The translations under genes were made by a program, and so were the position numbers. A stretch of 64,000 bases of DNA. It comes from Patescibacteria group bacterium. GTDB lineage: Bacteria > Patescibacteriota > WWE3 > JAMCXX01. The DNA lies in contig JAMCXX010000002.1 of NCBI GenBank assembly GCA_023474425.1, positions 4,217-68,216 of the forward strand, written 5' to 3'. The notes beneath the pieces are model-generated. The model made no database searches. It worked only from the letters and a program-made list of their open reading frames with translations, and was not told the origin of the DNA. Positions 1-64,000 of this stretch are shown here, one piece after another (position 1 is the stretch's first letter; the number at the start of each line of letters is the position of its first letter).

Positions 1-932
1 TTTCCAAAAGATTTGTGGAGGAGGACTCCAACATTAAGCCGCTCATTATTGTGGCCGATAACGGCTCCACCCCCGAAGACGCTTTGGGCCTGGGCATTTT
101 AAAAACTTTGGGCTACGAAGCCATGGTTGTTGACCACCATCATCCGGTTATTCTTAAAGACGGGTTCACGGCCGTGGATGAATTTGTAGCTCACCATTTA
201 AACCCCTACAAGCTGGGCTTGGACAGCAAGACTTCGGCGGGCATGCTCTGCTTTGAGCTGGCCCGCTTTATTTGGGAAAACTTTAACGAACCAAAACTGC
301 CGGCCGTGGCCGGCATTGCCGACCGCTGCGAAGTGGAAGAAACCGAGAACTACATTAAAGAGACCGGCATGAGCCGCGAGGATTTGGCCAAAATCGGCAC
401 GGCCATTGACTACATTTCCTACCAGCTCAAGCACGACCCGGGCAAGGGCGTTTACGAGGAACTTTTTGCCAACTTTGACTTTGTTAAACTCATTAACGAC
501 GAGGTGCGCCAGGGATTTGAAACGCAGCTTAAAAGCACCCTGCCTTATTTGCGGACTCAGGAAATCAACGGCCTCGTCTTCTCCATGATTGATGTGGAAA
601 AATACACTATGCGCTTTACCTACCCGGCGCCGGGCGCGGTGGTGAGCCGCATTCACGAAGTCACCCTCAGCGAAAACGAGGGTCGGCCGGTTTTAACCGT
701 CGGCTACCTTACGGACATGATGATTGTGAGAGCCTCAAAGCCGGTTCTGCCCATCCAAAAAATAATTGAGGATTTAAAAGAAAAATTCCCTCACGCCGGG
801 GTTGAGGGCGGCGGGCACGAAATGGCCGGAGCGATACGATTTGTGGCTGCTTTTCGCGAAGAACTTTTGGAAGAGGTTAGAAATTTGGTCAAGCAAACTT
901 CCGCAAACGGCGGCGAAACCCCGCAAAGATAG
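1..932 (+). CDS. DHH/DHHA1 family phosphoesterase (RecJ-like), 5' end cut by window edge
   Basis: The frame is open to position 1. DHH motif VVDHHHP and DHHA1 motif GGGHEMAGA are present. Confidence 0.75.
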   Translation, partial: SKRFVEEDSNIKPLIIVADNGSTPEDALGLGILKTLGYEAMVVDHHHPVILKDGFTAVDEFVAHHLNPYKLGLDSKTSAGMLCFELARFIWENFNEPKLPAVAGIADRCEVEETENYIKETGMSREDLAKIGTAIDYISYQLKHDPGKGVYEELFANFDFVKLINDEVRQGFETQLKSTLPYLRTQEINGLVFSMIDVEKYTMRFTYPAPGAVVSRIHEVTLSENEGRPVLTVGYLTDMMIVRASKPVLPIQKIIEDLKEKFPHAGVEGGGHEMAGAIRFVAAFREELLEEVRNLVKQTSANGGETPQR

Positions 933-978
933 TATATTTCGACAACGGGCCTAATTTTGGTAAAATTCAACTATTGCC

Positions 979-1542
979 ATGTTTGACCGTTGGCACCGCT
1001 ACCGTTATAAAAATATTACTTACTTAAGTTTAAGTCTGGTTTTGGCAATTCTGCTAATTTCCAATGACCGCTTTCACGAACTTCTTTTGCACATCGGCTC
1101 GCTCGGCTATCTTGGAGCCCTGCTTGGCGGAGCCCTCTTTGTTTCCACCTTCACCGTGGCCTCGGGAACGGTAATTCTTATGATTCTGGCCGAATCCCTG
1201 CCGCCCGTTTATGTGGGACTTATTGCCGGTTTGGGAGCGGTGGTCGGCGATCTTCTTATTTTCCGGTCAATCCGCAATAAAGGTTTAGCAAGCGAAATTG
1301 AGCATTTCTTCGAATACTTCGGCGGCGACAAAATTTCCCACCTCGTTCATTCCAAATACTTCAGCTGGACCCTGCCGGTAATCGGCGCCCTAATTATTGC
1401 CTCGCCGCTGCCCGACGAGCTGGGGGTAGGACTTATGGGCATTTCCAAAATGAAGACACGAAATTTTGTAATTTTTTCGTTTATTTTAAACAGCCTGGGC
1501 ATAATTTTGGTCATTAGCGCCGCGCTAGTTTTTAAACCTTAA
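979..1542 (+). CDS. integral membrane protein, function unknown
   Basis: 187-aa ORF with several hydrophobic helices. No family is confidently recognised. Confidence 0.55.
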   Translation: MFDRWHRYRYKNITYLSLSLVLAILLISNDRFHELLLHIGSLGYLGALLGGALFVSTFTVASGTVILMILAESLPPVYVGLIAGLGAVVGDLLIFRSIRNKGLASEIEHFFEYFGGDKISHLVHSKYFSWTLPVIGALIIASPLPDELGVGLMGISKMKTRNFVIFSFILNSLGIILVISAALVFKP

Positions 1543-1543
1543 A

Positions 1544-1990
1544 ATGAAATCGGGATTAGCCAGAGTTTTTTTATATTTGGCCCTCATTCAATCACTCGCG
1601 GCTACTTTGGGCAGTTTGTACTTTAGCGAAATTAAACACTTTGCCCCCTGCTCCCTTTGCTGGTTTCAAAGAATTTTTATGTATCCCTTGGTTATAATTC
1701 TTGCCGTGGGAATCTTAAGACGCGACGAAAAAGTCGGCTTTTATGCCCTGCCTACGGCCTCTTTGGGCTGGCTTATTGCCTTCTACCAAAACCTTCTTTA
1801 CTACGGTTTTCTGGCCCAAGGATTTACCCTTTGTGAAAACGGCATTTCCTGCACCGCTCAATATCCTCTTGGCCCGGGGTTTCTTTCCATTCCCCTCCTT
1901 TCCCTCCTGGCCTTCACCGCAATTATTTTCTGCCTAGTTCTTTACCACTCGACCATTCTTAGACAAAGCCCGGAAAAAAATCCGTCTTAA
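1544..1990 (+). CDS. DsbB/BdbC-type disulfide bond formation protein
   Basis: Four-TM protein with a CSLCWFQRIFMYP (CxxC-W-QR) signature and a second Cys pair in a later loop. Confidence 0.75.
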   Translation: MKSGLARVFLYLALIQSLAATLGSLYFSEIKHFAPCSLCWFQRIFMYPLVIILAVGILRRDEKVGFYALPTASLGWLIAFYQNLLYYGFLAQGFTLCENGISCTAQYPLGPGFLSIPLLSLLAFTAIIFCLVLYHSTILRQSPEKNPS

Positions 1991-3497
1991 TATTCCCCGA
2001 GGCCACGCCCAAACCTTTTAAGATATAATTAAATGAATCAACCAACGCGTGCGGCCCGGAGAGGTAAAAAAGACTTTCCTTAAAATCCGGCGCTTTCCTT
2101 TTAATATCCTCCGCCATCAGAAACCCCCGGCCGCCCGGCCAGCCGGAGGGTACATTAGAATCGGTAATGGTGTAATAAACTCTAAGACCTATTTTTTCAC
2201 GGGCCTGGTCAAAAAGAGAGGTGTAGGCAAAATCTTTTGCGCTCGAGGCCGAATAAATGAGAGTTACCGGTCTTTTTTCCCTTTTGTCCAAAAGGTAGCG
2301 AACCATACTGCGAAAGGGGGTAACGCCTATGCCGCCGGCAATAAAAACAAGTTTTCTGGTTTTGTCCTTAGGCAGGGTAAAGTCGCCGGCAAGAGAACCG
2401 GCCGTAACCTTTGCGCCAGGATTTAGGGCCATTAAGGCTTCCTTAAAACTGCTTGGCGGCGAGTAAAATTTAACGCCGATGCGCAAAAACTTTTCCGTGG
2501 GCGAGGAAGCAAGGGTAAAGTAGCGGCGGTTGCCCCGGGCATCAATCGAAGGGTGCGGCAAAGTCCACTCCATGTATTGCCCGGGAGAAAAAGCCGGCTG
2601 TTTGGGCGAATAAAAAACGAAATCATAAACATTTTTGGCAACCTCAACTTTATCTTTAAGAATTAGGGTTAGTTTTCCCTTAGGACTTGCTAAATAGGAA
2701 AAAATATTGCCGGCAACAAGGGCCAGCTCGGGCGTGGAATAGAGCGCTCCCAAATGCACCGGCGGCGGAAACAAAAACCCCACCAAAGCGCCGTAGAGAA
2801 TCTGCAGATTTTTGGTGGGCGGCGTGGTTAAGGGTTCGGTAAGCATGACGCAGGCAAAAAAGACGAGCGGCGAGTCAAGCAAAGCTCGGCTTAAAACATC
2901 AAGAGGCGAGGAACCGCGAAGCAAACCGAGGAGGGCCAAAAAAGCTGCGGCCGTAATAAGAAAAGCGGCAACCAAAAGAGAGCGCCGCAGCTTTCGGACA
3001 ATTAGCAGTCCGCCCACCAAAACAAAAGGCAGAATAGCCTGACTTCCCACCCACCAGCTGGCCGAATGATTAATGGTTAGGGCGGTGACGGCGACGGAGA
3101 GAGCCGCCGGATTAAAAAAGTGTTTGCGGTTCTTAGCCAGTATGTATTTGGAGGCCATGGAAAGAACCGCCGCCCAAAAAAGGAAAACTAAATCGCCGCC
3201 CGACTTCGCCGGTGATATAATTAATGATAGTATGAGGGCCGTAATGTAAACCGATTCAAGGTTCTTAGGCGCTTCAAAAACGCGGGCAAAAACAGAATTG
3301 GCCAGAAAACTGGCGCCCACCAGAAAGGCCGCCGAGAAGGCCAAGGCCAAAGGACTGAAAGGCAAAAAGCCGAGGGCGCTTAAAAAAAGGGCGGCGAGAA
3401 GAATAAGAACCAAATAATTTAGGGTCAGCCGGTACATAGTGGTGTTGTTTAAATAGCGGTCAATTTCCTTAATCATAATTTTGGCAATAAAGCTCAA
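1959..3497 (-). CDS. polytopic membrane domain fused to FNR-type FAD/NAD(P)-binding oxidoreductase
   Basis: The N-terminal roughly 250 aa are hydrophobic. The C-terminus carries RRYFTLASSP (RxYS FAD motif) and GGIGVTPF (NAD(P) motif). Confidence 0.7.
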   Translation of the reverse strand: MSFIAKIMIKEIDRYLNNTTMYRLTLNYLVLILLAALFLSALGFLPFSPLALAFSAAFLVGASFLANSVFARVFEAPKNLESVYITALILSLIISPAKSGGDLVFLFWAAVLSMASKYILAKNRKHFFNPAALSVAVTALTINHSASWWVGSQAILPFVLVGGLLIVRKLRRSLLVAAFLITAAAFLALLGLLRGSSPLDVLSRALLDSPLVFFACVMLTEPLTTPPTKNLQILYGALVGFLFPPPVHLGALYSTPELALVAGNIFSYLASPKGKLTLILKDKVEVAKNVYDFVFYSPKQPAFSPGQYMEWTLPHPSIDARGNRRYFTLASSPTEKFLRIGVKFYSPPSSFKEALMALNPGAKVTAGSLAGDFTLPKDKTRKLVFIAGGIGVTPFRSMVRYLLDKREKRPVTLIYSASSAKDFAYTSLFDQAREKIGLRVYYTITDSNVPSGWPGGRGFLMAEDIKRKAPDFKESLFYLSGPHALVDSFNYILKGLGVASGNIKTDFFPGFV

Positions 3498-4221
3498 AAC
3501 CCGAGGTTAAGGTGGCCCGGCCCTCCAGATCAATCAAATACCCTTCCAAACCCGGCCTTTTTTCAATAAACTCAATCCCCCGCCGCCCCATGGCAAAGGC
3601 GGCGGTGGCAAATCGGTCCGCCTCGTAAATGTTTGGGCCAACAACGGTGAGACTAACAACGTCTTCAATTTTTTCGGACGGATTGTGAGGGTTGTAGATG
3701 TGCTGGCCGCGAATATAAGTGCCGGAGGTTGCCAATCCCCCACCGTTTTTAAGATAAACAATTTTAACAACTTCGTTCTCGTCAAACGGATTCTTAATAC
3801 CCAAACTCCAGGGTTTTTTTTGCCCGTTTAAACCGCTTACCTCAATATCTCCGCCGGCATCCACATAAAAATTTTTAAACCCCTCCCCCTTAACAATCTG
3901 CGCCGCCTTATAAATGGCCCACCCCTTCACTAGCCCCGAAGGATCACATTTGCCGTGGTGGAAAATATTAAAATATCCGTTCGTTTCCTGCCGCGTTGCC
4001 TCGCAAAGTGAAAGAATTTCCCTCATTTCGCCGCTATAATCCTGCGGTTTCAAACGCCCGGAATTAATGAGACCAATATAGCTCTCCTCTTTGTAAGGAC
4101 TGTATTTTTGGTCGACTTGGGAAAAATAATCAAAAACCCGGTCGAAGTGGCTTTGTGAGGCGCTTCCGTCAACAATTTCCAAGGTTACCGGCATGCCCAT
4201 AATTAGTCTTGTCTGTTTCAT
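3469..4221 (-). CDS. apbE: FAD:protein FMN transferase (ApbE family)
   Basis: ApbE-like length and motifs (GGGLATSGTY). Adjacent to an FMN-binding-domain protein carrying an SGAT acceptor site. Confidence 0.85.
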   Translation of the reverse strand: MKQTRLIMGMPVTLEIVDGSASQSHFDRVFDYFSQVDQKYSPYKEESYIGLINSGRLKPQDYSGEMREILSLCEATRQETNGYFNIFHHGKCDPSGLVKGWAIYKAAQIVKGEGFKNFYVDAGGDIEVSGLNGQKKPWSLGIKNPFDENEVVKIVYLKNGGGLATSGTYIRGQHIYNPHNPSEKIEDVVSLTVVGPNIYEADRFATAAFAMGRRGIEFIEKRPGLEGYLIDLEGRATLTSGFELYCQNYD

Positions 4222-4230
4222 AAACAGTTA

Positions 4231-4713
4231 TTAATTGGCCTGGGAAAGAGCCGAATCAAGCGATTTCATGAATGCCAAACTGGTCTGGGTAGCTCCGGAA
4301 ACCACATCCACCTTAGCGCTCTGGGCAGTTAAAGCTTCGGACTTTAAAATCGGCGTGGCGTAGGAATTAATTTCCAGGGAAGTTTGGCGGTCGTGCGGAT
4401 AATCCAAAAACTGAAGATCGCTGATTTTGCCGGCGGAAACGGTAACGCTCACCTGAACATTCCCGTAAAAAGCGTCAACCACGCTGCCCGTATACCGGCC
4501 GTCCTTATAAGACATCATGCCGGGCATATGCCCCGGCGGGGTCATCATGGGCTTAGGCGGCGCCCCGGGCGCTGTTGAAGATCCTCCCTGGCTTTGATTT
4601 ACCGGCAAGAAATTGTTGGGTGTAGAGGACAATGATTCTCCATTAATTTTTTGCCTCAAGGCGTAAAGAGCAAAAGTTCCCACCACAAAAAAAGAAAGTA
4701 AAAATTTTTTCAT
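4231..4713 (-). CDS. secreted FMN-binding domain protein (flavinylation substrate)
   Basis: N-terminal signal/TM segment. C-terminal DVVSGATQTS matches the [S/T]GA[T/S] flavinylation motif. Confidence 0.75.
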   Translation of the reverse strand: MKKFLLSFFVVGTFALYALRQKINGESLSSTPNNFLPVNQSQGGSSTAPGAPPKPMMTPPGHMPGMMSYKDGRYTGSVVDAFYGNVQVSVTVSAGKISDLQFLDYPHDRQTSLEINSYATPILKSEALTAQSAKVDVVSGATQTSLAFMKSLDSALSQAN

Positions 4714-4851
4714 ATGTTATAAACTTTATAATTTTTATAACGCTTACAACTAAATATCCAAAAATTCTGAAATTTAGCTGATAACAAGATTAAATACAAA
4801 CCAAGTTCTCTTTCAGCTTATTTTAAGCTCCGGGAGTATAATCCGTTAAGT

Positions 4852-5526
4852 ATGCGGGTTTTAATCGTAGAAGACGAGCACAAAATTGCCAATTCCATTA
4901 AGAAGGGGCTCGAGCAGGAATCCCTGGCCGCCGATGTGGCCTACACCGGCACCGACGGATACGATTTGGCTTCAACAGAAGATTACGACTTAATTATTTT
5001 GGACCTCCTCTTGCCGGGTTTAAACGGCATTGAAATCTGCCGTAAACTGCGGTCGCAAAAAATCCATACGCCGATTTTAGTTCTCACCGCCAAGGGCCAG
5101 GTTGCCGACAAAGTGAACGGCTTAAACGCCGGGGCCGACGATTATTTAACCAAGCCTTTTGCCTTTGAAGAGCTTTTGGCCCGCATCAAGGCCCTTTCCC
5201 GACGCCCGCCAGAGCAGACCGGCACGGTCTTAAATTTTGACGACTTAACCCTTAACACCATTACTTATGAAGTTACCCGCGAGGGCAAAAGCCTAAATCT
5301 TTCCCGTAAGGAATTTTCTCTTCTGGAATATTTAATGCTCCACCCAAACCAGACTCTGACCAAAGACCAGATAATTAGTCACGTTTGGGATTATGATTCG
5401 GACATCCTGCCCAACACCGTAGAGGTTTACATTGGCTACCTGCGCGGCAAAATCGACAAACCCTTCCCCAAGAGGCCGGCCTTAATACATACTCTGCGCG
5501 GCTTTGGTTATCGACTAGGCAAATAA
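4852..5526 (+). CDS. OmpR-family response regulator
   Basis: Receiver domain (DLIILDLLLPGLNG) plus a winged-helix output domain (TVEVYIGYLRGKI). Confidence 0.9.
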   Translation: MRVLIVEDEHKIANSIKKGLEQESLAADVAYTGTDGYDLASTEDYDLIILDLLLPGLNGIEICRKLRSQKIHTPILVLTAKGQVADKVNGLNAGADDYLTKPFAFEELLARIKALSRRPPEQTGTVLNFDDLTLNTITYEVTREGKSLNLSRKEFSLLEYLMLHPNQTLTKDQIISHVWDYDSDILPNTVEVYIGYLRGKIDKPFPKRPALIHTLRGFGYRLGK

Positions 5527-5527
5527 A

Positions 5528-6604
5528 ATGTTTCACTCTGCGCGACTAAAACTAACAGCCTGGTACCTGCTCATTATAATGCTCGTAAGTCTAAGCTTCA
5601 GCCTGGCAATTTTCCGCATTGCCACCTCGGAACTGGACCGGGTGGAGCGAATTGCCCGGCTTCGGGCCGAAAGCGGCTTTCTTCCTCGGCCGTCAATCAG
5701 CAGCTCGCCTCTAAATCCCGGCGAGTCTTTAAGATTAGTTTTTCTTGATCCCGACTTGATTGCCGAAACCAAAAACCGCCTGGGCTTAATTCTTATTCTC
5801 ATTAACTTAGGAATTTTGGGCACCTCGGCTGTGGCCGGCTATTTTTTGGCCGGGCTAACCCTAAAACCCATTGCTGAAATGGTTGAGGAGCAGAGCAGGT
5901 TTGTCACCGACGCCTCGCATGAGCTGCGTACGCCCTTAACCTCGCTTAAATCGGAAATCGAGGTAGGCCTGCGCGACCAAAATATAACCTTGGCAGAGGC
6001 TAAAGATATTTTGCAAAGCAATCTCGAGGAAGTTAACAGCCTGCAAACGCTTTCCGACGCGCTCATAAAACTTACACAATACCGGGCCGTAAGCAATAAT
6101 TTGGATGTCACCGATGTTTCCCTCAAAAATCTTGCCGAGAGCGCAATTAAAAAGGTGGAGGGCTTAGCCAAGAGTAAGAACATTACCCTTAACAACAAAG
6201 TCGGAGACTTAAATCTTGAGGGTCACCTGCCCTCGCTCACCGAACTTATGGTTATTCTTTTGGACAATGCAATTAAGTACAGCCCCGAGGGCAAAACGGT
6301 TTTTTTAAGCTCGGAGAAAAACGACGGCTGGGTTTACTTAAGTATTTCCGACGAAGGGCCCGGCATTGACGAGAAAGACTTGCCCCATGTTTTCGACCGA
6401 TTTTACCGCGCCGATAAATCCCGCACCAAATCCGACACTCCCGGCTACGGCCTGGGACTTTCCATTGCCAGACAAATTGTGGAGAATCATCACGGCTCAA
6501 TCAAAGCTTTAAGTCTTCCCGGCCGAGGCGCCGCCTTCACCGTTCAACTGCCCTTAAAACACAATCCAAAAACTTCCGGATTTTCTAAGCCTATTTTCAG
6601 TTAG
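5528..6604 (+). CDS. sensor histidine kinase
   Basis: H-box FVTDASHELRTPLT and G2 box GYGLGLSIARQIV, with two N-terminal TM segments. The start is 2 nt after the regulator's stop codon. Confidence 0.9.
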   Translation: MFHSARLKLTAWYLLIIMLVSLSFSLAIFRIATSELDRVERIARLRAESGFLPRPSISSSPLNPGESLRLVFLDPDLIAETKNRLGLILILINLGILGTSAVAGYFLAGLTLKPIAEMVEEQSRFVTDASHELRTPLTSLKSEIEVGLRDQNITLAEAKDILQSNLEEVNSLQTLSDALIKLTQYRAVSNNLDVTDVSLKNLAESAIKKVEGLAKSKNITLNNKVGDLNLEGHLPSLTELMVILLDNAIKYSPEGKTVFLSSEKNDGWVYLSISDEGPGIDEKDLPHVFDRFYRADKSRTKSDTPGYGLGLSIARQIVENHHGSIKALSLPGRGAAFTVQLPLKHNPKTSGFSKPIFS

Positions 6605-6641
6605 AAATTGTGGAATTAGTGCCGCGGTTGAGATTGGGCGA

Positions 6642-6728
6642 GGTTGGGCACAAAAGCGAGCGTTGAGGCGGGACCGTCCCGCCTTTGGCGGGACGGGGGA
6701 CTCCTTGAGCGAGTCTTTGTGACCAACC
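6642..6728. repeat. divergent member of the structured intergenic repeat family (copy D)
   Basis: Outer stem GGTTGG...CCAACC. It shares the CCCGCC-AAAG/CTTTG-GCGGGA hairpin and a GGAGTCC/GGACTCC block with copy A. Orientation is ambiguous. Confidence 0.45.
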
Positions 6729-6786
6729 AAGCCGTAATTAAGAGCGGCCATTTCAACATCTTGACCTGCGGACATTTAAGCAGATT

Positions 6787-8091
6787 ATGTTCGAACGAAT
6801 TAAAAAAATTCTTAGAAACCGCCGCAATCTTGCGGTTATTATTTTGCTTCTTATAGCGGCCTTCTTTTTTGGCCGCCGCTTCCTGACTTCAAGCAAAACT
6901 TCCGTCCAATACCAAACGGCTGATGCGCAAAAAGGCACTCTGGTAACCTCTGTGACTGCTTCCGGCAACGTCTCGGCCGGCGACAGCGTTACTGTGAGCA
7001 CCACGGCCACCGGCGTGGTGAGCCGAGTTTTTGTAAAAAACGGAGACAAAGTGGAGCAGGGACAAAAAATTGCCGAAATAACTCTTGACCAGGATTCGCA
7101 ACAGAGAGCCTCTTCGGCCTGGTCCTCTTACTTGTCCGCTAAAAACAGCCTAGCGAGCGCCAACCAAAATGTCCTCACAGTTCAACAGTCAATCGAGAAC
7201 GACAAAAGCAGCCTTTTGACCGCCCAGTCTAACGCAAACGGCACGGACAATTGGGACCCCACAAGCCCCGCCAAACAAAAACTCGACGAATCCAGACGCA
7301 GCGCCGAACTGGCTTTACAGATTGACTCAAGCAAAATGAACTCGGCCAACACCCAAATATTAAAAGCGCAAGCGGACCTTAACTCCGCCTGGCTTGCCTA
7401 CCAGTCGGTCGGCGGCACCATTACCGCCCCGATTACCGGTGTTGTTAGCAACCTGACTGTGGCCGAGGGTTCGGCCATCACCCCAAGTTCATCCTCGTCC
7501 AACAACTCACCGGCTTCGCAAAAGCTGGCCACGATTACCGTTCCCAACGGCCATGTGCAGGCTGTTGTTGATCTTTCGGAAATCGACGCCCCCAAGGTCA
7601 GCGCCGGTCAGAAAGCGACGCTCACGCTGGACGCTTTCCCCGGAAAAACTTTTACCGGCAAAGTAACACTCGTGGACACAAACGGCCAGATAAGTTCCGG
7701 AGTTACCACATACCCGGCTACGGTTATCTTCGACAACAATCCGGGCGGCATTTACCCAAACATGGGAGTGACCTCAAGCATTATTACCGCCGTCAAAGAA
7801 GGAGTGCTGCTTGTTCCTTCGGCCGCCGTGCAGACAACCGGCGGGCAGTCAACTGTTCGTGTCCAAAAGAACGGGCAAATTACCGCCGTTGAGGTGCAAA
7901 CCGGAGATTCAAATGACACGCAGACGGAAATCATTTCCGGAATAAACGATGGAGATACTGTGATTATTGGCTCAACGACGGGAGCCGCGGCTTCGGGACA
8001 AAACGCCTCCTCTCCCTTTAGTATTTTCGGCGGCGGCAACCGCGGCTTTGGCGGAGGCGGAGCGGTTATCCGCCGCATCGGTGGGGATTAG
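6787..8091 (+). CDS. efflux periplasmic adaptor (HlyD/MacA family)
   Basis: N-terminal TM segment, coiled-coil hairpin region and beta-barrel-like C-terminus. It lies directly upstream of MacB-type ATPase and FtsX permease genes. Confidence 0.8.
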   Translation: MFERIKKILRNRRNLAVIILLLIAAFFFGRRFLTSSKTSVQYQTADAQKGTLVTSVTASGNVSAGDSVTVSTTATGVVSRVFVKNGDKVEQGQKIAEITLDQDSQQRASSAWSSYLSAKNSLASANQNVLTVQQSIENDKSSLLTAQSNANGTDNWDPTSPAKQKLDESRRSAELALQIDSSKMNSANTQILKAQADLNSAWLAYQSVGGTITAPITGVVSNLTVAEGSAITPSSSSSNNSPASQKLATITVPNGHVQAVVDLSEIDAPKVSAGQKATLTLDAFPGKTFTGKVTLVDTNGQISSGVTTYPATVIFDNNPGGIYPNMGVTSSIITAVKEGVLLVPSAAVQTTGGQSTVRVQKNGQITAVEVQTGDSNDTQTEIISGINDGDTVIIGSTTGAAASGQNASSPFSIFGGGNRGFGGGGAVIRRIGGD

Positions 8092-8176
8092 AACATATTT
8101 CAATAGAGCAATGACGGAAATTCGCAGGAAAGGCAATTCTTCCGGCATCACCTACAACACTATCGACTGCCCGATA

Positions 8177-8276
8177 GGCGGGTGGCAAAGGCGGAGGGAG
8201 TCCCACCGAGCGACCGGAATCCCGCCAAAGGCGGGATGAGGACGTCGGGTGGGACGAGCCTTTGGCAGGACCCGCC
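8177..8276 (+). repeat. structured intergenic repeat, copy A (possible ncRNA)
   Basis: GGCGGGTGGCAAAGGCGGAGGGAGTCCCACCGAGCGACC...GTCGGGTGGGACGAGCCTTTGGCAGGACCCGCC. Nested stems are conserved with copies B and C. Confidence 0.6.
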
Positions 8277-8277
8277 A

Positions 8278-8988
8278 ATGGCTTTACATATTATGTCAAA
8301 TGAACCAACCATTCAAGTCAAAAATCTTGCCAAGGTTTACAAAATGGACGGCGTTGAGACCGTAGCCTTAACCGATGTTTCCTTCAAAATAAACAAAGGC
8401 GAATTTGTGGCTATTATGGGCCCATCCGGCTCGGGCAAGTCCACTCTCATGCACATTCTGGGCGCCCTCGACCTGCCGACTGCCGGCACCTACCTTTTGG
8501 ACGGACAGAATGTGGGGAAGCTTTCGGACGACGCATTGGCCGAAATCCGCAACCGTAAAATCGGTTTTGTTTTCCAGGCCTTTAACTTGCTTCCGCGAAC
8601 CACCGCTCTGGAAAATGTAATGCTGCCTATGGCCTACGCCGGTTTGCCAAAGAATGAAAGACAAAACAGCGCCCAGAAATTTTTGGAAATGGTGGGATTA
8701 AAAGACCGTATGGACCACACCTCAAACCAGCTTTCCGGCGGCCAACAGCAGAGGGTGGCCATTGCCCGGGCCTTAAGTCTTAATCCCTCAATTATTCTGG
8801 CCGACGAGCCGACCGGCAACATTGCCTCGGCCCAAGCCGAAGAAATTATGGACATATTTCAAAAACTCAACGAAGAAGGACACACCATTGTTATGATTAC
8901 CCACGAACCGGATATTGCGGAGCATGCCGAAAGAATTATTCATATCCGCGACGGCCGTCTGGTTGAAGACGCTCTTAACCATAAGTAA
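8278..8988 (+). CDS. ABC transporter ATP-binding protein (MacB/LolD-type)
   Basis: Walker [10 protein letters not shown], signature [15 protein letters not shown] and Walker B ILADEPTG. The start is moved to ATG 8278 because the upstream part of the tracked ORF is a translation of repeat A. Confidence 0.9.
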
Positions 8989-8996
8989 ATTAGAGT

Positions 8997-10220
8997 ATGA
9001 ACTTTAGCGAACTTTTTTGGGATAGCTTTAAAAATTTAAGTGTTAATAAACTGCGCACCGGCCTGGCCGCTTTGGGTATTGTTATTGGCATTGGCAGCGT
9101 CATTGGCCTGATTTCCCTGGGCCAGGGCAGCCAGCTTTCGGTGCAGTCACAGATTGAATCTCTAGGCGCCAATCTACTTACGGTCAGCCCCGGCGCTCCA
9201 TCGAGCGGCGCGGTCCGCGGCGCCGTTGGCGGCGGCACCACCCTAACCAACGGGGACGCCGCGGCTATTGCCGCCTCACCGCAAGTAACCACCATTCAAA
9301 ACGTCTCGCCGGAACTTTCGCGCCGCTCGCAAGTGACCACGGGCGCTGCCAACACCAACACCCAAGTCATAGGCGTTGAACCGGACTACCAAAGCGTTCA
9401 CAAAGTAGAAATAGCCGCGGGCAGTTTTATTAGCCAAAGAGACGTCGACTCTCTGGCCAAGGTAGCCGTGGTCGGGCCACAGGTTATGAGCGACCTTTTT
9501 GGCGACGGTTCAAACCCTATTGGACAGTCGATAAGAATTAACAACCAAAGTTTCACGATCGTTGGCGAAACCGTTTCCAAAGGCGGCTCCGGATTTCAAA
9601 ACCAGGACGATATTATTTTTGTTCCCCTCTCCACCGCGCAAAAAACGGTTTATGGCGCCGACTATTTAAGCTCAATTGCTCTCGAGGCCAAGAGTCAGGA
9701 GGTTATGACCGAAGCCGAAAACCAGGTGGGCTATCTGCTGCTTTCCCGTCACAAATTGAGCGACCCTGCCCAGGCCGATTTTAGGATTTTTTCTCAAGCA
9801 GATATTCTGAACACGGCCGCCTCGGTTACCGGCGCCTTTACCTCCATGCTCTCCGGCATTGCCGCCATTTCCCTGCTTGTGGGCGGCATTGGCATTATGA
9901 ATATTATGCTTATGTCCGTAACCGAGCGCACACGCGAAATCGGTTTGCGCAAAGCTTTAGGAGCCAAGAAGAAAACGATTACCCAGCAGTTCTTAACCGA
10001 GTCGGTGATTTTGACTTTTGCCGGCGGTCTTTTTGGCATTGTTCTGGGCATGATTATCTCCCTTATTCTTTCAAAAGTTACGGGCATACCGTTTGTTCTG
10101 GCGCCCTCGTCAATTATTTTGGCCTTCGGGGTTTCGGTGGGTATTGGCATTCTTTTCGGCTGGTATCCGGCCAATCGCGCCGCTAACCTCCAACCGATTG
10201 AGGCGTTGAGATATGAGTAA
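8997..10220 (+). CDS. ABC transporter permease (MacB/FtsX family)
   Basis: N-terminal TM segment, large periplasmic domain and a C-terminal FtsX-like 3-TM bundle. Confidence 0.9.
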   Translation: MNFSELFWDSFKNLSVNKLRTGLAALGIVIGIGSVIGLISLGQGSQLSVQSQIESLGANLLTVSPGAPSSGAVRGAVGGGTTLTNGDAAAIAASPQVTTIQNVSPELSRRSQVTTGAANTNTQVIGVEPDYQSVHKVEIAAGSFISQRDVDSLAKVAVVGPQVMSDLFGDGSNPIGQSIRINNQSFTIVGETVSKGGSGFQNQDDIIFVPLSTAQKTVYGADYLSSIALEAKSQEVMTEAENQVGYLLLSRHKLSDPAQADFRIFSQADILNTAASVTGAFTSMLSGIAAISLLVGGIGIMNIMLMSVTERTREIGLRKALGAKKKTITQQFLTESVILTFAGGLFGIVLGMIISLILSKVTGIPFVLAPSSIILAFGVSVGIGILFGWYPANRAANLQPIEALRYE

Positions 10221-10221
10221 G

Positions 10222-10388
10222 AACACCACTGATTTTCTTCACAGATACCCACTGATAGAAAGACGGGTGGCAAAGGCGGAGGGAGTCCCGTCGAGCGACC
10301 GGAACGAAGTGAGGACGCCTGCCTGCCGCAGGCAGGTCGGGTGGGACAGCTTGTCCGCCTCTGGCGGAAGCCTTTGGCAGGACCCGTC
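10222..10388 (+). repeat. structured intergenic repeat, copy B with 5' flank (core 10262-10388)
   Basis: Same scaffold as copies A and C, plus an extra hairpin (CCGCCTCTGGCGG). The 5' flank AACACCACTGATTTTCTTCACAGAT is shared with copy C. Confidence 0.6.
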
Positions 10389-10434
10389 ATATTGTTATTG
10401 CAAAAATTACTAACTTGAAAGGCGGTGAAAGCAG

Positions 10435-10851
10435 ATGAAAAATCCTTTATTAATAACCATTATTATTGCCCTGGTCGTGGGCGCAGGAGCTTTCTTGGGC
10501 GGTGTGCAGTACCAAAAAAGCCGCGGTGTTGGCAACTTTGCCGCCCAATTCGGAAACACGGCTAACCGCCGATTCGGACCTAACGGACCGAACGGAGCTT
10601 CAAACCGCGCCGTGCGCGGTCAGGTGGAAAGTATTGATGACAAAAGCCTAACCGTCAAACTTCCCGACGGTTCCTCAAAAATTGTGCTTTTTGGCACCAA
10701 TACCAACTTCATGGAGGCCACATCTGCCTCGCAGCAGAACATAAAATCGGGCGACGAAGTTTCGGTTTTTGGCACCAACAATGCCGATGGCTCAATTACC
10801 GCCCAGGACGTTCAAATTGGCCAAACAATGCGTCCCAATGTCGGACAGTAA
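10435..10851 (+). CDS. small secreted protein (DUF5666-like beta domain, tentative)
   Basis: N-terminal TM/signal segment. The C-terminal pattern (KSLTVKLPDGS...GDEVSVFGT...GSITAQDVQIG) supports only a weak family call. Confidence 0.5.
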   Translation: MKNPLLITIIIALVVGAGAFLGGVQYQKSRGVGNFAAQFGNTANRRFGPNGPNGASNRAVRGQVESIDDKSLTVKLPDGSSKIVLFGTNTNFMEATSASQQNIKSGDEVSVFGTNNADGSITAQDVQIGQTMRPNVGQ

Positions 10852-10855
10852 GCAA

Positions 10856-11602
10856 TTAAATTTGAATCTTGGAAAAGAGGTAACTGCCAACGGCCAGGAG
10901 GAGGGCTGTCATTACCGAAAGAACTGCGAGATCGAGTGACAGCCCAAAGTGGGCCGCGCCAACTAGGGTCCCCCTAAGGCCGTCCACCCCGTAAGAAAGC
11001 GGGTCAATGGCGGTAATAATCTCCAAAAACTTAGGCAGGCCGTTCAAGGGAAAAAGCGCCCCCGAAAGAAAGAAAAGAGGCATAATCAGAAAATTCATAA
11101 TAAGCTGAAACCCCTGCATATCGTCCAGAACCGAGGCAATGGCCGTGCCCAAGGCCGTAAAAAGGACGGCCGTAAGCACCACAAAAGCCAGAGCGGGTAC
11201 TAAGTGAAGCCAGGTCTGCGGGCGGAAGCCGGCCAGAAGAGAAATAAGAAAAACGATAATTCCCTGTAAGGTGGCCACGGTGGCGCCGCCCAAAGTCCGG
11301 CCGATCATAATCTCCAGGCGCGAAACGGGCGCCACCAGAGTTTCCTTAAGAAATCCGAACTGCCGGTCCCAAATAATTTCGATGCCGGCGAAAACCGAAG
11401 TAAAAAGGACACTCATAGCAATAATCCCCGGCGTCAAAAACTCCAGGTAGTTACCCTGGCCGGCCCTTTGAAAAACCGGACCAAAGCCAAAACCTAGGGC
11501 TAAAAGAAACAAAATTGGCTGTCCCAAAGAACCAATAATACGTGAGCGGGACCTTAAATATCTTTTAATCTGGCGCAGCCAGAGAATATAAACAGCCTTC
11601 AT
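10856..11602 (-). CDS. ABC-2 type exporter permease
   Basis: Six-TM protein directly downstream of a DrrA-like ATPase gene. Confidence 0.85.
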   Translation of the reverse strand: MKAVYILWLRQIKRYLRSRSRIIGSLGQPILFLLALGFGFGPVFQRAGQGNYLEFLTPGIIAMSVLFTSVFAGIEIIWDRQFGFLKETLVAPVSRLEIMIGRTLGGATVATLQGIIVFLISLLAGFRPQTWLHLVPALAFVVLTAVLFTALGTAIASVLDDMQGFQLIMNFLIMPLFFLSGALFPLNGLPKFLEIITAIDPLSYGVDGLRGTLVGAAHFGLSLDLAVLSVMTALLLAVGSYLFSKIQI

Positions 11603-11606
11603 ATTT

Positions 11607-12422
11607 TTAGCGATGCCAAAGTCTTCGCCTCATCCTCATTTGGTCAACGGCTCCGGCCTCATCGTCGCGGATTTTGTGACCGGTGAGCGAGAGAAAAGAT
11701 TCTTCAAGAGTTTGGCTGCCCGTCTTAACTTTAAGTTCTTCGGGGCTTCCCTGCCCCACAATTTTTCCTTCGTCAATAACGGCTACCTTCCCTGCCGCCT
11801 TTTCGGCCTCTTCAATATAATGAGTCGTAAAAAAGATGGTAATTTTCTCGGTCTGGTTTAAATTTTTAATGTATTGCCAAAGATGATTGCGGGTCTGCGG
11901 GTCAAGTCCTTGAGTCGGCTCATCCAAAAAGAAAATCTTAGGGTGGTGCAAAAGGCCGCGGGCAATTTCGAGCCGCCGTTTCATACCGCCGGAAAAAGTT
12001 TTAACGAGGTCGTCCCGCCGCTCCCAAAGCTCCACAAATTCCAAAAGCTCCTGAATTCTTTTCCTGCGAACATCCGCGGGAACTCTGTAAAGAACGCCGT
12101 GAAATTCCAAATTCTCGCCGGCTGTCAGTTCGTCGTCAAGACTCGGGTCCTGAAAGACAATGCCAAAAGAACCGCGCACCGCATCCTCGTGCAAAACCGG
12201 GTCGTGCCCGTCAATCAGAATTCTGCCGGAAGTAGGCTTGAGCAAAGTTGTTAGCATCTTAATGGTCGTAGATTTGCCGGCGCCGTTTGGCCCCAGGAAA
12301 GCAAAAATTTCCCCGCGGTTAACACTGAAGGAAACGTCGTTGACAGCCGCAAAGCCGCCGAAGGTTTTAACCAGGTTTTCCACCTGAATAATTTTGGCCT
12401 CGTCTAAAGATTCACCTGCCAT
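11607..12422 (-). CDS. ABC transporter ATP-binding protein (DrrA-like)
   Basis: Walker A GPNGAGKSTT, signature FSGGMKRRLEIARGL and Walker B FFLDEPTQG. Confidence 0.9.
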   Translation of the reverse strand: MAGESLDEAKIIQVENLVKTFGGFAAVNDVSFSVNRGEIFAFLGPNGAGKSTTIKMLTTLLKPTSGRILIDGHDPVLHEDAVRGSFGIVFQDPSLDDELTAGENLEFHGVLYRVPADVRRKRIQELLEFVELWERRDDLVKTFSGGMKRRLEIARGLLHHPKIFFLDEPTQGLDPQTRNHLWQYIKNLNQTEKITIFFTTHYIEEAEKAAGKVAVIDEGKIVGQGSPEELKVKTGSQTLEESFLSLTGHKIRDDEAGAVDQMRMRRRLWHR

Positions 12423-12466
12423 AAGCGGTTATTATACAACATTTGTTGGTATAATGTCCTTAAAAT

Positions 12467-13591
12467 ATGCCAACCCAACTGGCCAAAACGGCAAAAGCCA
12501 CGCGTGTCGTGTTTTTTGGCTCAATCTTCTTAATAATCTTTTATCTCATCTTCGCTCAGGCCTTCGGGCTGATTATTGGTGTCATTAAATCCCTTTTGCC
12601 GATCAGAGACGTTCCGGCCACGGTGGGTTTCGGCAAACTGCCAAAAATTAATCTGCGCTCTTTTAAGCTTTCCGGAAACCCGCCAGCTTACGAATTGGAC
12701 ACGATTACCGGCGACCTGCCGCAGATGCCCAAGAAAATTGAGGTTTATCCCGTGGTCGAGCCCAAGGCCTCTTATCTTTCCCTCGACAAAGCCAAGGATG
12801 TGGCCAAACGTTTGGGTTTTAGCACGGATCCTCAAAGCATCTCTTCAAGCACTTATTATTGGGAACAGGACTATCAAACGTTAAAAATGAATATTTTTAC
12901 CCAAAATTTTACTCTCGAAAGCGACCTAACCAAGTTGGTAATTCCCATTGGCCAGCTGCCCGACGCCGCCGCCGTCGCCGGCCAGGCCGAGCAGTTGCTT
13001 TCCGGCAAAGGATTGCTCATGTACGGTTATGAAAACGGCAACCAGACGGCAACCATGGCCCAGATTGATAACGGACAAATTATTAGAGCTCAGGGAAGTG
13101 CCAATGCCAGTCTGGCCCGCATTGATTTCTTTAGAACCTTAAACGACCCGGCCGATAAAAGCGGCAAAACTTACCCGCCCTTACTTCCGCCCAACCCCAA
13201 AGAGGGCAACATTCAAATGCTTGTTTATGCGCCCAGAAAAAACGTTGATCTCTTGAATCTTAACTATAACAACTGGGAAATCGACAAAAACAGCCCGCAG
13301 ACCTACCCCTTAAGACCGATTACTGCCGCCTGGCAGGACGTAACCTCCGGGCAGGCAGCCATTGCCTACGTGCAGGATAAAGCCGCCACTTCTTTTGACT
13401 ATCCTTCGGAAGTGGAACTCGCAAAAGTTTTTATTCGCAAAGTTTATTTAGCTTATTTTGATGATATTAACCTTCAGTCCTACCTTCAGCCGATTTATGT
13501 TTTTGACGGGGACGCCACCGATTCCTTAGGCAAACCCTACGATTTTACCGCTTATGCTTTGGCCATTGACCCTGCCTGGACCCAGCCATAG
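12467..13591 (+). CDS. hypothetical membrane-anchored/secreted protein
   Basis: 374-aa ORF with one N-terminal TM segment. No family recognised. Confidence 0.5.
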   Translation: MPTQLAKTAKATRVVFFGSIFLIIFYLIFAQAFGLIIGVIKSLLPIRDVPATVGFGKLPKINLRSFKLSGNPPAYELDTITGDLPQMPKKIEVYPVVEPKASYLSLDKAKDVAKRLGFSTDPQSISSSTYYWEQDYQTLKMNIFTQNFTLESDLTKLVIPIGQLPDAAAVAGQAEQLLSGKGLLMYGYENGNQTATMAQIDNGQIIRAQGSANASLARIDFFRTLNDPADKSGKTYPPLLPPNPKEGNIQMLVYAPRKNVDLLNLNYNNWEIDKNSPQTYPLRPITAAWQDVTSGQAAIAYVQDKAATSFDYPSEVELAKVFIRKVYLAYFDDINLQSYLQPIYVFDGDATDSLGKPYDFTAYALAIDPAWTQP

Positions 13592-13642
13592 CGATTAGTA
13601 AATAGTTCATAGTCGGCGGTAGGCAAGATTTAAAAAGTCGGA

Positions 13643-14683
13643 TTACTGCCAGAGATAACTTCTAAAAACCCAATCAACTAAATTCCGGGCGTCGGCGAAG
13701 CGGTCGGAACTGCCCAGAACCACCCCGATTATTTCGTGTCCGTCGCGGTTATAAAGGAAGGCCAAACAACCGAGGGCTTTATCGGTGTAGCCGGTTTTAA
13801 TGCCGTCAAAACCAATATTAAGCGGCAAAAGCTCATTGGTGGTTATTAAACTAAAGCTTTGGGCGCCGCCAACGGCGGTTATGGTTTCCTGAGGCGTTTC
13901 GGTAATGCGGCGAAACTCGGGGTAAGCTAAATCGGTCCGGGTCAGCTTTAAAAGGTCGCGGGCGGTGGAGTAATTATCGTCGTTTGAGTCGTCAACCCCC
14001 GAAGGATTGCCAAAATGCGTATCGGATAAACCCAATGTTTTGGCTTCGCCATTCATAAAGGTCACAAACTGAGCCGAGGTGGTGGCCTGTGGCATGGTGT
14101 TTTCGCTTAAAACGCAGGCGGCATCGGCGGCCGAAGGTAGAAGCAAGGCGTAGAGAAGAGAACGGACGGTAAAGCGCTGACCGGCTTTAAGCCCGATACG
14201 CAGGGCCGAGGCTCCAAGGTTTACAGGATCGGTACATTCGGGGCTAACGGCAACTTCTCTGCTCAAGTCGGCATTTTTAAAAGTCAAAAGAGCCGTCATC
14301 ATTTTAGTCAGGGAGGCCGGCGGCAGTTTCTCGTCGGCGTTTTTTTCATAGAGAACGGCGGAACTCGTAGCATCTTCAACCAAAGCCGCTTTACCCAAAA
14401 GAGAGGTAAAATCCTGACTCTCGGAAATTCTTACGGGCTTAACTATTTCAAGCGGCGGCGCGGCCGTTACCGTTTGTGAAAGAACCGACCCGCCCTCCGA
14501 CGATTTAGATGCTGAAGGCGCGGCCGTACCCGTAAAGAAGATATTGAAAAAAATCACCGCCAGGCTCAAAAACCTTAAAACGGTCGTAAAGGTGATTTCT
14601 TTTCTTTGGAGACTTTTCTTAAAACGTCCGCGTGTCTTTCGCAGTGACTGACCAATTAAATACTCCAATTCAAAAACTTTCAT
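13643..14683 (-). CDS. D-alanyl-D-alanine carboxypeptidase (peptidase S11)
   Basis: SxxK motif SLTKMMT and KTG motif IKTGYT, with an N-terminal membrane anchor. Confidence 0.85.
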   Translation of the reverse strand: MKVFELEYLIGQSLRKTRGRFKKSLQRKEITFTTVLRFLSLAVIFFNIFFTGTAAPSASKSSEGGSVLSQTVTAAPPLEIVKPVRISESQDFTSLLGKAALVEDATSSAVLYEKNADEKLPPASLTKMMTALLTFKNADLSREVAVSPECTDPVNLGASALRIGLKAGQRFTVRSLLYALLLPSAADAACVLSENTMPQATTSAQFVTFMNGEAKTLGLSDTHFGNPSGVDDSNDDNYSTARDLLKLTRTDLAYPEFRRITETPQETITAVGGAQSFSLITTNELLPLNIGFDGIKTGYTDKALGCLAFLYNRDGHEIIGVVLGSSDRFADARNLVDWVFRSYLWQ

Positions 14684-14770
14684 TACTAATAAGTAATACC
14701 ACTAATCCCCTACATTACCCCCCCTGCTACTATGATACGAACCTGTTTTGAACTTTCTAAAAACGGCAAA

Positions 14771-16111
14771 TTAGGGCTTCGATAAACGAAAGTCAACCCG
14801 CTCCATGTCCCGCGGAAAGAGAGAGGCTTCACGAACATTGGACAGGTTCAAAAGCTGTTTGGTAATCCTCTCCAGTCCAAAGGAAAACCCGCCCTCCGGC
14901 GGCATACCATACTTAAAAGCCTGAAGGTACATTTCGAAAGCCTGAAAATCCAAACCCCTCTCTTTAATGGCCGAAACTAAACTTTCGTAATTGTGAATCC
15001 TCTGGCTGCCGCTTAAAACTTCCATACCTTTAAAAATCAAATCGTAACTCAACGAATACTCGGGATCTTCGGGATCCGGCAGAGTGTAAAAGGCCCTCTT
15101 CCTGGTGGGAAAATGGGTAATGGTCACCAAGTCACTTTTATGCTCTCTCTTCGCCCAAGCCGAAATATCCGCCTCATCCTGCGGGGACAAATCTTTTTCG
15201 GCCCGTACGTCCCGCCCGGTCTCATTAAAAATAATTTCCTGGGCTTGCCTTAATTTTAGCCGGGGAATTTTTTTCCACTCCAACTTTGTCTGACCGAAGG
15301 CACGAAGAATTTCCGATTGCGTTTCCTCAACGTGTGAGAGCATTACTACTGCTACATTTTCCAAAAGATCCAAAAGCTCACTAAAAGAAACAAAACCGAA
15401 CTCGCAGTCCATTTGGGTGGCTTCGGAAAGGTGACGGGTGGTCACCGACGGCTCGGCCCGATAAGCTTTGGCAACGGTATAGACCCGCTCCAGAGAAGGA
15501 ATGAGCATCTGCTTGTAGAGTTGCGGGCTTTGGGTTAAGTAGCCCCAATAGTCATAATATTTGACCCTAAAAACCTCGGCACCGCCCTCGGTGGCGCTGG
15601 TGGCGATGGTGGGAACGGAAATTTCGACGCAGCCTAATGATTCCGCTGCTTTTCTAAACCCCGACAGGACAGCTGATTGAATTCTAAAAATATCGGCGAT
15701 TTTTTTGTGTCTCAATGTAAGGGTCCGCCAATCCAATAGAACCGGCAGGCTTAAATCAAGATTATCGCCGCCCATGTCGAACGGAAGTCCTTCAGCCTTA
15801 GACAGGACGCTAATTTTCTTGACTTGAACTTCTACACTTCCGGTTGGCAGATTGGCATTAACGGTCTTCTCGTCACGCCGAAGAACCTGCCCTTCGACTT
15901 CGATCACGTACTCGGGACGTATTTCCTCAACCGCGGCGAGGGTTTCCTTGTCCAACCCCCGGGGTTGGACTATAAGCTGAACAATCCCTGAGCGGTCGCG
16001 CAAGTCCAGAAAGACGATTTTGCCGTGGTCCCGCCGCCTATTGACCCAGCCGGCCAGCCTAACCTCCTGTCCAATTTTGCCGATTGTCTCCAAAGCCACC
16101 GTACGTTCCAT
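14771..16111 (-). CDS. aspS: aspartate--tRNA ligase, archaeal/type-2 form (possibly non-discriminating)
   Basis: 446 aa. N-terminal OB fold and class II motifs (KAYRAEPS, GGFSFGLERI). The short form lacks the bacterial insertion domain. Confidence 0.9.
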   Translation of the reverse strand: MERTVALETIGKIGQEVRLAGWVNRRRDHGKIVFLDLRDRSGIVQLIVQPRGLDKETLAAVEEIRPEYVIEVEGQVLRRDEKTVNANLPTGSVEVQVKKISVLSKAEGLPFDMGGDNLDLSLPVLLDWRTLTLRHKKIADIFRIQSAVLSGFRKAAESLGCVEISVPTIATSATEGGAEVFRVKYYDYWGYLTQSPQLYKQMLIPSLERVYTVAKAYRAEPSVTTRHLSEATQMDCEFGFVSFSELLDLLENVAVVMLSHVEETQSEILRAFGQTKLEWKKIPRLKLRQAQEIIFNETGRDVRAEKDLSPQDEADISAWAKREHKSDLVTITHFPTRKRAFYTLPDPEDPEYSLSYDLIFKGMEVLSGSQRIHNYESLVSAIKERGLDFQAFEMYLQAFKYGMPPEGGFSFGLERITKQLLNLSNVREASLFPRDMERVDFRLSKP

Positions 16112-16158
16112 AATCTAAACAACTGCAACTTTTAAGATAACACAAAACCTGATAAATT

Positions 16159-16209
16159 AGGATTAGGCGCGGCCCGTGACCTCAACCGTTAACGGTCGCG
16201 CCTAATCCT
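16159..16209 (-). terminator. 13-bp GC-rich hairpin between the small ORF and aspS (partial terminator or processing site)
   Basis: AGGATTAGGCGCG...CGCGCCTAATCCT with an inner palindrome ACCGTTAACGGT. The U-tract is poor on the minus strand and better (TTTTCT) on the plus strand. Confidence 0.45.
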
Positions 16210-16235
16210 TTTCTCCTACCGGGTTTTTATTGACC

Positions 16236-16505
16236 TCAGGTACCGTAGACGGAAATCGGCAGGCTCATCAGGTCCGGTTCCTCGTCCAAAATTCCTTTTG
16301 CCCAACCGAACTTCGGAACCCAAAACGCGGCTTCGGCATCACACCACCATTCACGCGCCACTGGCCGCCATTGGTAGACTCCAGGAAACTTTGGAAGGGG
16401 ACCCTTGCGACACTTCAGCTCTTCCAAATCCTTCTTGACCTGAATAGGGCAAATCTCGCCTCCATCGAGAACCTCAACGATCTCGGTCGTGTCTTTCCAA
16501 GACAT
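16236..16505 (-). CDS. hypothetical Trp/Cys-rich 89-aa protein
   Basis: ATG at 16505 is preceded by GAGGAGGTG. The tracked ORF's upstream extension runs through the T-box terminator, so the start was trimmed. Confidence 0.55.
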   Translation of the reverse strand: MSWKDTTEIVEVLDGGEICPIQVKKDLEELKCRKGPLPKFPGVYQWRPVAREWWCDAEAAFWVPKFGWAKGILDEEPDLMSLPISVYGT

Positions 16506-16544
16506 GTTTCTCACCTCCTCTCTTTCTAGACTGATTTCGGCCAA

Positions 16545-16598
16545 CCAAAAAGGCCCTTGCTCATCAACAAATAGGTCTGTTGACAAACAAGGGCCCTT
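16545..16598 (-). terminator. intrinsic terminator of the T-box expression platform
   Basis: Minus strand AAGGGCCCUUG...CAAGGGCCUU followed by UUUGG. Confidence 0.75.
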
Positions 16599-16745
16599 AG
16601 ACTCTGCTAGGGCGGTGCCACCTTGATTTCTAACTCAATTACGATCTTTAACGGAATCTTCCGGCGGATTCTACCTCCCAGCCAAGCTGGGACTCTTTCC
16701 GCAGCTCCGGTGTGTCAGCACCATCAAAGCCTTTTGGTTACTAAG
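16545..16745 (-). promoter_or_regulatory. T-box riboswitch leader (probable tRNA-Asp specificity)
   Basis: The minus strand carries AAGGUGGCACCGCC. A canonical antiterminator forms as CAAGG/[UGGCACC bulge]/GCCCU...AGGGC/CCUUG. It competes with the terminator at 16545-16598. A K-turn-like UGAUGG and a candidate GAU specifier are present, and aspS lies downstream. Confidence 0.75.
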
Positions 16746-16749
16746 GCTA

Positions 16750-16777
16750 ATAGTACTCCTTTAAACTACGAAGTCAA
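16750..16777 (-). promoter_or_regulatory. putative sigma70-type promoter for the T-box leader
   Basis: Minus strand TTGACT, 16-nt spacer, TACTAT. Confidence 0.4.
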
Positions 16778-16890
16778 ATACGTCAGCAAAAAAACGAAAT
16801 TTAAGGCGGACGATTTATTCTCCGTTTCGCGCGAAAGGGTAAACGTGGTTATCTTAGTGTTTAGGACACTAGAGATATCGTACACCTTAG

Positions 16891-16919
16891 TTGACAAAAA
16901 AATTTAAAATCTCTAGACT
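16891..16919 (+). promoter_or_regulatory. putative promoter, divergent from the T-box promoter
   Basis: TTGACA, 17-nt spacer, TAGACT. Confidence 0.55.
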
Positions 16920-16924
16920 TAAAT

Positions 16925-17012
16925 TTCAGAGTGAGAATTATGTTTTTACAAACTTTAGAAATCATAGGCACTCTGAATAAGATCTAAACCGCTGCGAGGC
17001 GGTCTTTTTTTT
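16925..17012 (+). ncRNA. short leader or small RNA with a 15-codon mini-ORF ending at an intrinsic terminator
   Basis: Hairpin CAGAGTG(16927)...CACTCTG(16975). Mini-ORF 16940-16987 encodes MFLQTLEIIGTLNKI. Terminator ACCGCT-GCGA-GGCGGT plus a T8 run spans 16988-17012. Confidence 0.4.
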
Positions 17013-17043
17013 GCCCGAAAAAATTAAGAAGAAAGGAGGAGCC

Positions 17044-17280
17044 ATGCAGGTTGTGGTGGTTCGTGACTGGTCCGACGGTCGGGGGCGGATTGGTGCCGTT
17101 GCCCTTAACATTCCGGCTGACCTGATTAAGAGATACGGGGGAAAGAGCGTCGTCCCCGTCTCGGTAACGGCGCCGCCAGAAGGCTTAGATACGCCGGCGG
17201 TCGTGCGGCTTACAGGACTGACGCAATCCCCTCTCATTCAGGTGAGCGCCGGCGACATTTTGGAGATGGAGGAGATCTAA
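17044..17280 (+). CDS. hypothetical 78-aa protein
   Basis: ATG preceded by AAAGGAGGAG. No family recognised. Confidence 0.5.
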   Translation: MQVVVVRDWSDGRGRIGAVALNIPADLIKRYGGKSVVPVSVTAPPEGLDTPAVVRLTGLTQSPLIQVSAGDILEMEEI

Positions 17281-17433
17281 ATGCCCAAACTCGTTTTCTA
17301 CCCATCGGGTCATATTGACCCGGCGGCCGACCCCGATGAGCAAAAGAGGCAAATAGAATTCTTTGGCCCGGAAGCCGGTGAATTCGCCGCGGTCGACGAA
17401 GAAAAGGAGGTTTTGGAAACCCAAGAAGAATAG
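17281..17433 (+). CDS. hypothetical acidic 50-aa protein (not in the ORF track)
   Basis: ATG immediately follows the upstream TAA (TAAATG). Sequence is MPKLVFYPSGHIDPAADPDEQKRQIEFFGPEAGEFAAVDEEKEVLETQEE. A hairpin follows at about 17445-17480. Confidence 0.4.
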   Translation: MPKLVFYPSGHIDPAADPDEQKRQIEFFGPEAGEFAAVDEEKEVLETQEE

Positions 17434-17511
17434 AGTTACAAAAAAAACGCGTTGGTAAAACAAGCCGGCGCGTTATTCTTTTAAGATTAGTTTTTTGGAA
17501 ATAAAAACTCG

Positions 17512-19209
17512 TCAGGCGGACTTTCTTAAATCCTTAAGTTTTAAAAGAAGTTTCGGCCGACTCGAAAACGAATCAGCGCTTAAATAAAAAACCAGACTCG
17601 CCGAATCGCCCACCGCCAGCCGCGCGGACCATTCGCCCAAATCAAATCCGATACAATCAATTGTATCGACCTCCCCATCGCCCTTGATTCTTGATTCCTG
17701 ATTCTTAGTTTTGACCTTCATCTTGAGGTGCCGGCCCTCTTTGCCCACGGTTCTCACCTCAACCACCAGGGCGTTTTTCAGCAAAAACACCGGCTCCGGG
17801 TTGCCCAGGCCAAAAGGCTCAAGTTTTTGAACCTTATTGTAAAGATCCAAATTTAGCTCGCCAAACTCGAGGGCTAAATCGACAACCAATTTCGGTTTGG
17901 GCAGAGCTATTTCTCTAATCTTCTGCCGGGCCGCTTTCGTAAATTCTTCGAGGCGGTCGGTGCGGATAGTAAAACCGGCGGCGCCGGCATGCCCTCCGAT
18001 ATTTTCATAATGTCCGCCAAGGGACCTTAAGAACTCCACCACATTAAATCCGTCAATAGACCTTGCTGAAGCCTTGGAAAATTCGGCGCCACGGCTTACA
18101 ACCACCGAAGGCGCGCCGTACTCCTGAACTAATTTTCCGGCCACCAAACCAATGATGCCTTCGTGAAATTCCTCGTGAACCGCCACCGTTATACCCGACA
18201 CCTGTTCTTTATCGTTGCTTATTTGCGATCGGGCCAGATCAAATAGGGAGGCGGTAAGCTCCTGCCTCTCGGCATTAATTCGATTAAGGTTTTGGGCAAT
18301 TTGGCGCGCCTGCTCGGGCTTATTCGTACACAAAAGCCGTAGGCTTTCCAAAGCCGTTTCCAACCGCCCGCTGGCATTAATCCGCGGGGCTAGTATCCAG
18401 CCAACTTCAAAGGTTCCTATTTTCCGCCCCTCAATACCGGCGGCTCTAATTAACTCTTTAAGACCCAAGTTTTGGGTGTGATTAATTTCCGCCAAACCGA
18501 ACTTCACCAAACTGCGGTTGGCGCCAAGGAGCGGCTGAAGGTCTGCCACCGTGGCCAGGGCCAAAAGGTCAAGATACTTAATTTGATTTACCAGCCGGCT
18601 GACAAGAACCCAGGACAGCCCGGCAGCACAAAGTTTATCCGTCCACAAAAGACTGCAGTCGGGCAAAGTTTCCGCTGGTGTGTGATGGTCGAGAATAAGA
18701 ACCTCGAAACCCCGGCTTTGAGCATAGGCCACTTCATCGAGGGCGGTGATACCGCAGTCAACCGTAATGAGGAGTGGTTTTGAGTGACTTAAGTTTCCCA
18801 AATCGCCCAAGTCACTTAGAGAATCGATTGACGACTTTGAGAGACCGTAGCCGTGTTCAAAACGGTTGGGAATAAAAGGCAGGCAGTTTTTGCAAGACAA
18901 ATCGCGGTAGATTGTCTGCCAAAGAATGCTCGCGGCGCAAACACCGTCCACATCGTAATCGCCGTGAATAAAAATCGGACGCTTTTCCAGAACGGCCGAT
19001 TTAACCGCATTCGCCGCCGAATCAAGCGCCCCCTCCTCCAACCCAAAAGATTCCTTAGATTCCTTAATTAATTCCGAAGGCTCTGGCGGCTGCAAAAATT
19101 TTCGGCGGGCCTCGTTGGTAACAATCTGTCTTTGGCGAAGGAGATTATTAACTATCCCCGACTCATTCATTGACCCCACCTGCCAGTCCCTTTCTAAAAC
19201 TTTAGCCAT
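17512..19209 (-). CDS. recJ: single-stranded-DNA-specific exonuclease RecJ
   Basis: DHH motifs HGDYDVDG and LILDHH, and DHHA1 motif GGHAGAAG. 565 aa. Confidence 0.9.
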   Translation of the reverse strand: MAKVLERDWQVGSMNESGIVNNLLRQRQIVTNEARRKFLQPPEPSELIKESKESFGLEEGALDSAANAVKSAVLEKRPIFIHGDYDVDGVCAASILWQTIYRDLSCKNCLPFIPNRFEHGYGLSKSSIDSLSDLGDLGNLSHSKPLLITVDCGITALDEVAYAQSRGFEVLILDHHTPAETLPDCSLLWTDKLCAAGLSWVLVSRLVNQIKYLDLLALATVADLQPLLGANRSLVKFGLAEINHTQNLGLKELIRAAGIEGRKIGTFEVGWILAPRINASGRLETALESLRLLCTNKPEQARQIAQNLNRINAERQELTASLFDLARSQISNDKEQVSGITVAVHEEFHEGIIGLVAGKLVQEYGAPSVVVSRGAEFSKASARSIDGFNVVEFLRSLGGHYENIGGHAGAAGFTIRTDRLEEFTKAARQKIREIALPKPKLVVDLALEFGELNLDLYNKVQKLEPFGLGNPEPVFLLKNALVVEVRTVGKEGRHLKMKVKTKNQESRIKGDGEVDTIDCIGFDLGEWSARLAVGDSASLVFYLSADSFSSRPKLLLKLKDLRKSA

Positions 19210-20122
19210 TTGCCCTCTTTCTCCGCCGGTAAAAATCGCTCAAGACGATCAAAAGCGGCCCGGCCACAAACGGCGAAGAGTAAGTGCCGGAAATAGTACC
19301 CAAAAGCAAAGCCAGGGCAAACCAGTGAAGGCTCGCCCCTCCCAAAACAAACAGGGCCGTAAGCATAAAAATAACGGTTAGGGAGTTATTGAGCGAGCGG
19401 ACAATTGTTTCGTTGGTAGAGCTGTCAATGATTTTGGCCAATTCTTCGCTATTAAGGTCGCTGAACCGGACGTTGAGCGTTTTCATTTTTTCGCGGATTC
19501 GGTCATAAACCACAATTGTGTCGTGAACCGAAAAAGAAAGAACGGTAAGGACGGCCGTGACAAAAAGCGTGTCGACCTCAACCTTAAAAAAATGACCGAG
19601 GAGGGAAAAAACGCCCAAAATCACCAGACTGTCGTGGAGAGTTGCCAAGGTGGCGCACAGACCAAAGAACCAGTCTTTAAACTGCAAAGCCACATAGACG
19701 GCGATTAAGAACGCCGCCAGAGCCACCGCCGCCACCGTTTTAAACAAAAGCTCGGCGCCCAAAGTCGGCCCCAAAGTTTCAAACTGAAGCTCGCTGACCG
19801 GCACCACCGATTGATTTATGGCCGCCACCAATTTGTCTTTCCGGGCATTGTCAATCGGCGGCAGGCGCAGGGTCAGGTTGTTGCCGGAAAAACTCTCTCC
19901 GATTAAGTTCAACCCATTGGCCTCAATAACCGCTTTTATGGGGTTCAAATAATACTCCGCGTTTGCCGACGTTCTAGTTTCGAGCGCCAGTTCCAAATTG
20001 GAGCCGCCGGTAAAGTCAACGCCGGGATTAAGCCGGTATAGAAAAAGGGAAATAAGCCCCGGCAAAATAACCAGTGCTGATATAATTAAATATATCTTTT
20101 TATAACTCATGAATCGGATCAT
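19202..20122 (-). CDS. secF: protein translocase subunit SecF
   Basis: Six-TM SecF architecture immediately downstream of secD. Confidence 0.9.
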   Translation of the reverse strand: MIRFMSYKKIYLIISALVILPGLISLFLYRLNPGVDFTGGSNLELALETRTSANAEYYLNPIKAVIEANGLNLIGESFSGNNLTLRLPPIDNARKDKLVAAINQSVVPVSELQFETLGPTLGAELLFKTVAAVALAAFLIAVYVALQFKDWFFGLCATLATLHDSLVILGVFSLLGHFFKVEVDTLFVTAVLTVLSFSVHDTIVVYDRIREKMKTLNVRFSDLNSEELAKIIDSSTNETIVRSLNNSLTVIFMLTALFVLGGASLHWFALALLLGTISGTYSSPFVAGPLLIVLSDFYRRRKRANG

Positions 20123-20136
20123 AATCTTTGAGAGCT

Positions 20137-20160
20137 AACACCACAGATTCACACAGATCG
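20137..20160 (+). repeat. fragment matching only the 5' flank of repeat copies B and C
   Basis: AACACCACAGATTCACACAGATCG, compared with AACACCACAGATTTTCTTCACAGATCTGCACAGATCG in copy C. Confidence 0.35.
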
Positions 20161-20173
20161 TCACTTTAGGCAC

Positions 20174-21532
20174 TCAACCCTTGTAAAACACTCTAATCAA
20201 AGTGCGGCTAACCACAATACCCGTAAAGAGCGAAAGCAGAACACCCAAAGCCAGAGTCAGGGCAAAGCCCCGCACCGGCCCCGAAGTATTCAAGAAACTC
20301 CACCCCAAAGGATTAAACAAAACAAAACAGGTAATAAGGGTGGCCATGTTGGCGTCCCGAATGGAAGTCCAGGCACGGCCAAACCCAAGCTCCATAGCCG
20401 GGCGCAGGCTTTTTCCCCACCTCAGCTCCTCCTTAATCCGCTCGAAAATTAGAATATTGGCGTCCACGGCCATACCGATTGAAAGCAAAAACCCGGCAAT
20501 ACCCGGCAGGGTTAAAACCACCGGTGTGAGCTTGTAAATGGCCAGAGTGAGTAATCCATAAATAATTAGGGCAACATCCGCAATGAGACCAAAGCGTCCG
20601 TAGAGTCCCGCCATAAAAACGGCCACAATAATAAGCCCCACCGCTCCGGCAAAAACGGAACGGTTTACCGAATCCCGGCCAAGAGTTGCGCCAATGTTTT
20701 CCTGGGCAATAACGCCAATGGGCACGGGTAGAGCCCCGGCATTAAGTTTGAGCGCCAAATCTTTGGCCTGGTCGGAGGTAAAATTGCCGGTAATAACCCC
20801 CTGATTGGAAATAACTGCCGTCACTTCGGGTGTGGAAATGGGCACACCGTCCAAGAAAATGGCCAAGACCCGTTCTTGGGGGGACGGCTTTTTTAAAAGC
20901 TCTTCCGTTACCTTTTTGAATTTTTGGCCGCCGTCCGCCGTTAAATCAAAACCCACCTGCGGCGCGCCGCTCGTCTGGTCAAAAGTCAGGTACGCCCTCT
21001 TTAAATCGGCGCCGGTTAAACCCGTGGGTTTATAAACATCGTTGACGGTGAGTGTCTTGGGGTTGGCCGATTTGGTCGCCTCGGCATCGAACTCCTTAAA
21101 CTCGAGTTTGGCCGTCTGGCCAATGAGGGATAAAGCCTGGCTTGTGTCATAAACTCCCGGCAGTTCCACAACCACCCGGTAATCGCTGCCCACTCTTAAG
21201 GTTTGAACATTAGGCTCGGAAACGCCAAAGAGATTAACCCGCCTCTCCAAAACACTTTTGACCGAGTCCAGAGCTTCGGTGCGGCGGTCGGCGCTAATGG
21301 AAGCCATGTCCGCTCTCAAAGTCACCCGAACGCCGCCGGAAATATCCAAGCCTTCTTTAATTTTTAAGTCGCGGGTAAAAGCGCCGTTAAAAAGATTAAT
21401 TTCGTAACCGCCTATACTTGTGTCAACCTTAATGGGCCCGTAGTCGAATTTAACGGGAATAGCGGGCAAATCCAAAAAGACGGCAATTAAAGTTACGGAA
21501 ACAATTAACCAAAGGACGGTGCGGGGGTTCAT
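20174..21532 (-). CDS. secD: protein translocase subunit SecD
   Basis: N-terminal TM segment, periplasmic P1 domain and C-terminal 5-TM bundle. The start was chosen at MNPRTVLW. Confidence 0.9.
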   Translation of the reverse strand: MNPRTVLWLIVSVTLIAVFLDLPAIPVKFDYGPIKVDTSIGGYEINLFNGAFTRDLKIKEGLDISGGVRVTLRADMASISADRRTEALDSVKSVLERRVNLFGVSEPNVQTLRVGSDYRVVVELPGVYDTSQALSLIGQTAKLEFKEFDAEATKSANPKTLTVNDVYKPTGLTGADLKRAYLTFDQTSGAPQVGFDLTADGGQKFKKVTEELLKKPSPQERVLAIFLDGVPISTPEVTAVISNQGVITGNFTSDQAKDLALKLNAGALPVPIGVIAQENIGATLGRDSVNRSVFAGAVGLIIVAVFMAGLYGRFGLIADVALIIYGLLTLAIYKLTPVVLTLPGIAGFLLSIGMAVDANILIFERIKEELRWGKSLRPAMELGFGRAWTSIRDANMATLITCFVLFNPLGWSFLNTSGPVRGFALTLALGVLLSLFTGIVVSRTLIRVFYKG

Positions 21533-21580
21533 ATTTACGAGCATTATAATACAGGATTCAGCCAAAAAAGTCAGATCGGC

Positions 21581-21790
21581 TTATTTCTTTTTGGCAGAAC
21601 CGCGGCGGACGGCGGCCGGAACCGAAAGCGGCAGTTGGCGGGCGTCGGGAAAAAATAGATTGACGGAAGCTTTATTAAAGTCGATTTTAAGAATTATTCG
21701 GTCGCCTCTTTTTATATTAAGCTGCCGCAAAAAAAGGGCCGGGATTACCACCGCGTGGGAATTGCCGTAACGATGCAGAGTTGATTCCAT
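21581..21790 (-). CDS. AbrB/MazE/SpoVT-type DNA-binding protein
   Basis: GNSHAVVIPALFLRQLNIKRGDRIILK matches the swapped-hairpin AbrB-like pattern. Confidence 0.6.
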   Translation of the reverse strand: MESTLHRYGNSHAVVIPALFLRQLNIKRGDRIILKIDFNKASVNLFFPDARQLPLSVPAAVRRGSAKKK

Positions 21791-21793
21791 AAC

Positions 21794-22381
21794 TCAAATT
21801 CGGGCCGAACCGTAAGCAAGCTCGTCGCCAAAAATAACCAGCCGCGGCTGAAGGAGGATGTTTATGAGAAACGGGTCTTTGCGCTTCTTGCGAAAGTCAA
21901 ACTCGTCCTCGGTTAGAATGGTGTAGTTAATCTCCTTTTTCAATTTTGCTTCCTCCGCTTTAACAATTTTCGACACTAAATCCTGGTTCACCCGTCCCAC
22001 AATGAGAAGGTCGATTTCGCTCTGGTCCGGGGCGCGACCTTTTAAAAAAAGTTTGGAGAGGATTATGAGCTTGGCCGCCCCCAGTTTATCCAACTCGGAA
22101 AGTAGGGCTTTAGAAAGACCGCTTTCCTTGTTAACGAGATTATAAATGTCAACAAAGTAAGGGCTTGACTCGCGAACCCGGTAGTAAACGCGATTGCCCC
22201 GCGGTTCCTTCTTTAAAAGCCCGGCTTTGGTAAGTCTTTGAAGTTCGCGGCGCACAGCGTTAATTTCCGTACCCACCTCGCGGGTAATGTGACGCACGTG
22301 GTAAAACTCGGCGGCGTTCGCCGAGAAGAACAGATTTAATATCTTAATCCTGACCGAGGAAACCAATAAATCTTCTAGCAT
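21794..22381 (-). CDS. winged-helix transcriptional regulator with a C-terminal nucleotidyltransferase-like domain (tentative)
   Basis: N-terminal ArsR-like wHTH (RIKILNLF...INAVRRELQRLTKAGLL). The C-terminal DLLIVG segment is only suggestive. Confidence 0.55.
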   Translation of the reverse strand: MLEDLLVSSVRIKILNLFFSANAAEFYHVRHITREVGTEINAVRRELQRLTKAGLLKKEPRGNRVYYRVRESSPYFVDIYNLVNKESGLSKALLSELDKLGAAKLIILSKLFLKGRAPDQSEIDLLIVGRVNQDLVSKIVKAEEAKLKKEINYTILTEDEFDFRKKRKDPFLINILLQPRLVIFGDELAYGSARI

Positions 22382-22383
22382 AC

Positions 22384-23592
22384 CTACTTATAATTAATTA
22401 TATCGCCGGTCGGCAGGATTTCGACCCAGATTTGGCCGCGGTTAAGCTTAAGGTCTTCACCATTTTCTGCAATAAATCTCGTCCTCTCATCAACGCTTAG
22501 GCGCGACCAGGTAATGGGTAAAGCCTTTCCGTCCAAGAAAGCCATGCCTTTGCCTTGACCTGTGGTTGTATATAAAAGATGGGCTTTCTCGTCGTTGAGG
22601 GGTTTTTCATCCATAAAAAGAACAACAACGTCTTTGGCCGCCAAAGTTTTTTGCGTTTCGTTGTCCGCCTGAGCCTTGCCTCCCTGACTGCGCAAGTAGG
22701 TGTTGCTTTCCTTGTCGTAATTCCAGGTGACGGCAAAATCAGGCAAATCCCAAAAATTAAAACTGATAACCTGTGAGTCCGGCCGCAAGGCAACTTCGGC
22801 GTCGTCTTTAAAAAACCAGGAACTAACGGCGTTGTGCCAAGCCCGCGGCTGGTCTGGGTACTGGGCGTAGGCCACGTCGTAAAGCTTGGGAATTGACGTG
22901 TAACCGGTGTGTTCGATGGGCACGTTGCGGCTGAAGTCGCGCCAAAAAGCTTTGTCGCCGGCCCAGGAAGCATCAATCGAAGAAACAAAAATAGTTCTCA
23001 TGTAGTCGTAAACGTTGGCGGCATTGGCTGTGGAAGCGCCACCCCAGTGGGCATACCAGGCGTCGTTTTCCTTGGCAAAGTCCACGAAATACTTGCGGGC
23101 GCTTCTGACCGGCCCCACTTTATCCGGTTCATTAGAAAGATAAACAGCTAGGAATCGGGTAATACCGCCTTCGGCCACGGCTTCATAAACTAAATCGGCC
23201 TGGGAAAGATTACTCTGCGGGCGGGCCAGCGGATGATTGTTAATCATAACCGCCATGGGCCGGCGGGCTAAAAAGGCGGCGGCCTCTGCGGGCGTGTAGA
23301 GAACGCCGTTTAGGGGGTCGGCCGCGGTTTTATCTGCCGTTGAGTTTGAATCGGAGGAGGCCGGACCGCCCGATTTGGAAGCGCGGCCAAAAAAATCGGT
23401 GGGTGAAACCAGGCCGCTGCCTGAAGCCTTTGGCGAAACGGCCGGGGAGATTGCCGAGTAAACTCCCACCGCCAAAAAGGCGCCGCCGGTTATAAAAAAT
23501 AAAAGAGTCAGACCAAAAACAAACTTTTTGGCCCGCGAGAGGGAAAGAAAGTATTCCTTAAGACTGGGTGTGGCTGGCAAGAGAAATTGCAT
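22384..23592 (-). CDS. DUF3048-like secreted protein
   Basis: N-terminal TM segment. The pattern NHPLARPQSNLSQADLVYEAVAEGGITRFLAVY is typical of DUF3048. Confidence 0.65.
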   Translation of the reverse strand: MQFLLPATPSLKEYFLSLSRAKKFVFGLTLLFFITGGAFLAVGVYSAISPAVSPKASGSGLVSPTDFFGRASKSGGPASSDSNSTADKTAADPLNGVLYTPAEAAAFLARRPMAVMINNHPLARPQSNLSQADLVYEAVAEGGITRFLAVYLSNEPDKVGPVRSARKYFVDFAKENDAWYAHWGGASTANAANVYDYMRTIFVSSIDASWAGDKAFWRDFSRNVPIEHTGYTSIPKLYDVAYAQYPDQPRAWHNAVSSWFFKDDAEVALRPDSQVISFNFWDLPDFAVTWNYDKESNTYLRSQGGKAQADNETQKTLAAKDVVVLFMDEKPLNDEKAHLLYTTTGQGKGMAFLDGKALPITWSRLSVDERTRFIAENGEDLKLNRGQIWVEILPTGDIINYK

Positions 23593-24019
23593 CTTTTTCT
23601 TCCCGGGAAAATTCAAAACCGTCCTCCTTAAAATCCTTAACCGGTTTGGCGTAAACCCGCGTTGTTTCGCGCCCGTGTAAACTCGATATTACCACGCCAT
23701 TACCTTCGCCGTCCATGAAAGAAACGGCAAATGACTGATTGCCGCCGAGCTCGTTGAAGGGGTTAAAACGCACCACCTTTAAATTTTTAAGATACCCCAA
23801 CGACTCGCGGTTAAGTTTTTCCAAATCCCGGCTAATCTTTTCCACCTCTTTGGCGGTTTTGCGGGCGCGGGACAAATGCTCCTCCCAAATTTTTTCCAGA
23901 TTTTCGCCCTCGACTCCGCGGGTCAGTTTTTTGTAGAGCAAAAGGGTTTGGGCCAAAACGAGGCTTAAAAGTATGAGCCAAACTGCCAGCAGTGCTACAA
24001 TAACGTATATAAAACTCAT
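23558..24019 (-). CDS. DUF4446-like membrane-anchored protein
   Basis: N-terminal TM segment, coiled coil, and RFNPFNELGGNQSFAVSFMDGEGNGVVISSLHGR. Confidence 0.6.
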   Translation of the reverse strand: MSFIYVIVALLAVWLILLSLVLAQTLLLYKKLTRGVEGENLEKIWEEHLSRARKTAKEVEKISRDLEKLNRESLGYLKNLKVVRFNPFNELGGNQSFAVSFMDGEGNGVVISSLHGRETTRVYAKPVKDFKEDGFEFSREEKDAISLASHTQS

Positions 24020-24050
24020 GGGCGGTGAGTAAGTTTACTGCTCATCTAAA

Positions 24051-24071
24051 GATTAGACCTATTATAACAAT
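24051..24071. promoter_or_regulatory. perfect 8-bp-arm inverted repeat upstream of the Cys-rich ORF
   Basis: GACCTATT-ATAAC-AATAGGTC, about 10 nt upstream of the GGAGGAG SD (24085-24091). Confidence 0.4.
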
Positions 24072-24096
24072 AGGTCAACCAAAAGGAGGAGATAAA

Positions 24097-24843
24097 TTGG
24101 CACAAAACAAAGTGTTTCAGTTGAGACTATTTGACGACCAATCGGCCAAAGTCCTTGACCCGGCCGGACAGACGTCTCACCTCACCCAAGAAGGGCGGCG
24201 CAAGCCCCGCCCGCGCCGAAGGTCATCGGACGAAAAATCAATCGCCGGCCTTCTCCTTCAGCGGGACGGCACGCGGGAAGAGTGGAACCGGATTCTGCGC
24301 TACATTTTTCTTGCGGACACCGACGAATTTCCCCCCGGCCTCTACCGCTCAAAATACTGCGGCTGCATGGTAGAAATTCGGCAGGGCAATACCTACACGG
24401 CGCACCTCTGCCCCGAGCACGAAGAGCTGGACCCGAATTGCTTTGAGCTGCCCTTCGAAAAGCTTGTGATTAAAAAACGGGTCGAGGAATTCAGGCAGTG
24501 GTATTATAAACTGCCCATGGCCGGTGTGGAAAAAGACGCTTGGGGAGCTTTTCGCGGTTTGGCTCTTTTGCCATGGGACTTTGGTTTTAAGAAGCCTCAA
24601 GAGTGGCTTAGCAAAACGGTGACTATTGAGGCTAAGTACGGCGCCTGCGGCTGTTCTTACACAATGAGAAGGTACAATGTGGAAGGCGTTCCCTGGCACG
24701 CAAGAACCGGTCATGTTTACCTTTTAGTAAAGATTGGATCGTGCGGCAACCACGGCAATTCCTGCCAAAGACCGAACTTGCCGATAGGTAACAAAGCCAG
24801 CCGTCAAATCAATCAGATAATCGCCCAATATCGCCGAGTCTAG
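24097..24843 (+). CDS. hypothetical Cys/His-rich protein with a basic N-terminus
   Basis: TTG start 5 nt after GGAGGAG. Two CGC-containing modules are present (YCGCMVEI...LCPEH and GACGCSY...SCGNHGNSC). Confidence 0.55.
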   Translation: MAQNKVFQLRLFDDQSAKVLDPAGQTSHLTQEGRRKPRPRRRSSDEKSIAGLLLQRDGTREEWNRILRYIFLADTDEFPPGLYRSKYCGCMVEIRQGNTYTAHLCPEHEELDPNCFELPFEKLVIKKRVEEFRQWYYKLPMAGVEKDAWGAFRGLALLPWDFGFKKPQEWLSKTVTIEAKYGACGCSYTMRRYNVEGVPWHARTGHVYLLVKIGSCGNHGNSCQRPNLPIGNKASRQINQIIAQYRRV

Positions 24844-24860
24844 CCCCTCGGCGATTTTTT
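24830..24860 (+). terminator. intrinsic terminator
   Basis: ATCGCCGAG-(8 nt)-CTCGGCGAT followed by TTTTT. The stop codon lies in the loop. Confidence 0.75.
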
Positions 24861-24922
24861 GATGACCATTTCCCAAATCCAAATTTTCTAAATGACCAAC
24901 ACTTGGAGTATCATTGATTCAT

Positions 24923-25273
24923 ATGTCCAAAAAGACTCGGGCGGAAAAAGAAGTTTCGCATCTAAGGCGGGAGGTGGAAGCGCTTAAAAACCAACTGCGC
25001 GCCCAAGCGGCCAACGTTCAAAATCCGTCAATTCAGGCGCAAGGAACGATGGCGGCGGAAAGACCGATTTATGTTCAAAGTCCCAAAAAGGCGGCGGCGG
25101 TAAACCCCGAAGAAGTTTTGCGCACCGATTTTGCCTATCTTAAGGCTGACCTCCTGCGTACCGGCGTTTTGGCCGTTTCCTCTTTTGCCGCTATTGGCCT
25201 AATTTACTTTGTGCAGACTAACCCCTCCCTGCTCAACAATCTGACACCCCTTCTCAAAAAATTTGGTCTTTAA
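24923..25273 (+). CDS. hypothetical coiled-coil protein with a C-terminal TM segment
   Basis: ATG 24923 (MSKKTRAEKE...). Hydrophobic stretch VLAVSSFAAIGLIYFV. Confidence 0.5.
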   Translation: MSKKTRAEKEVSHLRREVEALKNQLRAQAANVQNPSIQAQGTMAAERPIYVQSPKKAAAVNPEEVLRTDFAYLKADLLRTGVLAVSSFAAIGLIYFVQTNPSLLNNLTPLLKKFGL

Positions 25274-25333
25274 ACTAACCTTAGAAAGAAGTATTTTTCG
25301 CCAAGATTAAAACAACAAAAAAGATAGTTGGGC

Positions 25334-28300
25334 TTACCGCTTGGAGAAGAAAAGAGTCCGGAAAATAAGCAGAACAAAGGCCACTAAAAGGGCAAAGAGA
25401 ACCCAAGTACCCCACGAACTTTCGGCGGCGGCATTCTGATTTGTTTCCGCAGTTGGCTGGGACGCCGGGGCCGCTTCGGGTGTGGCCTGCCCCAAAACCT
25501 GCGGCTCTTCAGCTACCTTAGCGCTCGGCTCCGCCGCCAAAGCTTCGCCGCCCGCGAAAGCCGATTGCCCAACAACCGCTTCAATAGCAGTTATTGTCTC
25601 CTCGGCAACGGCAGACGCTCCTAAAACCGTGCCGAAAGTCGTGGCAAAACTTCTTTCATCACTCAAAGATTCCGGTGATCCTTTGGAAACGGTACGGTAA
25701 TAATAGGTAACTCCGGCAGTCAAGTCGTTTAGAGCTACCGAGTGGGCCGTAACCTTGGGCGAGGTATCTGACTCGGCGGTGGAGTGGGCATAACCGTAAT
25801 TGGGAGCGGCGCCCAAAGTTGAGTGTGGCGAAGAGTCGTAGATAACCCTAGACGTTCCCGGCAAATCCGTGGTCCAGTTAATGGTTACGGAACTTTGGGT
25901 TACGGCCCCGGCCGTCTCGCCGGAAATGGAAGGGGCAATGCCATAGCTTTGCGTCATTACCGACGACTGGTTGCCGGCGCCGTCAACGGCCACGGCCTTG
26001 AGGGTCGTGTCACCACTGATAGTAATAGTACCGGTATATTTTCCGCTGCCGGATGTGGGCGTGGAACCGTCGGTGGTGAAATAAATTTCGTAGGCATTGG
26101 CGTCGCTTGAGCTAAGATTCACCTTTTGGGCCGAGGTATAATCCCCGCCGGCCGGTGAAGCCGTAGGTGTAGCCGGAGCGGTGGTGTCCACGAGCACCGA
26201 ACCTTTTGACTCACCACTAAAGTTACCGGCACTGTCCTCCGCTTTTACAAAGAAGTTCCAAAGTCCTTCGCTCAAACCCGTCGTTTTTGAGACTCCGGAA
26301 ACACTACCACTGGTTGGAGCATCGGTTCTCCAAAGGTATTGGAGCACCCCGGAAAGAGCATCGGTAGCTGCATCCCAATTCCAAGCTTGCGAGGTGGAAT
26401 TAGTTGGTGTAGTAGTTGAAGGCGTCCCCGGCGCCGAAGGATTTGTTTTGTCTATTTTTACCTGATTGGCAACGGTTTTTATTGACTCAGAGTTACCGGC
26501 ATTATCTTTGGAGAAGTACTTAATGGTATAGGTACCATCCGCCGTCAAAGCAATTGATGTACCGGTTGAGGAGCTTGTCGTGGGATCGGTGCCGTCGGTA
26601 GTGTAGTAAGTATTGCTACAACCGCTACCCGTGCCGTCGTTGCAGGTTAAGGTTACGGTGACGTCGCTGTTGTGCCAGTTTGAATCCGTACCGGAGTCGG
26701 CGGTTGACGGCGCGGTAGTGTCAATGCCGGCAATGGCGGCGGACAAAGAGTAGGCCGTGTTGCCGGTAGCATCGACGGCCCGGTAGCAAACCTTCTTGCC
26801 GTTATCCGCCTCACCGGTAAAAACGGTATCCGCGTAGGCGCTAAAAGTTAGGGAGGCGTCGCAAGCGGAACCCAAAGTAACGCTTTGCGTGAGTGTCCCT
26901 TCGTTGGTTGAAGCGGTAACCGTTTTGCTTTGGGCAGGATTAGTGTTGGGATTGTTAATCGTGATTACCGGAACGGTTGTGTCAACGGTAAAAGAAAATG
27001 GTGAACTCCAACCACTCCAGTTGCCGCCGTTGTCCCGCACCATAACGTGCCAGTACCAAGTCCGGTCTGAATATGTAGAGAGATCTGGTGTGTAATAGGT
27101 GTTGCTTGTGTAGTAATTTTTCTGCGGGGAAAGAAAACCAGAGGAATCCTCCACTTGATAGCGATATTCGCTGATTCCGGATGCGGCGTCGGTAGAGGCG
27201 CTTAAAGTCAAGGTTGGGCTGGTATCATTTGTTATTGCGCCGTCGGCCGGAGAAGTGAGAACCGGAGTAGTGGGCGCGACCGTGTCAATTTTGGCAACGT
27301 TTGATGATGTATAAGTCGCCTGATTTGGCGTTGGGGCATTATCAGAAACTTGGTACTGATATTGGTAGCAATTTCCGCTTATTACGCTATTATCGGTAAA
27401 GTTTGGATAAGATCCCGAAGGGGCAATCGTACTAAAAGAACCAAAGCTGCCGCAGGTACCGGCAGCTAACGCAGCCGATTTTCTCTGCATTATTCTTGAT
27501 GCGGTGTTTATTCCAGATCCTGCGTCAGTACCATCATTAACAGTTAAAGCTACAGAAGCTGAAGTGTAATACCCATCGGTGTAAGTGATAGATCCACCAG
27601 TTGGGGCTGTTGTATCGGCTGGTGCGTTAACCGTGAGAGTTCCGTTGCCGGTAGCATAATCCGAAACACTGTACAGCGCTTTAGCCGTAAAGCTGGTTGA
27701 ACCGGCCGGAGTGGACGATGTTGTAGTGATTGTTAGGGTTGAGGTGTGAGTACTATCAGACGAAGCGAAATGCAGGGAACCTGGTAAGAAAGAAGACAGG
27801 GCACCCGTGGGCAAGCCGGTCGTAAGACTCAAGGCCGCATCAAACGTGCCGCTTGAACCTCGGTTAACGGTTACGTTAAAAGTTACGCTGCTGGCCGTTC
27901 CGAAGGTAAGAGTTCCCGTTTGCGAGCCAACAACAACCGAACCCACTTTATTGGAGGCGTCGGTAAAAGCTGTCGTGGCTAAAACCTGACCGCTTGAGTC
28001 TTTAAGTTCGACTTTGTAATTCGGTCGGAAGTTGCCGTCGAGTTGATAATTGTAAACGAAGTTACCTGAATTATCGGCGGCCACGGAAGTTTCAACGTTG
28101 ACCGCCGGCGAGTCGTTCGAAGAGATAACTAAGATATACGTTTGCCCGGCGTTTAGCCCGGATCCGGAAATAACGGCAACATCTGTTGGCGAATAGTCGG
28201 CCTTGTCGGTGGAAACCTTAGCACTCGACCCAATTGAACCGGATTCCGGGCTTAAGAGAGATAAAACTTTAGAGGTTTGAACGGCAATCGGGGAAGGTGA

Positions 28301-28867
28301 ACTAATCGCGGCATCCAGCCGAGGCTGAATATTATTACTTATATTATTCGTGCTCGACGAAAGAACGGTCGGCGATGGGTTGTCAGAGGCTAAAGTCGGT
28401 TGGGTGCTTGGCGGCGGAGAAACGGGAAATTGATTGGACGGAGAAGAAGACGAAGGAGAAACGGATTCGTTTGTTGGTTGCGGCGGCGGCGCCGGCAAAT
28501 CTTGGGGACTCAAAGTTGTCTCACTAACCGGAGCCGCCGAGGCCGAACTTTCCACTGCCTCTTTGATATCGTTGTCATTGACGGGCGCGACCTCCAAATA
28601 TTTTTGCTCTATCGAGTTAGATTGATTGCCTTCCGGACCAGCCGGCTCCGCCGAGGATTGGATTAAAATTTCTCCGCCGCTATCCGCCGGTAAGATCTCT
28701 CCGTTTTTCTCATCGTCCGAAACATTTGGCACCGCCGAAGCAGAAGCTGTCTCATCGGAAGACAGGTCATCGCCAACAGCCAAGGATTCATTTAGAAAAA
28801 CAAAAGCAACGGGCGAAAAAGACTGAAACAACAAAAGGCAACAGGCAATAATTGCGGTTATCTTCAC
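25334..28867 (-). CDS. giant secreted/cell-surface protein with Ig/FN3-like and chitobiase-C-like repeats
   Basis: Signal peptide, a P/S-rich linker, repeated YYTTDGTDPT / IYFTTDGSTPT motifs, and a C-terminal TM anchor (WVLFALLVAFVLLIF). Confidence 0.75.
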   Translation of the reverse strand: MKITAIIACCLLLFQSFSPVAFVFLNESLAVGDDLSSDETASASAVPNVSDDEKNGEILPADSGGEILIQSSAEPAGPEGNQSNSIEQKYLEVAPVNDNDIKEAVESSASAAPVSETTLSPQDLPAPPPQPTNESVSPSSSSPSNQFPVSPPPSTQPTLASDNPSPTVLSSSTNNISNNIQPRLDAAISSPSPIAVQTSKVLSLLSPESGSIGSSAKVSTDKADYSPTDVAVISGSGLNAGQTYILVISSNDSPAVNVETSVAADNSGNFVYNYQLDGNFRPNYKVELKDSSGQVLATTAFTDASNKVGSVVVGSQTGTLTFGTASSVTFNVTVNRGSSGTFDAALSLTTGLPTGALSSFLPGSLHFASSDSTHTSTLTITTTSSTPAGSTSFTAKALYSVSDYATGNGTLTVNAPADTTAPTGGSITYTDGYYTSASVALTVNDGTDAGSGINTASRIMQRKSAALAAGTCGSFGSFSTIAPSGSYPNFTDNSVISGNCYQYQYQVSDNAPTPNQATYTSSNVAKIDTVAPTTPVLTSPADGAITNDTSPTLTLSASTDAASGISEYRYQVEDSSGFLSPQKNYYTSNTYYTPDLSTYSDRTWYWHVMVRDNGGNWSGWSSPFSFTVDTTVPVITINNPNTNPAQSKTVTASTNEGTLTQSVTLGSACDASLTFSAYADTVFTGEADNGKKVCYRAVDATGNTAYSLSAAIAGIDTTAPSTADSGTDSNWHNSDVTVTLTCNDGTGSGCSNTYYTTDGTDPTTSSSTGTSIALTADGTYTIKYFSKDNAGNSESIKTVANQVKIDKTNPSAPGTPSTTTPTNSTSQAWNWDAATDALSGVLQYLWRTDAPTSGSVSGVSKTTGLSEGLWNFFVKAEDSAGNFSGESKGSVLVDTTAPATPTASPAGGDYTSAQKVNLSSSDANAYEIYFTTDGSTPTSGSGKYTGTITISGDTTLKAVAVDGAGNQSSVMTQSYGIAPSISGETAGAVTQSSVTINWTTDLPGTSRVIYDSSPHSTLGAAPNYGYAHSTAESDTSPKVTAHSVALNDLTAGVTYYYRTVSKGSPESLSDERSFATTFGTVLGASAVAEETITAIEAVVGQSAFAGGEALAAEPSAKVAEEPQVLGQATPEAAPASQPTAETNQNAAAESSWGTWVLFALLVAFVLLIFRTLFFSKR

Positions 28868-28948
28868 AAATGCTGGCCGGCAGAAGGCCTTAACGCCCTA
28901 AGTTTCCTACCCCCACCCGCGGACGTCAAATAGATAGGTATCTAACCT

Positions 28949-30472
28949 TTAATTATCCTTAAACCGGTATTGGAGAGCTTCGGAAACGTCGTTTAAAGTT
29001 ACATCTTCGTGGCCGGACAAATCGGCAATCGTCCGGGCAATTTTAATAGCCTTATGATAACTGCGGGCGGAAAGGTTAAGCTGTTTTAAGGCGGTGAGCA
29101 AAAGTTTCTGGCTGTCCGTACCCAGCGGGCAGTATTTTTTAAGGTCTTTGGAGCCCATTTCCACGTTGCAGGTTAAGCGGACACCCTTAAATCTTTGGCT
29201 CTGAGCATCCCTCGCCTTCTGAACCCGAGTGCGCACCTTTTCGCTTGACTCGGCCTCGGTATCCGCCGCCGTCAATTTTTCCACCTCCACGGCCGGCACG
29301 TTAACCTGCAAATCAATACGGTCCAGAATCGGCCCGGAAACTCTTTTTTCGTAGCGGGCAATTGACCCCGGAGAGCAAACGCAGTTTTTCTTGGGGTCAT
29401 CTTTGTAACCGCAGGGGCAGGGATTCTGCGAAGCCACAAGAATAAACTTGGCCGGAAAAGTTAAGGAACCGGCCGCCCGGGAAATGGTAACCATACCGTC
29501 TTCCATAGGTTGACGTAAAGACTCCAAAACGGAGCGCGGAAACTCGGCAAACTCGTCTAAAAACAAAACGCCGCGGTGCGAGAGGGAAATTTCGCCCGGC
29601 TTGGGGTGGTTGCCGCCGCCAATAATTCCGTTTCGGGAAATCGTGTGGTGCGGGTTTCTAAACGGCCGGCAGCTCACAATAGGCATGTGGGGATTAAGCG
29701 CGCCAACGATAGAATAAATGCGGGTTACCTCCAAAGCTTCGTCTACGGTAAGTCTTGGCAGAATGGAGGCGAAGGCCTTGGCAAGCAACGTTTTGCCGGC
29801 GCCGGGCGGACCTTTAAGAATCACGTTGTGGCCGCCGGCAGCGGCAATTTCCAGAGCCCGTTTGGCGTTTTCCTGCCCCTTAATCTCGGCAAAGTCAAAA
29901 TCATACTCGCCGTATTTTAAAATACTTTCCACCGGTGTGTGGGCAAACGGCTCCAACTCTTTCTGACCGCGCAAAAATTGAACCAGGTCTAAAAGACTGT
30001 CCAGGGGAATAATTTGAATTTCGGGAATAATTGAGGCTTCTGGAGCGTTGTCTCGAGGCAAAAAAATTCTTTTATAGCCTTTCTCTTTGGCCAGAAAGGC
30101 AATGGGCAAAACGCCGGCCGTGGGACGTAGGCCTCCGTCCAGTGAAAGCTCGCCCACAAAAACGGCGTCATCTATTTGTGCTGCAAACTCGCGGTTGGCC
30201 AAAAGAATACCCAGGGCAATAGGCAAATCAAAATTGGAACCTTCTTTGGGAAAATCGGCCGGAGCCAAATTTACGGTAATGCGCCGCTGGGGAAAATCGC
30301 AGTTGGAATTTTTAAGGGCCGCCCGGCAACGTTCTTTGGACTCCTCCACCGACTTTTGCGGCAGGCCCACAATGTTGAAGGCCGGGAAACCGGAAGACTC
30401 AATACTCACCTCCACATCCACAGGCACGGGATCAAGTCCCAGGGTGGCGCCGGATATTACTTTGGCTAACAC
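28949..30472 (-). CDS. comM: YifB/ComM family Mg-chelatase-like ATPase
   Basis: Lon-like N-terminal domain, AAA+ Walker A GPPGAGKT, and a C-terminal ChlI-like domain. Confidence 0.9.
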   Translation of the reverse strand: MLAKVISGATLGLDPVPVDVEVSIESSGFPAFNIVGLPQKSVEESKERCRAALKNSNCDFPQRRITVNLAPADFPKEGSNFDLPIALGILLANREFAAQIDDAVFVGELSLDGGLRPTAGVLPIAFLAKEKGYKRIFLPRDNAPEASIIPEIQIIPLDSLLDLVQFLRGQKELEPFAHTPVESILKYGEYDFDFAEIKGQENAKRALEIAAAGGHNVILKGPPGAGKTLLAKAFASILPRLTVDEALEVTRIYSIVGALNPHMPIVSCRPFRNPHHTISRNGIIGGGNHPKPGEISLSHRGVLFLDEFAEFPRSVLESLRQPMEDGMVTISRAAGSLTFPAKFILVASQNPCPCGYKDDPKKNCVCSPGSIARYEKRVSGPILDRIDLQVNVPAVEVEKLTAADTEAESSEKVRTRVQKARDAQSQRFKGVRLTCNVEMGSKDLKKYCPLGTDSQKLLLTALKQLNLSARSYHKAIKIARTIADLSGHEDVTLNDVSEALQYRFKDN

Positions 30473-30516
30473 AAGAAAAATTTTAACGGGGAAGGCAACT
30501 TAAGGTCAAATGAAAT

Positions 30517-31785
30517 TTAAATTCCCACTTCTCGCGGCAGGGTGTTGAGCATAAATTCCTGCGGCTCTTCGGTAAAAATAATCCTTTTGCCCAAGGATTG
30601 GGCGTAGCCGATTTCGATTAAAGCCGAGGCGCCCACATAACCCTGCGGATCGCAGACAATTAAAGCGTCCGAAGCCGCGATGGAGTCAAGGTGGTGCCGC
30701 TCCAACTCTAGGGGGCTAGATCCCTCCTCGCCGCTAAACACCACAAACTCTTCACCGGGGTTTTTAGGTTCAACAAAACGCGGACTCAAAACTTCGGTTC
30801 CCGTAACTTCCAACTCCTTCTTAATTCCCAGAATATAGGGCAGATGTTTGCGGAAACTGCCGCTTAAAGTCACTCTCCTAAATTCACGACGGTCGGCTCC
30901 GTGCACTAAATTAGAATCGGAGGGAATCAGTTTCTCCACCCCGTATTTCTCGCAAATGGCTTGAGCCAAAAGCGAGCAGGCCCGAGCACCGTGCATCCAG
31001 GCGGGGTTCTCCGGCATTAGGGATTCCAGTGATTCCAGACTAACCCGGTAAAAAATCTCCCCGTTGCGGTCGGCAAAATCTTCAAAATCAACCAGGTAGG
31101 GGTGGTCAGCGTCTTCAAAAAGATGGTTATTCCTAAGGGCATAGCCGGCCAACTTCATATAGGTTAGTTCGCCGCCGGTGTGGAAGGCGGTGGGTACTTT
31201 CCGTCCGAGCGGCGGCAGAAGCGCAAGAATAAAGTCTTTAATGGCTTTAATTTCTCCGCTAAACAGAGCATTATTTATGCCGGGAAACTGGCTGTTAATG
31301 CCGCTCACCCCCAAATCGATGTTTTGCCGAAGTACAGTCTTACTATTTTCAACTAACACCAGTTCGGTGGAGCCGCCGCCAATGTTTATAAGCAGCACCG
31401 AGCCGCCGCCACGATACCGGTCAACTAAAGCTGTTTCCAAATAGTAGTTCTCCAGTTCGTGTTCAATAATATTCAAAAAAATTTGGGTTTCGCAAAAAAA
31501 CTCGTCGCGCAGTTCCTCTTGAGCCCTCGGGCTAAGTTTCCGATAGATAGCGGTGGCGTAATTTTTAACTTTGTGTTCCGGAAACTCTTCTTTAAGATCT
31601 CTAATCAGGGCGTAGAGACGCTGACGGTTTTCCCGGCTCAGTCCCTTTTCGGCGTCAAATTCATTTTTTAAAGGAAGGCTAATACTTTTTATGTGAGAAA
31701 TTCGACCGTTTTCCGAAGCAAAAACCTTAACGGTTGAGGAGCCTAAATCCAGAAGCAGTTTTTTGTTCCGATTCCGAACTGTCAT
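30517..31785 (-). CDS. Ppx/GppA-type (ASKHA) phosphatase fused to a nucleoside 2-deoxyribosyltransferase-like domain
   Basis: N-terminus carries LLLDLGSSTVKVF and LLINIGGGSTELV. The C-terminal roughly 120 aa carry VTLSGSFRKH...SDALIVCDPQGYVGASALIEIGYAQSLGKRIIF. The start was chosen at MTVRNRNKK. Confidence 0.6.
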   Translation of the reverse strand: MTVRNRNKKLLLDLGSSTVKVFASENGRISHIKSISLPLKNEFDAEKGLSRENRQRLYALIRDLKEEFPEHKVKNYATAIYRKLSPRAQEELRDEFFCETQIFLNIIEHELENYYLETALVDRYRGGGSVLLINIGGGSTELVLVENSKTVLRQNIDLGVSGINSQFPGINNALFSGEIKAIKDFILALLPPLGRKVPTAFHTGGELTYMKLAGYALRNNHLFEDADHPYLVDFEDFADRNGEIFYRVSLESLESLMPENPAWMHGARACSLLAQAICEKYGVEKLIPSDSNLVHGADRREFRRVTLSGSFRKHLPYILGIKKELEVTGTEVLSPRFVEPKNPGEEFVVFSGEEGSSPLELERHHLDSIAASDALIVCDPQGYVGASALIEIGYAQSLGKRIIFTEEPQEFMLNTLPREVGI

Positions 31786-31800
31786 ACAATCCTGTGCTAC

Positions 31801-31820
31801 ATAGACATCTATGTGTCTAT
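31801..31820. promoter_or_regulatory. inverted repeat in the divergent promoter region
   Basis: ATAGACA-TCTATG-TGTCTAT. Confidence 0.4.
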
Positions 31821-31830
31821 ATATACACAT

Positions 31831-31858
31831 TTGTACCTAGAATACAATGTGATATAAT
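31831..31858 (+). promoter_or_regulatory. putative promoter
   Basis: TTGTAC, 16-nt spacer, TATAAT. Confidence 0.5.
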
Positions 31859-31875
31859 ACATGTCAAGGGGTTTT

Positions 31876-32472
31876 ATGATTATTTTTTTTACGGCCTCGT
31901 CAAAAGACATTTTGGCCCATAAAGAGGCCTATCTGGAAATAAGGAATTCTATTAAGGCTTTGGGCCACTCCATTAATAGGGACTGGATTAACTACTCCAT
32001 TGAAGTCGCCGAAAAGAACCGAAGGGACGTGCCCACGCCCTCAATCTACCAGGATGTAATGACAGCCATTTTAACCGCCGACTTAATTATTGCCGACGCT
32101 TCCGTGCGCAGTATGAGTATTGGTCATCAAATTACTTTTGCCCTGCAAAAAAAGAAGCCGGTTTTACTTTTGCAAAAGCTGGAAGGGCGCAGCGAGGCTC
32201 AAGACCTTTTTATTAGCGGGGCCAAGTCCCCCCTGCTCATGATTAAAAACTACACAAGAACCGAGGAAATACGCAGTCTTATAAAGAAGTTTATTCAAAA
32301 GTACGAAGCAACCTCCAAAACGCGTTTTAACTTGGTACTCAACAAGGCCCAGGACGGCTATGTCGAATGGGCGGCTTTTTACTACAAAATTAGCAAAACC
32401 GAAGTTATTCAAAACGCCATTGACGAAAAAATGGAAAGCGACAGGCTATTCGAAAAATACCTGGAGTCATGA
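31876..32472 (+). CDS. nucleoside 2-deoxyribosyltransferase-like domain protein with a possible C-terminal ribbon-helix-helix
   Basis: IIFFTAS...ADLIIADASVRSMSIGHQITFALQKKKPVLLL resembles the NDT/Rossmannoid pattern. The C-terminal RFNLVLNKAQDGYVEWAAFYYKISKTEVIQNAI resembles an RHH. An alternative start is at 31861. Confidence 0.5.
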   Translation: MIIFFTASSKDILAHKEAYLEIRNSIKALGHSINRDWINYSIEVAEKNRRDVPTPSIYQDVMTAILTADLIIADASVRSMSIGHQITFALQKKKPVLLLQKLEGRSEAQDLFISGAKSPLLMIKNYTRTEEIRSLIKKFIQKYEATSKTRFNLVLNKAQDGYVEWAAFYYKISKTEVIQNAIDEKMESDRLFEKYLES

Positions 32473-33437
32473 CCACGGCAGCGGATTTACCGTCCAGCGA
32501 AAAATTCATTGGCAGCGTGATTGAAGGCTCGCGTGAACTTTTGGAAAAGGCCGAGCTGGATTTTAACATTCCCCAAGGCTACCTGCCTACCCAGATCGCC
32601 CTACATCTGCCGCAATTCCAAATGACCGATATTATTAAAAACGGAACTGTTAACCGAGCATTGCTACTTTCCGAATGCCTGCGGCTCGGCACGCGCCTGG
32701 AATCAGGCTTTCTAACCTTACCGCCGGAATTCCAGAAACTAGTTTTGGCAAAGACACGGGAAACAAAGGTTGTGCGCCGTTACCCTCAAATCTCCCAATT
32801 GACGATTAACGGTCAGCTTACTAATCTGTCTTTCGGCACAGTTGATTCGCCGACGGGGTTTGCTATTCAGAAAATCCTACACTACCTGGCCAATCCCCGT
32901 CGGGACACTCTCTATCATTTTGGTCTCTTTGTGAAAGACAGCTCATTCCCTCTGGCCTACGTGGCCTTCTCCCCCCTGGACCGACGCTACATTCAACAAT
33001 CTCTGCCCTTCGATACTAACGAAGGCGAAGTTTTGGTACTCACACGGGCCTACAATATAAACAGCTCGCCTTTTAACGCCATGAGTTTCCTCATTTCCCA
33101 AGCCATAAAACAAGTTAAGATAAATCAAAAAAACTTAAAAGCGGTAGTGACGGCGGTTAACCCCAATGTCCTTTTTCGCGGTACAATCTTTAAGGCGGCC
33201 GCCTTTAAACCCTTTGCCTTAGTTCCCTTTGTGCCCCAGTACTATAAAGGCAACTATGTAACCCGCAAAACTCTTTCCCAACTTTCCCCGGCAGAAATAA
33301 ACAAAGGGCTGATTGAAACGGCCAAATTCCCCCTCACACCGCTTATCTGGACGGTTAGAGTCCTGGACCGGCGCCTCGCAAAGTCATTTAGCCGTCCTTT
33401 AATTAGAGTAAGCTACGAGACGTACTCTGAAGGTTAA
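32469..33437 (+). CDS. hypothetical 322-aa protein (C-terminal half possibly acyltransferase-like; weak)
   Basis: ATGA overlap with the upstream gene implies translational coupling. No motif is confidently recognised. Confidence 0.5.
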   Translation: MTTAADLPSSEKFIGSVIEGSRELLEKAELDFNIPQGYLPTQIALHLPQFQMTDIIKNGTVNRALLLSECLRLGTRLESGFLTLPPEFQKLVLAKTRETKVVRRYPQISQLTINGQLTNLSFGTVDSPTGFAIQKILHYLANPRRDTLYHFGLFVKDSSFPLAYVAFSPLDRRYIQQSLPFDTNEGEVLVLTRAYNINSSPFNAMSFLISQAIKQVKINQKNLKAVVTAVNPNVLFRGTIFKAAAFKPFALVPFVPQYYKGNYVTRKTLSQLSPAEINKGLIETAKFPLTPLIWTVRVLDRRLAKSFSRPLIRVSYETYSEG

Positions 33438-33524
33438 ACTGAAAAGGTTACGGTTGGAACTTTTAGAAAATCTCCAGTGCCGCGCCGACCGTGACGGGAA
33501 AAAACTCTTCCAACCTGGTAAAAT

Positions 33525-33875
33525 TTGAATGCTATGAACTTGAGAAACTTGAGAGTGGAAAAACCCTCCTTGGAATTTATTGCCTTCTTACAGGCCCTCG
33601 GTCTGGTCGCATACTGCTTTCTGGTAAGTCTCGTTATGGCGGGACTTAACCAAACTTTCCACAACTTACCCATGCCAGTACTTGGTCCGGTGATTGTTTT
33701 GACTCTTTTTGTAGCTTCGGCTTTAATTTCTTCCTCGATTGTTTTGGCCTACCCGCTTGTAATTTTCTGGAATCAAAAAAACACCACCCGAGCCTTAAAG
33801 CTCGTTCTGGAAACCGCGGCCTGGCTGGCAATTTTGCTGGTCGTTATTACAACCGCCATTTTAGCGGCCCGCTAG
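33525..33875 (+). CDS. small 3-TM membrane protein
   Basis: 116-aa hydrophobic ORF. Confidence 0.5.
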   Translation: MNAMNLRNLRVEKPSLEFIAFLQALGLVAYCFLVSLVMAGLNQTFHNLPMPVLGPVIVLTLFVASALISSSIVLAYPLVIFWNQKNTTRALKLVLETAAWLAILLVVITTAILAAR

Positions 33876-33907
33876 AAATCCCGATTGCTCAAACAAGACG
33901 CAGCCAC

Positions 33908-34576
33908 TCACTTGGTCAGCTTATCCTTAAGCCCGCGCAGGATTTCCGACGCCAATTCCTTACCGCCCAGGCCAAAAGCCAAACCTCCGGCCAAAGCCAG
34001 CATGGCCACAAAACCGGTAAAAAGAATTCTCACCAGATCGGCGGCTACTCCCAACTGGTTTAAAACAACCAGCGCCGTAAAGAAGAGAATGGCATAGTAG
34101 GAAATCCCGCTCAAGAGTTTGGCCGCTTTTTCATCCAAACCCATGGCCGACTGTCGTACTACATCGGCGGTCAAGTTGGCCACCACAAAGCCTACTAATC
34201 CTACAATCACGGCCACAAAAACATTGGGCAAATAGAGGATTAGGTTGTTTAGAATATCGGTAACTTTGGAAAGCCCCCAGGTTTCCACCGCCGGCACCAG
34301 AAAAAGAATAATCACCGTCCATCGGGTCAGCTCGGAAAGCAAGACTTCCCAGACGCGAAACTGCCCTTCCTCGCCCATGACCTTGATTTGAACCAGGAAT
34401 TTGCCCACCCTTAGAGCCCGAAGCATGGCAACCACCAAACCGGCCGCCACCTTGGCCAGAACAATACCGATAATCAAAAGAATAAGCCCGGCCACAAAGT
34501 TCGGCAGGTAGTTTTGGACGCTTAAAATTCCAGCACTAAGACTTAACCAAATTGCTTGCGCTAAATTCTGAATCAT
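33908..34576 (-). CDS. membrane protein with repeated TM-helix modules (mechanosensitive-channel-like N-terminal repeat family, tentative)
   Basis: 222 aa with several similar helices. SD AAGGAGGTG precedes the ATG. Confidence 0.55.
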   Translation of the reverse strand: MIQNLAQAIWLSLSAGILSVQNYLPNFVAGLILLIIGIVLAKVAAGLVVAMLRALRVGKFLVQIKVMGEEGQFRVWEVLLSELTRWTVIILFLVPAVETWGLSKVTDILNNLILYLPNVFVAVIVGLVGFVVANLTADVVRQSAMGLDEKAAKLLSGISYYAILFFTALVVLNQLGVAADLVRILFTGFVAMLALAGGLAFGLGGKELASEILRGLKDKLTK

Positions 34577-34590
34577 TTACTCACCTCCTT

Positions 34591-34731
34591 AACACCACAG
34601 ATTTTCTTCACAGATCTGCACAGATCGAAAGACGGGTGGCAAAGGCGGAGGGCGTCCCGTCGAGCGACAGCAGTCCCGACCGCAGTCGGGGCGATGCCGT
34701 CGGACGGGACGAGCCTTTGGCAGGACCCGTC
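34591..34731 (+). repeat. structured intergenic repeat, copy C with 5' flank (core 34631-34731)
   Basis: GACGGGTGGCAAAGGCGGAGGGCGTCCCGTCGAGCGAC...GTCGGACGGGACGAGCCTTTGGCAGGACCCGTC. Confidence 0.6.
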
Positions 34732-34752
34732 TGTCGACAAAACAGCATGTTG

Positions 34753-35157
34753 AAACGAGGAAGCTTGTAAGCCAGGTTCTGTTGTTATGGCGATCATCTC
34801 TCTAGTTTTGATGTTACTCAATAACTCCCCGATTTTACTCGGGATGCCCGCGTCTTTGCCTCTGTGTCGGCGAGTCATAGAAGCGTTCGGCGGTTACAGC
34901 CCCGGGGATTGCCTTAATCCCAACTTTACGTCGGGACGTTTCACCCACTCATCGTGCGGTCTTACAACCGTTTAGACAAATGCTCGTCTCTGTGGCTCTC
35001 AAATCCCGTCAATTCGGAATTTGTCCTCCCGCCGTTTCCGGTAGGAGACACTAGCCATTGCTGGTCGGGCCTTGCGGCCCGTTGGGCTGCCGACGGCTGC
35101 CTGGACTTTCCTCTACCCATAGCTGTAAGCGAAGGGTAGCGATCGCCCATCTTCCTC
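34753..35157 (-). ncRNA. rnpB: RNase P RNA (bacterial type A)
   Basis: The minus strand contains GAGGAAAGUCCAGGC (CR-I) and ACAGAACCUGGCUUA (CR-V). P1 pairs as GAGGAAG...CUUCCUC. The ORFs tracked across this region are spurious. Confidence 0.9.
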
Positions 35158-35241
35158 AATTCTATTTTACCACAAAATCCCGTCCCAACGCGGGCCGTGG
35201 CCGAGCCTTCGAATCAAACCTAATAACTTTAGAAAACCTAT

Positions 35242-36225
35242 TTATTCCGACTTGTAATAGAGATGCTTGAGGACGATTACAATTACCAATGTCACCGGCA
35301 CGGCCAGAAGCGCTCCCACAAAACCGTAGAGCTTGCCGCCAATCAGAATCACCAAAAGAGTTAAGATCGGGTCCAAATCTACCGCCTTCTGCATGACTTT
35401 GGGCACAAAGAGTGTGTTTTCCACCTGCTGAATTAAAATAAACAGAGCCAAAACTCCCAAGCCTAAAATCGGCGAGGCGGCAAAGCCCACCAACACCGCC
35501 GGCACGGCCGAGATAATAGGCCCGATCATGGGAATAATTTCCAGAATGCCGGCAATCACAGAGAGAGGCACGGCATAGTTCACCCGCAAAACCGTTAAGC
35601 CGGCGTAGGTCATAAGCCCGATTAAAAATCCCAAGACCAGCTCGCCCCTTACCCAACTGCCGATTTTCACTTCGGTCTCTTGCAAAATCTGCGACAACTT
35701 TCTGCGTCCTTCCTCTCCACGCACCAGCTTTAAGAGTCTTTCGCGAAAGTGCCCGTACTCCAGGGAAAAATAGAAACTAAAAACAATCACCGTCACCAAA
35801 GAAACCACTGAGGAAAAAACATTAAAAGTAATCTGGAGGATATTTCCGGAAACGCCGGAAAGTTGCCCGGTTAGCCCCGAAATAATTTGCTGACTCATTG
35901 GTTCAATTAACGGGTGTGTAAGAAACCTGTCTAAAAGCTTGGGCAGTTGGGTTAGAAAAAGAGCCGTCTGCTGCGCCAAGGGCGAGAGCCCGTAACCCAG
36001 CAAAAAAAGAATGGCCGTCACAAAAGTTGCGTAAACCAAAAGAGTTGCCAATGTTCGCGAAACCTTGCGTCCGTGGATTTTATCGATCACGGGAACTAGG
36101 GTCATGGAAATTATAAGGGCCACAAAAACCATGAAGATAATATCCTTAATCTGCCAGGCGAGCCAGGCAAAAAACAGTAGGAGGAAAGAAGCTATAACGG
36201 AGCGGGTGGAAACAGAAAAATTCAT
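35242..36225 (-). CDS. AI-2E family transporter (PerM-like)
   Basis: 327-aa polytopic protein with the characteristic C-terminal pattern (IPMIGPIISAVPAVLV). Confidence 0.8.
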   Translation of the reverse strand: MNFSVSTRSVIASFLLLFFAWLAWQIKDIIFMVFVALIISMTLVPVIDKIHGRKVSRTLATLLVYATFVTAILFLLGYGLSPLAQQTALFLTQLPKLLDRFLTHPLIEPMSQQIISGLTGQLSGVSGNILQITFNVFSSVVSLVTVIVFSFYFSLEYGHFRERLLKLVRGEEGRRKLSQILQETEVKIGSWVRGELVLGFLIGLMTYAGLTVLRVNYAVPLSVIAGILEIIPMIGPIISAVPAVLVGFAASPILGLGVLALFILIQQVENTLFVPKVMQKAVDLDPILTLLVILIGGKLYGFVGALLAVPVTLVIVIVLKHLYYKSE

Positions 36226-37190
36226 GCCAAATATAATTCTACCTTAGAGTTAACCTCTTCTACAAATTTCGGTTCCCGAATGTCAAACCATAACGCATCG
36301 GCAAAGTATTTTTTAAAATAAGTTTTTTGACGACGAATGTAGGCATGGGTGTTGAACTTCAGTTTCTGTATCGCCTCCTTTAAAGAAACAGCACCCTCAA
36401 AAAACAGTCTAAATTCGCGGTAGCCGAGCGTCTTCATTCCCGGCGCTTCCCATCCATAACTTTTAACTAACCTCTTAACTTCGTCTACAAGCCCGGCCTC
36501 AATCATTGCGTCAACTCTTCTATCTGCCCTCTCATATAGAAAGCCGTTGCCCGCCGTTAAACTCAGGGTTAGAACGTCACCCTGAACTCGTTTCAGGGTC
36601 TCGTTCTTGGTTATAGATGCTGAACCAAGTTCAGCATGACCAAAAGAAACAGCTATCTCAATCGCCCGAATGAGTCGATATTTGTTCTTCACATCAATCG
36701 TTTGTAATTTGTCTGGATCTAAATGGCGAAGCTTCTCCAAGAGTTCTTCTTTCGATAAGCCTTCCAGTTTATCTCTCAAACTTTGATCGGCGGTCACACC
36801 CGACAATTGCCGTTGGCCTAAAATTACATCCATATAAAACCCCGTTCCCCCTACCAAAAAAGGTATTTTATTTTTTGACCAAATCTCATTTATTTTCTCC
36901 CGTGCCTGAGTTGCGTAATCATAAGCGTTCAAACGTTCTGATGGTAAGGCGAGATCGTATAAATAAGTGTTGATTACGTCTCCCTTTGCTCCCACACACT
37001 GTAGTATGGGAGCGGAAGTATTCGAGGCACCGGTGGTAACCATTTTCCCGGTTCCAATATTCATTTCCTTATATGCTTGCCGGCTATCAACGGAAATTAT
37101 TTCTCCGCCAAATTTTTGGCAGAGGGAAATAGCTAAATCTGTTTTTCCCGAGGCCGTCGGTCCGACAACCGCCACCAATTTTTCCATCAA
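36222..37190 (-). CDS. miaA: tRNA dimethylallyltransferase
   Basis: P-loop GPTASGKT and MiaA-like length and layout. Confidence 0.9.
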   Translation of the reverse strand: MMEKLVAVVGPTASGKTDLAISLCQKFGGEIISVDSRQAYKEMNIGTGKMVTTGASNTSAPILQCVGAKGDVINTYLYDLALPSERLNAYDYATQAREKINEIWSKNKIPFLVGGTGFYMDVILGQRQLSGVTADQSLRDKLEGLSKEELLEKLRHLDPDKLQTIDVKNKYRLIRAIEIAVSFGHAELGSASITKNETLKRVQGDVLTLSLTAGNGFLYERADRRVDAMIEAGLVDEVKRLVKSYGWEAPGMKTLGYREFRLFFEGAVSLKEAIQKLKFNTHAYIRRQKTYFKKYFADALWFDIREPKFVEEVNSKVELYLA

Positions 37191-37256
37191 TTAAGAATAT
37201 CAGATTGAGAAAAAAATAAGGGACGTAAGTTTTTTAACTCACATCCCTAACATGAA

Positions 37257-37487
37257 TCACCAGTGCCCACGGGTCGGTGTGTGACCTGAGCTGATCCTCA
37301 TTGGCGATTCCTTACGGGCCGTGGGCTTTGGGTATTTGCGAAAGGCCCACGACGCGGCGGCGCAGATTACGATAAAGACAGCCAAGATGGGTAACAATCG
37401 CCCGTCACCCAGAACTGTATTAAGCACGGCCGCGACCGTCAGAACCATGGCCAAAGCCATAAGCTGAAAGTTCGGTCTCCGCTTCAT
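37257..37487 (-). CDS. small 2-TM membrane protein
   Basis: 76-aa hydrophobic ORF. Confidence 0.4.
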   Translation of the reverse strand: MKRRPNFQLMALAMVLTVAAVLNTVLGDGRLLPILAVFIVICAAASWAFRKYPKPTARKESPMRISSGHTPTRGHW

Positions 37488-37495
37488 TCATCCTC

Positions 37496-37657
37496 CTAGC
37501 TGCCGGAAGTAATTAGATAAATCACGGCGATCCCGATGCCGATGAGGGAAATGATTCTTCCCCGGGTTTCGAATTTTTTTCCCTGCCATCGGTCTCGAAT
37601 CGAAACACAGGCACCGACGATGACCACACACATTCCCAGCTCAAACAGCCACGGCAT
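37496..37657 (-). CDS. small 2-TM membrane protein
   Basis: Start chosen at MPWLFELG, preceded by AAAGGAGGAG. Confidence 0.4.
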   Translation of the reverse strand: MPWLFELGMCVVIVGACVSIRDRWQGKKFETRGRIISLIGIGIAVIYLITSGS

Positions 37658-37731
37658 TTCTCCTCCTTTCTTGAGACGTATTCTATTGATTATTATAGTA
37701 TTGACTCTTATCAATTGTCAAACCTATAATT

Positions 37732-38904
37732 CTATAATGTTCGGGCGGACGGCGGTTTAGTTTCGTGCCAAGCTTGAGTCAATCGGGCGTGGCGGCGGCG
37801 TTTCTCGGCACGGCTCACATCATCTTTATATAACCTCGCCGAAACCGTACCCTCCCTCGGACTGTACATAGAAATATAGGCAACATTAAACCGGACCCGG
37901 CGGAAAAGGTCTACTGTATTTTCAAAATGCGCCTCTGTTTCCCCCGGAAATCCCACAATAATATCCGTCCCCAACTCAATTTCCGGCACAGCCGTGCGTA
38001 TTTCTTCCACAAGCTCCAAGTAGTCTTCGCGTGTGTGACGCCGGCCCATTTTTTTAAGAACTTCGTTATCCCCGCTCTGCACCGGCAGATGCAGGTATCG
38101 GTCAATTTTTGGAAGTTTTAGAGTCTCCACTAAATCTGACGTAAAGTCAAAAGGGTTCGAAGTAATAAATTTAATCTTTTCAATTCCCTTAATTTCGTGA
38201 ACTTTCCTTAAAAGACCGGCGAAAGGAATTTCCCCGATTCTCTTACGGCTTAAAAGTTTCTTTTCCGGGCTAAGCCCCCAGGAATTTACGTTCTGACCCA
38301 AAAGCATTATCTCGCTGAATCCCCGGCCGGCGGCGTTCCGAACCTCCGAGAGAATAGCCTCTTCGCTGCGGCTTAGTTCTTTACCCCGGGCGTAAGGCAC
38401 CACGCAGAAAGTGCAAAAATTGTCGCAGCCTTGGGAAATGTTTATGTAGGCCGTGCCGTTGTGACCTTCCGATTTGGGTATCCAGCTATCGGCGGACAAA
38501 GCTTTAACGGCCCATTCGTCGACGAAACAGGATTTAAGCAGATAATCTGGCAAGCGGATCAACTCGTTAATATTGAGATAAAAATCAACCCACGGCACGC
38601 GGTTTTCCAAATCCTTCTTTTTGATCCTTGGCCGCGCTGATGTAGCCGACCCCACGAGACACCCCGTCAAAACTACCTTGAAGTTTGGATTTTGTGATTT
38701 TAGATTTGTGATTTTGTGCGAGAGCCCGTAAACTTTGTCCTCCGACGCCTGGCGCACCGAACAGGTGTTGACGATTAAAAGATCGGCCTCCGCCAACGAC
38801 GCCGCCGGCAGCATCCCTAAAACTTCCAGCATTCCCGAGATAACTTCGCTGTCCCGGATATTAGCCTGGCAGCCGTAAGTTGTAATGAAATATTTCTTTT
38901 CCAT
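37732..38904 (-). CDS. miaB: MiaB/RimO-family radical SAM methylthiotransferase
   Basis: N-terminal UPF0004 Cys triad region and radical SAM CDNFCTFC. It ends without an obvious TRAM domain. Confidence 0.8.
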   Translation of the reverse strand: MEKKYFITTYGCQANIRDSEVISGMLEVLGMLPAASLAEADLLIVNTCSVRQASEDKVYGLSHKITNLKSQNPNFKVVLTGCLVGSATSARPRIKKKDLENRVPWVDFYLNINELIRLPDYLLKSCFVDEWAVKALSADSWIPKSEGHNGTAYINISQGCDNFCTFCVVPYARGKELSRSEEAILSEVRNAAGRGFSEIMLLGQNVNSWGLSPEKKLLSRKRIGEIPFAGLLRKVHEIKGIEKIKFITSNPFDFTSDLVETLKLPKIDRYLHLPVQSGDNEVLKKMGRRHTREDYLELVEEIRTAVPEIELGTDIIVGFPGETEAHFENTVDLFRRVRFNVAYISMYSPREGTVSARLYKDDVSRAEKRRRHARLTQAWHETKPPSARTL

Positions 38905-38964
38905 AATCTTAAAGGTAATCCTAACATGGAGCTCACTCTTTTTCGTGTCTTAGGTTCGTGGAAG

Positions 38965-39771
38965 TCAGCTCGAGGCCGAGGAATAAAGACTTAAAGCCCG
39001 GTTCCAAACGTAAAGGGAAAGGCCGAAAAACAGAACCGAGACCGCCACCGAAACGACAATGACCGAAGGGTTCAAAAGTCCAATTAGAGCTTTAACGGGA
39101 AAAGTCACCATAATACCCACCGGCAAGACAAAGGTAATTAAAAAGCGCACCGGCTCGCGGTAAAGGTCAACGGGAACACGGCCCAAAGAACTTAAATCCC
39201 GGTAAATCATTAATGCGTTGTCCACTTCATAAGTGGTAATGGCCAGGGCCAGAACGAAAATGTGAAACCCGGCGGCAAGCATTAAACCGTTGACGATCAG
39301 AATTAAAAAAAGAAAGACTCCGGAGAGGCTAATGGCCGGCAAAAGGGTTAGCGAATAAACAAGAGCGGCGAGTATCGGCCAAAACATAATAAAGTCCAAA
39401 AAATCCGTGTGGGCAAATAGGACCGAAAATAAAGGGTTTATAGGATGGGCCAAAATATAATCCAAGTCCCCTTTTAAAACCAGGGCGCGAAAATAGTATG
39501 TGCCCCGAAGCAGAAGCTGCGAAAGCGTGTCAATGAGGTTGAAGGTTAAATAAAAAACCATAGCCTGGGTTAGGCTGTAGCCGGCAATCTGTTTTTTTCC
39601 GGAAAGAAGAATAAAAAGGAAAGAGCCGAAAAGGACAATTCGCACGGATTTTCCCAAAAGCAAAAAGACGGCGCTTACGCGTTTGGAAACATCGGCCATC
39701 ACGGCATTGGCCGTATTCAAATACCAAATCTTCAAATACTTCTTCATAAATTCTTCGCTCTCAATTGTCAA
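38965..39771 (-). CDS. ABC-2 family (DUF990-like) permease component
   Basis: Six-TM protein paired with a similar upstream gene. Confidence 0.55.
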   Translation of the reverse strand: MTIESEEFMKKYLKIWYLNTANAVMADVSKRVSAVFLLLGKSVRIVLFGSFLFILLSGKKQIAGYSLTQAMVFYLTFNLIDTLSQLLLRGTYYFRALVLKGDLDYILAHPINPLFSVLFAHTDFLDFIMFWPILAALVYSLTLLPAISLSGVFLFLILIVNGLMLAAGFHIFVLALAITTYEVDNALMIYRDLSSLGRVPVDLYREPVRFLITFVLPVGIMVTFPVKALIGLLNPSVIVVSVAVSVLFFGLSLYVWNRALSLYSSASS

Positions 39772-39783
39772 TTTTCAATTGGA

Positions 39784-40635
39784 CTATCTTCCCCAAGCCT
39801 CGTAAACTTTTAATCCCGCCTGCCAAATTAGTCCCGAAAACCGCCAAAGTGCCAAAAGCCAAAAAACGCCCACGAGGCTGTAGCCAAGAAGTTCCAAACC
39901 CCAAAACCGTCCTAAGTAAACGGCAATGGGAAAATACAAAAAATAGGGAAAAGGGGTCAGCATTAAGAACTTAAAAACAATTTTGGGCAGAATATCCAGC
40001 GGAAAAAGCGCCCCGGCCAAAAAATCTAGAATCATAAAAAAGAGAAAGCGCGGCGCCCAAACGTTTTCCGGCGTGTAAAAAGCCAGAAACCCTAAAATAA
40101 GGTTCACATAATAATAAATAAAAGCGGCTAAAATAAGGAGCAAGGCAGAAACCACCAAAACAAAAATATGGTACTGTCCGTAAAGCGGCGGCTTAAAAAA
40201 ATAGATAAAAACCGAAAATTCGATGACGGAGAAAAATAGATTCATAGCCTTGTTGCCCAAATCCTGGGCAAAATAATAACGGAAATAATTAACGGGCTTT
40301 AGAAGAATATTGGTAATATCGCCGCTGCTAATATCGCTGCTTACATCAATCGTCCGCGAAGAAAAAACCACGGCCCGGATCATCATGGTCAAAAGCACGT
40401 AGCTTAAAAGAAGAGATTTGGAATAATCGGCAAATCCCCCCGGGCTTACAAGAATAGCCGCCCAAAGAATGTAGACAACCAGAACCTGCATTACATTACG
40501 CACCCGCCAGGCCAAAACGCTCGTCGAATAAACGGTATCTTCCTTTAGGGCGATTACTAAACCGGCCCAATATTTCTTCATAAGAATATAAACATTATAA
40601 TCGTTATAACTCGAATACCACGCAAAAACCCCCAC
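39784..40635 (-). CDS. ABC-2 family (DUF990-like) permease component
   Basis: Six-TM protein. No adjacent ATPase gene. Confidence 0.55.
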   Translation of the reverse strand: MGVFAWYSSYNDYNVYILMKKYWAGLVIALKEDTVYSTSVLAWRVRNVMQVLVVYILWAAILVSPGGFADYSKSLLLSYVLLTMMIRAVVFSSRTIDVSSDISSGDITNILLKPVNYFRYYFAQDLGNKAMNLFFSVIEFSVFIYFFKPPLYGQYHIFVLVVSALLLILAAFIYYYVNLILGFLAFYTPENVWAPRFLFFMILDFLAGALFPLDILPKIVFKFLMLTPFPYFLYFPIAVYLGRFWGLELLGYSLVGVFWLLALWRFSGLIWQAGLKVYEAWGR

Positions 40636-40679
40636 CGGGGGTTTTGTGCGTTCCTGACTGTGTTTTCTACAGCAAGGAA

Positions 40680-40958
40680 TTACTTGACCGCATCTTTAAG
40701 ACCCTTACCAGCTTTGAAAGCCGGGCTCTTGGAGGCGGCGATGTGCAGAGGCGCTCCGGTTTGAGGGTTGCGACCCATGCGGGCGGCTCTCTGACGGACT
40801 TCAAAGGTTCCAAACCCGGTAATGGTCACTTTCTCACCCTTCGCCAGGGCGGACTCAATGCTGCTAAGGACGGTTTCGAGAGCACGACCGGCATCGGCTT
40901 TGGTTAAACCAACTTTTCCGGCAACGGCCTCGATTAAATCCATTTTAGTCATTTGCAA
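40680..40958 (-). CDS. hup: DNA-binding protein HU
   Basis: [11 protein letters not shown]...[21 protein letters not shown] is typical of the HU/IHF family. Confidence 0.9.
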
Positions 40959-41079
40959 TCACCACCTTCCATAAACTCAAGGAAAACTTACCATGAACTT
41001 CCTCCACGAACCGGCTCGAACTGACTATTTACTGTTCGGTTCGTGTTATTTCGTGAAGAGCGTTCGTGGAATGGTTTCC

Positions 41080-41874
41080 TTATTCCTCAATCGTCCGATC
41101 CACCCGCTCGATTGAGCGGGACTTCCCTGTCTTCTCGTCTACTTCAACCAAGACACTGTTAAAAACACTGCGCCCTTTCTCTACCCACTCAAAGTTTCTA
41201 CGGCTGTCTCCTAAAAATCGTTCGAGAATTATTTCCCTTTTTACTCCCAAAACCCCCTCGCTGCTGCCGGTCATGCCTAAATCGGTGACGAAGGCCGTAC
41301 CTTTGGGAAGTATTCGAACATCGGTCGTAGGCACGTGAGTATGAGTCCCCACAAGAGCAGCAACCCTCCCGTCTAAAAACCAGCCGAGGGCAACTTTTTC
41401 GCTGGTGGCTTCGGCGTGGAAGTCAACCAGAACGGAAGTTTTATTGTCGGCTAGTTCCTTTAGAAAACCTTCCATAAAAACAAATGGGTTTTTTGCCTTC
41501 TCTTTTATAAACGTGCTGGCGGTGCCCAAAAGCGAAATCACCAAAAAAGACCGCTTGCCGACGGTCTTTCTTATGAACCCATAGCCGGGATATTCGCTGA
41601 GTAAATTCGCGCAACGAAGAACAGGCAAGTCCGTGATATGGTTAACAAAATCTTTTCTCCAGAATGTATGGTCGCCGCCGGTAAATAAGTCAACTCCATA
41701 GCTTATAACCTCCTCAACCGTCTCCTTGGTAAGACCCCTTCCCCCGGCCAGGTTCTCGCCATTGGCGATACAAAGGTCTATCTTACGCCTTTTTTTCAAG
41801 CTTGGCAAGATTTCCTTAATGGTGGCACGCCCCAAACGACCAACAATATCTCCGATAAAAAGAACCCGAACCAT
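41080..41874 (-). CDS. ymdB: YmdB-family metallophosphoesterase (2',3'-cyclic-nucleotide phosphodiesterase)
   Basis: GDIVGR, NGEN and GDH motifs, and a conserved position after rny. Confidence 0.85.
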   Translation of the reverse strand: MVRVLFIGDIVGRLGRATIKEILPSLKKRRKIDLCIANGENLAGGRGLTKETVEEVISYGVDLFTGGDHTFWRKDFVNHITDLPVLRCANLLSEYPGYGFIRKTVGKRSFLVISLLGTASTFIKEKAKNPFVFMEGFLKELADNKTSVLVDFHAEATSEKVALGWFLDGRVAALVGTHTHVPTTDVRILPKGTAFVTDLGMTGSSEGVLGVKREIILERFLGDSRRNFEWVEKGRSVFNSVLVEVDEKTGKSRSIERVDRTIEE

Positions 41875-41969
41875 AAAAAAACTCTTGAATCAAGAATTAC
41901 GAATCAGGAATCAAGGAAGAGCGGGGTAAAGGTCGCTTGCCCTTAATTCTTGATTCTAACCCCATGATT

Positions 41970-43499
41970 CTATTTTGCGATCCCTGAGGCCCGGGTTTCC
42001 CGGATGACGGTCACTTTTACCTGACCGGGATAAGTCTGCTCCTTTTCGATTTTTTGGGCAATGTCGTGGGCCAGCTTGACCGAAGCGGCGTCATCAACTT
42101 CTAAAGGTTCCGCGATGACCCGCACCTCGCGCCCGGCGGAAATGGCATAAGCGGACTTAACTCCCTTAAACGAAAGAGCGGCTTTCTCCAAATCGGTCAT
42201 CCGGCGCACGTAGGCCTCAATATCCTCAACCCGAGCCCCTGGGCGGGCGCCGGAGATAGCATCGGCCACGTAGACCAAAACCGATTCCACCGAAGAAAAA
42301 GGCTTGTCTTCGTGGTGTTCGGCCACGGCGTCAACAACTTTTGGCGCAAATTTAAAGCGGCGCAGAAGATCCGCCCCCAACTGCACGTGGGTACCTTCAT
42401 CCTCGGTAATCACTTTACCAATGTCGTGCAAAAGACAGCCGAGGCGCACCACCTCCACATCGGCTCCCACTTCGTGAGCTAAACTCAAACCGATTTTAGT
42501 TTCCTCCAGGGTGTGGGCAATCATATTTTGCCCGTAAGAAAATCGATATTTAAACCGACCCAAGAGGTCAATAATCTCCAAGGGCAGGGAAAAAGCGCCG
42601 ACCTCATGAGCCAGTTTCTCGCCCGCTTCGTGCATCAGCCGCTCAATGTCTTTCTTTGTTTTGTCCACAATTTCCTCGATTCGGGCCGGCTGAATGCGGC
42701 CGTCGGCAACCAGCTTCTCCAGTGAAACTCGGGCAATCTCGCGGCGCACCGGGTCAAAGCAGGAAATCCGGATTTCCCTAGGTTCATCCAAATCTACATC
42801 TACACCGGTAATCAACTCAAAACTGCGGATGTTGCGCCCGTCCTTGCCGATAATCCGTCCTTTAATTTCTTCGTCAGGCAGCTTGACCACCGAAACTGTG
42901 TATTCGGCCACATAATCAGTGGCGCCGTGACGCATGGCTTCGACAAGAATTTCTTTGGCTCGCCGACCCGACTCTTCTCGGATTTTCTCTTCTGCTTGGC
43001 GGATTCTTTTGGCAACCTCCTCGTTTAAGTCTTTTTCCACATTTTCGAGAATCTGCCGGCGCGCTTCATCTTTGGTAAGCAGGGACAGCTTGGCCAGCGC
43101 TTCGGTTTGTTCTGCCCGAACCGCTTCAATTTCCTTTTCCCTCTCGGCGGCGCGCTTTAGAGAGTTTTCTATATCCTTTTCCCGGATTTGAGTTTCCTGA
43201 AGTTTACGGGCTAATTCCTCACGCTCGGTTCTTACTTGCCGGACATCCTGCTCGGCTTCACGGCGGATTCGGGAAGCGTCAGTCTGGGCCCGGCGCAAAA
43301 TTTCTTGGGCAGATTCGCGGGAAACGTTGATTTGACCGAAAGTCGGGGCCGGCGGAGCGGAAGACGGAGGACGCGTGTCTACAAGTTTTCCTTTAAGCTC
43401 CTTGAGCCGCTGTTCAAGCTCATTATTTTTCTTTACCTGCCAGTAGAAAATTGGAATTAAAACTAGAAGCGGCAGAGCAAAGCCGATGAGAAGTTCCAT
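41970..43499 (-). CDS. rny: ribonuclease Y
   Basis: N-terminal TM segment, coiled coil, KH domain (IIGKDGRNIR) and HD domain (LLHDIGK). Confidence 0.92.
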   Translation of the reverse strand: MELLIGFALPLLVLIPIFYWQVKKNNELEQRLKELKGKLVDTRPPSSAPPAPTFGQINVSRESAQEILRRAQTDASRIRREAEQDVRQVRTEREELARKLQETQIREKDIENSLKRAAEREKEIEAVRAEQTEALAKLSLLTKDEARRQILENVEKDLNEEVAKRIRQAEEKIREESGRRAKEILVEAMRHGATDYVAEYTVSVVKLPDEEIKGRIIGKDGRNIRSFELITGVDVDLDEPREIRISCFDPVRREIARVSLEKLVADGRIQPARIEEIVDKTKKDIERLMHEAGEKLAHEVGAFSLPLEIIDLLGRFKYRFSYGQNMIAHTLEETKIGLSLAHEVGADVEVVRLGCLLHDIGKVITEDEGTHVQLGADLLRRFKFAPKVVDAVAEHHEDKPFSSVESVLVYVADAISGARPGARVEDIEAYVRRMTDLEKAALSFKGVKSAYAISAGREVRVIAEPLEVDDAASVKLAHDIAQKIEKEQTYPGQVKVTVIRETRASGIAK

Positions 43500-43545
43500 A
43501 AATTTTAGATAAAATAATACAATACATAGCCTACAAAAAGCGATT

Positions 43546-44208
43546 TTACGCTCTTTTTAAATAGTCGGCAACCGCCTCTTTCGCTTCCTCATAGTCAAAA
43601 CCGCGTCGCAGAAGAAGCTCAAGAAGTTTCTGCCGGAACTTTGGGTATTCAACTCCTTTTATCCGCCGGGCTTTCTTGGCAAGAATCGAACTAAGGAGGC
43701 CGCTCCTGTCTGATTTCTTTTGGCGGCGATAAATTCTTTCGGCCTCTTCCCGGCTCACTCCCTTGCCCAAAAGTTCTTTTTTTATTAAAGCCGGGCCGCG
43801 GGCCTTAAGGCCCTGCGAGCGCTGTTCGGAGAGCCAGCGGGCAAACTCCTTATCGTTCAGTAAACCCAAAAACTCCAGCTTCTCGATAATTCTTTTTTTA
43901 ATACTTAGATTCGTACCGCCACGCCCCTTAGCCCCTAAAAGTTTGTAAAGCTTTTGGTCAAGATTTTTCTCAACTTCTTTTTTGGAACGGGGACGGTAGG
44001 AAAGGAAGTTAAAAGCGGAAGCAAGCAGGCGGTTAAAAAGATACTCGTCCTTTATGGATTTAATCTCTCCCTCGTTAAGATTTAGACCTTCCTTAAGGTG
44101 AAATTTAACCAGATTTTCGGCGTCCAAGCCAAAGGCAAACTTGCCGTCAATAAAAATATTGAAAATTCCCTTGCGCTTCTGTGGGGTTATTTGGGTAATT
44201 TGCGGCAT
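43546..44208 (-). CDS. recX: recombination regulator RecX
   Basis: Three-repeat helical protein directly downstream of recA. Confidence 0.8.
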   Translation of the reverse strand: MPQITQITPQKRKGIFNIFIDGKFAFGLDAENLVKFHLKEGLNLNEGEIKSIKDEYLFNRLLASAFNFLSYRPRSKKEVEKNLDQKLYKLLGAKGRGGTNLSIKKRIIEKLEFLGLLNDKEFARWLSEQRSQGLKARGPALIKKELLGKGVSREEAERIYRRQKKSDRSGLLSSILAKKARRIKGVEYPKFRQKLLELLLRRGFDYEEAKEAVADYLKRA

Positions 44209-44217
44209 GAAGCTATT

Positions 44218-45279
44218 TTATTCCTCTTCCTCGGCGCCGACGACAATGGGAGACGGCTGGTCGCCTTTCTTAATAATCTGGCGGAGTTTCTTGTCTAAAT
44301 CTGAAGCCGCCTTGGCATTCTCTTTAAGATAGGCCACCGCCCCCTGCCTCCCTTGAGCGATTTTGGCTCCCTCATACTCAAACCAGGAACCGAGTTTCTT
44401 AACAAGTCCCATTTCCACTCCCACATCAATTAAGCTTCCCTCTCTGGAAATTCCGTGGGAAAAAATAATGTCGAATTCGGCCGTGCGGAATGGCGGAGCT
44501 ACCTTATTCTTAACAACCTTAACCCTCACCCGATTGCCGATGCTTACCTCCCCTTCTTTAATGGACTCAATCCTGCGTATATCCAAGCGCACCGATGAAT
44601 AAAATTTAAGAGCCAGTCCTCCGGGTGTAGTTTCCGGATTGCCGAACATTATGCCGATTTTCTGGCGGATTTGGTTGGTAAAAACCACGGTCGTGTTGGA
44701 TTTGGAAATGGCTCCGGTTAACTTTCTTAAGGCTTGACTCATAAGACGGGCCTGAAGACCTACAAAAGAATCGCCCATCTCGCCCTCAATTTCCGCCTTG
44801 GGTACGAGGGCCGCCACACTGTCTATGGCCACCACATCCACCGCGCCGGAGCGCACCAGAGTTTCGGCAATTTCTAAAGCCTGCTCGCCCGTGTCGGGCT
44901 GGGACAAAAGTAGGTCGGTGGTGTTGACTCCTATTTTTTCCGCGTATATGGGATCAAAAGCATGCTCAGCGTCAATAAAAGCGGCCGTACCGCCTATTTT
45001 CTGGGCTTCGGCCATAATATGCATTACGAGAGTCGTTTTACCCGAAGACTCCGGTCCGAAAATTTCGATAACCCGACCGCGCGGCACGCCGCCCACACCC
45101 AGAGCTAAATCTAGGGCAATAGAGCCGGTGGGAATTACCGGAATGTTATCCTCCCCGGTTTTCTCCCCCAGTTTCATAATGGAGCCCTTGCCAAAATTTT
45201 TTTCAATCGTCTCCATTGCCACTCTAAGGGCTTGGAGTTTGTTTTTATCAACTTTTTCCTGGATACCTTTGTCAGTCAT
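44218..45279 (-). CDS. recA: recombinase RecA
   Basis: GPESSGKTT Walker A and full-length RecA similarity. Confidence 0.95.
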
Positions 45280-45353
45280 AGAATAAAGTAATGTTTGGAA
45301 TCGTCCGACTACCTACAAGAATCTTAAAGCATAATCCAGAGGGACGTCAATAA

Positions 45354-46493
45354 TCATTCGGACGCTCCCCTGACGGCTTTAGCGACCGTCTCGGCGACAC
45401 CGTCATCGAAAACCGAAGGAATAATTTTCTCTTCTGTGGGATCCTTGACCATACCGGCCAAAGCTTGAGCCGCGGAAATTTTCATTTTATCGGTGATTTG
45501 TTTAACGCGCGCATCTAACACTCCACGGAAAATCCCGGGAAAAGCCAAAACATTGTTGACCTGGTTAGGAAAATCGGACCTGCCGGTGGCCACAATCGCC
45601 GCTCCTCCCTTTTTGGCTTCATCGGGCATAATCTCCGGCACCGGGTTAGCCATGGCAAAAACTATCGCATTTTCGTTCATGGTCTTAACCATTTCGGCGC
45701 TGACCAGATTGGGTTGGGAAACGCCAATAAAAATATCGGCGCCTTTTATTGCCTCGGTCAGTAAACCGTTGACAAAGCTTCTGTTGGTAACTTTAGAAAT
45801 ACTTTCCTTAAACGGGTTCATCTCTGCTCTACCTTCGTAGATTGCCCCTTTTGAGTCACAAAGAATAATATCTTTTATTCCAAAATTTAAAAGCAATTTA
45901 GTTACGGCCAGACCGGCGGCCCCGGCCCCGGAGATGACGATTTTCATAACCCCTAAGTTTTTATTGACAACTTTGGCGGCGTTAATTAAAGCGGCCAAAA
46001 CCACAATGGCCGTGCCATGCTGGTCATCATGAAATACAGGAATCCCCATTTCTGCTTTGAGCCGTTCCTCTATTTCAAAGCAACGCGGCGCCGAAATGTC
46101 CTCCAAATTTACGCCTCCGAAAACCGGCTCCAAAAGCTTGACGGCTTTAATAATTTCTTCGCTGTCTTGGGTTTTTAAACAAATGGGAAAAGCGTCCACT
46201 CCGCCAAATTTTTTAAAAAGAATAGCTTTTCCTTCCATAACCGGAAGCGAAGCCTCCGGGCCAATGTTGCCCAAACCCAAAACCGCCGAACCGTCGGTGA
46301 CCACGGCCACCATGTTTCCCTTATCAGTGTAGTCATAGATCCGGGACCTATCGCGGGCGATTGCCAAACTGACCTCGGCCACACCCGGGGTGTAAGCGAG
46401 AGATAAATCCTGCCGGGAAGACAGGGGGACTTTTGATTCCACGGCAATTTTGCCCTTAAATCTTTTGTGAAGCTCCAGTGCTTTTGACTCCAT
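45354..46493 (-). CDS. NAD(P)-dependent malic enzyme
   Basis: Short (379 aa) malic enzyme form with the DDQHGTAIV and ISGAGAAG motifs. Confidence 0.9.
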   Translation of the reverse strand: MESKALELHKRFKGKIAVESKVPLSSRQDLSLAYTPGVAEVSLAIARDRSRIYDYTDKGNMVAVVTDGSAVLGLGNIGPEASLPVMEGKAILFKKFGGVDAFPICLKTQDSEEIIKAVKLLEPVFGGVNLEDISAPRCFEIEERLKAEMGIPVFHDDQHGTAIVVLAALINAAKVVNKNLGVMKIVISGAGAAGLAVTKLLLNFGIKDIILCDSKGAIYEGRAEMNPFKESISKVTNRSFVNGLLTEAIKGADIFIGVSQPNLVSAEMVKTMNENAIVFAMANPVPEIMPDEAKKGGAAIVATGRSDFPNQVNNVLAFPGIFRGVLDARVKQITDKMKISAAQALAGMVKDPTEEKIIPSVFDDGVAETVAKAVRGASE

Positions 46494-46550
46494 AAATAGC
46501 TTTATTCCAAATTATTCTAACACGGGCGGATACGACAAAGGCCGGAATTA

Positions 46551-46960
46551 TAACCGGGTTTTTCTTAAAGACAAGGCGTTGAGAACGACATCGCCGGCTT
46601 CCACGGCCACGTCCGTGCCGGCGCCAATGGCCACCCCCCACATCGGCTTGAGTCAAAGCCGGAGCGTCGTTGACGCCGTCACCGACCATCAAAACAACGT
46701 TGGATAACCGCGGGCTCCCGACAAAATAATTCTCCCCGTTAAAGTCGGCTTCCATTCCCCGACCGGGCAAATTCCTGACCGAATCAAGATCGGGAATAGC
46801 AATTTTCTTCTCCTTGGCATAGTCAACGATCGCCCGGCCAATCACGTGCGAGGAACGGCTTTCGATAGCGGCGGCTATTTTTAGAACTTCCGACTCCCCG
46901 GCGGCAAACGCAATTTTTGCGAAAGACCGGTCGAAAGCTTGGTCAGGAGGTCAGCTGAGA
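46551..46960 (-). pseudogene. decayed heavy-metal P-type ATPase remnant
   Basis: The minus strand encodes ...AAAIESRSSHVIGRAIV...GRGMEADFNG...VVLMVGDGVNDAPALTQADVG. A frameshift at a G6 run follows, then VAIGAGTDVAVEAGDVVL and an early stop. The N-terminal roughly 400 aa, the DKTGT region and the last TM helices are missing. Confidence 0.75.
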
Positions 46961-47139
46961 CAACAAGAACAGTCAGACTCGCCAGAAAAACCAGTAGTTG
47001 TAAATAAGGGAAACCCATTAGATGAAATTATAAACTTCTCCGGACAGACGTCTACGGTTTTTAATCCTGTGTGACACACATTGAAGCTTTGTCCGTCTCA
47101 GTCTTTATTTTCTGAGTTTGCCTATTAATTTTATGAACT

Positions 47140-47415
47140 CTATTTACCACTTGCTTTTTCCCAGGACCAACCGAAAAGATAACCGATTAGCCAGGAACTA
47201 ATGGTTAGTGATATTCCTCCGAGCAGGAAGTTTCCAAGATCCAGCTTAAACGAGCCAAGCGGAGAAAGATTTAATCCATGGAACCACCAACTTGTTATAG
47301 TCACAGAAAAATCAGGCAGTAAAAGCACAAAGGCTGAACAGACCACCCAAGCGATACCTGTTGCTAAGGCAAAAGCATTGGCCAGTGTTACTTTTTCTAA
47401 TTTCACTATCGTCAC
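47140..47415 (-). CDS. small 3-TM membrane protein
   Basis: 91-aa ORF in the AT-richer segment. It has a GTG start next to GGAAGGAGG, and 47406 is a possible alternative start. Confidence 0.5.
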   Translation of the reverse strand: MTIVKLEKVTLANAFALATGIAWVVCSAFVLLLPDFSVTITSWWFHGLNLSPLGSFKLDLGNFLLGGISLTISSWLIGYLFGWSWEKASGK

Positions 47416-47470
47416 CTCCTTCCTATCGTCCTCGCTCCCACCAAAAATTCATAAATAGAAAAGTTTAATC

Positions 47471-47497
47471 TTGACTAATACCCCCCGGGGGTATAAT
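47471..47497 (+). promoter_or_regulatory. promoter with an embedded CsoR-type operator
   Basis: TTGACT at the -35 position, then ATACCCCC-C-GGGGGTAT (47478-47494) overlapping TATAAT/TAATAT. Confidence 0.6.
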
Positions 47498-47507
47498 ATG
47501 AGCATAT

Positions 47508-47777
47508 ATGAAAAAAGGTAAAAGTGTCAAGAGTGCGGCGCAAAGACGGATTAGTATCATTAAAGGACAACTTGATGGCCTGCTTAGGATGATTAGTGAA
47601 GATGAGTACTGCATAAATTTACTTAACCAAAGTTTAGCTATTCAAAATTCTATTAAAAGTCTGGATGCGCTTCTTCTAGAAAGACATTTAAATACCCATG
47701 TTTCAGAACAATTTCAAAAAGAAAGAGACAGAGCAGTTGAAGAATTGCTACGATTATTTAAAAGAGTTCATCAATAG
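47508..47777 (+). CDS. CsoR/RcnR-family metal-sensing repressor
   Basis: 89-aa all-helical protein with DEYCINLLNQSLAIQNSI. In the last ligand region, HLNTHV replaces the usual H...C. Confidence 0.85.
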   Translation: MKKGKSVKSAAQRRISIIKGQLDGLLRMISEDEYCINLLNQSLAIQNSIKSLDALLLERHLNTHVSEQFQKERDRAVEELLRLFKRVHQ

Positions 47778-47780
47778 TCT

Positions 47781-50018
47781 ATGAAAAAATATACCTGTCC
47801 AATGCATCCCGAAGTACAAGGTGATAAAGAGGGTAAATGCCCAAAATGTGGCATGACCTTGGTAGAACAGGATTTGAGAATGCATCATGGAACGGAAACT
47901 GCAAACCAAACCGCTCATGCTCCAAAAGAAACAGCCCATGTAGGTCAAGGGGTTATTTATACTTGTCCCATGGATCCTGATATTGTGTCACAAACTCCCG
48001 GAGAATGCCCTAAATGTGGAATGAAACTTGCACCTATGAATTCTTCGCCTGAAGGACATGAGGACCATTCATCAATGGAAAAAGATTTTAGAAAGCGTTT
48101 TTTTATTACTTTGCCTGCTGTTTTGATAACAATGCTGCTTTCACCGAATATTCAGAAGTGGCTTCATTTTAGTCTAAATTTTCCGGGTATCACCTGGGTA
48201 CTTTTTGCTTTAGGTACTTTCATCTTCTTTTTTGGTGGACTACCATTCTTCAAAGCTGCCAAGGGCGAATTATCACATAAAAATCCTGGAATGATGACTT
48301 TAGTAGCTTTTGCTATAACAGTTGGTTATACTTTTTCCGTTGCCGCCACATTTCTTTTTCCTGGCGAGTCCTTATATTGGGAGATATCTACTCTAATTTC
48401 AGTGTTTCTCCTAGGCCACTGGCTGGAAATGAGAGCTGTTAGGGGTGCTACAGGCGCTTTAGCGGAACTGGCTAAACTTATTCCTCCATCAGCTCATCTT
48501 ATTCAAAACGGAAGTATTAAAGATACCCAAACCAGCGAACTAAAAATAAATGACAGAGTACTGGTCAAACCCGGAGAAAAAATCCCCATTGATGGCGTTG
48601 TTATAGACGGAGAAAGCTCAGTCAATGAATCAATGGTGACAGGTGAATCAAGGCCAATAGATAAAAAAATTGGTGGCAAGGTAATCGGTGGAACAATTAA
48701 TCAGGATGGGTCACTTACTATTGAAGTTTCCAAAACCGGCGCTGATACAGCAATTTCTCAAATTATGAAGTTAATAAGAGAAGCTCAGGGTTCCAAACCC
48801 AATGTTCAATATCTGGCAGATCGGGCAGCCGCGGTATTGTTTTATGTAGCTGTTCTAGCTGGAGTAGCTTCATTTATCACTTGGGCGTTTATTTTGCCGC
48901 ATGGAGTTGTCTTCGCGGCCACTGTGGCGGTAGCTGCTATTGTTGTCGCTTGTCCTCATGCTTTAGGTCTTGCTATTCCGACAGTTACAACCATTACTTC
49001 CACTCTGGGTGCCAAAAACGGCATCTTGATAAAGGATATGAAAGGTTTAGAAATTGCCAGAAAATTAAACTACGTGGTTTTTGATAAAACAGGAACTTTG
49101 ACAAAAGGAGAATTTGGAGTAACAGATATTGTGCTAAATCCGCAATCAGACATTAAAAACCAAAACGAGCTATTAAGGCTGGCCGCCTCTGTTGAAGTTG
49201 TATCCCAACACTCGATCGCCCAAGGGATTGTTAACGACGCAAAGAATAAAAAATTAGACATCTCAAATGCCAAGGAATTTAAATCTTTTCCAGGTAAAGG
49301 AGCAAAGGGAAAAATTGACAATAAAGTGGTTGTTGTGGGCAATAAAACTTTGATGGAAGAATTAAAGGCAGGAACTGGAAATTTCAAGGTCGAAAGAGAA
49401 GCTAATACTTTAGTTTATGTCGCCGTAGATAATAAACTGGCTGGGGTAATCCTGTTGGCAGATATTATCAGAAAAGAATCGAAAGAGGCAGTTAAGAAAT
49501 TGCATGAAATGGGAATAAAAACAGCTATGCTGACAGGTGATACTCAGGATGTAGCCAATGAGGTAGGGAAACAATTAGACATGGACACTGTCTTTGCTCA
49601 AGTATTACCTGAGGATAAAGTTAATAAGGTAAAGGAATTACAAAGTAGAGGGAATATTGTGGCGATGGTGGGCGACGGGGTCAATGATGCGCCATCTTTA
49701 ACTCAATCTCATGTAGGTATTGCAATTGGGGCAGGAACAGATGTGGCGGTTGAGTCTGCAGGAATAGTATTGATGAAAAACGATCCCATGGATGTAGTCA
49801 AAGCAATTTCTCTAAGCCGTAAGACCAATAGCAAAATGGTGCAAAATTTAGCCTGGGCTACAGGATATAACGTTTTTGCTATACCCACAGCTGCCGGAGT
49901 CCTTTACCCATCATTTGGTATTTTGCTTAGGCCCGAATGGGCAGCGCTTTTAATGAGCGCTTCATCAATCATTGTTGTTTTTAACGCTCTACTTTTAAGA
50001 AGAGCAAAACTTGATTAA
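47781..50018 (+). CDS. heavy-metal (copper) P1B-type ATPase with a CPH motif and two N-terminal CxxC...CPKCG zinc-ribbon-like metal-binding domains
   Basis: YTCPMHPEV...CPKCGM and YTCPMDPDI...CPKCGM at the N-terminus, TM6 VACPHALG, FDKTGTLT and GDGVNDAP. Confidence 0.9.
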   Translation: MKKYTCPMHPEVQGDKEGKCPKCGMTLVEQDLRMHHGTETANQTAHAPKETAHVGQGVIYTCPMDPDIVSQTPGECPKCGMKLAPMNSSPEGHEDHSSMEKDFRKRFFITLPAVLITMLLSPNIQKWLHFSLNFPGITWVLFALGTFIFFFGGLPFFKAAKGELSHKNPGMMTLVAFAITVGYTFSVAATFLFPGESLYWEISTLISVFLLGHWLEMRAVRGATGALAELAKLIPPSAHLIQNGSIKDTQTSELKINDRVLVKPGEKIPIDGVVIDGESSVNESMVTGESRPIDKKIGGKVIGGTINQDGSLTIEVSKTGADTAISQIMKLIREAQGSKPNVQYLADRAAAVLFYVAVLAGVASFITWAFILPHGVVFAATVAVAAIVVACPHALGLAIPTVTTITSTLGAKNGILIKDMKGLEIARKLNYVVFDKTGTLTKGEFGVTDIVLNPQSDIKNQNELLRLAASVEVVSQHSIAQGIVNDAKNKKLDISNAKEFKSFPGKGAKGKIDNKVVVVGNKTLMEELKAGTGNFKVEREANTLVYVAVDNKLAGVILLADIIRKESKEAVKKLHEMGIKTAMLTGDTQDVANEVGKQLDMDTVFAQVLPEDKVNKVKELQSRGNIVAMVGDGVNDAPSLTQSHVGIAIGAGTDVAVESAGIVLMKNDPMDVVKAISLSRKTNSKMVQNLAWATGYNVFAIPTAAGVLYPSFGILLRPEWAALLMSASSIIVVFNALLLRRAKLD

Positions 50019-50034
50019 AAAGGAGGTGAATTTA

Positions 50035-50223
50035 ATGTTTGGATTTTTACAAAACGTTACTGATCCTATTTGCAAAATGAAGGTGGATAAGAATAAAACA
50101 AAATATTCTTCAGAATACAAAGGTGATAAGTTCTATTTTTGCTCGGAAAGTTGTAAAAGCCAATTCGATGCCAAACCTGAGGATTTTGTAAAAGATAACA
50201 CCACAAATAAATCTTGCTGTTAA
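50035..50223 (+). CDS. YHS-domain protein ending in a Cys-Cys pair
   Basis: SD AAGGAGGTG. CKMKVDK...YFCSESCK (YHS/TRASH-like). The C-terminus is KSCC. Confidence 0.75.
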   Translation: MFGFLQNVTDPICKMKVDKNKTKYSSEYKGDKFYFCSESCKSQFDAKPEDFVKDNTTNKSCC

Positions 50224-50234
50224 GTTAAGCTAAT

Positions 50235-51644
50235 CTAAACGCAACAGCTTAGTTTAGAAATATCTGTTGTAAATGACAAAGCCGCAATCTTTATGCTTTC
50301 TGAAAGCGTTGGGAACATTGGAAGAGAGTTAATAACATCATCAATAGTGTCCTTATTTTTAATAAGCATCATAGCTTCTGCAATCAGTTCTCCTGCGTTA
50401 GGAGCCAAGATATGAATCCCCATAATTTGTTTTGTCTCCGGATGAATTGCCATTTTGATTAATCCCTCAGTTCTATTAAGTATTAAAGCCTTTGGAACAT
50501 CTTTGAAAGAAACAGTTTTGCACATACAAGTACCAAACTTTTCCATTTGTTGCTCTTCTGTAAATCCTACCCCTGCCAGTTGGGGATCAGTAAAAATTGT
50601 CCAGGGAATGGAATTATAATCAATGCTATTTTGAGTATTCTTTAGTGCATTTTCAGCAGCTAGTGTTCCTTCTCGTCCTGCTGTTGGCTCAAGTCTTAGT
50701 GGGCCATTAGATATATCACCAACAGCATATATGTGAGATTGTGAGGTTTGAAAGTTGGGATTAACCTTTATAGCTTGCTTTTCATCTACCTCAACACCAG
50801 CTTTATCTAAACTCAAACCTTGAGTGTTTGGAGTTTTGCCGGTGGCAAGTAGTATCTCATTTGCCGATACCTCTTCTTGCTTGTCTCCAATCATACAAGT
50901 AAGTACCTTTTTACTACCTTCTTTGCGGGCAGATTTGACTTGAACATTTGTTTTAATGGTTATACCTTCTTTGGTAAGTATTTCGGCTAATCTGTCAGTC
51001 AACTCTTTTTCTGCAGGAGGAAAGATAGAGACATTTCTTTGTAAAATAGTAACTTTAGCACCAAAGCGAGCGTACATTTGGGCAAACTCAAGCCCTAGCG
51101 GACCCGCACCAACTACAATAAGTTCCTTGGGCTGCTTCTTAATCCGTAAAGCCTCAATGTGGGTTAAGTACCCAACTTCTTGTATCTTCTCAATGGGTGG
51201 TACAGTGGCAGTTGAACCGGCTGCAATAATAAATTTCTTCGCCTGATACTCTTGCCCATTAACTTTAATTTCATTAGGAGATACAAATTGAGCTTTTCCC
51301 TCTGCATGAATAACATTTTCTAGCCGGCTTAATACCTTTTCATATTTTTCTTCTCTTAATTTAGTTACCAAATCAAGCTCATGTTGGACAACTTGAGCGA
51401 AATCAAAGTTTTTAACCTCAATATCAATACCGGGAATGTTATGGTTTCGCGCCAAATGCATTACTTCTCCAGCCCAGAGAAGAGTTTTTGAGGGCACACA
51501 GCCAACATTGACACAAGTTCCGCCTAAGGGGAGGCCTTGATTTACCAGCAGAGTTTTAGCTTTTAACTCATTCGCTTTAATAGCAGAAGCAAAGGCCCCA
51601 GCTCCGCCTCCGATAATGATTAAATCGAATGTGTTATCGAGCAT
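50235..51644 (-). CDS. merA: mercuric reductase-like pyridine nucleotide-disulfide oxidoreductase (no NmerA domain)
   Basis: Redox site GGTCVNVGCVPSK and C-terminal ...LSCCV (the MerA-type vicinal Cys pair). Confidence 0.7.
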   Translation of the reverse strand: MLDNTFDLIIIGGGAGAFASAIKANELKAKTLLVNQGLPLGGTCVNVGCVPSKTLLWAGEVMHLARNHNIPGIDIEVKNFDFAQVVQHELDLVTKLREEKYEKVLSRLENVIHAEGKAQFVSPNEIKVNGQEYQAKKFIIAAGSTATVPPIEKIQEVGYLTHIEALRIKKQPKELIVVGAGPLGLEFAQMYARFGAKVTILQRNVSIFPPAEKELTDRLAEILTKEGITIKTNVQVKSARKEGSKKVLTCMIGDKQEEVSANEILLATGKTPNTQGLSLDKAGVEVDEKQAIKVNPNFQTSQSHIYAVGDISNGPLRLEPTAGREGTLAAENALKNTQNSIDYNSIPWTIFTDPQLAGVGFTEEQQMEKFGTCMCKTVSFKDVPKALILNRTEGLIKMAIHPETKQIMGIHILAPNAGELIAEAMMLIKNKDTIDDVINSLPMFPTLSESIKIAALSFTTDISKLSCCV

Positions 51645-51732
51645 AATTTAGAAATAATCTACTATATTTAATTACAACAAAATTATTTGAGGGTGTTTCC
51701 ATAGGCGAAATACCAGGGGAAACATTAAATTT

Positions 51733-52341
51733 TTACTTTGGCCGATTAATTCCTCGCCAAAAGTAGATTATTCCAAGGACAAGGAAAACAGTTACCAATA
51801 TCCATGTTAAAAGACCGAGTATGCTCCATGAGCCAAAAGCACCATTCATCATATTACCCCAGCCAGAGTTCCCCATCATTGAGGACCAGCCATTTCCCCA
51901 TGATTGATTGTTGGTATTCCACCCACTCATCATACCGCCAAAACCTCCCATCATTGGCATAAAATAAGAATATCCTTGGGGAAAAGAAGCATTGACGTCG
52001 CAACCGCTCAGCCTCCTGCCCATGGCAATATGCATCTGGCGATCACCGTTTTGGCCCAGCCTTTGTGTCATGAGGTTGTCCATGTAGTCATGGCTGGATC
52101 CCATCATTGAACCCATGAAGAAGTCACCGAGCTTGTCAAAATCATCGTCGGTCAAATCTTTACAGTTCAGCTGTTTGGCGGAAAGCTTATCCCAAATCGC
52201 CTTGCCGGCAGCGTCTTCAGAAGAATTTTGCGCTGAAGAGCTCGCTGATCCGGTCGGATAACCCATCATCTGTGCACGTGCACTCGCCGCAGAGAAATAA
52301 ATTACAACGAATAGGAAAGTAAGTAGTAGAATTTTTTTCAT
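51733..52341 (-). CDS. secreted Met/Gly/Trp/Asn-rich protein with a C-terminal TM anchor
   Basis: Start MKKILLL follows AGGAG. Repeats such as MMGGFGGMMSGW and SSMMGNSGWGNMMNG are present. Confidence 0.55.
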   Translation of the reverse strand: MKKILLLTFLFVVIYFSAASARAQMMGYPTGSASSSAQNSSEDAAGKAIWDKLSAKQLNCKDLTDDDFDKLGDFFMGSMMGSSHDYMDNLMTQRLGQNGDRQMHIAMGRRLSGCDVNASFPQGYSYFMPMMGGFGGMMSGWNTNNQSWGNGWSSMMGNSGWGNMMNGAFGSWSILGLLTWILVTVFLVLGIIYFWRGINRPK

Positions 52342-52397
52342 AGCTCCTAGATTCAACTTTTTACAACTGATACTTTTATTGACTGCCCTTCTAAAAC

Positions 52398-53372
52398 CTA
52401 AACTCCACAACTTGAACTCTGCCGGGAGGTGTCAGATCCAGCACTTTGTGCTATCTCTTTTTTAATATTTTGCCAACCACTTGCGGAAGAGTAGTTGCGT
52501 CCCAAAATCTCCTGACCGGAGACTTGTGAAAAACTCTCTCCCTTCCGACTCTGAAAATACAGAGCCAGGTCGTAGTAGTTTTCGGGAAACCAAAAAGCGT
52601 TAAAATACTTGGCGGCTTCCCCCATTTCACTTTCCGAAGCGCCGTTGCCGGCCAAAAGCTCCAAAACTCCCAAAAGAGCCATCCCGTGATTGCAGTCGGG
52701 GAAAGAGGCCGGATTATCACAGCAGGGGCGGTAAACACCCGACGCAACCTTCTCTACCAAAGCTTCCTGCTCAACCGTTAACGGTATTAGATCTGCATCC
52801 GCATAGTAATTCAAAGCGTTACCTTTCCCTAAAGTCCAGCCGCCGGTTGAGGCGAAACCGCCCAATGGCTCTTTACCGTATTTTATCATTTGACCCCCAC
52901 TCAAAATTTTTGATTTATTAGCCAGCCCCAGCGCCCAGAAAAAATTAAGGAGAAACGGCGCGTTCTGACGGTCAATTTTCACTTTCCCCGGCGAACCTCT
53001 GGTCAAAACCGCCAACTCACCGTCCGTCAGCTCCCGGCCGTTATTTTTGTATGCATCCTCAAATTTAGTCAGATCAATAACTCCCAAATCAATCATTTGC
53101 GGGCCCAAATTACCGAAGGGAGCATCAATTCCATACCCCTTCTCGGGATTTATCCCGCTGAAAATCTTCTCACGGCGGTCGGCCGAACCGACCGCCGCCG
53201 GCGTCGGCGGTGCCTCTTTCAACAAAGCCCGACCGGATGCCGGGTGAGCAAAGCCCGGCTTTACCAGAAGAAGAACGTTCAATCCCAGGCTGCCGGCAAG
53301 AAGAATAAATCCATAGGACTCAACAAATTCGGCCAGATTACTTTTCAGTCTTTTCAAAGAAAACTTAATCAT
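52398..53372 (-). CDS. hypothetical exported protein with a CCDNPASFPDCNHG Cys/His cluster
   Basis: N-terminal TM segment. 324 aa. No family recognised. Confidence 0.5.
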   Translation of the reverse strand: MIKFSLKRLKSNLAEFVESYGFILLAGSLGLNVLLLVKPGFAHPASGRALLKEAPPTPAAVGSADRREKIFSGINPEKGYGIDAPFGNLGPQMIDLGVIDLTKFEDAYKNNGRELTDGELAVLTRGSPGKVKIDRQNAPFLLNFFWALGLANKSKILSGGQMIKYGKEPLGGFASTGGWTLGKGNALNYYADADLIPLTVEQEALVEKVASGVYRPCCDNPASFPDCNHGMALLGVLELLAGNGASESEMGEAAKYFNAFWFPENYYDLALYFQSRKGESFSQVSGQEILGRNYSSASGWQNIKKEIAQSAGSDTSRQSSSCGV

Positions 53373-54189
53373 TATCCTTTATACCGAAACTCAATAGTTT
53401 GTAAAAGACAAAAATAATGAGAAGAAATGTTCCCAGATCGAGAAAGGGGTTGCGGAAGTATTGGGCGATACCAAAGATGAAAAGGCGGAGTGGGGCGCCG
53501 TAGCCGGACATGGACTGCGCCTGAATTTTGTTTTGGAAATTGAGAACGGCAATGAACAAACCGGATGCAATAAAAACGGCCGCACCCAGACTGCGAAAAA
53601 TATTGTAAATCTTCTGCCGGTTTTGCCCAGCGATCTTTGAAGTCAATTTCCCATAAAACAGCGAAAGAAGAAAAAGAGGAAAAACAATGCCGAGAACATA
53701 GGCCAGGGAAACGACAACCGCTTGAAACAAAGTCGGCGAAAGCGCCGTCAGCGTTACGGCGGCAAAAAGCACCGGCGCACAGCAGGAAGAAGTAAGCCCG
53801 GACATTAAACCCAGCCCGAAAACCGAACCGGTGTTAACTTTTTGGCCAAGCTTGGGTTGAAAGTGAAAAAACGAAGGCAGACTAAAAAAGGGCCGGACGG
53901 TGGCCAGACCCATACCGATGAGAACTAAAGCTCCCAAGTAGTAAATTTGTTTATGGAAAGAATCCAGGAAAAAGACAAAGAACCGGAACCCGATCGCGAT
54001 CGGAACAAGAATAACCGACAGACCAAGGGCAAAAATAAGTGTATAAAACATCACCTTCTTCCCTTCCTTAAAAACGGTGCCGAGGTAGGAAGGAAAAAGA
54101 AAAGTAATGCAGCAGGGGGCAAAAAGGGCCAGAACACCGGCCAGAAACGAAGCGGTGAGCGATATCCCGAACAGAAAATTGCTATCCAT
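53365..54189 (-). CDS. CcdA/DsbD-like thiol-disulfide transmembrane electron transporter
   Basis: Polytopic protein with membrane-embedded Cys pairs (FAPCCITF and SSCCAPV). Confidence 0.65.
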   Translation of the reverse strand: MDSNFLFGISLTASFLAGVLALFAPCCITFLFPSYLGTVFKEGKKVMFYTLIFALGLSVILVPIAIGFRFFVFFLDSFHKQIYYLGALVLIGMGLATVRPFFSLPSFFHFQPKLGQKVNTGSVFGLGLMSGLTSSCCAPVLFAAVTLTALSPTLFQAVVVSLAYVLGIVFPLFLLSLFYGKLTSKIAGQNRQKIYNIFRSLGAAVFIASGLFIAVLNFQNKIQAQSMSGYGAPLRLFIFGIAQYFRNPFLDLGTFLLIIFVFYKLLSFGIKDND

Positions 54190-54191
54190 TC

Positions 54192-54692
54192 TTAACTGAC
54201 GCTGGCGGTTACCTTAAATACAAGTTTCGAATTCAAAGGATCGTTGGTCGTGACATACACTTCCCTTTCAACATAACCGTAAACCGGCATCTGATAGGGA
54301 CGGTAAATGACTCGCACTACGGCCGATTGACCGGGCGCGATTTCGGCCACCGCGCCGCTTTGGGAATGCATGCCAAACTCCTCACTCGATTTTCCGTTGT
54401 AGATAATCTGAGCGGCAGTGCACATACAGCTTGACTGAATGTCCGAAAGCTGCAATGGTTTGGCTCCGGTGTTTTTAACGGTAAAGTCGGCCGATTTCTC
54501 GTCGGAAACCTTCATGGGCCCCAAATCCCGAGAATCTTCGGCAACTTCCACCCGGGGTTTCTGCGCGTCGCTGACCGCGTAAGAGGCGGGGCCGGTAACG
54601 GAAGCGCCTCTTATTAAGAAAAAATAAACCGCTAAAACGACCACGAAGAGAAAAACCGGAACGGTAATAAACAAAGCTCCCTTAATGGCCAT
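54192..54692 (-). CDS. DUF1573-like exported protein
   Basis: N-terminal TM segment and an Ig-like domain with the CMCT motif. Confidence 0.65.
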   Translation of the reverse strand: MAIKGALFITVPVFLFVVVLAVYFFLIRGASVTGPASYAVSDAQKPRVEVAEDSRDLGPMKVSDEKSADFTVKNTGAKPLQLSDIQSSCMCTAAQIIYNGKSSEEFGMHSQSGAVAEIAPGQSAVVRVIYRPYQMPVYGYVEREVYVTTNDPLNSKLVFKVTASVS

Positions 54693-54966
54693 TTTTATCC
54701 ATCACCTTCATTACTTCGGCAATAACTTCGCGCTCCTTTCCCCTCTTAATCGCGCTCACCACACAGGTTTTAAGGTGATTTTTGAGAATAACTTTATCGG
54801 CCTCTCGCAGAGCCGCCTGCACGGCCAGTGATTGATGTATAACATCGATGCAGTACTCCCCCTTTTCCACCATCTCAACAACTTTATCCAGATGCCCGCC
54901 GGCAATTTTGAGACGGTGTAAAATGATGTGCTTCACCGATTTGTCCCGTGGTATTCCTTTGGGCAT
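54682..54966 (-). CDS. csoR: CsoR-family copper-sensing repressor
   Basis: YCIDVIHQSLAVQAAL...HLKTCV gives the canonical C-H-C ligand set. Confidence 0.85.
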   Translation of the reverse strand: MPKGIPRDKSVKHIILHRLKIAGGHLDKVVEMVEKGEYCIDVIHQSLAVQAALREADKVILKNHLKTCVVSAIKRGKEREVIAEVMKVMDKNGH

Positions 54967-54971
54967 AATTT

Positions 54972-55025
54972 ATATCCCCATACTGGAGATATATAAAGTT
55001 TAGACGATTTGAACAACGCTGTCAA
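54972..55025 (-). promoter_or_regulatory. promoter (TTGACA-17-TAAACT) plus a CsoR-type inverted repeat
   Basis: The minus strand carries -35 at 55020-55025 and -10 at 54997-55002. The operator-like ATATCTCCAGTATGGGGATAT lies at 54972-54992. Confidence 0.5.
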
Positions 55026-55028
55026 CGG

Positions 55029-55856
55029 CTAATTCTTTTGCGAAAGAAGGTAGAGGCTGGGGCCGAATTCAAGATAAGAAAGCGGTTTTTGAAGCCGGCT
55101 CTCCAAAGTCAATAAAAACCCGACCGGCAAGATTTTTTTAAGAAGGGGGGAACGCAGATTGGAAACGGAAAGGGTTTCACGCACGGTAAAGCCCGAATCT
55201 TTAAGCAAACCTTTAATGACCTTGGGATCATGGTTTACAAAAGATATTTTTTCCTCTGCCTCCGTTTGGCTTTGCTCCGAAGGCATATTAGCCAAATTTC
55301 GTTTGGGGATAAGACGCCGAAGCCTGTTTTTAAAATGTCTAACGTTGGGAATTTCTAAGATAAACCAACCGCCGCTTTTTAAAACCCTGGAAATCTCCCT
55401 AACGGCCGGCACAGGGTCGGCTAAATGATGAAACACCCGCACGCAAATGGCGGCGTCGCAGTCATTGTTTGGCAAAGGAATCTGGTCGGCAAAGGCCTTA
55501 ACGAATTGGGCTTTGGCCGCCGCCGGAGAGGTTTCCCTGATTTTGTCGAGTTGTACTTGCGAGGGGTCCAAAAGGGCCAAACTTTTCCAATATTTTTCGT
55601 AAACCGGAATAAGACGACCGAGCCCCACTCCAACCTCCAAAATTTTTTCGTGAGGACCGGAGATTTTTTGTATTAGACGCCAAACGGCCAGACGGTCGGC
55701 CGAATTTTCATAGTCCCGCCCCTGCCAATAAGCAGCGTAGTCAAAACTGTCATAAAAAGCTTTAGGCATAATTGTAGATCCGAACGGAATCAATTCTAAC
55801 ACGTGCTGATCATTATCATAACGAAAAACATACCCAATCCATATCTCTTTTGACAA
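55029..55856 (-). CDS. class I SAM-dependent methyltransferase
   Basis: Motif I ILEVGVGLGR. Confidence 0.8.
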   Translation of the reverse strand: MSKEIWIGYVFRYDNDQHVLELIPFGSTIMPKAFYDSFDYAAYWQGRDYENSADRLAVWRLIQKISGPHEKILEVGVGLGRLIPVYEKYWKSLALLDPSQVQLDKIRETSPAAAKAQFVKAFADQIPLPNNDCDAAICVRVFHHLADPVPAVREISRVLKSGGWFILEIPNVRHFKNRLRRLIPKRNLANMPSEQSQTEAEEKISFVNHDPKVIKGLLKDSGFTVRETLSVSNLRSPLLKKILPVGFLLTLESRLQKPLSYLEFGPSLYLLSQKN

Positions 55857-55907
55857 TTATAGGGTAGTATGATTTACTTTATTAAATCCAAAAAAGGAGA
55901 GGACTAA

Positions 55908-56321
55908 ATGAAAAAGGAACTGGACGCGTTTGGCAAGCTGGGACGCTGGCTGGGAATCATCTACGCCGCCTTCTGGCTACTGGGATTCCTGGCTATGTGG
56001 AACGTACCGAGGCAAAGTACACCTATAGGCGGATACTCGGCCGTTCTCTATGCTGTGGCAATTGCATTTGTACTAACCAGCGCTTTCGCGGCATTTGATA
56101 TGATTGCTGCCGGACAGACGACCGTTTGGTTGCAAATTACTAACTTGGCGATCTTTGCCTACATGGACTTCTTGGGAATTGACTGGTCGTTGATCGCCAA
56201 GATCCCGGACCAGATATCAGTTTTCGAATACCTTTGGCTCGTCGGCTGTCCGATGCTCGTTCTTCTCTACCTGCTCACGTCTCTTTTCGAAAGATTGAAG
56301 CCAAAGATTAAAAAGGAGTGA
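55908..56321 (+). CDS. 4-TM membrane protein
   Basis: 137-aa hydrophobic ORF with SD AAAGGAGAGG. Confidence 0.5.
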   Translation: MKKELDAFGKLGRWLGIIYAAFWLLGFLAMWNVPRQSTPIGGYSAVLYAVAIAFVLTSAFAAFDMIAAGQTTVWLQITNLAIFAYMDFLGIDWSLIAKIPDQISVFEYLWLVGCPMLVLLYLLTSLFERLKPKIKKE

Positions 56322-56329
56322 ACAAACAA

Positions 56330-56365
56330 CGCCTGCGTTTGGGCCAAAAACCCCGCAGGCTTTTT
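56330..56365 (+). terminator. intrinsic terminator
   Basis: GCCTGCG...CGCAGGC followed by TTTTTT. Confidence 0.75.
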
Positions 56366-56424
56366 TAATCCCCAAAATCAACAGTGAGTGGTTGGAGGTT
56401 CGATGTGGCTTGCCGCGCTAAGCG

Positions 56425-56499
56425 TGGTCGGGGTGCGGGGAATTGGACCCCGTGCCTCTCGTACCCCATACGAGCGGTCTACCGATGACCTACACCCCG
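56425..56499 (-). tRNA. tRNA-Pro (anticodon GGG), CCA encoded
   Basis: Manual cloverleaf: acceptor CGGGGTG/CACCCCG, D stem GGTC/GACC, anticodon stem CTCGT/ACGAG with loop ATGGGGT, and T stem CGGGG/CCCCG with loop TCCAATT. Confidence 0.8.
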
Positions 56500-56630
56500 A
56501 GTTAAGTGAAAAAGCTAATAAGCAGGTAAATCGTCTAAAAAAAGTATAACAAAGGCGAAGATTGATGTCAGTTATGCAGGTTAGATATTTTCTCCCGATT
56601 AGCTTTCTAAATCCGCTTGGTGATCCGCTG

Positions 56631-57047
56631 TTAACGCTTGGAGAATTGCTGGCCGCGCCGAGCTCCGTGACGGCCCCATTTCTTGCTTTCCACCATTCGG
56701 GAATCCCGCGTCAAAAGCCCTTCCCTTCTTAGAATCGGGCGGAAAGACGAATCCTTTTTTACCAAAGCCTTGGCCAACCCCAGGGCGGCCGCCTCGAGTT
56801 GTGACTTCTTGCCGCCTCCAAAAACCCTGACGGAAACGGAAACTTTACCGCCGGCGTTAACCAGTTGCAGAGGCCTTAAAAGCTGATTTTCGGCGCCGTC
56901 GACTCCCAAAAAATACTCCCCAGAGCTTTTGCCGTTGACCTGAATTCCGTCAATATCCGGCTGGTGTTTTAAATAAAGCCAGACGCTGGCCACGGCCGTT
57001 TTTCGGGCGCCGCGGGCGGAAATAAAATTAGTTCTGGCTCTCTTCAT
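56631..57047 (-). CDS. rpsI: 30S ribosomal protein S9
   Basis: The C-terminal ...RRGQQFSKR is typical of S9, and the gene follows rplM. Confidence 0.9.
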   Translation of the reverse strand: MKRARTNFISARGARKTAVASVWLYLKHQPDIDGIQVNGKSSGEYFLGVDGAENQLLRPLQLVNAGGKVSVSVRVFGGGKKSQLEAAALGLAKALVKKDSSFRPILRREGLLTRDSRMVESKKWGRHGARRGQQFSKR

Positions 57048-57050
57048 AAG

Positions 57051-57461
57051 CTACTTAAATTGACTGCCGTGCGGATGCTCGGCCCCGCGATAAACCAAAA
57101 GACGAGCCATTCTTTTTTTCAAAAGTTTATTCTTTGAGAGCATACCCAAAACGGCGTGACGCAAGACTTCCTCAGGACGTCTGGCTTTAAGACTCTTTAG
57201 AGATTCCTCCTTAAGACCGCCGGGGTAGCCCGAGTAGCGGTAATAGATTTTCTTTTCTTCCTTTCGGCCGGTAACCAAAAGAGAAGCGGCGTTAACAACC
57301 ACCACATAGTCGCCCAGGTCAAGATTGGGTAAATAATTGACTTTGCCTTTGCCGCAAAGAAGTTTAGCTATTTTTACGGACAGTCTTCCCAACGGTTCTT
57401 TTGAGGCGTCCAGAAGATGCCACGACCTTTGGGGAGTCTGCTGATTTGGACTTTTCTCCAT
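57051..57461 (-). CDS. rplM: 50S ribosomal protein L13
   Basis: RSWHLLDASKEPLGRLS...GDYVVVVNA matches L13. The start was chosen at MEKSPNQ. Confidence 0.9.
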   Translation of the reverse strand: MEKSPNQQTPQRSWHLLDASKEPLGRLSVKIAKLLCGKGKVNYLPNLDLGDYVVVVNAASLLVTGRKEEKKIYYRYSGYPGGLKEESLKSLKARRPEEVLRHAVLGMLSKNKLLKKRMARLLVYRGAEHPHGSQFK

Positions 57462-57843
57462 ACTTGCCCCCATTTAATTCTACAAATTTTAACTCGGCTA
57501 ATTCGGCGCCATCGCTTCGGTACTTGCCGCTCTTTCTAAGAGTCAGATAGCCGGAGCGGCGGTCGGAAAAACCAGGAATTAGGCTTCCAAAAAGCTTCTC
57601 CGAGGCCTTTCTTAAGGTTAAGAAACTGTAGATTTTCCTCTTTAAAGAAAAATTACCGTGTACCTCCGCCCGCTTGGCTTTATTGACCAGAAGGTCAAAC
57701 TGGCGGCGCACCTCTTTTGCCTTGGGCAGAGTTGTTTCTAAATGTCCATGTTCAACCAAAGAAGTGAGGAGAGAACGAAGCATGGCCTTTCTCTCTCCAA
57801 CGTCCCTCTTGAATTTGCGCCCCTTTTTTACCCGATGCCTCAT
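57364..57843 (-). CDS. rplQ: 50S ribosomal protein L17 with a 37-aa C-terminal extension
   Basis: MRHRVKKGRKF...ETTLPKAKEVRR matches L17. The reading frame continues about 98 nt into rplM. Confidence 0.85.
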   Translation of the reverse strand: MRHRVKKGRKFKRDVGERKAMLRSLLTSLVEHGHLETTLPKAKEVRRQFDLLVNKAKRAEVHGNFSLKRKIYSFLTLRKASEKLFGSLIPGFSDRRSGYLTLRKSGKYRSDGAELAELKFVELNGGKYGEKSKSADSPKVVASSGRLKRTVGKTVRKNS

Positions 57844-57946
57844 AAAGAATCAATATTCAGAAAGTAAATACCAAAACTAAGGAAGGTCCAAAGGCGATAC
57901 CAAAATTTTGATTTCTGATATCTGCACCCTGAACTGGCCGCGCCAA

Positions 57947-58885
57947 CTACTTCCAGTCCTGTTTCTTGAGAAGTTCCAGAATTTCACCAATGCCTTTTTG
58001 CCCAAGACCTTTAATCTTGCTTAACTCGTCTTTCTTGGAAACAAGTTCGCCCAAGTTTTTAATTTTGGCCTTAAGCAGAGCGTTGGTGGTACGAGTGGAG
58101 AGCCCCAAATCTTCCAAAGCCACGCCGAGCTCCTGTTCACCCAAGGAGCTGCCCTTGTCCTCCGGCTTCTCCGCCGCCGAAGTCAACGCCTCTTCTTCCT
58201 TTTCGTGTGAAAAAGCGGCAAAAAAATCCTGAAGAATGGTGCTGGCTGTCTTTAAGGCCTCCGACGGCACCACCGTACCATCGGTCTTAATCTCAACTTC
58301 CAAGCTGTCCAAGGTTGTTTCCTGCCCAAACCGGGCCAGGCCTACTCGGTAAGAAACTTCTGTAACCGGACTAAAAACGGAGTCCAGCGGAATAACGCCT
58401 ACCTTGTTGACAGCGTGCTCCTCGGCCGACTCGTAACCGACACCTGATTCGGCGGTGAGCTCCATTGAAAGTTTTGACTTTTTGTCGGTGAGGGTGGCCA
58501 AGAGGAGACCGGTATTAACTACCTCGCCGTCACCAACCACCTCTAAATCCCCGGCTTTAATCTCACCGGTACCGGAATGATCCAGTTTTAGAATCACTGG
58601 CTGATTATTAAAAATCTTTAAACGTATTTTTTTAATGTTTAGGAGCAAATCAACCACATCTTCACGCACGCCCGGCAAGGTGGTAAACGGATGAGTGGCG
58701 CCATCTATTTTTACCTGAGTTACGGCTGCCCCGGGAATGGACGAGAGTAGAGTCCGCCGCAAAACGCTGCCCAAGGTGTGCCCGAACCCAACCGGCAACG
58801 GCTCAAAAACGAAACGCCCGAAATCTTTTTTTTGTTCCACCGTCTTGAGTTGAACTTTGTCGAGCAGGTCTTTATAAGTCAGCAT
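57947..58885 (-). CDS. rpoA: DNA-directed RNA polymerase subunit alpha
   Basis: Full-length RpoA similarity, including the C-terminal helix-hairpin-helix domain. Confidence 0.95.
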   Translation of the reverse strand: MLTYKDLLDKVQLKTVEQKKDFGRFVFEPLPVGFGHTLGSVLRRTLLSSIPGAAVTQVKIDGATHPFTTLPGVREDVVDLLLNIKKIRLKIFNNQPVILKLDHSGTGEIKAGDLEVVGDGEVVNTGLLLATLTDKKSKLSMELTAESGVGYESAEEHAVNKVGVIPLDSVFSPVTEVSYRVGLARFGQETTLDSLEVEIKTDGTVVPSEALKTASTILQDFFAAFSHEKEEEALTSAAEKPEDKGSSLGEQELGVALEDLGLSTRTTNALLKAKIKNLGELVSKKDELSKIKGLGQKGIGEILELLKKQDWK

Positions 58886-58939
58886 ATTTTTTTAAATACA
58901 AAACACGACACAAAGAATCGGTCTTAAGTTTTAGTAGCC

Positions 58940-59527
58940 CTAACGGGAGTAAAACTCAACAATCGACTTTTCATCAATATCTTCCTGAATCTGGTCACGG
59001 CTGGGCAAAGCCAAAACCCGGGCCTCTTTTTTCTTTAGGTCCAGGGAAAGCCAGGCCGGAACAATGCGCTCCGCCGTGCTCTCTTTAACAAAAGTTATGG
59101 TATCACCCGATTTTAACTCATAAGCGGGGTAGGTGACAAGCCGACCCGAAACTTTAAAATGACCGTGACGAATACGCTGGCGTGCTTGGGGTCGTGAGGC
59201 CGCCAAACCCAGGCGGTAAACCGCGTTATCTAAACGCCGTTCCAGACGACTCAAAAGTGTACCGGCGCTCGAAAGAGTCTTTCGGGACGACTCAAAATAA
59301 TTCTTAATCTGCGCCTCACTCACGAGATAAATACGCTTTACCTTCTGTTTTTCCCGCAGTTGTAAACCGTATTCGCTCACCTTGCGGCGGCGGGCCTTGT
59401 GCGGCCCGGGTGCTGACTGACGAACGACAATCGGACATTTTGGACCGTCACATTTTTCGCCCTTTAAAAAGAGCTTTACGCCTTCGCGGCGACAGAGTCT
59501 ACATTTTGGTCCGATGTACTGCGACAT
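58940..59527 (-). CDS. rpsD: 30S ribosomal protein S4
   Basis: MSQYIGPKCRLCRREG... and an S4 domain. Confidence 0.95.
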   Translation of the reverse strand: MSQYIGPKCRLCRREGVKLFLKGEKCDGPKCPIVVRQSAPGPHKARRRKVSEYGLQLREKQKVKRIYLVSEAQIKNYFESSRKTLSSAGTLLSRLERRLDNAVYRLGLAASRPQARQRIRHGHFKVSGRLVTYPAYELKSGDTITFVKESTAERIVPAWLSLDLKKKEARVLALPSRDQIQEDIDEKSIVEFYSR

Positions 59528-59629
59528 GTTAAAACGAATCCGATAAGTTACAAATCTTAACGAGTCTTAACGAACTAGGCTTCTCATTCGATAAGATTCG
59601 ACAAGATTCGCTGTCCTGCGATTAGATTT
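59528..59629 (-). promoter_or_regulatory. structured leader repeat R1, upstream of rpsD
   Basis: About 80 percent identical by eye to 60383-60482. It forms a long imperfect hairpin built from CTTAACGA / TCGATAAG words. Confidence 0.5.
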
Positions 59630-59995
59630 TTAAACCCGGCGTCGCTTCTTCGGACGACAGCCGTTGTGCGGAATGGGCGTCACATCGGTAATCGCATTTA
59701 TTTCCAGACCGCCCGCCTTAAGCGACTTAACAGCCGCATCGCGTCCCGCGCCCGGACCTTTAACAAAAACTGAAACCTGGGAAACTCCCAACTCCAGAGC
59801 CTTTCTGGCCAGGTTTAAAGCCGTGGTTGAGGCAGCAAAAGGAGTTGACTTGCGGGCGCCCTTAAACCCGGACATACCGCTTGAACCCCACAAAAGCACC
59901 TGGCCGGAAGTATCGGTGAGAGTCACAATAGTATTGTTAAAACCCGAAGTAATGTAAACCTTTCCCTGACTTAAATTTTCGTGCTTCTTTTTCAT
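59630..59995 (-). CDS. rpsK: 30S ribosomal protein S11
   Basis: S11 signature, ending ...[12 protein letters not shown]. Confidence 0.95.
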
Positions 59996-60004
59996 ATCTT
60001 TAAA

Positions 60005-60382
60005 TTAAGCCCCGGATCTTTTGGTTCCGCCAATAACAGAACGGCGTCCGCGCTTGGTGCGGGCATTGGTCTTGGTGCGCTGACCTCTTACCGGCAGATT
60101 ACGGATATGGCGCAGGCCTCGATAGGAAAGAGTATCCTTAAGCCGTTTAACGTTTAAGCTAATCTCGTGTCTCAACGCTCCTTCGACCACGTATTTTTTT
60201 TCCACCTCTTCGCGGATTTTGGACAACTCCTCCTCTTTAAGGTCCTTAACACGGGTATTGGGGTTAATCCCAACCTTCGCTAAAATCTTTTTGGAGGCCG
60301 AAAGGCCGATGCCGTAAATATACGGCAGGGAGGCCTCGACTCTTTTTTCTCTGGGTATTTCTACCCCGGCAATTCTCGCCAT
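60005..60382 (-). CDS. rpsM: 30S ribosomal protein S13
   Basis: [10 protein letters not shown]... matches S13. Confidence 0.95.
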
Positions 60383-60482
60383 AAATAAAACGAATCCAAC
60401 AAAATCAAATCTTAACGAATCTTAACGAATTAAACTTTCTATTCGATAAGATTAGACAAGATTCGCTACCCGACGATTCGTT
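60383..60482 (-). promoter_or_regulatory. structured leader repeat R2, upstream of rpsM
   Basis: Paralogous to 59528-59629. The hairpin AAUCUUAUCGAAU/AUUCGUUAAGAUU pairs at 12 of 13 positions. Confidence 0.5.
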
Positions 60483-60599
60483 TTACCCCTGTCGCTGCTT
60501 GTGCTTGGGATTTTTTTTGCAAATCACAAAAAGAACGCCCTTGCGCTTAACCACTTTGCAGTCCTTGCACATTTTTTTAATACTGGCTCTAACCTTCAT
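60483..60599 (-). CDS. rpmJ: 50S ribosomal protein L36 (not in the ORF track)
   Basis: The minus strand encodes [38 protein letters not shown]. Confidence 0.88.
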
Positions 60600-60685
60600 A
60601 AAAAATCAGGTCCGAAGGCAGAAGTCAAAAGGTCTGAAGTGGGTCGACCTTCGCTCTTCGGACCTTCTACCTTCTGACCTCGAAA

Positions 60686-60904
60686 CTAACGGTATCTATA
60701 GACCACCCGGCCACGCTCTTTGTCGTAGGGAGTCATTTCCACCTTAACCTTGTCCCCCACCAAAATGCGCACATAATTGCGCCGCATCCGGCCGGAAATA
60801 TGAGCCAAAACCACGCGCCCGTCCGGAGCTTCCACTTTAAAAAGAGTGTTGGGCAGAGTTTCCAGAACGGTTCCGTCAAAAAAATAGTTGCCTTCCCTAC
60901 TCAT
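60686..60904 (-). CDS. infA: translation initiation factor IF-1
   Basis: S1-like domain ...[41 protein letters not shown]. Confidence 0.88.
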
Positions 60905-60961
60905 AGACAAAACCAAACAACGTGCAATTAGTTCTTGCCGTCAAATAAAAGCCGAAACCTG

Positions 60962-61717
60962 TTATTCCGGGCTAATTTCGGTCAAAACCTTAGGTCCTTG
61001 AGCGGTTAAGGCCACGGTCTGCTCAAACAACCCCGATATTTTACCATCCTTCGTGGCCATTGTCCAGCCATCCGGCAAAACCCTTAAATGCCAGTCGCCG
61101 AAGGTGTAAATAACTTCAATGGCCAGAACCATGCCCTTCTTAAGAACCGGCCCGGATCCTTTTTTGCCATAGCAGGGAACCTGCGGCGGCTCGTGAAGTT
61201 CACGGCCTACCCCATGACCTACCAAGTCGCGGACAACGTTGTAGCCGACGGCCTCAATTTCGGTCTGCATAGCCGCCGAGATGTCCCCAATTCTGCCTCC
61301 TTTCCGGAAAGCTTTGATTGATTTTTCCAAAGCCCTCTTGCCTGCCGACAAGAATTTTTCTTTCCAAGCATCACTACTGCCGGCGACAACCGTCCAAGAA
61401 GTATCGGTGTGGAAACCTTTGTAAATAACGCCCAAATCAATCGAAACAACATCCCCGTCCCCAATGACAGTTTTTGAGGGGATACCGTGAACAATACCGT
61501 CGTTAAGGTTAATGCAGGTGGAAAATTCGTAGCCTTCAAAACCCTTAAACGAAGGGGTACCGCCTAAACCCCGGATGCGGTTCTCGGCCAGACGGTCAAG
61601 TTCTAAAGTGGCAATACCCGGCTTAACTTGCCTCAAAACTTCCTGGATCACTAAAGAGGCGATCTTCCCGCCCGTGGCCATAATTTCTATTTCTTTTGAA
61701 GATTTAATATTAATCAT
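60962..61717 (-). CDS. map: type I methionine aminopeptidase
   Basis: Pita-bread fold metal ligands in context (D...D...H...E...E) and conserved operon position. Confidence 0.92.
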   Translation of the reverse strand: MINIKSSKEIEIMATGGKIASLVIQEVLRQVKPGIATLELDRLAENRIRGLGGTPSFKGFEGYEFSTCINLNDGIVHGIPSKTVIGDGDVVSIDLGVIYKGFHTDTSWTVVAGSSDAWKEKFLSAGKRALEKSIKAFRKGGRIGDISAAMQTEIEAVGYNVVRDLVGHGVGRELHEPPQVPCYGKKGSGPVLKKGMVLAIEVIYTFGDWHLRVLPDGWTMATKDGKISGLFEQTVALTAQGPKVLTEISPE

Positions 61718-62298
61718 GGAGTAATTCCCAACTTCTGGCGGATTTCATCCTGCACGGCTGCGATTGGCTGAAGGTTGTTAACTAAAACCAGCTTTCCCTG
61801 CTTTTGATAGTAGTCCTTAATCGGCTGAATTGTTTTTGAATAAGACTCAAAACGACCTTTTATGGCTTCTTCCGTTTCGTCGGAGCGCACCCGGCCAAGC
61901 TTGGCGTCATTGGCAATCCGACCCTTAATCCGTCTTAAAGATTCCTCGAGCGTCGTTTCCAGATGAATAACTTTGCTAACACCGGAGTCTCTAGCCGAAA
62001 GAAAATCATCTAACCATATCGCCTGCTCGGGATTGCGGGGAAACCCGTCCAGCACAAAACCTTTTTTTAGATCGGTTTCTTCCAAAGCCTGCGACAAAAT
62101 TTTGTTGACAATTTCGTTGGGCGACCAGACACCACGATCAGCAATTTCCTTAGCTTTTAAGGCGTCTGAATCTCCCCGATCGGCGCCCTCCCTTATGAGT
62201 TCCCCCGTTGAAAAAGAGGGGACGTCAATTTTAGCGGCCAAAAGTTTAGCCTGGGTCCCTTTGCCGCAGCCCGACGGCCCAAGCACTATGTAAATCAT
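61714..62298 (-). CDS. adk: adenylate kinase
   Basis: P-loop GPSGCGKGTQ, in the short-lid form. Confidence 0.92.
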   Translation of the reverse strand: MIYIVLGPSGCGKGTQAKLLAAKIDVPSFSTGELIREGADRGDSDALKAKEIADRGVWSPNEIVNKILSQALEETDLKKGFVLDGFPRNPEQAIWLDDFLSARDSGVSKVIHLETTLEESLRRIKGRIANDAKLGRVRSDETEEAIKGRFESYSKTIQPIKDYYQKQGKLVLVNNLQPIAAVQDEIRQKLGITP

Positions 62299-62413
62299 AC
62301 GCCATGAATTTTAATGCATCGGCCTCGTACTGACAATCAGATTTTGTGACCGCCTTCTTCCTGCTCCCATACACTGTAGCGTGGAAGCAATAAATAAAAA
62401 TCCAGATCACCAC

Positions 62414-62442
62414 TTGATATTATAGGGTGTTAATGGTATAAT
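62414..62442 (+). promoter_or_regulatory. putative promoter
   Basis: TTGATA, 17-nt spacer, TATAAT, followed by SD GGAAAGGAG. Confidence 0.55.
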
Positions 62443-62473
62443 ATACTTATATTCCCTTGGAAAGGAGTACACA

Positions 62474-63001
62474 ATGGCCGAAATCCTAATCCTTCGGCAC
62501 AGCCAGTGGGATTACGTGCAAAACGGTAGGAATATAGGACTTAATGAAGAGGGCGTCAGTCAAGCTAGGAGTTTGGAAGCGGAGTTGGGAAAATTCGACC
62601 TTGTTTTAGCATCCGAATACCGGAGAGCCCAAGAGACAGCGGAGCATCTTAGCGACTTCTGCCTTTTCGTCAAACCCGTTCCGGAGTTGAATGAGCTGGA
62701 GTTTCCGGGAGAGTTTCCTACCGCCTCCGGATACACCAAGTTCGTTTTCGATGCTCATCTTGATGAAGCCCGGACTGCCGCAACCGCCGCCCTAAAGATG
62801 CTTCTGAAGATTCGGTCAAGCTCGCGTGTTCTGATCGTCAGCCACCGGACAAAGATGGTCGCTCTTTACGTTTTAATACATAAGGGAAAAATTGAAAAAG
62901 GTGATTGGTCAATGACGGACTTTGAACCGCTCGGGGGCTTTTATCTCTGGACGGACGGCAAAAAGATTACAGCGCAGGAACCATTTCACCCAAAACTGTG
63001 A
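62474..63001 (+). CDS. histidine phosphatase family protein
   Basis: N-terminal ILRHSQ (RHG-type motif) and a later H in VSHR. Confidence 0.7.
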   Translation: MAEILILRHSQWDYVQNGRNIGLNEEGVSQARSLEAELGKFDLVLASEYRRAQETAEHLSDFCLFVKPVPELNELEFPGEFPTASGYTKFVFDAHLDEARTAATAALKMLLKIRSSSRVLIVSHRTKMVALYVLIHKGKIEKGDWSMTDFEPLGGFYLWTDGKKITAQEPFHPKL

Positions 63002-63037
63002 AACACAAGGACGGCTGTCTTAATAGAGGCACCGTCC

Positions 63038-63583
63038 TTATTTCTTTTGGCGAGAAAGTTCTCGGTATTTCTTGTGGGCTTTAATGTATTTTAGGGCCTG
63101 CTCGACACGGCTCTCCACACCACCGGTAAGCTCAATAAACTTCAGTTTCTTGTTTAAAAGCAATTGACGGTAAACACGGTCTATTTCCTCTTGGAACCCA
63201 ACATCCAAACTCCTTAAACCGTCATCAACCAATCCGAACTCGATGGGCAGATAAAAAATCAAATCGTAATCCAAATTTCTTAAGATTATTTTTTCCAAAA
63301 CCCGTAAAACCTCTTCGTCCTTAATTGAAAAGGTTCCATAAACTAAATTATCCAACAGACTTTTCTCGGAAATCCAGGGGGCTTCTGTGTTCCTCTCCAA
63401 CTCAATTTGTTTAGAAAGTATCCAAAACTGCGTTTCGGGTGGAGTTTGCTCGTTTATTGCGAACTTTTTTTCATGAGCCTCACGGGCCACGTCGGGTATA
63501 AAATTAAATTCTAATATGCCGGAAATCCGTTTGGCCAGAGTCGTTTTGCCGGTTCCATGAGAACCAATAACGGCAATTTTCAT
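63038..63583 (-). CDS. P-loop NTPase (AAA_28/NadR-kinase-like)
   Basis: Walker A GSHGTGKTT. 181 aa. Confidence 0.6.
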   Translation of the reverse strand: MKIAVIGSHGTGKTTLAKRISGILEFNFIPDVAREAHEKKFAINEQTPPETQFWILSKQIELERNTEAPWISEKSLLDNLVYGTFSIKDEEVLRVLEKIILRNLDYDLIFYLPIEFGLVDDGLRSLDVGFQEEIDRVYRQLLLNKKLKFIELTGGVESRVEQALKYIKAHKKYRELSRQKK

Positions 63584-63596
63584 AAACCTTGCTGTC

Positions 63597-63866
63597 TTAC
63601 TTAAGTCCGGGGATGCCTAGGTCCCCCAAATCGCCCTGCATTTTTTTGGCGGCTTTTTTTTGAACATCCTTTAAGGCCTTGTTAACCACATCCCGAATCC
63701 GCTCATCACTTTGGCCGTCAACAAAAAAATCTTCCAAATGATTATCGCCGCGGATCCTTATTTTTATACCGCGCTCCTCCAAATCAAGATGAATTTCCTC
63801 CATTTTCTTTTTCATCTCGTCGGCCTTCTTTTTGAGTTCGTACATTTCTTTGAATCGATCTAACAT
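63597..63866 (-). CDS. YbaB/EbfC-like nucleoid-associated protein
   Basis: 89 aa with a coiled N-terminus and a C-terminal GDLGIPGLK tail, as in YbaB. Confidence 0.7.
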   Translation of the reverse strand: MLDRFKEMYELKKKADEMKKKMEEIHLDLEERGIKIRIRGDNHLEDFFVDGQSDERIRDVVNKALKDVQKKAAKKMQGDLGDLGIPGLK

Positions 63867-64000
63867 AAACAGAGTTTAAAGTTGAAAGTGGAAAATGGAA
63901 AGTTAAAAAAGCGAAAACTATCAACTTTCAACTCTCAATTTTCAACTAATTTAGGAATCCCTCGTACGATCTTGTGTCTACTTGTGATTTTACCTGTTTT

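Follow-up and report, generated by a model that had tools for sequence, protein, structure and literature searches.

A GC-rich, imperfectly palindromic repeat in a Patescibacteria genome, probably a mobile element, with two copies flanking macB

Bacterial MITEs such as Correia and ERIC are short, non-coding elements with terminal inverted repeats and a variable interior; they occupy intergenic positions, including those within operons, and can be co-transcribed as a hairpin. The attC sites of integrons are imperfect palindromes with conserved basal stems, fixed extrahelical bases and a tip of variable structure and length, and their folding is strand-specific. Rickettsia palindromic elements (RPE) are palindromic repeats of 100-150 nt which can lie in-frame within protein-coding genes without disrupting the ORF, and were reportedly described by Ogata et al. 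in 2000. REPINs are doublets of REP sequences that form hairpins and are mobilised by RAYTs (Bertels & Rainey; PMC3116915, PMC3337134).

The window (the whole 64-kb stretch of DNA analysed here) carries three copies (A, B and C) of a GC-rich hairpin-forming repeat of 100-127 bases, all on the + strand (Table 1). A fourth copy is found in Candidatus Curtissbacteria (L085, GCA_001774815.1, contig MFBA01000007.1). We consider it probable, at roughly 0.6, that they represent a non-autonomous GC-rich imperfectly palindromic interspersed repeat of REP/REPIN-, MITE- or RPE-like type. The family is a further case of an already known class of repeat.

The layout of the element, two inverted short arms within roughly 90-130 nt, matches that of REPINs (PMC3337134). 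As in REPINs, the spacer differs from copy to copy and still forms a hairpin, the sequence is GC-rich and extragenic in three of the four copies, and a Y1/RAYT-like gene is present in the lineage, 1 kb from the L085 copy. In contrast to REPINs, the RAYT-like genes are flanked here by another 15-nt hairpin and no RAYT was found in the 64-kb window; the arms are ~30 nt long with large fixed bulges, whereas REPIN arms are ~20-nt near-perfect palindromes; one copy is intragenic, and the density is about 3 per 70 kb (as far as seen) compared to hundreds per genome. The L085 copy resembles RPE in being located in-frame within an ORF predicted to be intact, but this is a single intragenic case, and there is no sequence similarity. 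Terminal inverted repeats, a variable interior and intergenic or operon sites are shared with MITEs; unlike them, the family has neither a detected target-site duplication nor a parent IS with matching ends. The imperfect palindrome, the basal stems with fixed unpaired bases and the variable terminal structure recall attC, but the R'/R'' core consensus is absent, a scan of neighbouring ORFs revealed no integrase, and instead of a cassette array the repeat flanks genes of a conserved chromosomal operon.

Table 1. Positions of the repeat copies, their structural parts and neighbouring features in the window (MFE in kcal/mol, + strand).
Feature	Position	Strand	Remarks
Copy A	8177..8276	+	100 nt; MFE -64.2, z -7.3; CM R1 113.8 bits
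Copy A, P1	8177-8183/8270-8276	+	
Copy A, G-C pair	8184/8266	+	
Copy A, P2	8186-8192/8258-8264	+	
Copy A, GGAGGGA bulge	8193-8199	+	
Copy A, P3	8200-8207/8248-8255	+	
Copy A, GAG bulge	8208-8210	+	
Copy A, P4	8211-8214/8244-8247	+	
Copy A, apical hairpin	8219-8237	+	
Copy B	10262..10388	+	127 nt; MFE -62.6, z -1.9; CM R1 55.9 bits
Copy C	34631..34731	+	101 nt; MFE -61.4, z -4.9; CM R1 118.6 bits
5' segment of copy B	10222..10261	+	40 nt; common to copy C
5' segment of copy C	34591..34630	+	abuts Shine-Dalgarno of - strand gene starting at 34576
Solitary motif AACACCACAGATT..CACAGATCG, no hairpin	20137..20160	+	between secD and secF
Gap MacA-like membrane-fusion gene (6787-8091) / macB ATPase (8278-8988)	8092..8277	+	186 nt; holds copy A; 5-18 nt in relatives
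Gap macB permease (8997-10220) / DUF5666 gene (10435-10851)	10221..10434	+	214 nt; holds 5' motif and copy B; 35 nt in L107

The copies were confirmed by repeat search and MAFFT alignment. The 24-mer GGTGGCAAAGGCGGAGGGAGTCCC occurs on the + strand at 8181 and 10266 and, with one mismatch, at 34635. Copies A, B and C have in common four basal stems and conserved bulges, while the tip is variable. P1 is G[GA]CGGGU/ACCCG[CU]C, and P2 is CAAAGGC/GCCUUUG with one G-C pair past a G.G mismatch. The GGAGGG[A/C] bulge is unpaired and is followed by P3 (GUCCCNNC/GNNGGGAC), the GAG bulge, the CGAC/GUCG stem and the variable tip. This is the scaffold proposed in an earlier note on this DNA, except that the second stem given there as 9 bp is in fact 7+1 bp, the G.G mismatch preceding its last pair. 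The peptide AKAEGVP[PS]SDR, which that note regarded as a recurrent product of translating the repeat, is read from A and B; C gives AKAEGVPSSDS. In copy B the basal stems are as in the other copies, with G.U and U.G in P3; the apical hairpin of A/C type is absent, and two additional small hairpins are present on the 3' side (about 10316-10336 and 10348-10366).

Terminal inverted repeats as in MITEs are formed by 5' GRCGGGTGGCAAAGGC pairing with 3' GCCTTTGGCAGGACCCGYC. The whole copy is built from a ~30-nt arm, GRCGGGT..CAAAGGC..GTCCCNNC, present twice in inverted orientation. In an inverted arm-versus-arm alignment 22-24 of 34 columns are identical, and the two arms are distinguished by fixed indels, seen as the AGG, GGAGGGA and GAG bulges. 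The spacer enclosed by the arms is different in A, B, C and L085, yet self-complementary in all of them. Single arms of A, B and C fold on their own (-7.6 to -17.1 kcal/mol; the 3' arm of B includes its inserted hairpin), while those of L085 do so poorly (-4.9 and -6.4). The elements are GC outliers (69-72% against 48% for the window, 61% against 38% for the L085 genome). Public assemblies of the source organism break inside copy C, as expected of a multi-copy repeat. Chance similarity or an assembly artefact has a negligible probability: the 24-mer has zero matches in any shuffle of the window, the identical sequence is present in independent Logan assemblies from two runs, and the L085 copy is found in six independent assemblies.

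Copies A and B are located in an RR-HK-macA-macB operon, where they flank the macB genes as previously described: A ends 1 nt before the ATPase ATG at 8278 (the start used in public gene calls), and B begins 41 nt past the permease stop codon. Four relatives with identical operon order have only 5-18 nt between the membrane-fusion and ATPase genes and 35 nt between the permease and DUF5666 genes. The search with CM R1 over 102 kb of the relatives' DNA gave zero copies, the orthologous operons of L104-L109 being free of the element. Since the relatives' operon has 5-35 nt gaps without it, A and B are, judging from this sequence comparison, lineage-specific insertions. The link to macB thus appears incidental, contrary to the earlier suggestion. 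A cis-regulatory RNA of macB is expected at a conserved position, in sense orientation upstream of orthologues, whereas L104-L109 are empty at this site, and C and the L085 copy are antisense. The proposal that the exposed GGAGG mimics a Shine-Dalgarno sequence finds no support; the GGAGGG bulge is located ~80 nt upstream of the start codon, or 17 bp of helix away from it in the fold.

Copy C is flanked by RNase P RNA (34752-35158, - strand), whose 3' end faces it, and by a mechanosensitive-channel gene (33908-34576, - strand), which starts on its other side. As both neighbours are on the - strand, C is antisense to both. The repeat unit common to B and C (91% identity over 78 nt) covers the 5' segment and extends 38 nt into the hairpin; the segment reads AACACCACTGAT-N6-CACAGAT-N3-CACTGAT-AGAAA and contains three direct CACWGAT repeats. 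Copy A has no such segment. The segment may belong to a longer version of the element, or it may be a motif next to which the element prefers to lie. A second palindromic repeat family, unrelated to this one, is also present in the window.

The basal 75 nt of the L085 copy differ from the window copies at 5-9 positions (88-93% identity), and its tip contains a ~60-nt AT-rich insert. This copy is placed in frame and antisense within a 737-aa membrane-protein ORF (4333-6546, - strand) that reads through the element, with 116 aa preceding it and ~570 aa following it in one frame. In the encoded protein, OGD86007.1, the element corresponds to an insert of 49 codons. Six independent assemblies and a diverged strain variant all carry the ORF uninterrupted. 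No insert-free homologue of the host protein was found among the loci compared, and Pfam and NCBIfam gave no profile for it.

Further copies proved to be rare. About 9.5 kb of the source genome past the window contain none, which gives 3 copies in about 73 kb; three of the four known copies are intergenic. An exact 18-mer search of 185,579 GTDB species genomes revealed zero real copies, its 76 matches being single-copy chance occurrences in unrelated taxa, with no correctly placed 3' half in the flanks. In the JGI metagenomes (exact pattern) one of 15 matches was real, and the other 14 belong to GGKGGGRPD-type coding sequence, which we take to be the alaS C-terminus. Two scans of viral contigs gave only chance matches in high-GC phage coding sequence, and blastn against plasmids and phages gave nothing relevant. 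A six-frame composite peptide query returned nothing, but this negative cannot be relied on, as the collection contains the L085 protein, which phmmer finds locally with the same query; a single-frame peptide search of 1.84 billion representatives gave one match, judged to be low-complexity. The relatives carry repeat families of their own, as illustrated by a three-way-junction repeat of L108 present in 9 intergenic regions within 21 kb, 9/9 in one orientation on the C-rich strand. Homology with this family, suggested by the common GTCCC...GGGACGAG and GCAGG motifs, was rejected, as CM R1 and nhmmer were negative in both directions.

The structural conservation could also be that of functional structured RNAs made from the + strand, either cis-acting in the macAB mRNA (through its stability, processing or translation) or small RNAs, the 40-nt segment upstream of B and C being their promoter. 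We regard this as rather improbable. It is consistent with the pairing of 98% of the stem cells in the four copies and with changes on both sides in 3 of 27 pairs (P1 position 2, P3 positions 6 and 7). The earlier note was right that the repeats form a real family, that their bulged hairpin is conserved and that compensatory changes occur, and its variants of the third stem are correct including the G.U/U.G of B. A compensated difference is likewise seen between the apical hairpins of A and C (CCCGCC/GGCGGG versus CCCGAC/GUCGGG), the bulge sequences GGAGGG, AGG and GAG do not vary among the four copies, which come from two genera, the upstream segment is conserved between B and C, and the elements form GC-rich islands in a lower-GC genome. 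However, in a shuffle control with only four sequences the observed covariation measures were reached in 19 to 56 of 500 shuffles, and the - strand gives folds of a quality similar to those of the + strand (z -6.2, -2.7 and -6.9). The MFE structure of B departs from the full scaffold. The strand-specific evidence consists of three G.U pairs only, two adjacent in B and one in L085; all three strand-assignable non-Watson-Crick stem pairs are G.U on the + strand with zero A.C mismatches, for which the chance probability is about 0.12-0.25. The pairs of B could just as well have arisen if a C-like copy had exchanged sequence with an A-like one. The earlier claim of selection on an RNA fold rather than on a DNA palindrome is therefore not sustained by these pairs. 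Relative to local transcription A and B are sense but C and the L085 copy are antisense, the latter within a coding gene, and such an occurrence in both orientations was counted against an RNA function by the earlier note itself. The functional-RNA explanation is further weakened by the empty macAB operons of the relatives, by the lack of the upstream segment in A and its solitary occurrence between secD and secF, and by the lack of a sigma-70-like promoter in scans at the elements. Scans also reported no intrinsic terminator (GC-rich hairpin with U-run) at any copy. As supposed earlier, the repeat is no known Rfam family: a covariance-model search of Rfam 15 gave no match at gathering score or even at E up to 10, the best local scores being noise (KDPG-aldolase, 22.7 bits against a GA of 54.6; TP73-AS1, 14.6 against 75).

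Alternatively, the copies may be functional DNA sites folded as single strands or cruciforms and targeted by host proteins, i.e. attC-like sites, a domesticated HUH/RAYT site or BIME-like nucleoid/gyrase sites, with the orientation set by the replication strand. This would explain why, irrespective of gene orientation, the same strand of the element lies on the C-rich (lagging) strand in all four cases, but four copies are too few for an orientation bias (p about 0.12). The attC-like outline of two short conserved stems, fixed unpaired bases and a variable terminal structure speaks for such sites; the core sites RYYYAAC / GTTRRRY are, however, absent from the sequence. The Y1/RAYT-like gene about 1 kb from the L085 copy scores 31 bits with Pfam PF01797 and 56 bits with NCBIfam NF047646, the latter below the cut-off of 80. 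The RAYT-like genes of L085, L094 and L096 are flanked by a hairpin of their own (CAGAT-ACCGG-ATCTG type), and the REPIN-RAYT link was not confirmed; CM R1 found no copy within 10 kb of two RAYT orthologues (74 kb of loci). A tblastn search of the window with the L085 RAYT found no match, and none of the 10 neighbouring ORFs scanned was identified as a transposase or integrase. Altogether, DNA sites of this kind seem unlikely. Equally doubtful is an undescribed class of strand-specifically folding CPR elements, perhaps including families in neighbouring Microgenomates (with L108 as the main example), which would be either a new ssDNA mobile element or a mobile structured RNA module. If this is true, the invariant GGAGGG, AGG and GAG bulges would serve as a functional surface for binding a protein or the ribosome, and the one-strand orientation (4/4 here, 9/9 in L108) would reflect the mechanism.

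The interpretation as a mobile palindromic repeat is based on the lineage-specific insertions, the mixed orientation to transcription and the unrelated landing sites (twice in the macB operon, beside rnpB, and in-frame in a membrane-protein gene of another genus). It is also supported by the in-frame Curtissbacteria copy, the conserved base with a variable or expanded tip and the arms which are inverted copies of each other, as well as by the GC outliers, the assembly breaks in C and the other palindromic families in the window and relatives. The uniform orientation on the C-rich strand and the lack of an Rfam match, terminator tail or sigma-70-like promoter fit it as well. On the other side, no transposase was found; no target-site duplication was seen either, the flanks of A, B, C and L085 showing no shared or duplicated bases. 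No parent IS with the same ends was detected in the window, GTDB species genomes, JGI metagenomes, plasmids or phages (the large scans using exact patterns only), and no filled/empty polymorphism within one species was seen. With only four distinct copies, copy number, orientation bias and covariation are weakly sampled. The bulges invariant across two genera would also fit a functional RNA or a protein-binding site, the three G.U pairs on the + strand count against a mobile repeat too, and its rarity in public data is unusual for a successful mobile element.

Such a mobile repeat would spread as DNA, probably via a folded single-stranded intermediate, and an enzyme supplied in trans would recognise the conserved base of the fold. 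Where co-transcribed in sense, copies A and B would fold into hairpins of -62 to -64 kcal/mol within the transcript. With its end only 1 nt from the macB start codon, the hairpin of A may influence the stability of the mRNA or its translation. Such consequences would be secondary and not the reason for the existence of the element; any RNA effect on macB is best read as incidental. Nevertheless, the -64 kcal/mol hairpin adjoining the ATPase start codon may lower or uncouple macB translation in this lineage.

Genomes of CPR/Patescibacteria are considered streamlined, with little mobile DNA. The long hairpin repeat families in conserved operons and in an intact gene indicate that such elements do colonise CPR genomes. 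There they could cause mis-annotation in the form of spurious N-terminal extensions and 'fake peptides', and could also give rise to assembly breaks and false ncRNA candidates.

A family of GC-rich hairpin repeats with three copies (A, B and C) was found in the window, confirming the repeat reported in the earlier note. The 24-mer GGTGGCAAAGGCGGAGGGAGTCCC has three matches, at 8181, 10266 and 34635 (the last with one mismatch), all on the plus strand, versus zero in shuffles, and the same copies were recovered alike by repeat search and by MAFFT alignment. The scaffold common to A, B and C is formed, from base to tip, by P1 (7 bp), the 3-nt 3' bulge AGG, a single closing G-C pair beside a G.G mismatch, P2 (7 bp), the 5' bulge GGAGGG(A/C), P3 (8 bp), the bulge GAG and P4 (CGAC/GUCG), and it ends in a variable tip. 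This is the fold proposed previously in all but one detail of P2, which is 7 bp long and accompanied, on its basal side, by the G-C pair next to the G.G mismatch. The scaffold is the MFE fold of copies A (-64.2 kcal/mol, z -7.3) and C (-61.4 kcal/mol, z -4.9), whereas copy B gives a less clear picture (z -1.9). Folding of the reverse strand is almost equally good. In keeping with the earlier note, the element has no match in Rfam, even at E up to 10.

Coordinates of the hairpin copies, of neighbouring features and of other repeats
Feature	Sequence	Position	Strand	Evidence or location
Copy A	window	8177-8276	+	24-mer matches, repeat search, MAFFT
Copy B	window	10262-10388	+	24-mer matches, repeat search, MAFFT
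Copy C	window	34631-34731	+	24-mer matches, repeat search, MAFFT
Fourth copy	L085	6051-6196	antisense to host ORF	JGI metagenome pattern scan
MacA-like fusion protein gene	window	6787-8091		5' of copy A
macB permease gene	window	8997-10220		
Mechanosensitive-channel gene	window	33908-34576	-	
RNase P RNA, bacterial class A	window	34752-35158	-	76.3 bits, E 4.5e-23
AACACCACWGATT motif	window	10222-10261, 20137-20160, 34591-34630		
AT-rich imperfect palindrome	window	59551-59629, 60406-60484		
Hairpin CAGAT-ACCGG-ATCTG	L085	7209, 7695, 7908		around/in RAYT/IS200-like gene
Hairpin CAGAT-ACCGG-ATCTG	L094	9946, 10181, 10657		around/in RAYT/IS200-like gene
Hairpin variant CGAT..ATCG	L096	9970, 10178, 10653		around/in RAYT/IS200-like gene
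133-184 nt repeat	L108	1840-1996, 3588-3771, 6064-6196, 12332-12514, 13009-13176, 13738-13905, 17921-18102, 18535-18717, 19799-19969	+	
Repeat family	L104	12848-12917, 13953-14099, 16628-16774, 17359-17428		intergenic

The window belongs to a Patescibacteria (Microgenomates-type) MAG; for its macB permease, NCBI has a protein of 100% identity, labelled "Patescibacteria group bacterium", and the next relatives are at 74%. Copy A separates the MacA-like fusion protein (MFP) gene from the macB ATPase gene, copy B is flanked by the permease and DUF5666 genes, and copy C by the RNase P RNA and the 5' end of the mechanosensitive-channel gene. The RNase P RNA scores below the Rfam gathering score of 100 and so escapes detection with default settings; immediately upstream of it, at 35188-35159, is a sigma-70-like promoter (TTGGGA-18-TAGAAT). 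As follows from the positions and strands of the adjacent genes, the orientation to transcription is mixed: A and B have the same sense as the genes beside them, and C is antisense to the genes on either side. A Logan assembly of the same organism (n=1) terminates within copy C, which is an expected effect of a multi-copy repeat on an assembler.

Four relatives (permease 73–74% identical) keep the operon order of response regulator, histidine kinase, MFP, macB ATPase, macB permease, (hydrolase) and DUF5666. The gap between MFP and ATPase is 5, 5 and 18 nt in the relatives versus 186 nt in the window, and that between permease and DUF5666, where adjacent, is 35 nt versus 214 nt. These short gaps within the same gene order show that A and B are lineage-specific insertions in a conserved operon and no conserved feature of macB. 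Public gene calls start the ATPase (236 aa) at ATG 8278, 1 nt past the final base of copy A; the in-frame ATG 8293 is a better fit in the alignment with relatives. Neither ATG has a clear Shine-Dalgarno sequence, and in the relatives an SD-like sequence lies within the 5–18 nt gap. The exposed GGAGGG was earlier proposed as an SD mimic, but some 80 nt separate the bulge from the start codon of macB (17 bp of helix in the folded form), which leaves this role without support.

The fourth copy is found in contig MFBA01000007.1 (L085) of the Candidatus Curtissbacteria assembly GCA_001774815.1, a genome of 38% GC versus 48% in the window. It differs from the window copies at 5–9 of 75 basal positions (88–93% identical), and its tip is replaced by an AT-rich stretch of ~60 nt. 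The copy is in frame and antisense within a 737-aa membrane-protein ORF, in which the 116 codons that precede it and the roughly 570 that follow share one frame. The host protein is intact in six independent assemblies, and the insert is kept in a strain variant that has several substitutions at other sites. In-frame insertion within genes is the behaviour of Rickettsia palindromic elements, which the L085 copy resembles in leaving its ORF intact. Between two samples (L085 and L112, the latter with the element at 3749-3894), the sole nucleotide difference across the 2214-nt host gene is a synonymous C-to-G within the element, GAGGACGTCGG to GAGGAGGTCGG.

Scanned for an exact 18-mer, 185,579 species genomes gave only chance matches, and a 21-mer scan of JGI metagenomes gave one true copy, that of L085, next to 14 coincidental matches in coding sequence; both are exact patterns which would miss diverged members. 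The covariance model R1 (27 bp, built from the A, C and L085 copies) recovers A, B and C and no others in the window, and no copy in ~9.5 kb of further sequence of the same organism or in 176 kb of related CPR genomes. No relevant match was found in viral contigs, plasmids and phages. A composite peptide query of a protein collection also gave no match, but this negative, like others from queries of this composite kind, is not to be trusted since the word-indexed search missed OGD86007.1, which is present there with a 50-residue exact match.

Pairing was examined in a core alignment of the four copies, hand-trimmed so that the tips were swapped for a GAAA loop and the inserted hairpin of B was taken out. 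Standard pairs occupy 98.1% of 108 stem cells; 22 of the 27 pairs are invariant and three are changed on both sides: P1 position 2 (G-C, A-U or G.U), P3 position 6 (A-U, G-C or G.U) and P3 position 7 (C-G, U-A, G-C or U.G). Pairing is lost when the 3' partners are slid by 1–3 columns, and the observed covariation measures are reached by 19 to 56 of 500 shuffles. By these controls the hairpin is maintained across the four copies, while the statistics are not strong with n=4 sequences. All of the evidence for the plus strand as the folding strand consists of three G.U pairs, of which B has two side by side and L085 the third, and the absence of A.C mismatches. The earlier note regarded B as a wobble intermediate and took the wobble pairs as an argument for selection on an RNA fold. 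However, B is C-like at core positions 2, 29, 30 and 74 and A-like at 23, 48 and 49, so exchange between the two copy types can explain its wobble pairs as readily as RNA-level selection. Compensatory change in a long palindrome is also possible without selection, by template switching from one arm to the other (quasipalindrome correction).

In the window the plus strand is the C-rich one (GC skew -0.05), with 42 of 59 long ORFs on the minus strand, and L085 has the same pattern (skew -0.146). The GGAGGG strand lies on the C-rich strand in 4/4 copies regardless of local gene direction, which hints at a replication-linked, DNA-level determinant of orientation, although the chance probability of 4/4 is no lower than about 0.12.

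The two arms of the element repeat a single ~30-nt unit in inverted orientation (22–24 of 34 aligned columns identical, with fixed indels). The spacer differs in every copy and is self-pairing in all, and this layout matches the description of REPINs (PMC3337134). Each arm of A, B and C is able to self-fold, and the arms of L085 fold poorly. At 1 kb from its copy of the element, L085 harbors a Y1/RAYT-like gene (PF01797, 31 bits; NF047646, REP-associated tyrosine transposase, 56 bits, under the model cut-off of 80). A link between this gene and the element was not borne out, as the gene and its orthologues (L094 and L096; 88% and 63% identity) are flanked by another, 15-nt hairpin, CAGAT-ACCGG-ATCTG. 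In these Curtissbacteria-type genomes the RAYT/IS200-like genes carry it three times each: upstream, inverted downstream and, at a conserved position, within the coding sequence. Within 10 kb of the two orthologues no copy of the element was found, and no RAYT in the window.

The window has exactly three sites with the motif AACACCACWGATT, two of them immediately 5' of copies B and C and a solitary one between secD and secF. The sites contain direct CACWGAT repeats with spacing of 10 and 13 nt, which resembles the spacing in OmpR/PhoB-type direct-repeat sites. The site near copy C adjoins, on the minus strand, the Shine-Dalgarno of the mechanosensitive-channel gene.

Other repeats were also observed. 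A second window family, not related to the hairpin element, is an AT-rich imperfect palindrome, CGAATCTTAACGA...TTCGATAAGATTCG, with two copies (82% identity) between the ribosomal protein genes S13/S11/S4 of a minus-strand operon. L108, a related Microgenomates contig, has nine copies of its repeat in 21 kb on one strand only, almost filling the intergenic regions. Their consensus fold is a three-way junction of 41 pairs, with compensatory change in 13 and about 25 G.U versus 3 A.C cells. This repeat is absent from Rfam, and neither HMM nor CM detected homology to the window hairpins; both ends of Logan contig L109 fall within its copies. Another relative, L104, has a family of its own, in which 4–5 copies were counted and the units reach about 140 nt.

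No terminator-like tail or sigma-70-like promoter was found at any copy. The element is most economically read as a palindromic interspersed repeat that is non-autonomous and has a REPIN/MITE/RPE-like form. Less probably, it is a functional site in RNA or DNA, for which the invariant bulges are the best argument. As to its mode of movement, we infer that the element would insert as DNA and fold as a single strand, and where A and B are transcribed their hairpins may affect the macB mRNA.

Follow-up and report, generated by a model that had tools for sequence, protein, structure and literature searches.

A candidate Asp-specific T-box leader with a short Stem I and an intrinsic terminator upstream of aspS in a CPR bacterium

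T-box leaders have been divided into classes by the architecture with which they recognise tRNA. Class I leaders have a long Stem I with a platform for the tRNA elbow, together with a Stem II; Class II leaders, of the glyQS type, are without Stem II; Class III leaders, exemplified by Nocardia farcinica ileS, have a short Stem I without the platform, carry the specifier in an apical loop of 5-6 nt and require Stem II; and Class IV leaders have a Stem I of intermediate length (PMC10482949). Class III ileS leaders are known from N. farcinica, Mycobacterium tuberculosis, and M. smegmatis (PDB 6UFM and 6UFG; PMC7583486, PMC10482949). Regulation in Classes III and IV is described as "mostly" translational (PMC10482949), a word that leaves room for known exceptions. 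Transcriptional T-boxes generally require a long Stem I and an elbow-binding platform for fast tRNA capture, and the short-Stem-I design has been associated with a control of translation in Actinobacteria that is slow and reversible (PMC7583486). Among known T-boxes, GAC is the preferred Asp specifier, and the short-stem model of TBDB was applied to Actinobacteria and to class-I matches with a truncated Stem I only (PMC7778990). No literature linking T-boxes with CPR, Patescibacteria, Parcubacteria, or Saccharibacteria was found in a search that was incomplete; an earlier description is possible. Sherwood et al. 2015 is reportedly the source for the Class III ileS T-boxes. Here, a leader on the minus strand of a 64-kb stretch of DNA from a CPR genome (hereafter the window) is compared with these systems.

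The decoding half of the leader is compact. A sigma-70-like promoter, TTGACT-16-TACTAT, lies at 16777-16750 where the original prediction had placed it, identified by consensus match only, and the transcript is predicted to start near 16743, about 12 nt 5' of Stem I; comparable promoter hexamers occupy the equal relative position in three related loci (L046, L106, and L109). Stem I is ultrashort (29 nt, 16731-16703, minus strand) and is reproduced by the MFE fold. It is made up of a C-stem (GGC/GCU), a 3-nt bulge (UUU), tandem G.A pairs, a 5-bp helix (UGGUG/CACCG), and a 6-nt apical loop, CUGACA. This loop presents the Asp codon GAC (16716-16714) as the candidate specifier, with a conserved purine, A (16713), on its 3' side. 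Stem I has a K-turn at its base, GGC-UUU-GA...GA-GCU, and the UGAUGG that had been noted earlier as K-turn-like (16726-16721) belongs to it, the tandem G.A pairs being formed by 16725-16724 with their GA partners at 16707-16706. These GA/GA pairs are invariant in alignment A2; L046 is without a clear GA/GA. Stem II (16702-16664), also seen in the MFE fold, has a lower helix, GCGGA/UCCGC, a purine-rich internal loop, AAGAG / GGUAGAA, that is S-turn-like in sequence, and an upper hairpin. It is followed by Stem IIA, CGG-AAGAUU-CCG (16663-16652), by the F-box CGUUA (16653-16649), and by a IIA/B pseudoknot in which the loop nucleotides GAUU (16658-16655) pair with GAUC (16646-16643). The linker that remains before the T-box core (16642-16626) holds just a vestige of Stem III, no longer than 2-3 bp; Parcubacteria relatives have one or two proper hairpins in this position.

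The T-box core, AAGGUGGCACCGCC (16624-16611), and the antiterminator around it (16625-16588, -11.3 kcal/mol) were found as originally described. Helix A1 joins CAAGG (16625-16621) to CCUUG (16592-16588), helix A2 joins GCCCU (16613-16609) to AGGGC (16597-16593), and the 7-nt bulge UGGCACC (16620-16614) lies between the two helices and has the UGGNACC form that marks T-boxes. The competing terminator of the original prediction is likewise present as an intrinsic terminator hairpin of about 23 bp (16598-16549) that shares 16598-16588, the antiterminator's 3' strand, and has a U-run, U5 (16551-16547), behind it. The terminator fold reaches -33.6 kcal/mol (z = -7.6), with none of 200 shuffles equally stable. 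The two structures are mutually exclusive, and their calculated energies (-11.3 versus -33.6 kcal/mol) would give the usual default-off layout. A Shine-Dalgarno sequence, GGAGG (16518-16514), is located about 30 nt past the terminator hairpin and takes no part in the two alternative folds.

This Shine-Dalgarno sequence belongs to a conserved hypothetical ORF of 89 aa (16505-16236, minus strand, ATG at 16505), which, and not aspS, comes first behind the terminator. The aspS gene follows at 16111-14771 on the minus strand, and its product is predicted to be a non-discriminating archaeal-type AspRS (NF003483, 462.9 bits versus a cut-off of 353), in agreement with the archaeal-type enzyme that had been suspected in this CPR context. 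Because no terminator-like site was found between the 89-aa ORF and aspS (16235-16112), the two are probably co-transcribed. A dozen homologs of the 89-aa ORF, 80-100 aa in length, share the motif PG.YQWRP...GW...LP, and this family of approximately 90-aa proteins gave no match in Pfam and NCBIfam. In every context examined, family members either adjoin an AspRS-like gene on its upstream side or follow an Asp/Asn T-box. Further members are encoded at L105:143-406, L106:388-675, L107:321-584, L108:178-441, and L109:369-671, and in L105, L107, and L108 the small ORF is immediately 5' of the AspRS-like gene. By this gene context, the protein may act together with the non-discriminating AspRS as a partner in its pathway.

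The Rfam T-box model, RF00230, aligns end to end with the leader (16736-16586) at 40.7 bits in E-value mode, with an E-value of 1.5e-7 in a local search and of 1.5e-5 for the whole 64-kb window versus all 4227 families; its gathering score is 93 bits. At gathering thresholds, Rfam gave no T-box match in the whole window and just tRNA-Pro, the sole tRNA gene there (tRNA-Pro(GGG), 56425-56499, minus strand). In the RF00230 alignment, the K-turn, Stem II, the F-box/Stem IIA region, and the antiterminator align well, and about 74 Stem I model positions are deleted, so that the AG bulge, the distal loop, and the platform for the tRNA elbow are all missing. The low score is a consequence of these absent distal Stem I positions. 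The relatives that were tested score 30-63 bits, all below 93, and Rfam pipelines that work at the gathering threshold therefore miss these leaders. The RF00230 search that the original prediction had proposed as a check thus came out in two parts: the gathering threshold was missed, and the match is nonetheless significant. Since all members tested fall short for the same structural reason, the missed threshold is not a valid refutation of a T-box; the description "canonical", in contrast, cannot be kept for a leader with so much of Stem I missing. Elsewhere in the window, 34752-35158 (minus strand) matches bacterial class A RNase P RNA at 76.3 bits (gathering 100; E 2.4e-21). Because this match spans 407 nt versus a 367-position model, it is predicted to be a divergent RNase P RNA.

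Relatives of the leader were recovered from a total of 20 further loci, equal to 18 distinct leaders, from Parcubacteria-like and Microgenomates-like sources and from one Saccharibacteria-labelled MAG. Many came from a metagenome scan with the pattern UGCUGACACA, 61-121 nt, GGUGGCACCGC, which returned 50 loci; 34 of these, dropped by inspection, were chance matches to coding sequence in GC-rich DNA, and 16 (14 distinct sequences) are true relatives. It should be noted that the invariance of UGCUGACACA and GGUGGCACCGC in these 16 loci is partly by construction, as they formed the search pattern; the independent witnesses for the specifier loop and the T-box core are the window, L046, L038, L106, and L109. 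Covariance model R1, built without the last four, finds them at 43, 33, 69.3, and 70.8 bits, respectively, and models R1 and R2 gave no further copies elsewhere in the window or in approximately 50 other aspS loci. The L046 locus has the synteny recJ, small ORF, leader, aspS, and its Stem I hairpin, GGUGCUGACACACC, is identical to that of the window at 14 of 14 nt, with an AspRS that is just 66% identical. It also has an additional hairpin, placed between Stem I and Stem II (L046:2072-2100, plus strand), and an AU-rich insert of about 70 nt 5' of the T-box core (L046:2170-2240, plus strand); the leader scaffold appears, from this example, to tolerate large insertions. L038, the Saccharibacteria-labelled MAG, encodes an AspRS 47% identical to that of the window and has a K-turn, the apical loop AGUAGACAC, Stem II, T-box, and terminator directly before aspS; no IIA/B element was found in its leader. 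The layout of the window recurs in L109, with the leader hairpin GGGG-CUGACA-CCCC, a terminator, a small ORF, and an AspRS-like gene.

Covariation among these relatives, which had been put forward as a way to check the fold, bore out the conservation of the Stem I/specifier structure. In the MAFFT alignment of the decoding module (n = 15), 93.9% of cells were paired and 13 of 20 pairs showed compensatory changes (0 of 500 shuffles; slid controls 25-49%). The model-based alignment (n = 19), which takes in four members left out of model building, gave 93.8% of cells paired and compensatory changes at 15 of 19 pairs (slid controls 31-46%), and none of 500 shuffles matched it on all five measures. 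For the antiterminator (n = 17), the corresponding values were 96.3% and 5 of 10 pairs (slid controls 31-51%); none of 500 shuffles reached the observed values, apart from the number of pairs, which 11 of 500 reached. The MAFFT and CM alignments misplace the extra hairpin of L046 and a 1-2-nt pseudoknot shift in L061, which counts as noise against the structure. The Stem I helix occurs as GGUG/CACC, GCUG/CAGC, GUUG/CAAC, ACUG/CAGU, GGGG/CCCC, and GACUAG/CUGGUC, and the lower helix of Stem II has compensatory changes at 5 of 5 pairs, next to a near-invariant AAGAA...AGUAGAA motif. The pseudoknot changes in a compensatory manner at 3 of 3 pairs (GAUU/GAUC, GUGC/GCAC, GUUC/GAAC, AAGC/GCUU, GGUAU/AUACC, CUUC/GAAG, and CGUU/AGCG). 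A terminator with U-run is present in 17 of 17 leaders analysed, those for which the downstream sequence extends far enough, at -19 to -38 kcal/mol, as an exclusive structure that is more stable than the antiterminator and re-uses its 3' strand, and the start codon of the relatives lies 31-101 nt past it. A plus-strand ORF that crosses the leader (16623-16907) is probably not coding, as the relatives differ by compensatory pair changes and, in the loops, by indels of lengths not divisible by three.

The specificity of the leader for Asp is supported, at the level of sequence, by the match between GAC followed by A in the apical loop and the aspS gene downstream, and thus the specificity that had been proposed stands with a different triplet. 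The GAU that had been taken as the specifier (16658-16656) exists, but it lies within Stem IIA's loop and contributes to the pseudoknot by pairing with 16646-16643. The CUGACA loop is also found in L046 and L109, both of which were found via proteins and not via the DNA pattern. Leaders with GAC stand before genes for archaeal-type AspRS, for short bacterial-type AspRS, and for an asparaginase, and a single leader with AAC precedes a different operon. In this AAC leader (L106:148-345, plus strand; R1 69.3 bits, R2 26.4 bits), which is of the same class, the apical loop is CUAACA and the bulge is UGGC, so that the Asn codon AAC followed by A occupies the slot held by GAC elsewhere. Of the evidence presented here, this swap speaks most strongly for a specifier role of the apical triplet. 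The operon of L106 encodes a small protein and then a YbaK-like aminoacyl-tRNA deacylase, and the leader possibly also controls a 305-aa ORF beyond an opposite-strand tRNA-Ala gene. No tRNA-Asp gene was found in the 64-kb window or in any related locus searched, and the anticodon GUC and the discriminator G73 of tRNA-Asp are assumed here from general tRNA-Asp identity rules.

The genes that follow the leaders are diverse. The two AspRS types are unrelated; the archaeal-type enzymes behind the metagenome leaders share 33-37% identity with that of the window, and in L061 and L081 the leader precedes a short bacterial-type AspRS. The closest named homologs of both types are from Parcubacteria (among them Lloydbacteria, Liptonbacteria, Campbellbacteria, and Kaiserbacteria). 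Labels of "Eisenbacteria" and "Chryseolinea" on two AspRS clusters were judged unreliable, the AspRS types of L087 and L061 being nearest to Parcubacteria. The Parcubacteria-like contig of L087 carries, in addition to its T-box leader, a LOOT RNA (RF03000; L087:312-433, minus strand; 81.2 bits versus gathering 46.4). In L059 (992-1650, plus strand), a GAC leader precedes an asparaginase (PF00710) and not aspS, and therefore the regulon spans Asp supply as well as tRNA charging.

The distribution of the leader is patchy. The window AspRS is identical to an NCBI MAG protein labelled Patescibacteria group bacterium; its nearest homologs, at 64-67% identity, are from Microgenomates, and a T-box core upstream of aspS was found in 0 of 39 Microgenomates GTDB loci, L038 alone being positive in that search. 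Look-ups of the AspRS neighbourhood in the closest metagenomic homologs were positive in 1 of 6 (L046), and the leader is absent from L101, a locus of Lloydbacteria, as well as from L103, a locus of ACD_24. Altogether, more than 45 related Microgenomates and Parcubacteria aspS loci are without the leader (L001-L037, L039, L045, L047-L050, and L101-L104), including that of the closest AspRS homolog (67% identity). This patchiness implies either repeated loss or lateral spread.

Taken together, we put at roughly 85% the probability that the leader is a tRNA-Asp-sensing, Class III-like T-box that acts by transcription attenuation, a reading in which tRNA binding, charge sensing, and termination are deduced from the sequence. 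Transcription would start near 16743, and the nascent leader would fold into the K-turn and 5-bp Stem I that displays GAC and A, Stem II with its S-turn-like loop, and the IIA/B pseudoknot. Stems I and II would jointly hold tRNA-Asp (anticodon GUC) by its anticodon stem-loop, as in a clamp, with no elbow contact. The 3' GCCA of an uncharged tRNA would pair with UGGC in the bulge (16620-16617) and stabilise the weak antiterminator (-11 kcal/mol), and RNA polymerase would continue to the 89-aa gene and on to aspS. With charged tRNA, or with none, the much stronger terminator (-34 kcal/mol) would form and the transcript would stop at the U-run after about 200 nt. The function of so short a stem in a kinetic, co-transcriptional mode is unproven, because transcriptional T-boxes generally need a long Stem I (PMC7583486). 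Also counting against the attenuation reading are the RF00230 score of 40.7 versus 93, the near-absent Stem III, and the many related aspS loci without a leader.

Other readings of the locus account for part of these observations. A canonical Class I T-box, with a long Stem I, GAU as an internal-loop specifier, and an elbow contact, would be in keeping with a discriminator half that is textbook and with Stem II, F-box, and pseudoknot, all of which also occur in Class I. Just 29 nt are present for Stem I, however, with about 74 RF00230 positions deleted and a score far under the gathering value; the span between promoter and Stem II has no sequence for a long Stem I; and the GAU in the IIA loop covaries with the pseudoknot strand, relatives having GUG, GUU, AAG, GGUAU, or CUU instead. 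This reading is already refuted by the sequence and is given next to no weight. It is unlikely, too, that the riboswitch acts chiefly on translation, in the manner of other Class III T-boxes, or on RNA stability and that the hairpin and U-run are incidental: the Shine-Dalgarno sequence, some 30 nt past the hairpin, participates in neither fold, and all 17 relatives retain a strong hairpin (-19 to -38 kcal/mol) with an immediate U-run.

The patchy distribution, with most close aspS loci negative, the vestigial Stem III, and the sub-threshold Rfam score would be in keeping with a decaying relic or a chance likeness, in which an ordinary terminator or leader works constitutively, resembles a T-box core by accident, and no longer responds to tRNA. 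Against this, the window has all functional elements intact, its Stem I hairpin is identical to that of L046 at 14 of 14 nt despite 66% AspRS identity, and compensatory changes are found in all helices and in the pseudoknot. A relic or chance likeness is accordingly regarded as very unlikely, and the preferred reading remains that of a functional, attenuating T-box.

A broader proposal, for which the probability is judged to be somewhat under one half, is that the leaders represent a CPR-wide, previously unannotated lineage of Asp/Asn T-boxes that combines Class III decoding with intrinsic termination and, in some genomes, controls a new protein of approximately 90 aa as a dedicated partner of the non-discriminating AspRS/Asn-tRNA pathway. 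CPR bacteria have very small genomes, in which few regulators are believed to be present. The leaders suggest that the supply of Asp- and Asn-tRNA in CPR bacteria may be under direct tRNA-sensing control. If true, such a CPR lineage would show that a transcriptional T-box can do without the distal platform of Stem I, and the short design with strong terminators in a conserved family offers a natural test of the kinetic argument (PMC7583486).

Compared with the described classes, the leader shares with Class II glyQS leaders transcriptional attenuation and a reduced architecture, but the reduction is the reverse: glyQS leaders retain a long Stem I and lose Stem II, unlike the Asp family described here. 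With Class I leaders (the Bacillus subtilis tyrS type, and aspS and hisS-aspS of Firmicutes) it has in common the antiterminator/terminator switch with default-off energetics, the T-box sequence AAGGUGGCACCGC, the K-turn, Stem II, F-box, and pseudoknot, and GAC as the Asp specifier. It differs from them in that its 29-nt Stem I is without the length, AG bulge, and distal loop of Class I, and in that the specifier is apical rather than in an internal loop. The closest likeness in architecture is to the Class III ileS leaders. Like these, it has a short Stem I (a 5-bp hairpin with a 6-nt loop) without a double T-loop elbow platform and with a K-turn at its base, a specifier and 3' purine in a 5-6-nt apical loop, a Stem II that contains an S-turn or a string of purines (the S-turn being assigned here by sequence), a UGGN T-box bulge, and a coaxial IIA/B pseudoknot with F-box, the latter being CGUUA in the window and CGUCA in M. 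tuberculosis and L046. Unlike the ileS leaders, in which the expression platform is a Shine-Dalgarno sequestrator, the leaders described here have an intrinsic terminator with a U-run; their specifier is that for Asp (GAC) or, in a single relative, for Asn (AAC), rather than Ile; their hosts are CPR/Patescibacteria rather than Actinobacteria; and Stem III is vestigial in the window, with the IIA/B pseudoknot lacking in L038. On the basis of these shared and divergent features, the leader is predicted to join a Class III architecture, as in the ileS leaders of Actinobacteria, to control by transcription attenuation.
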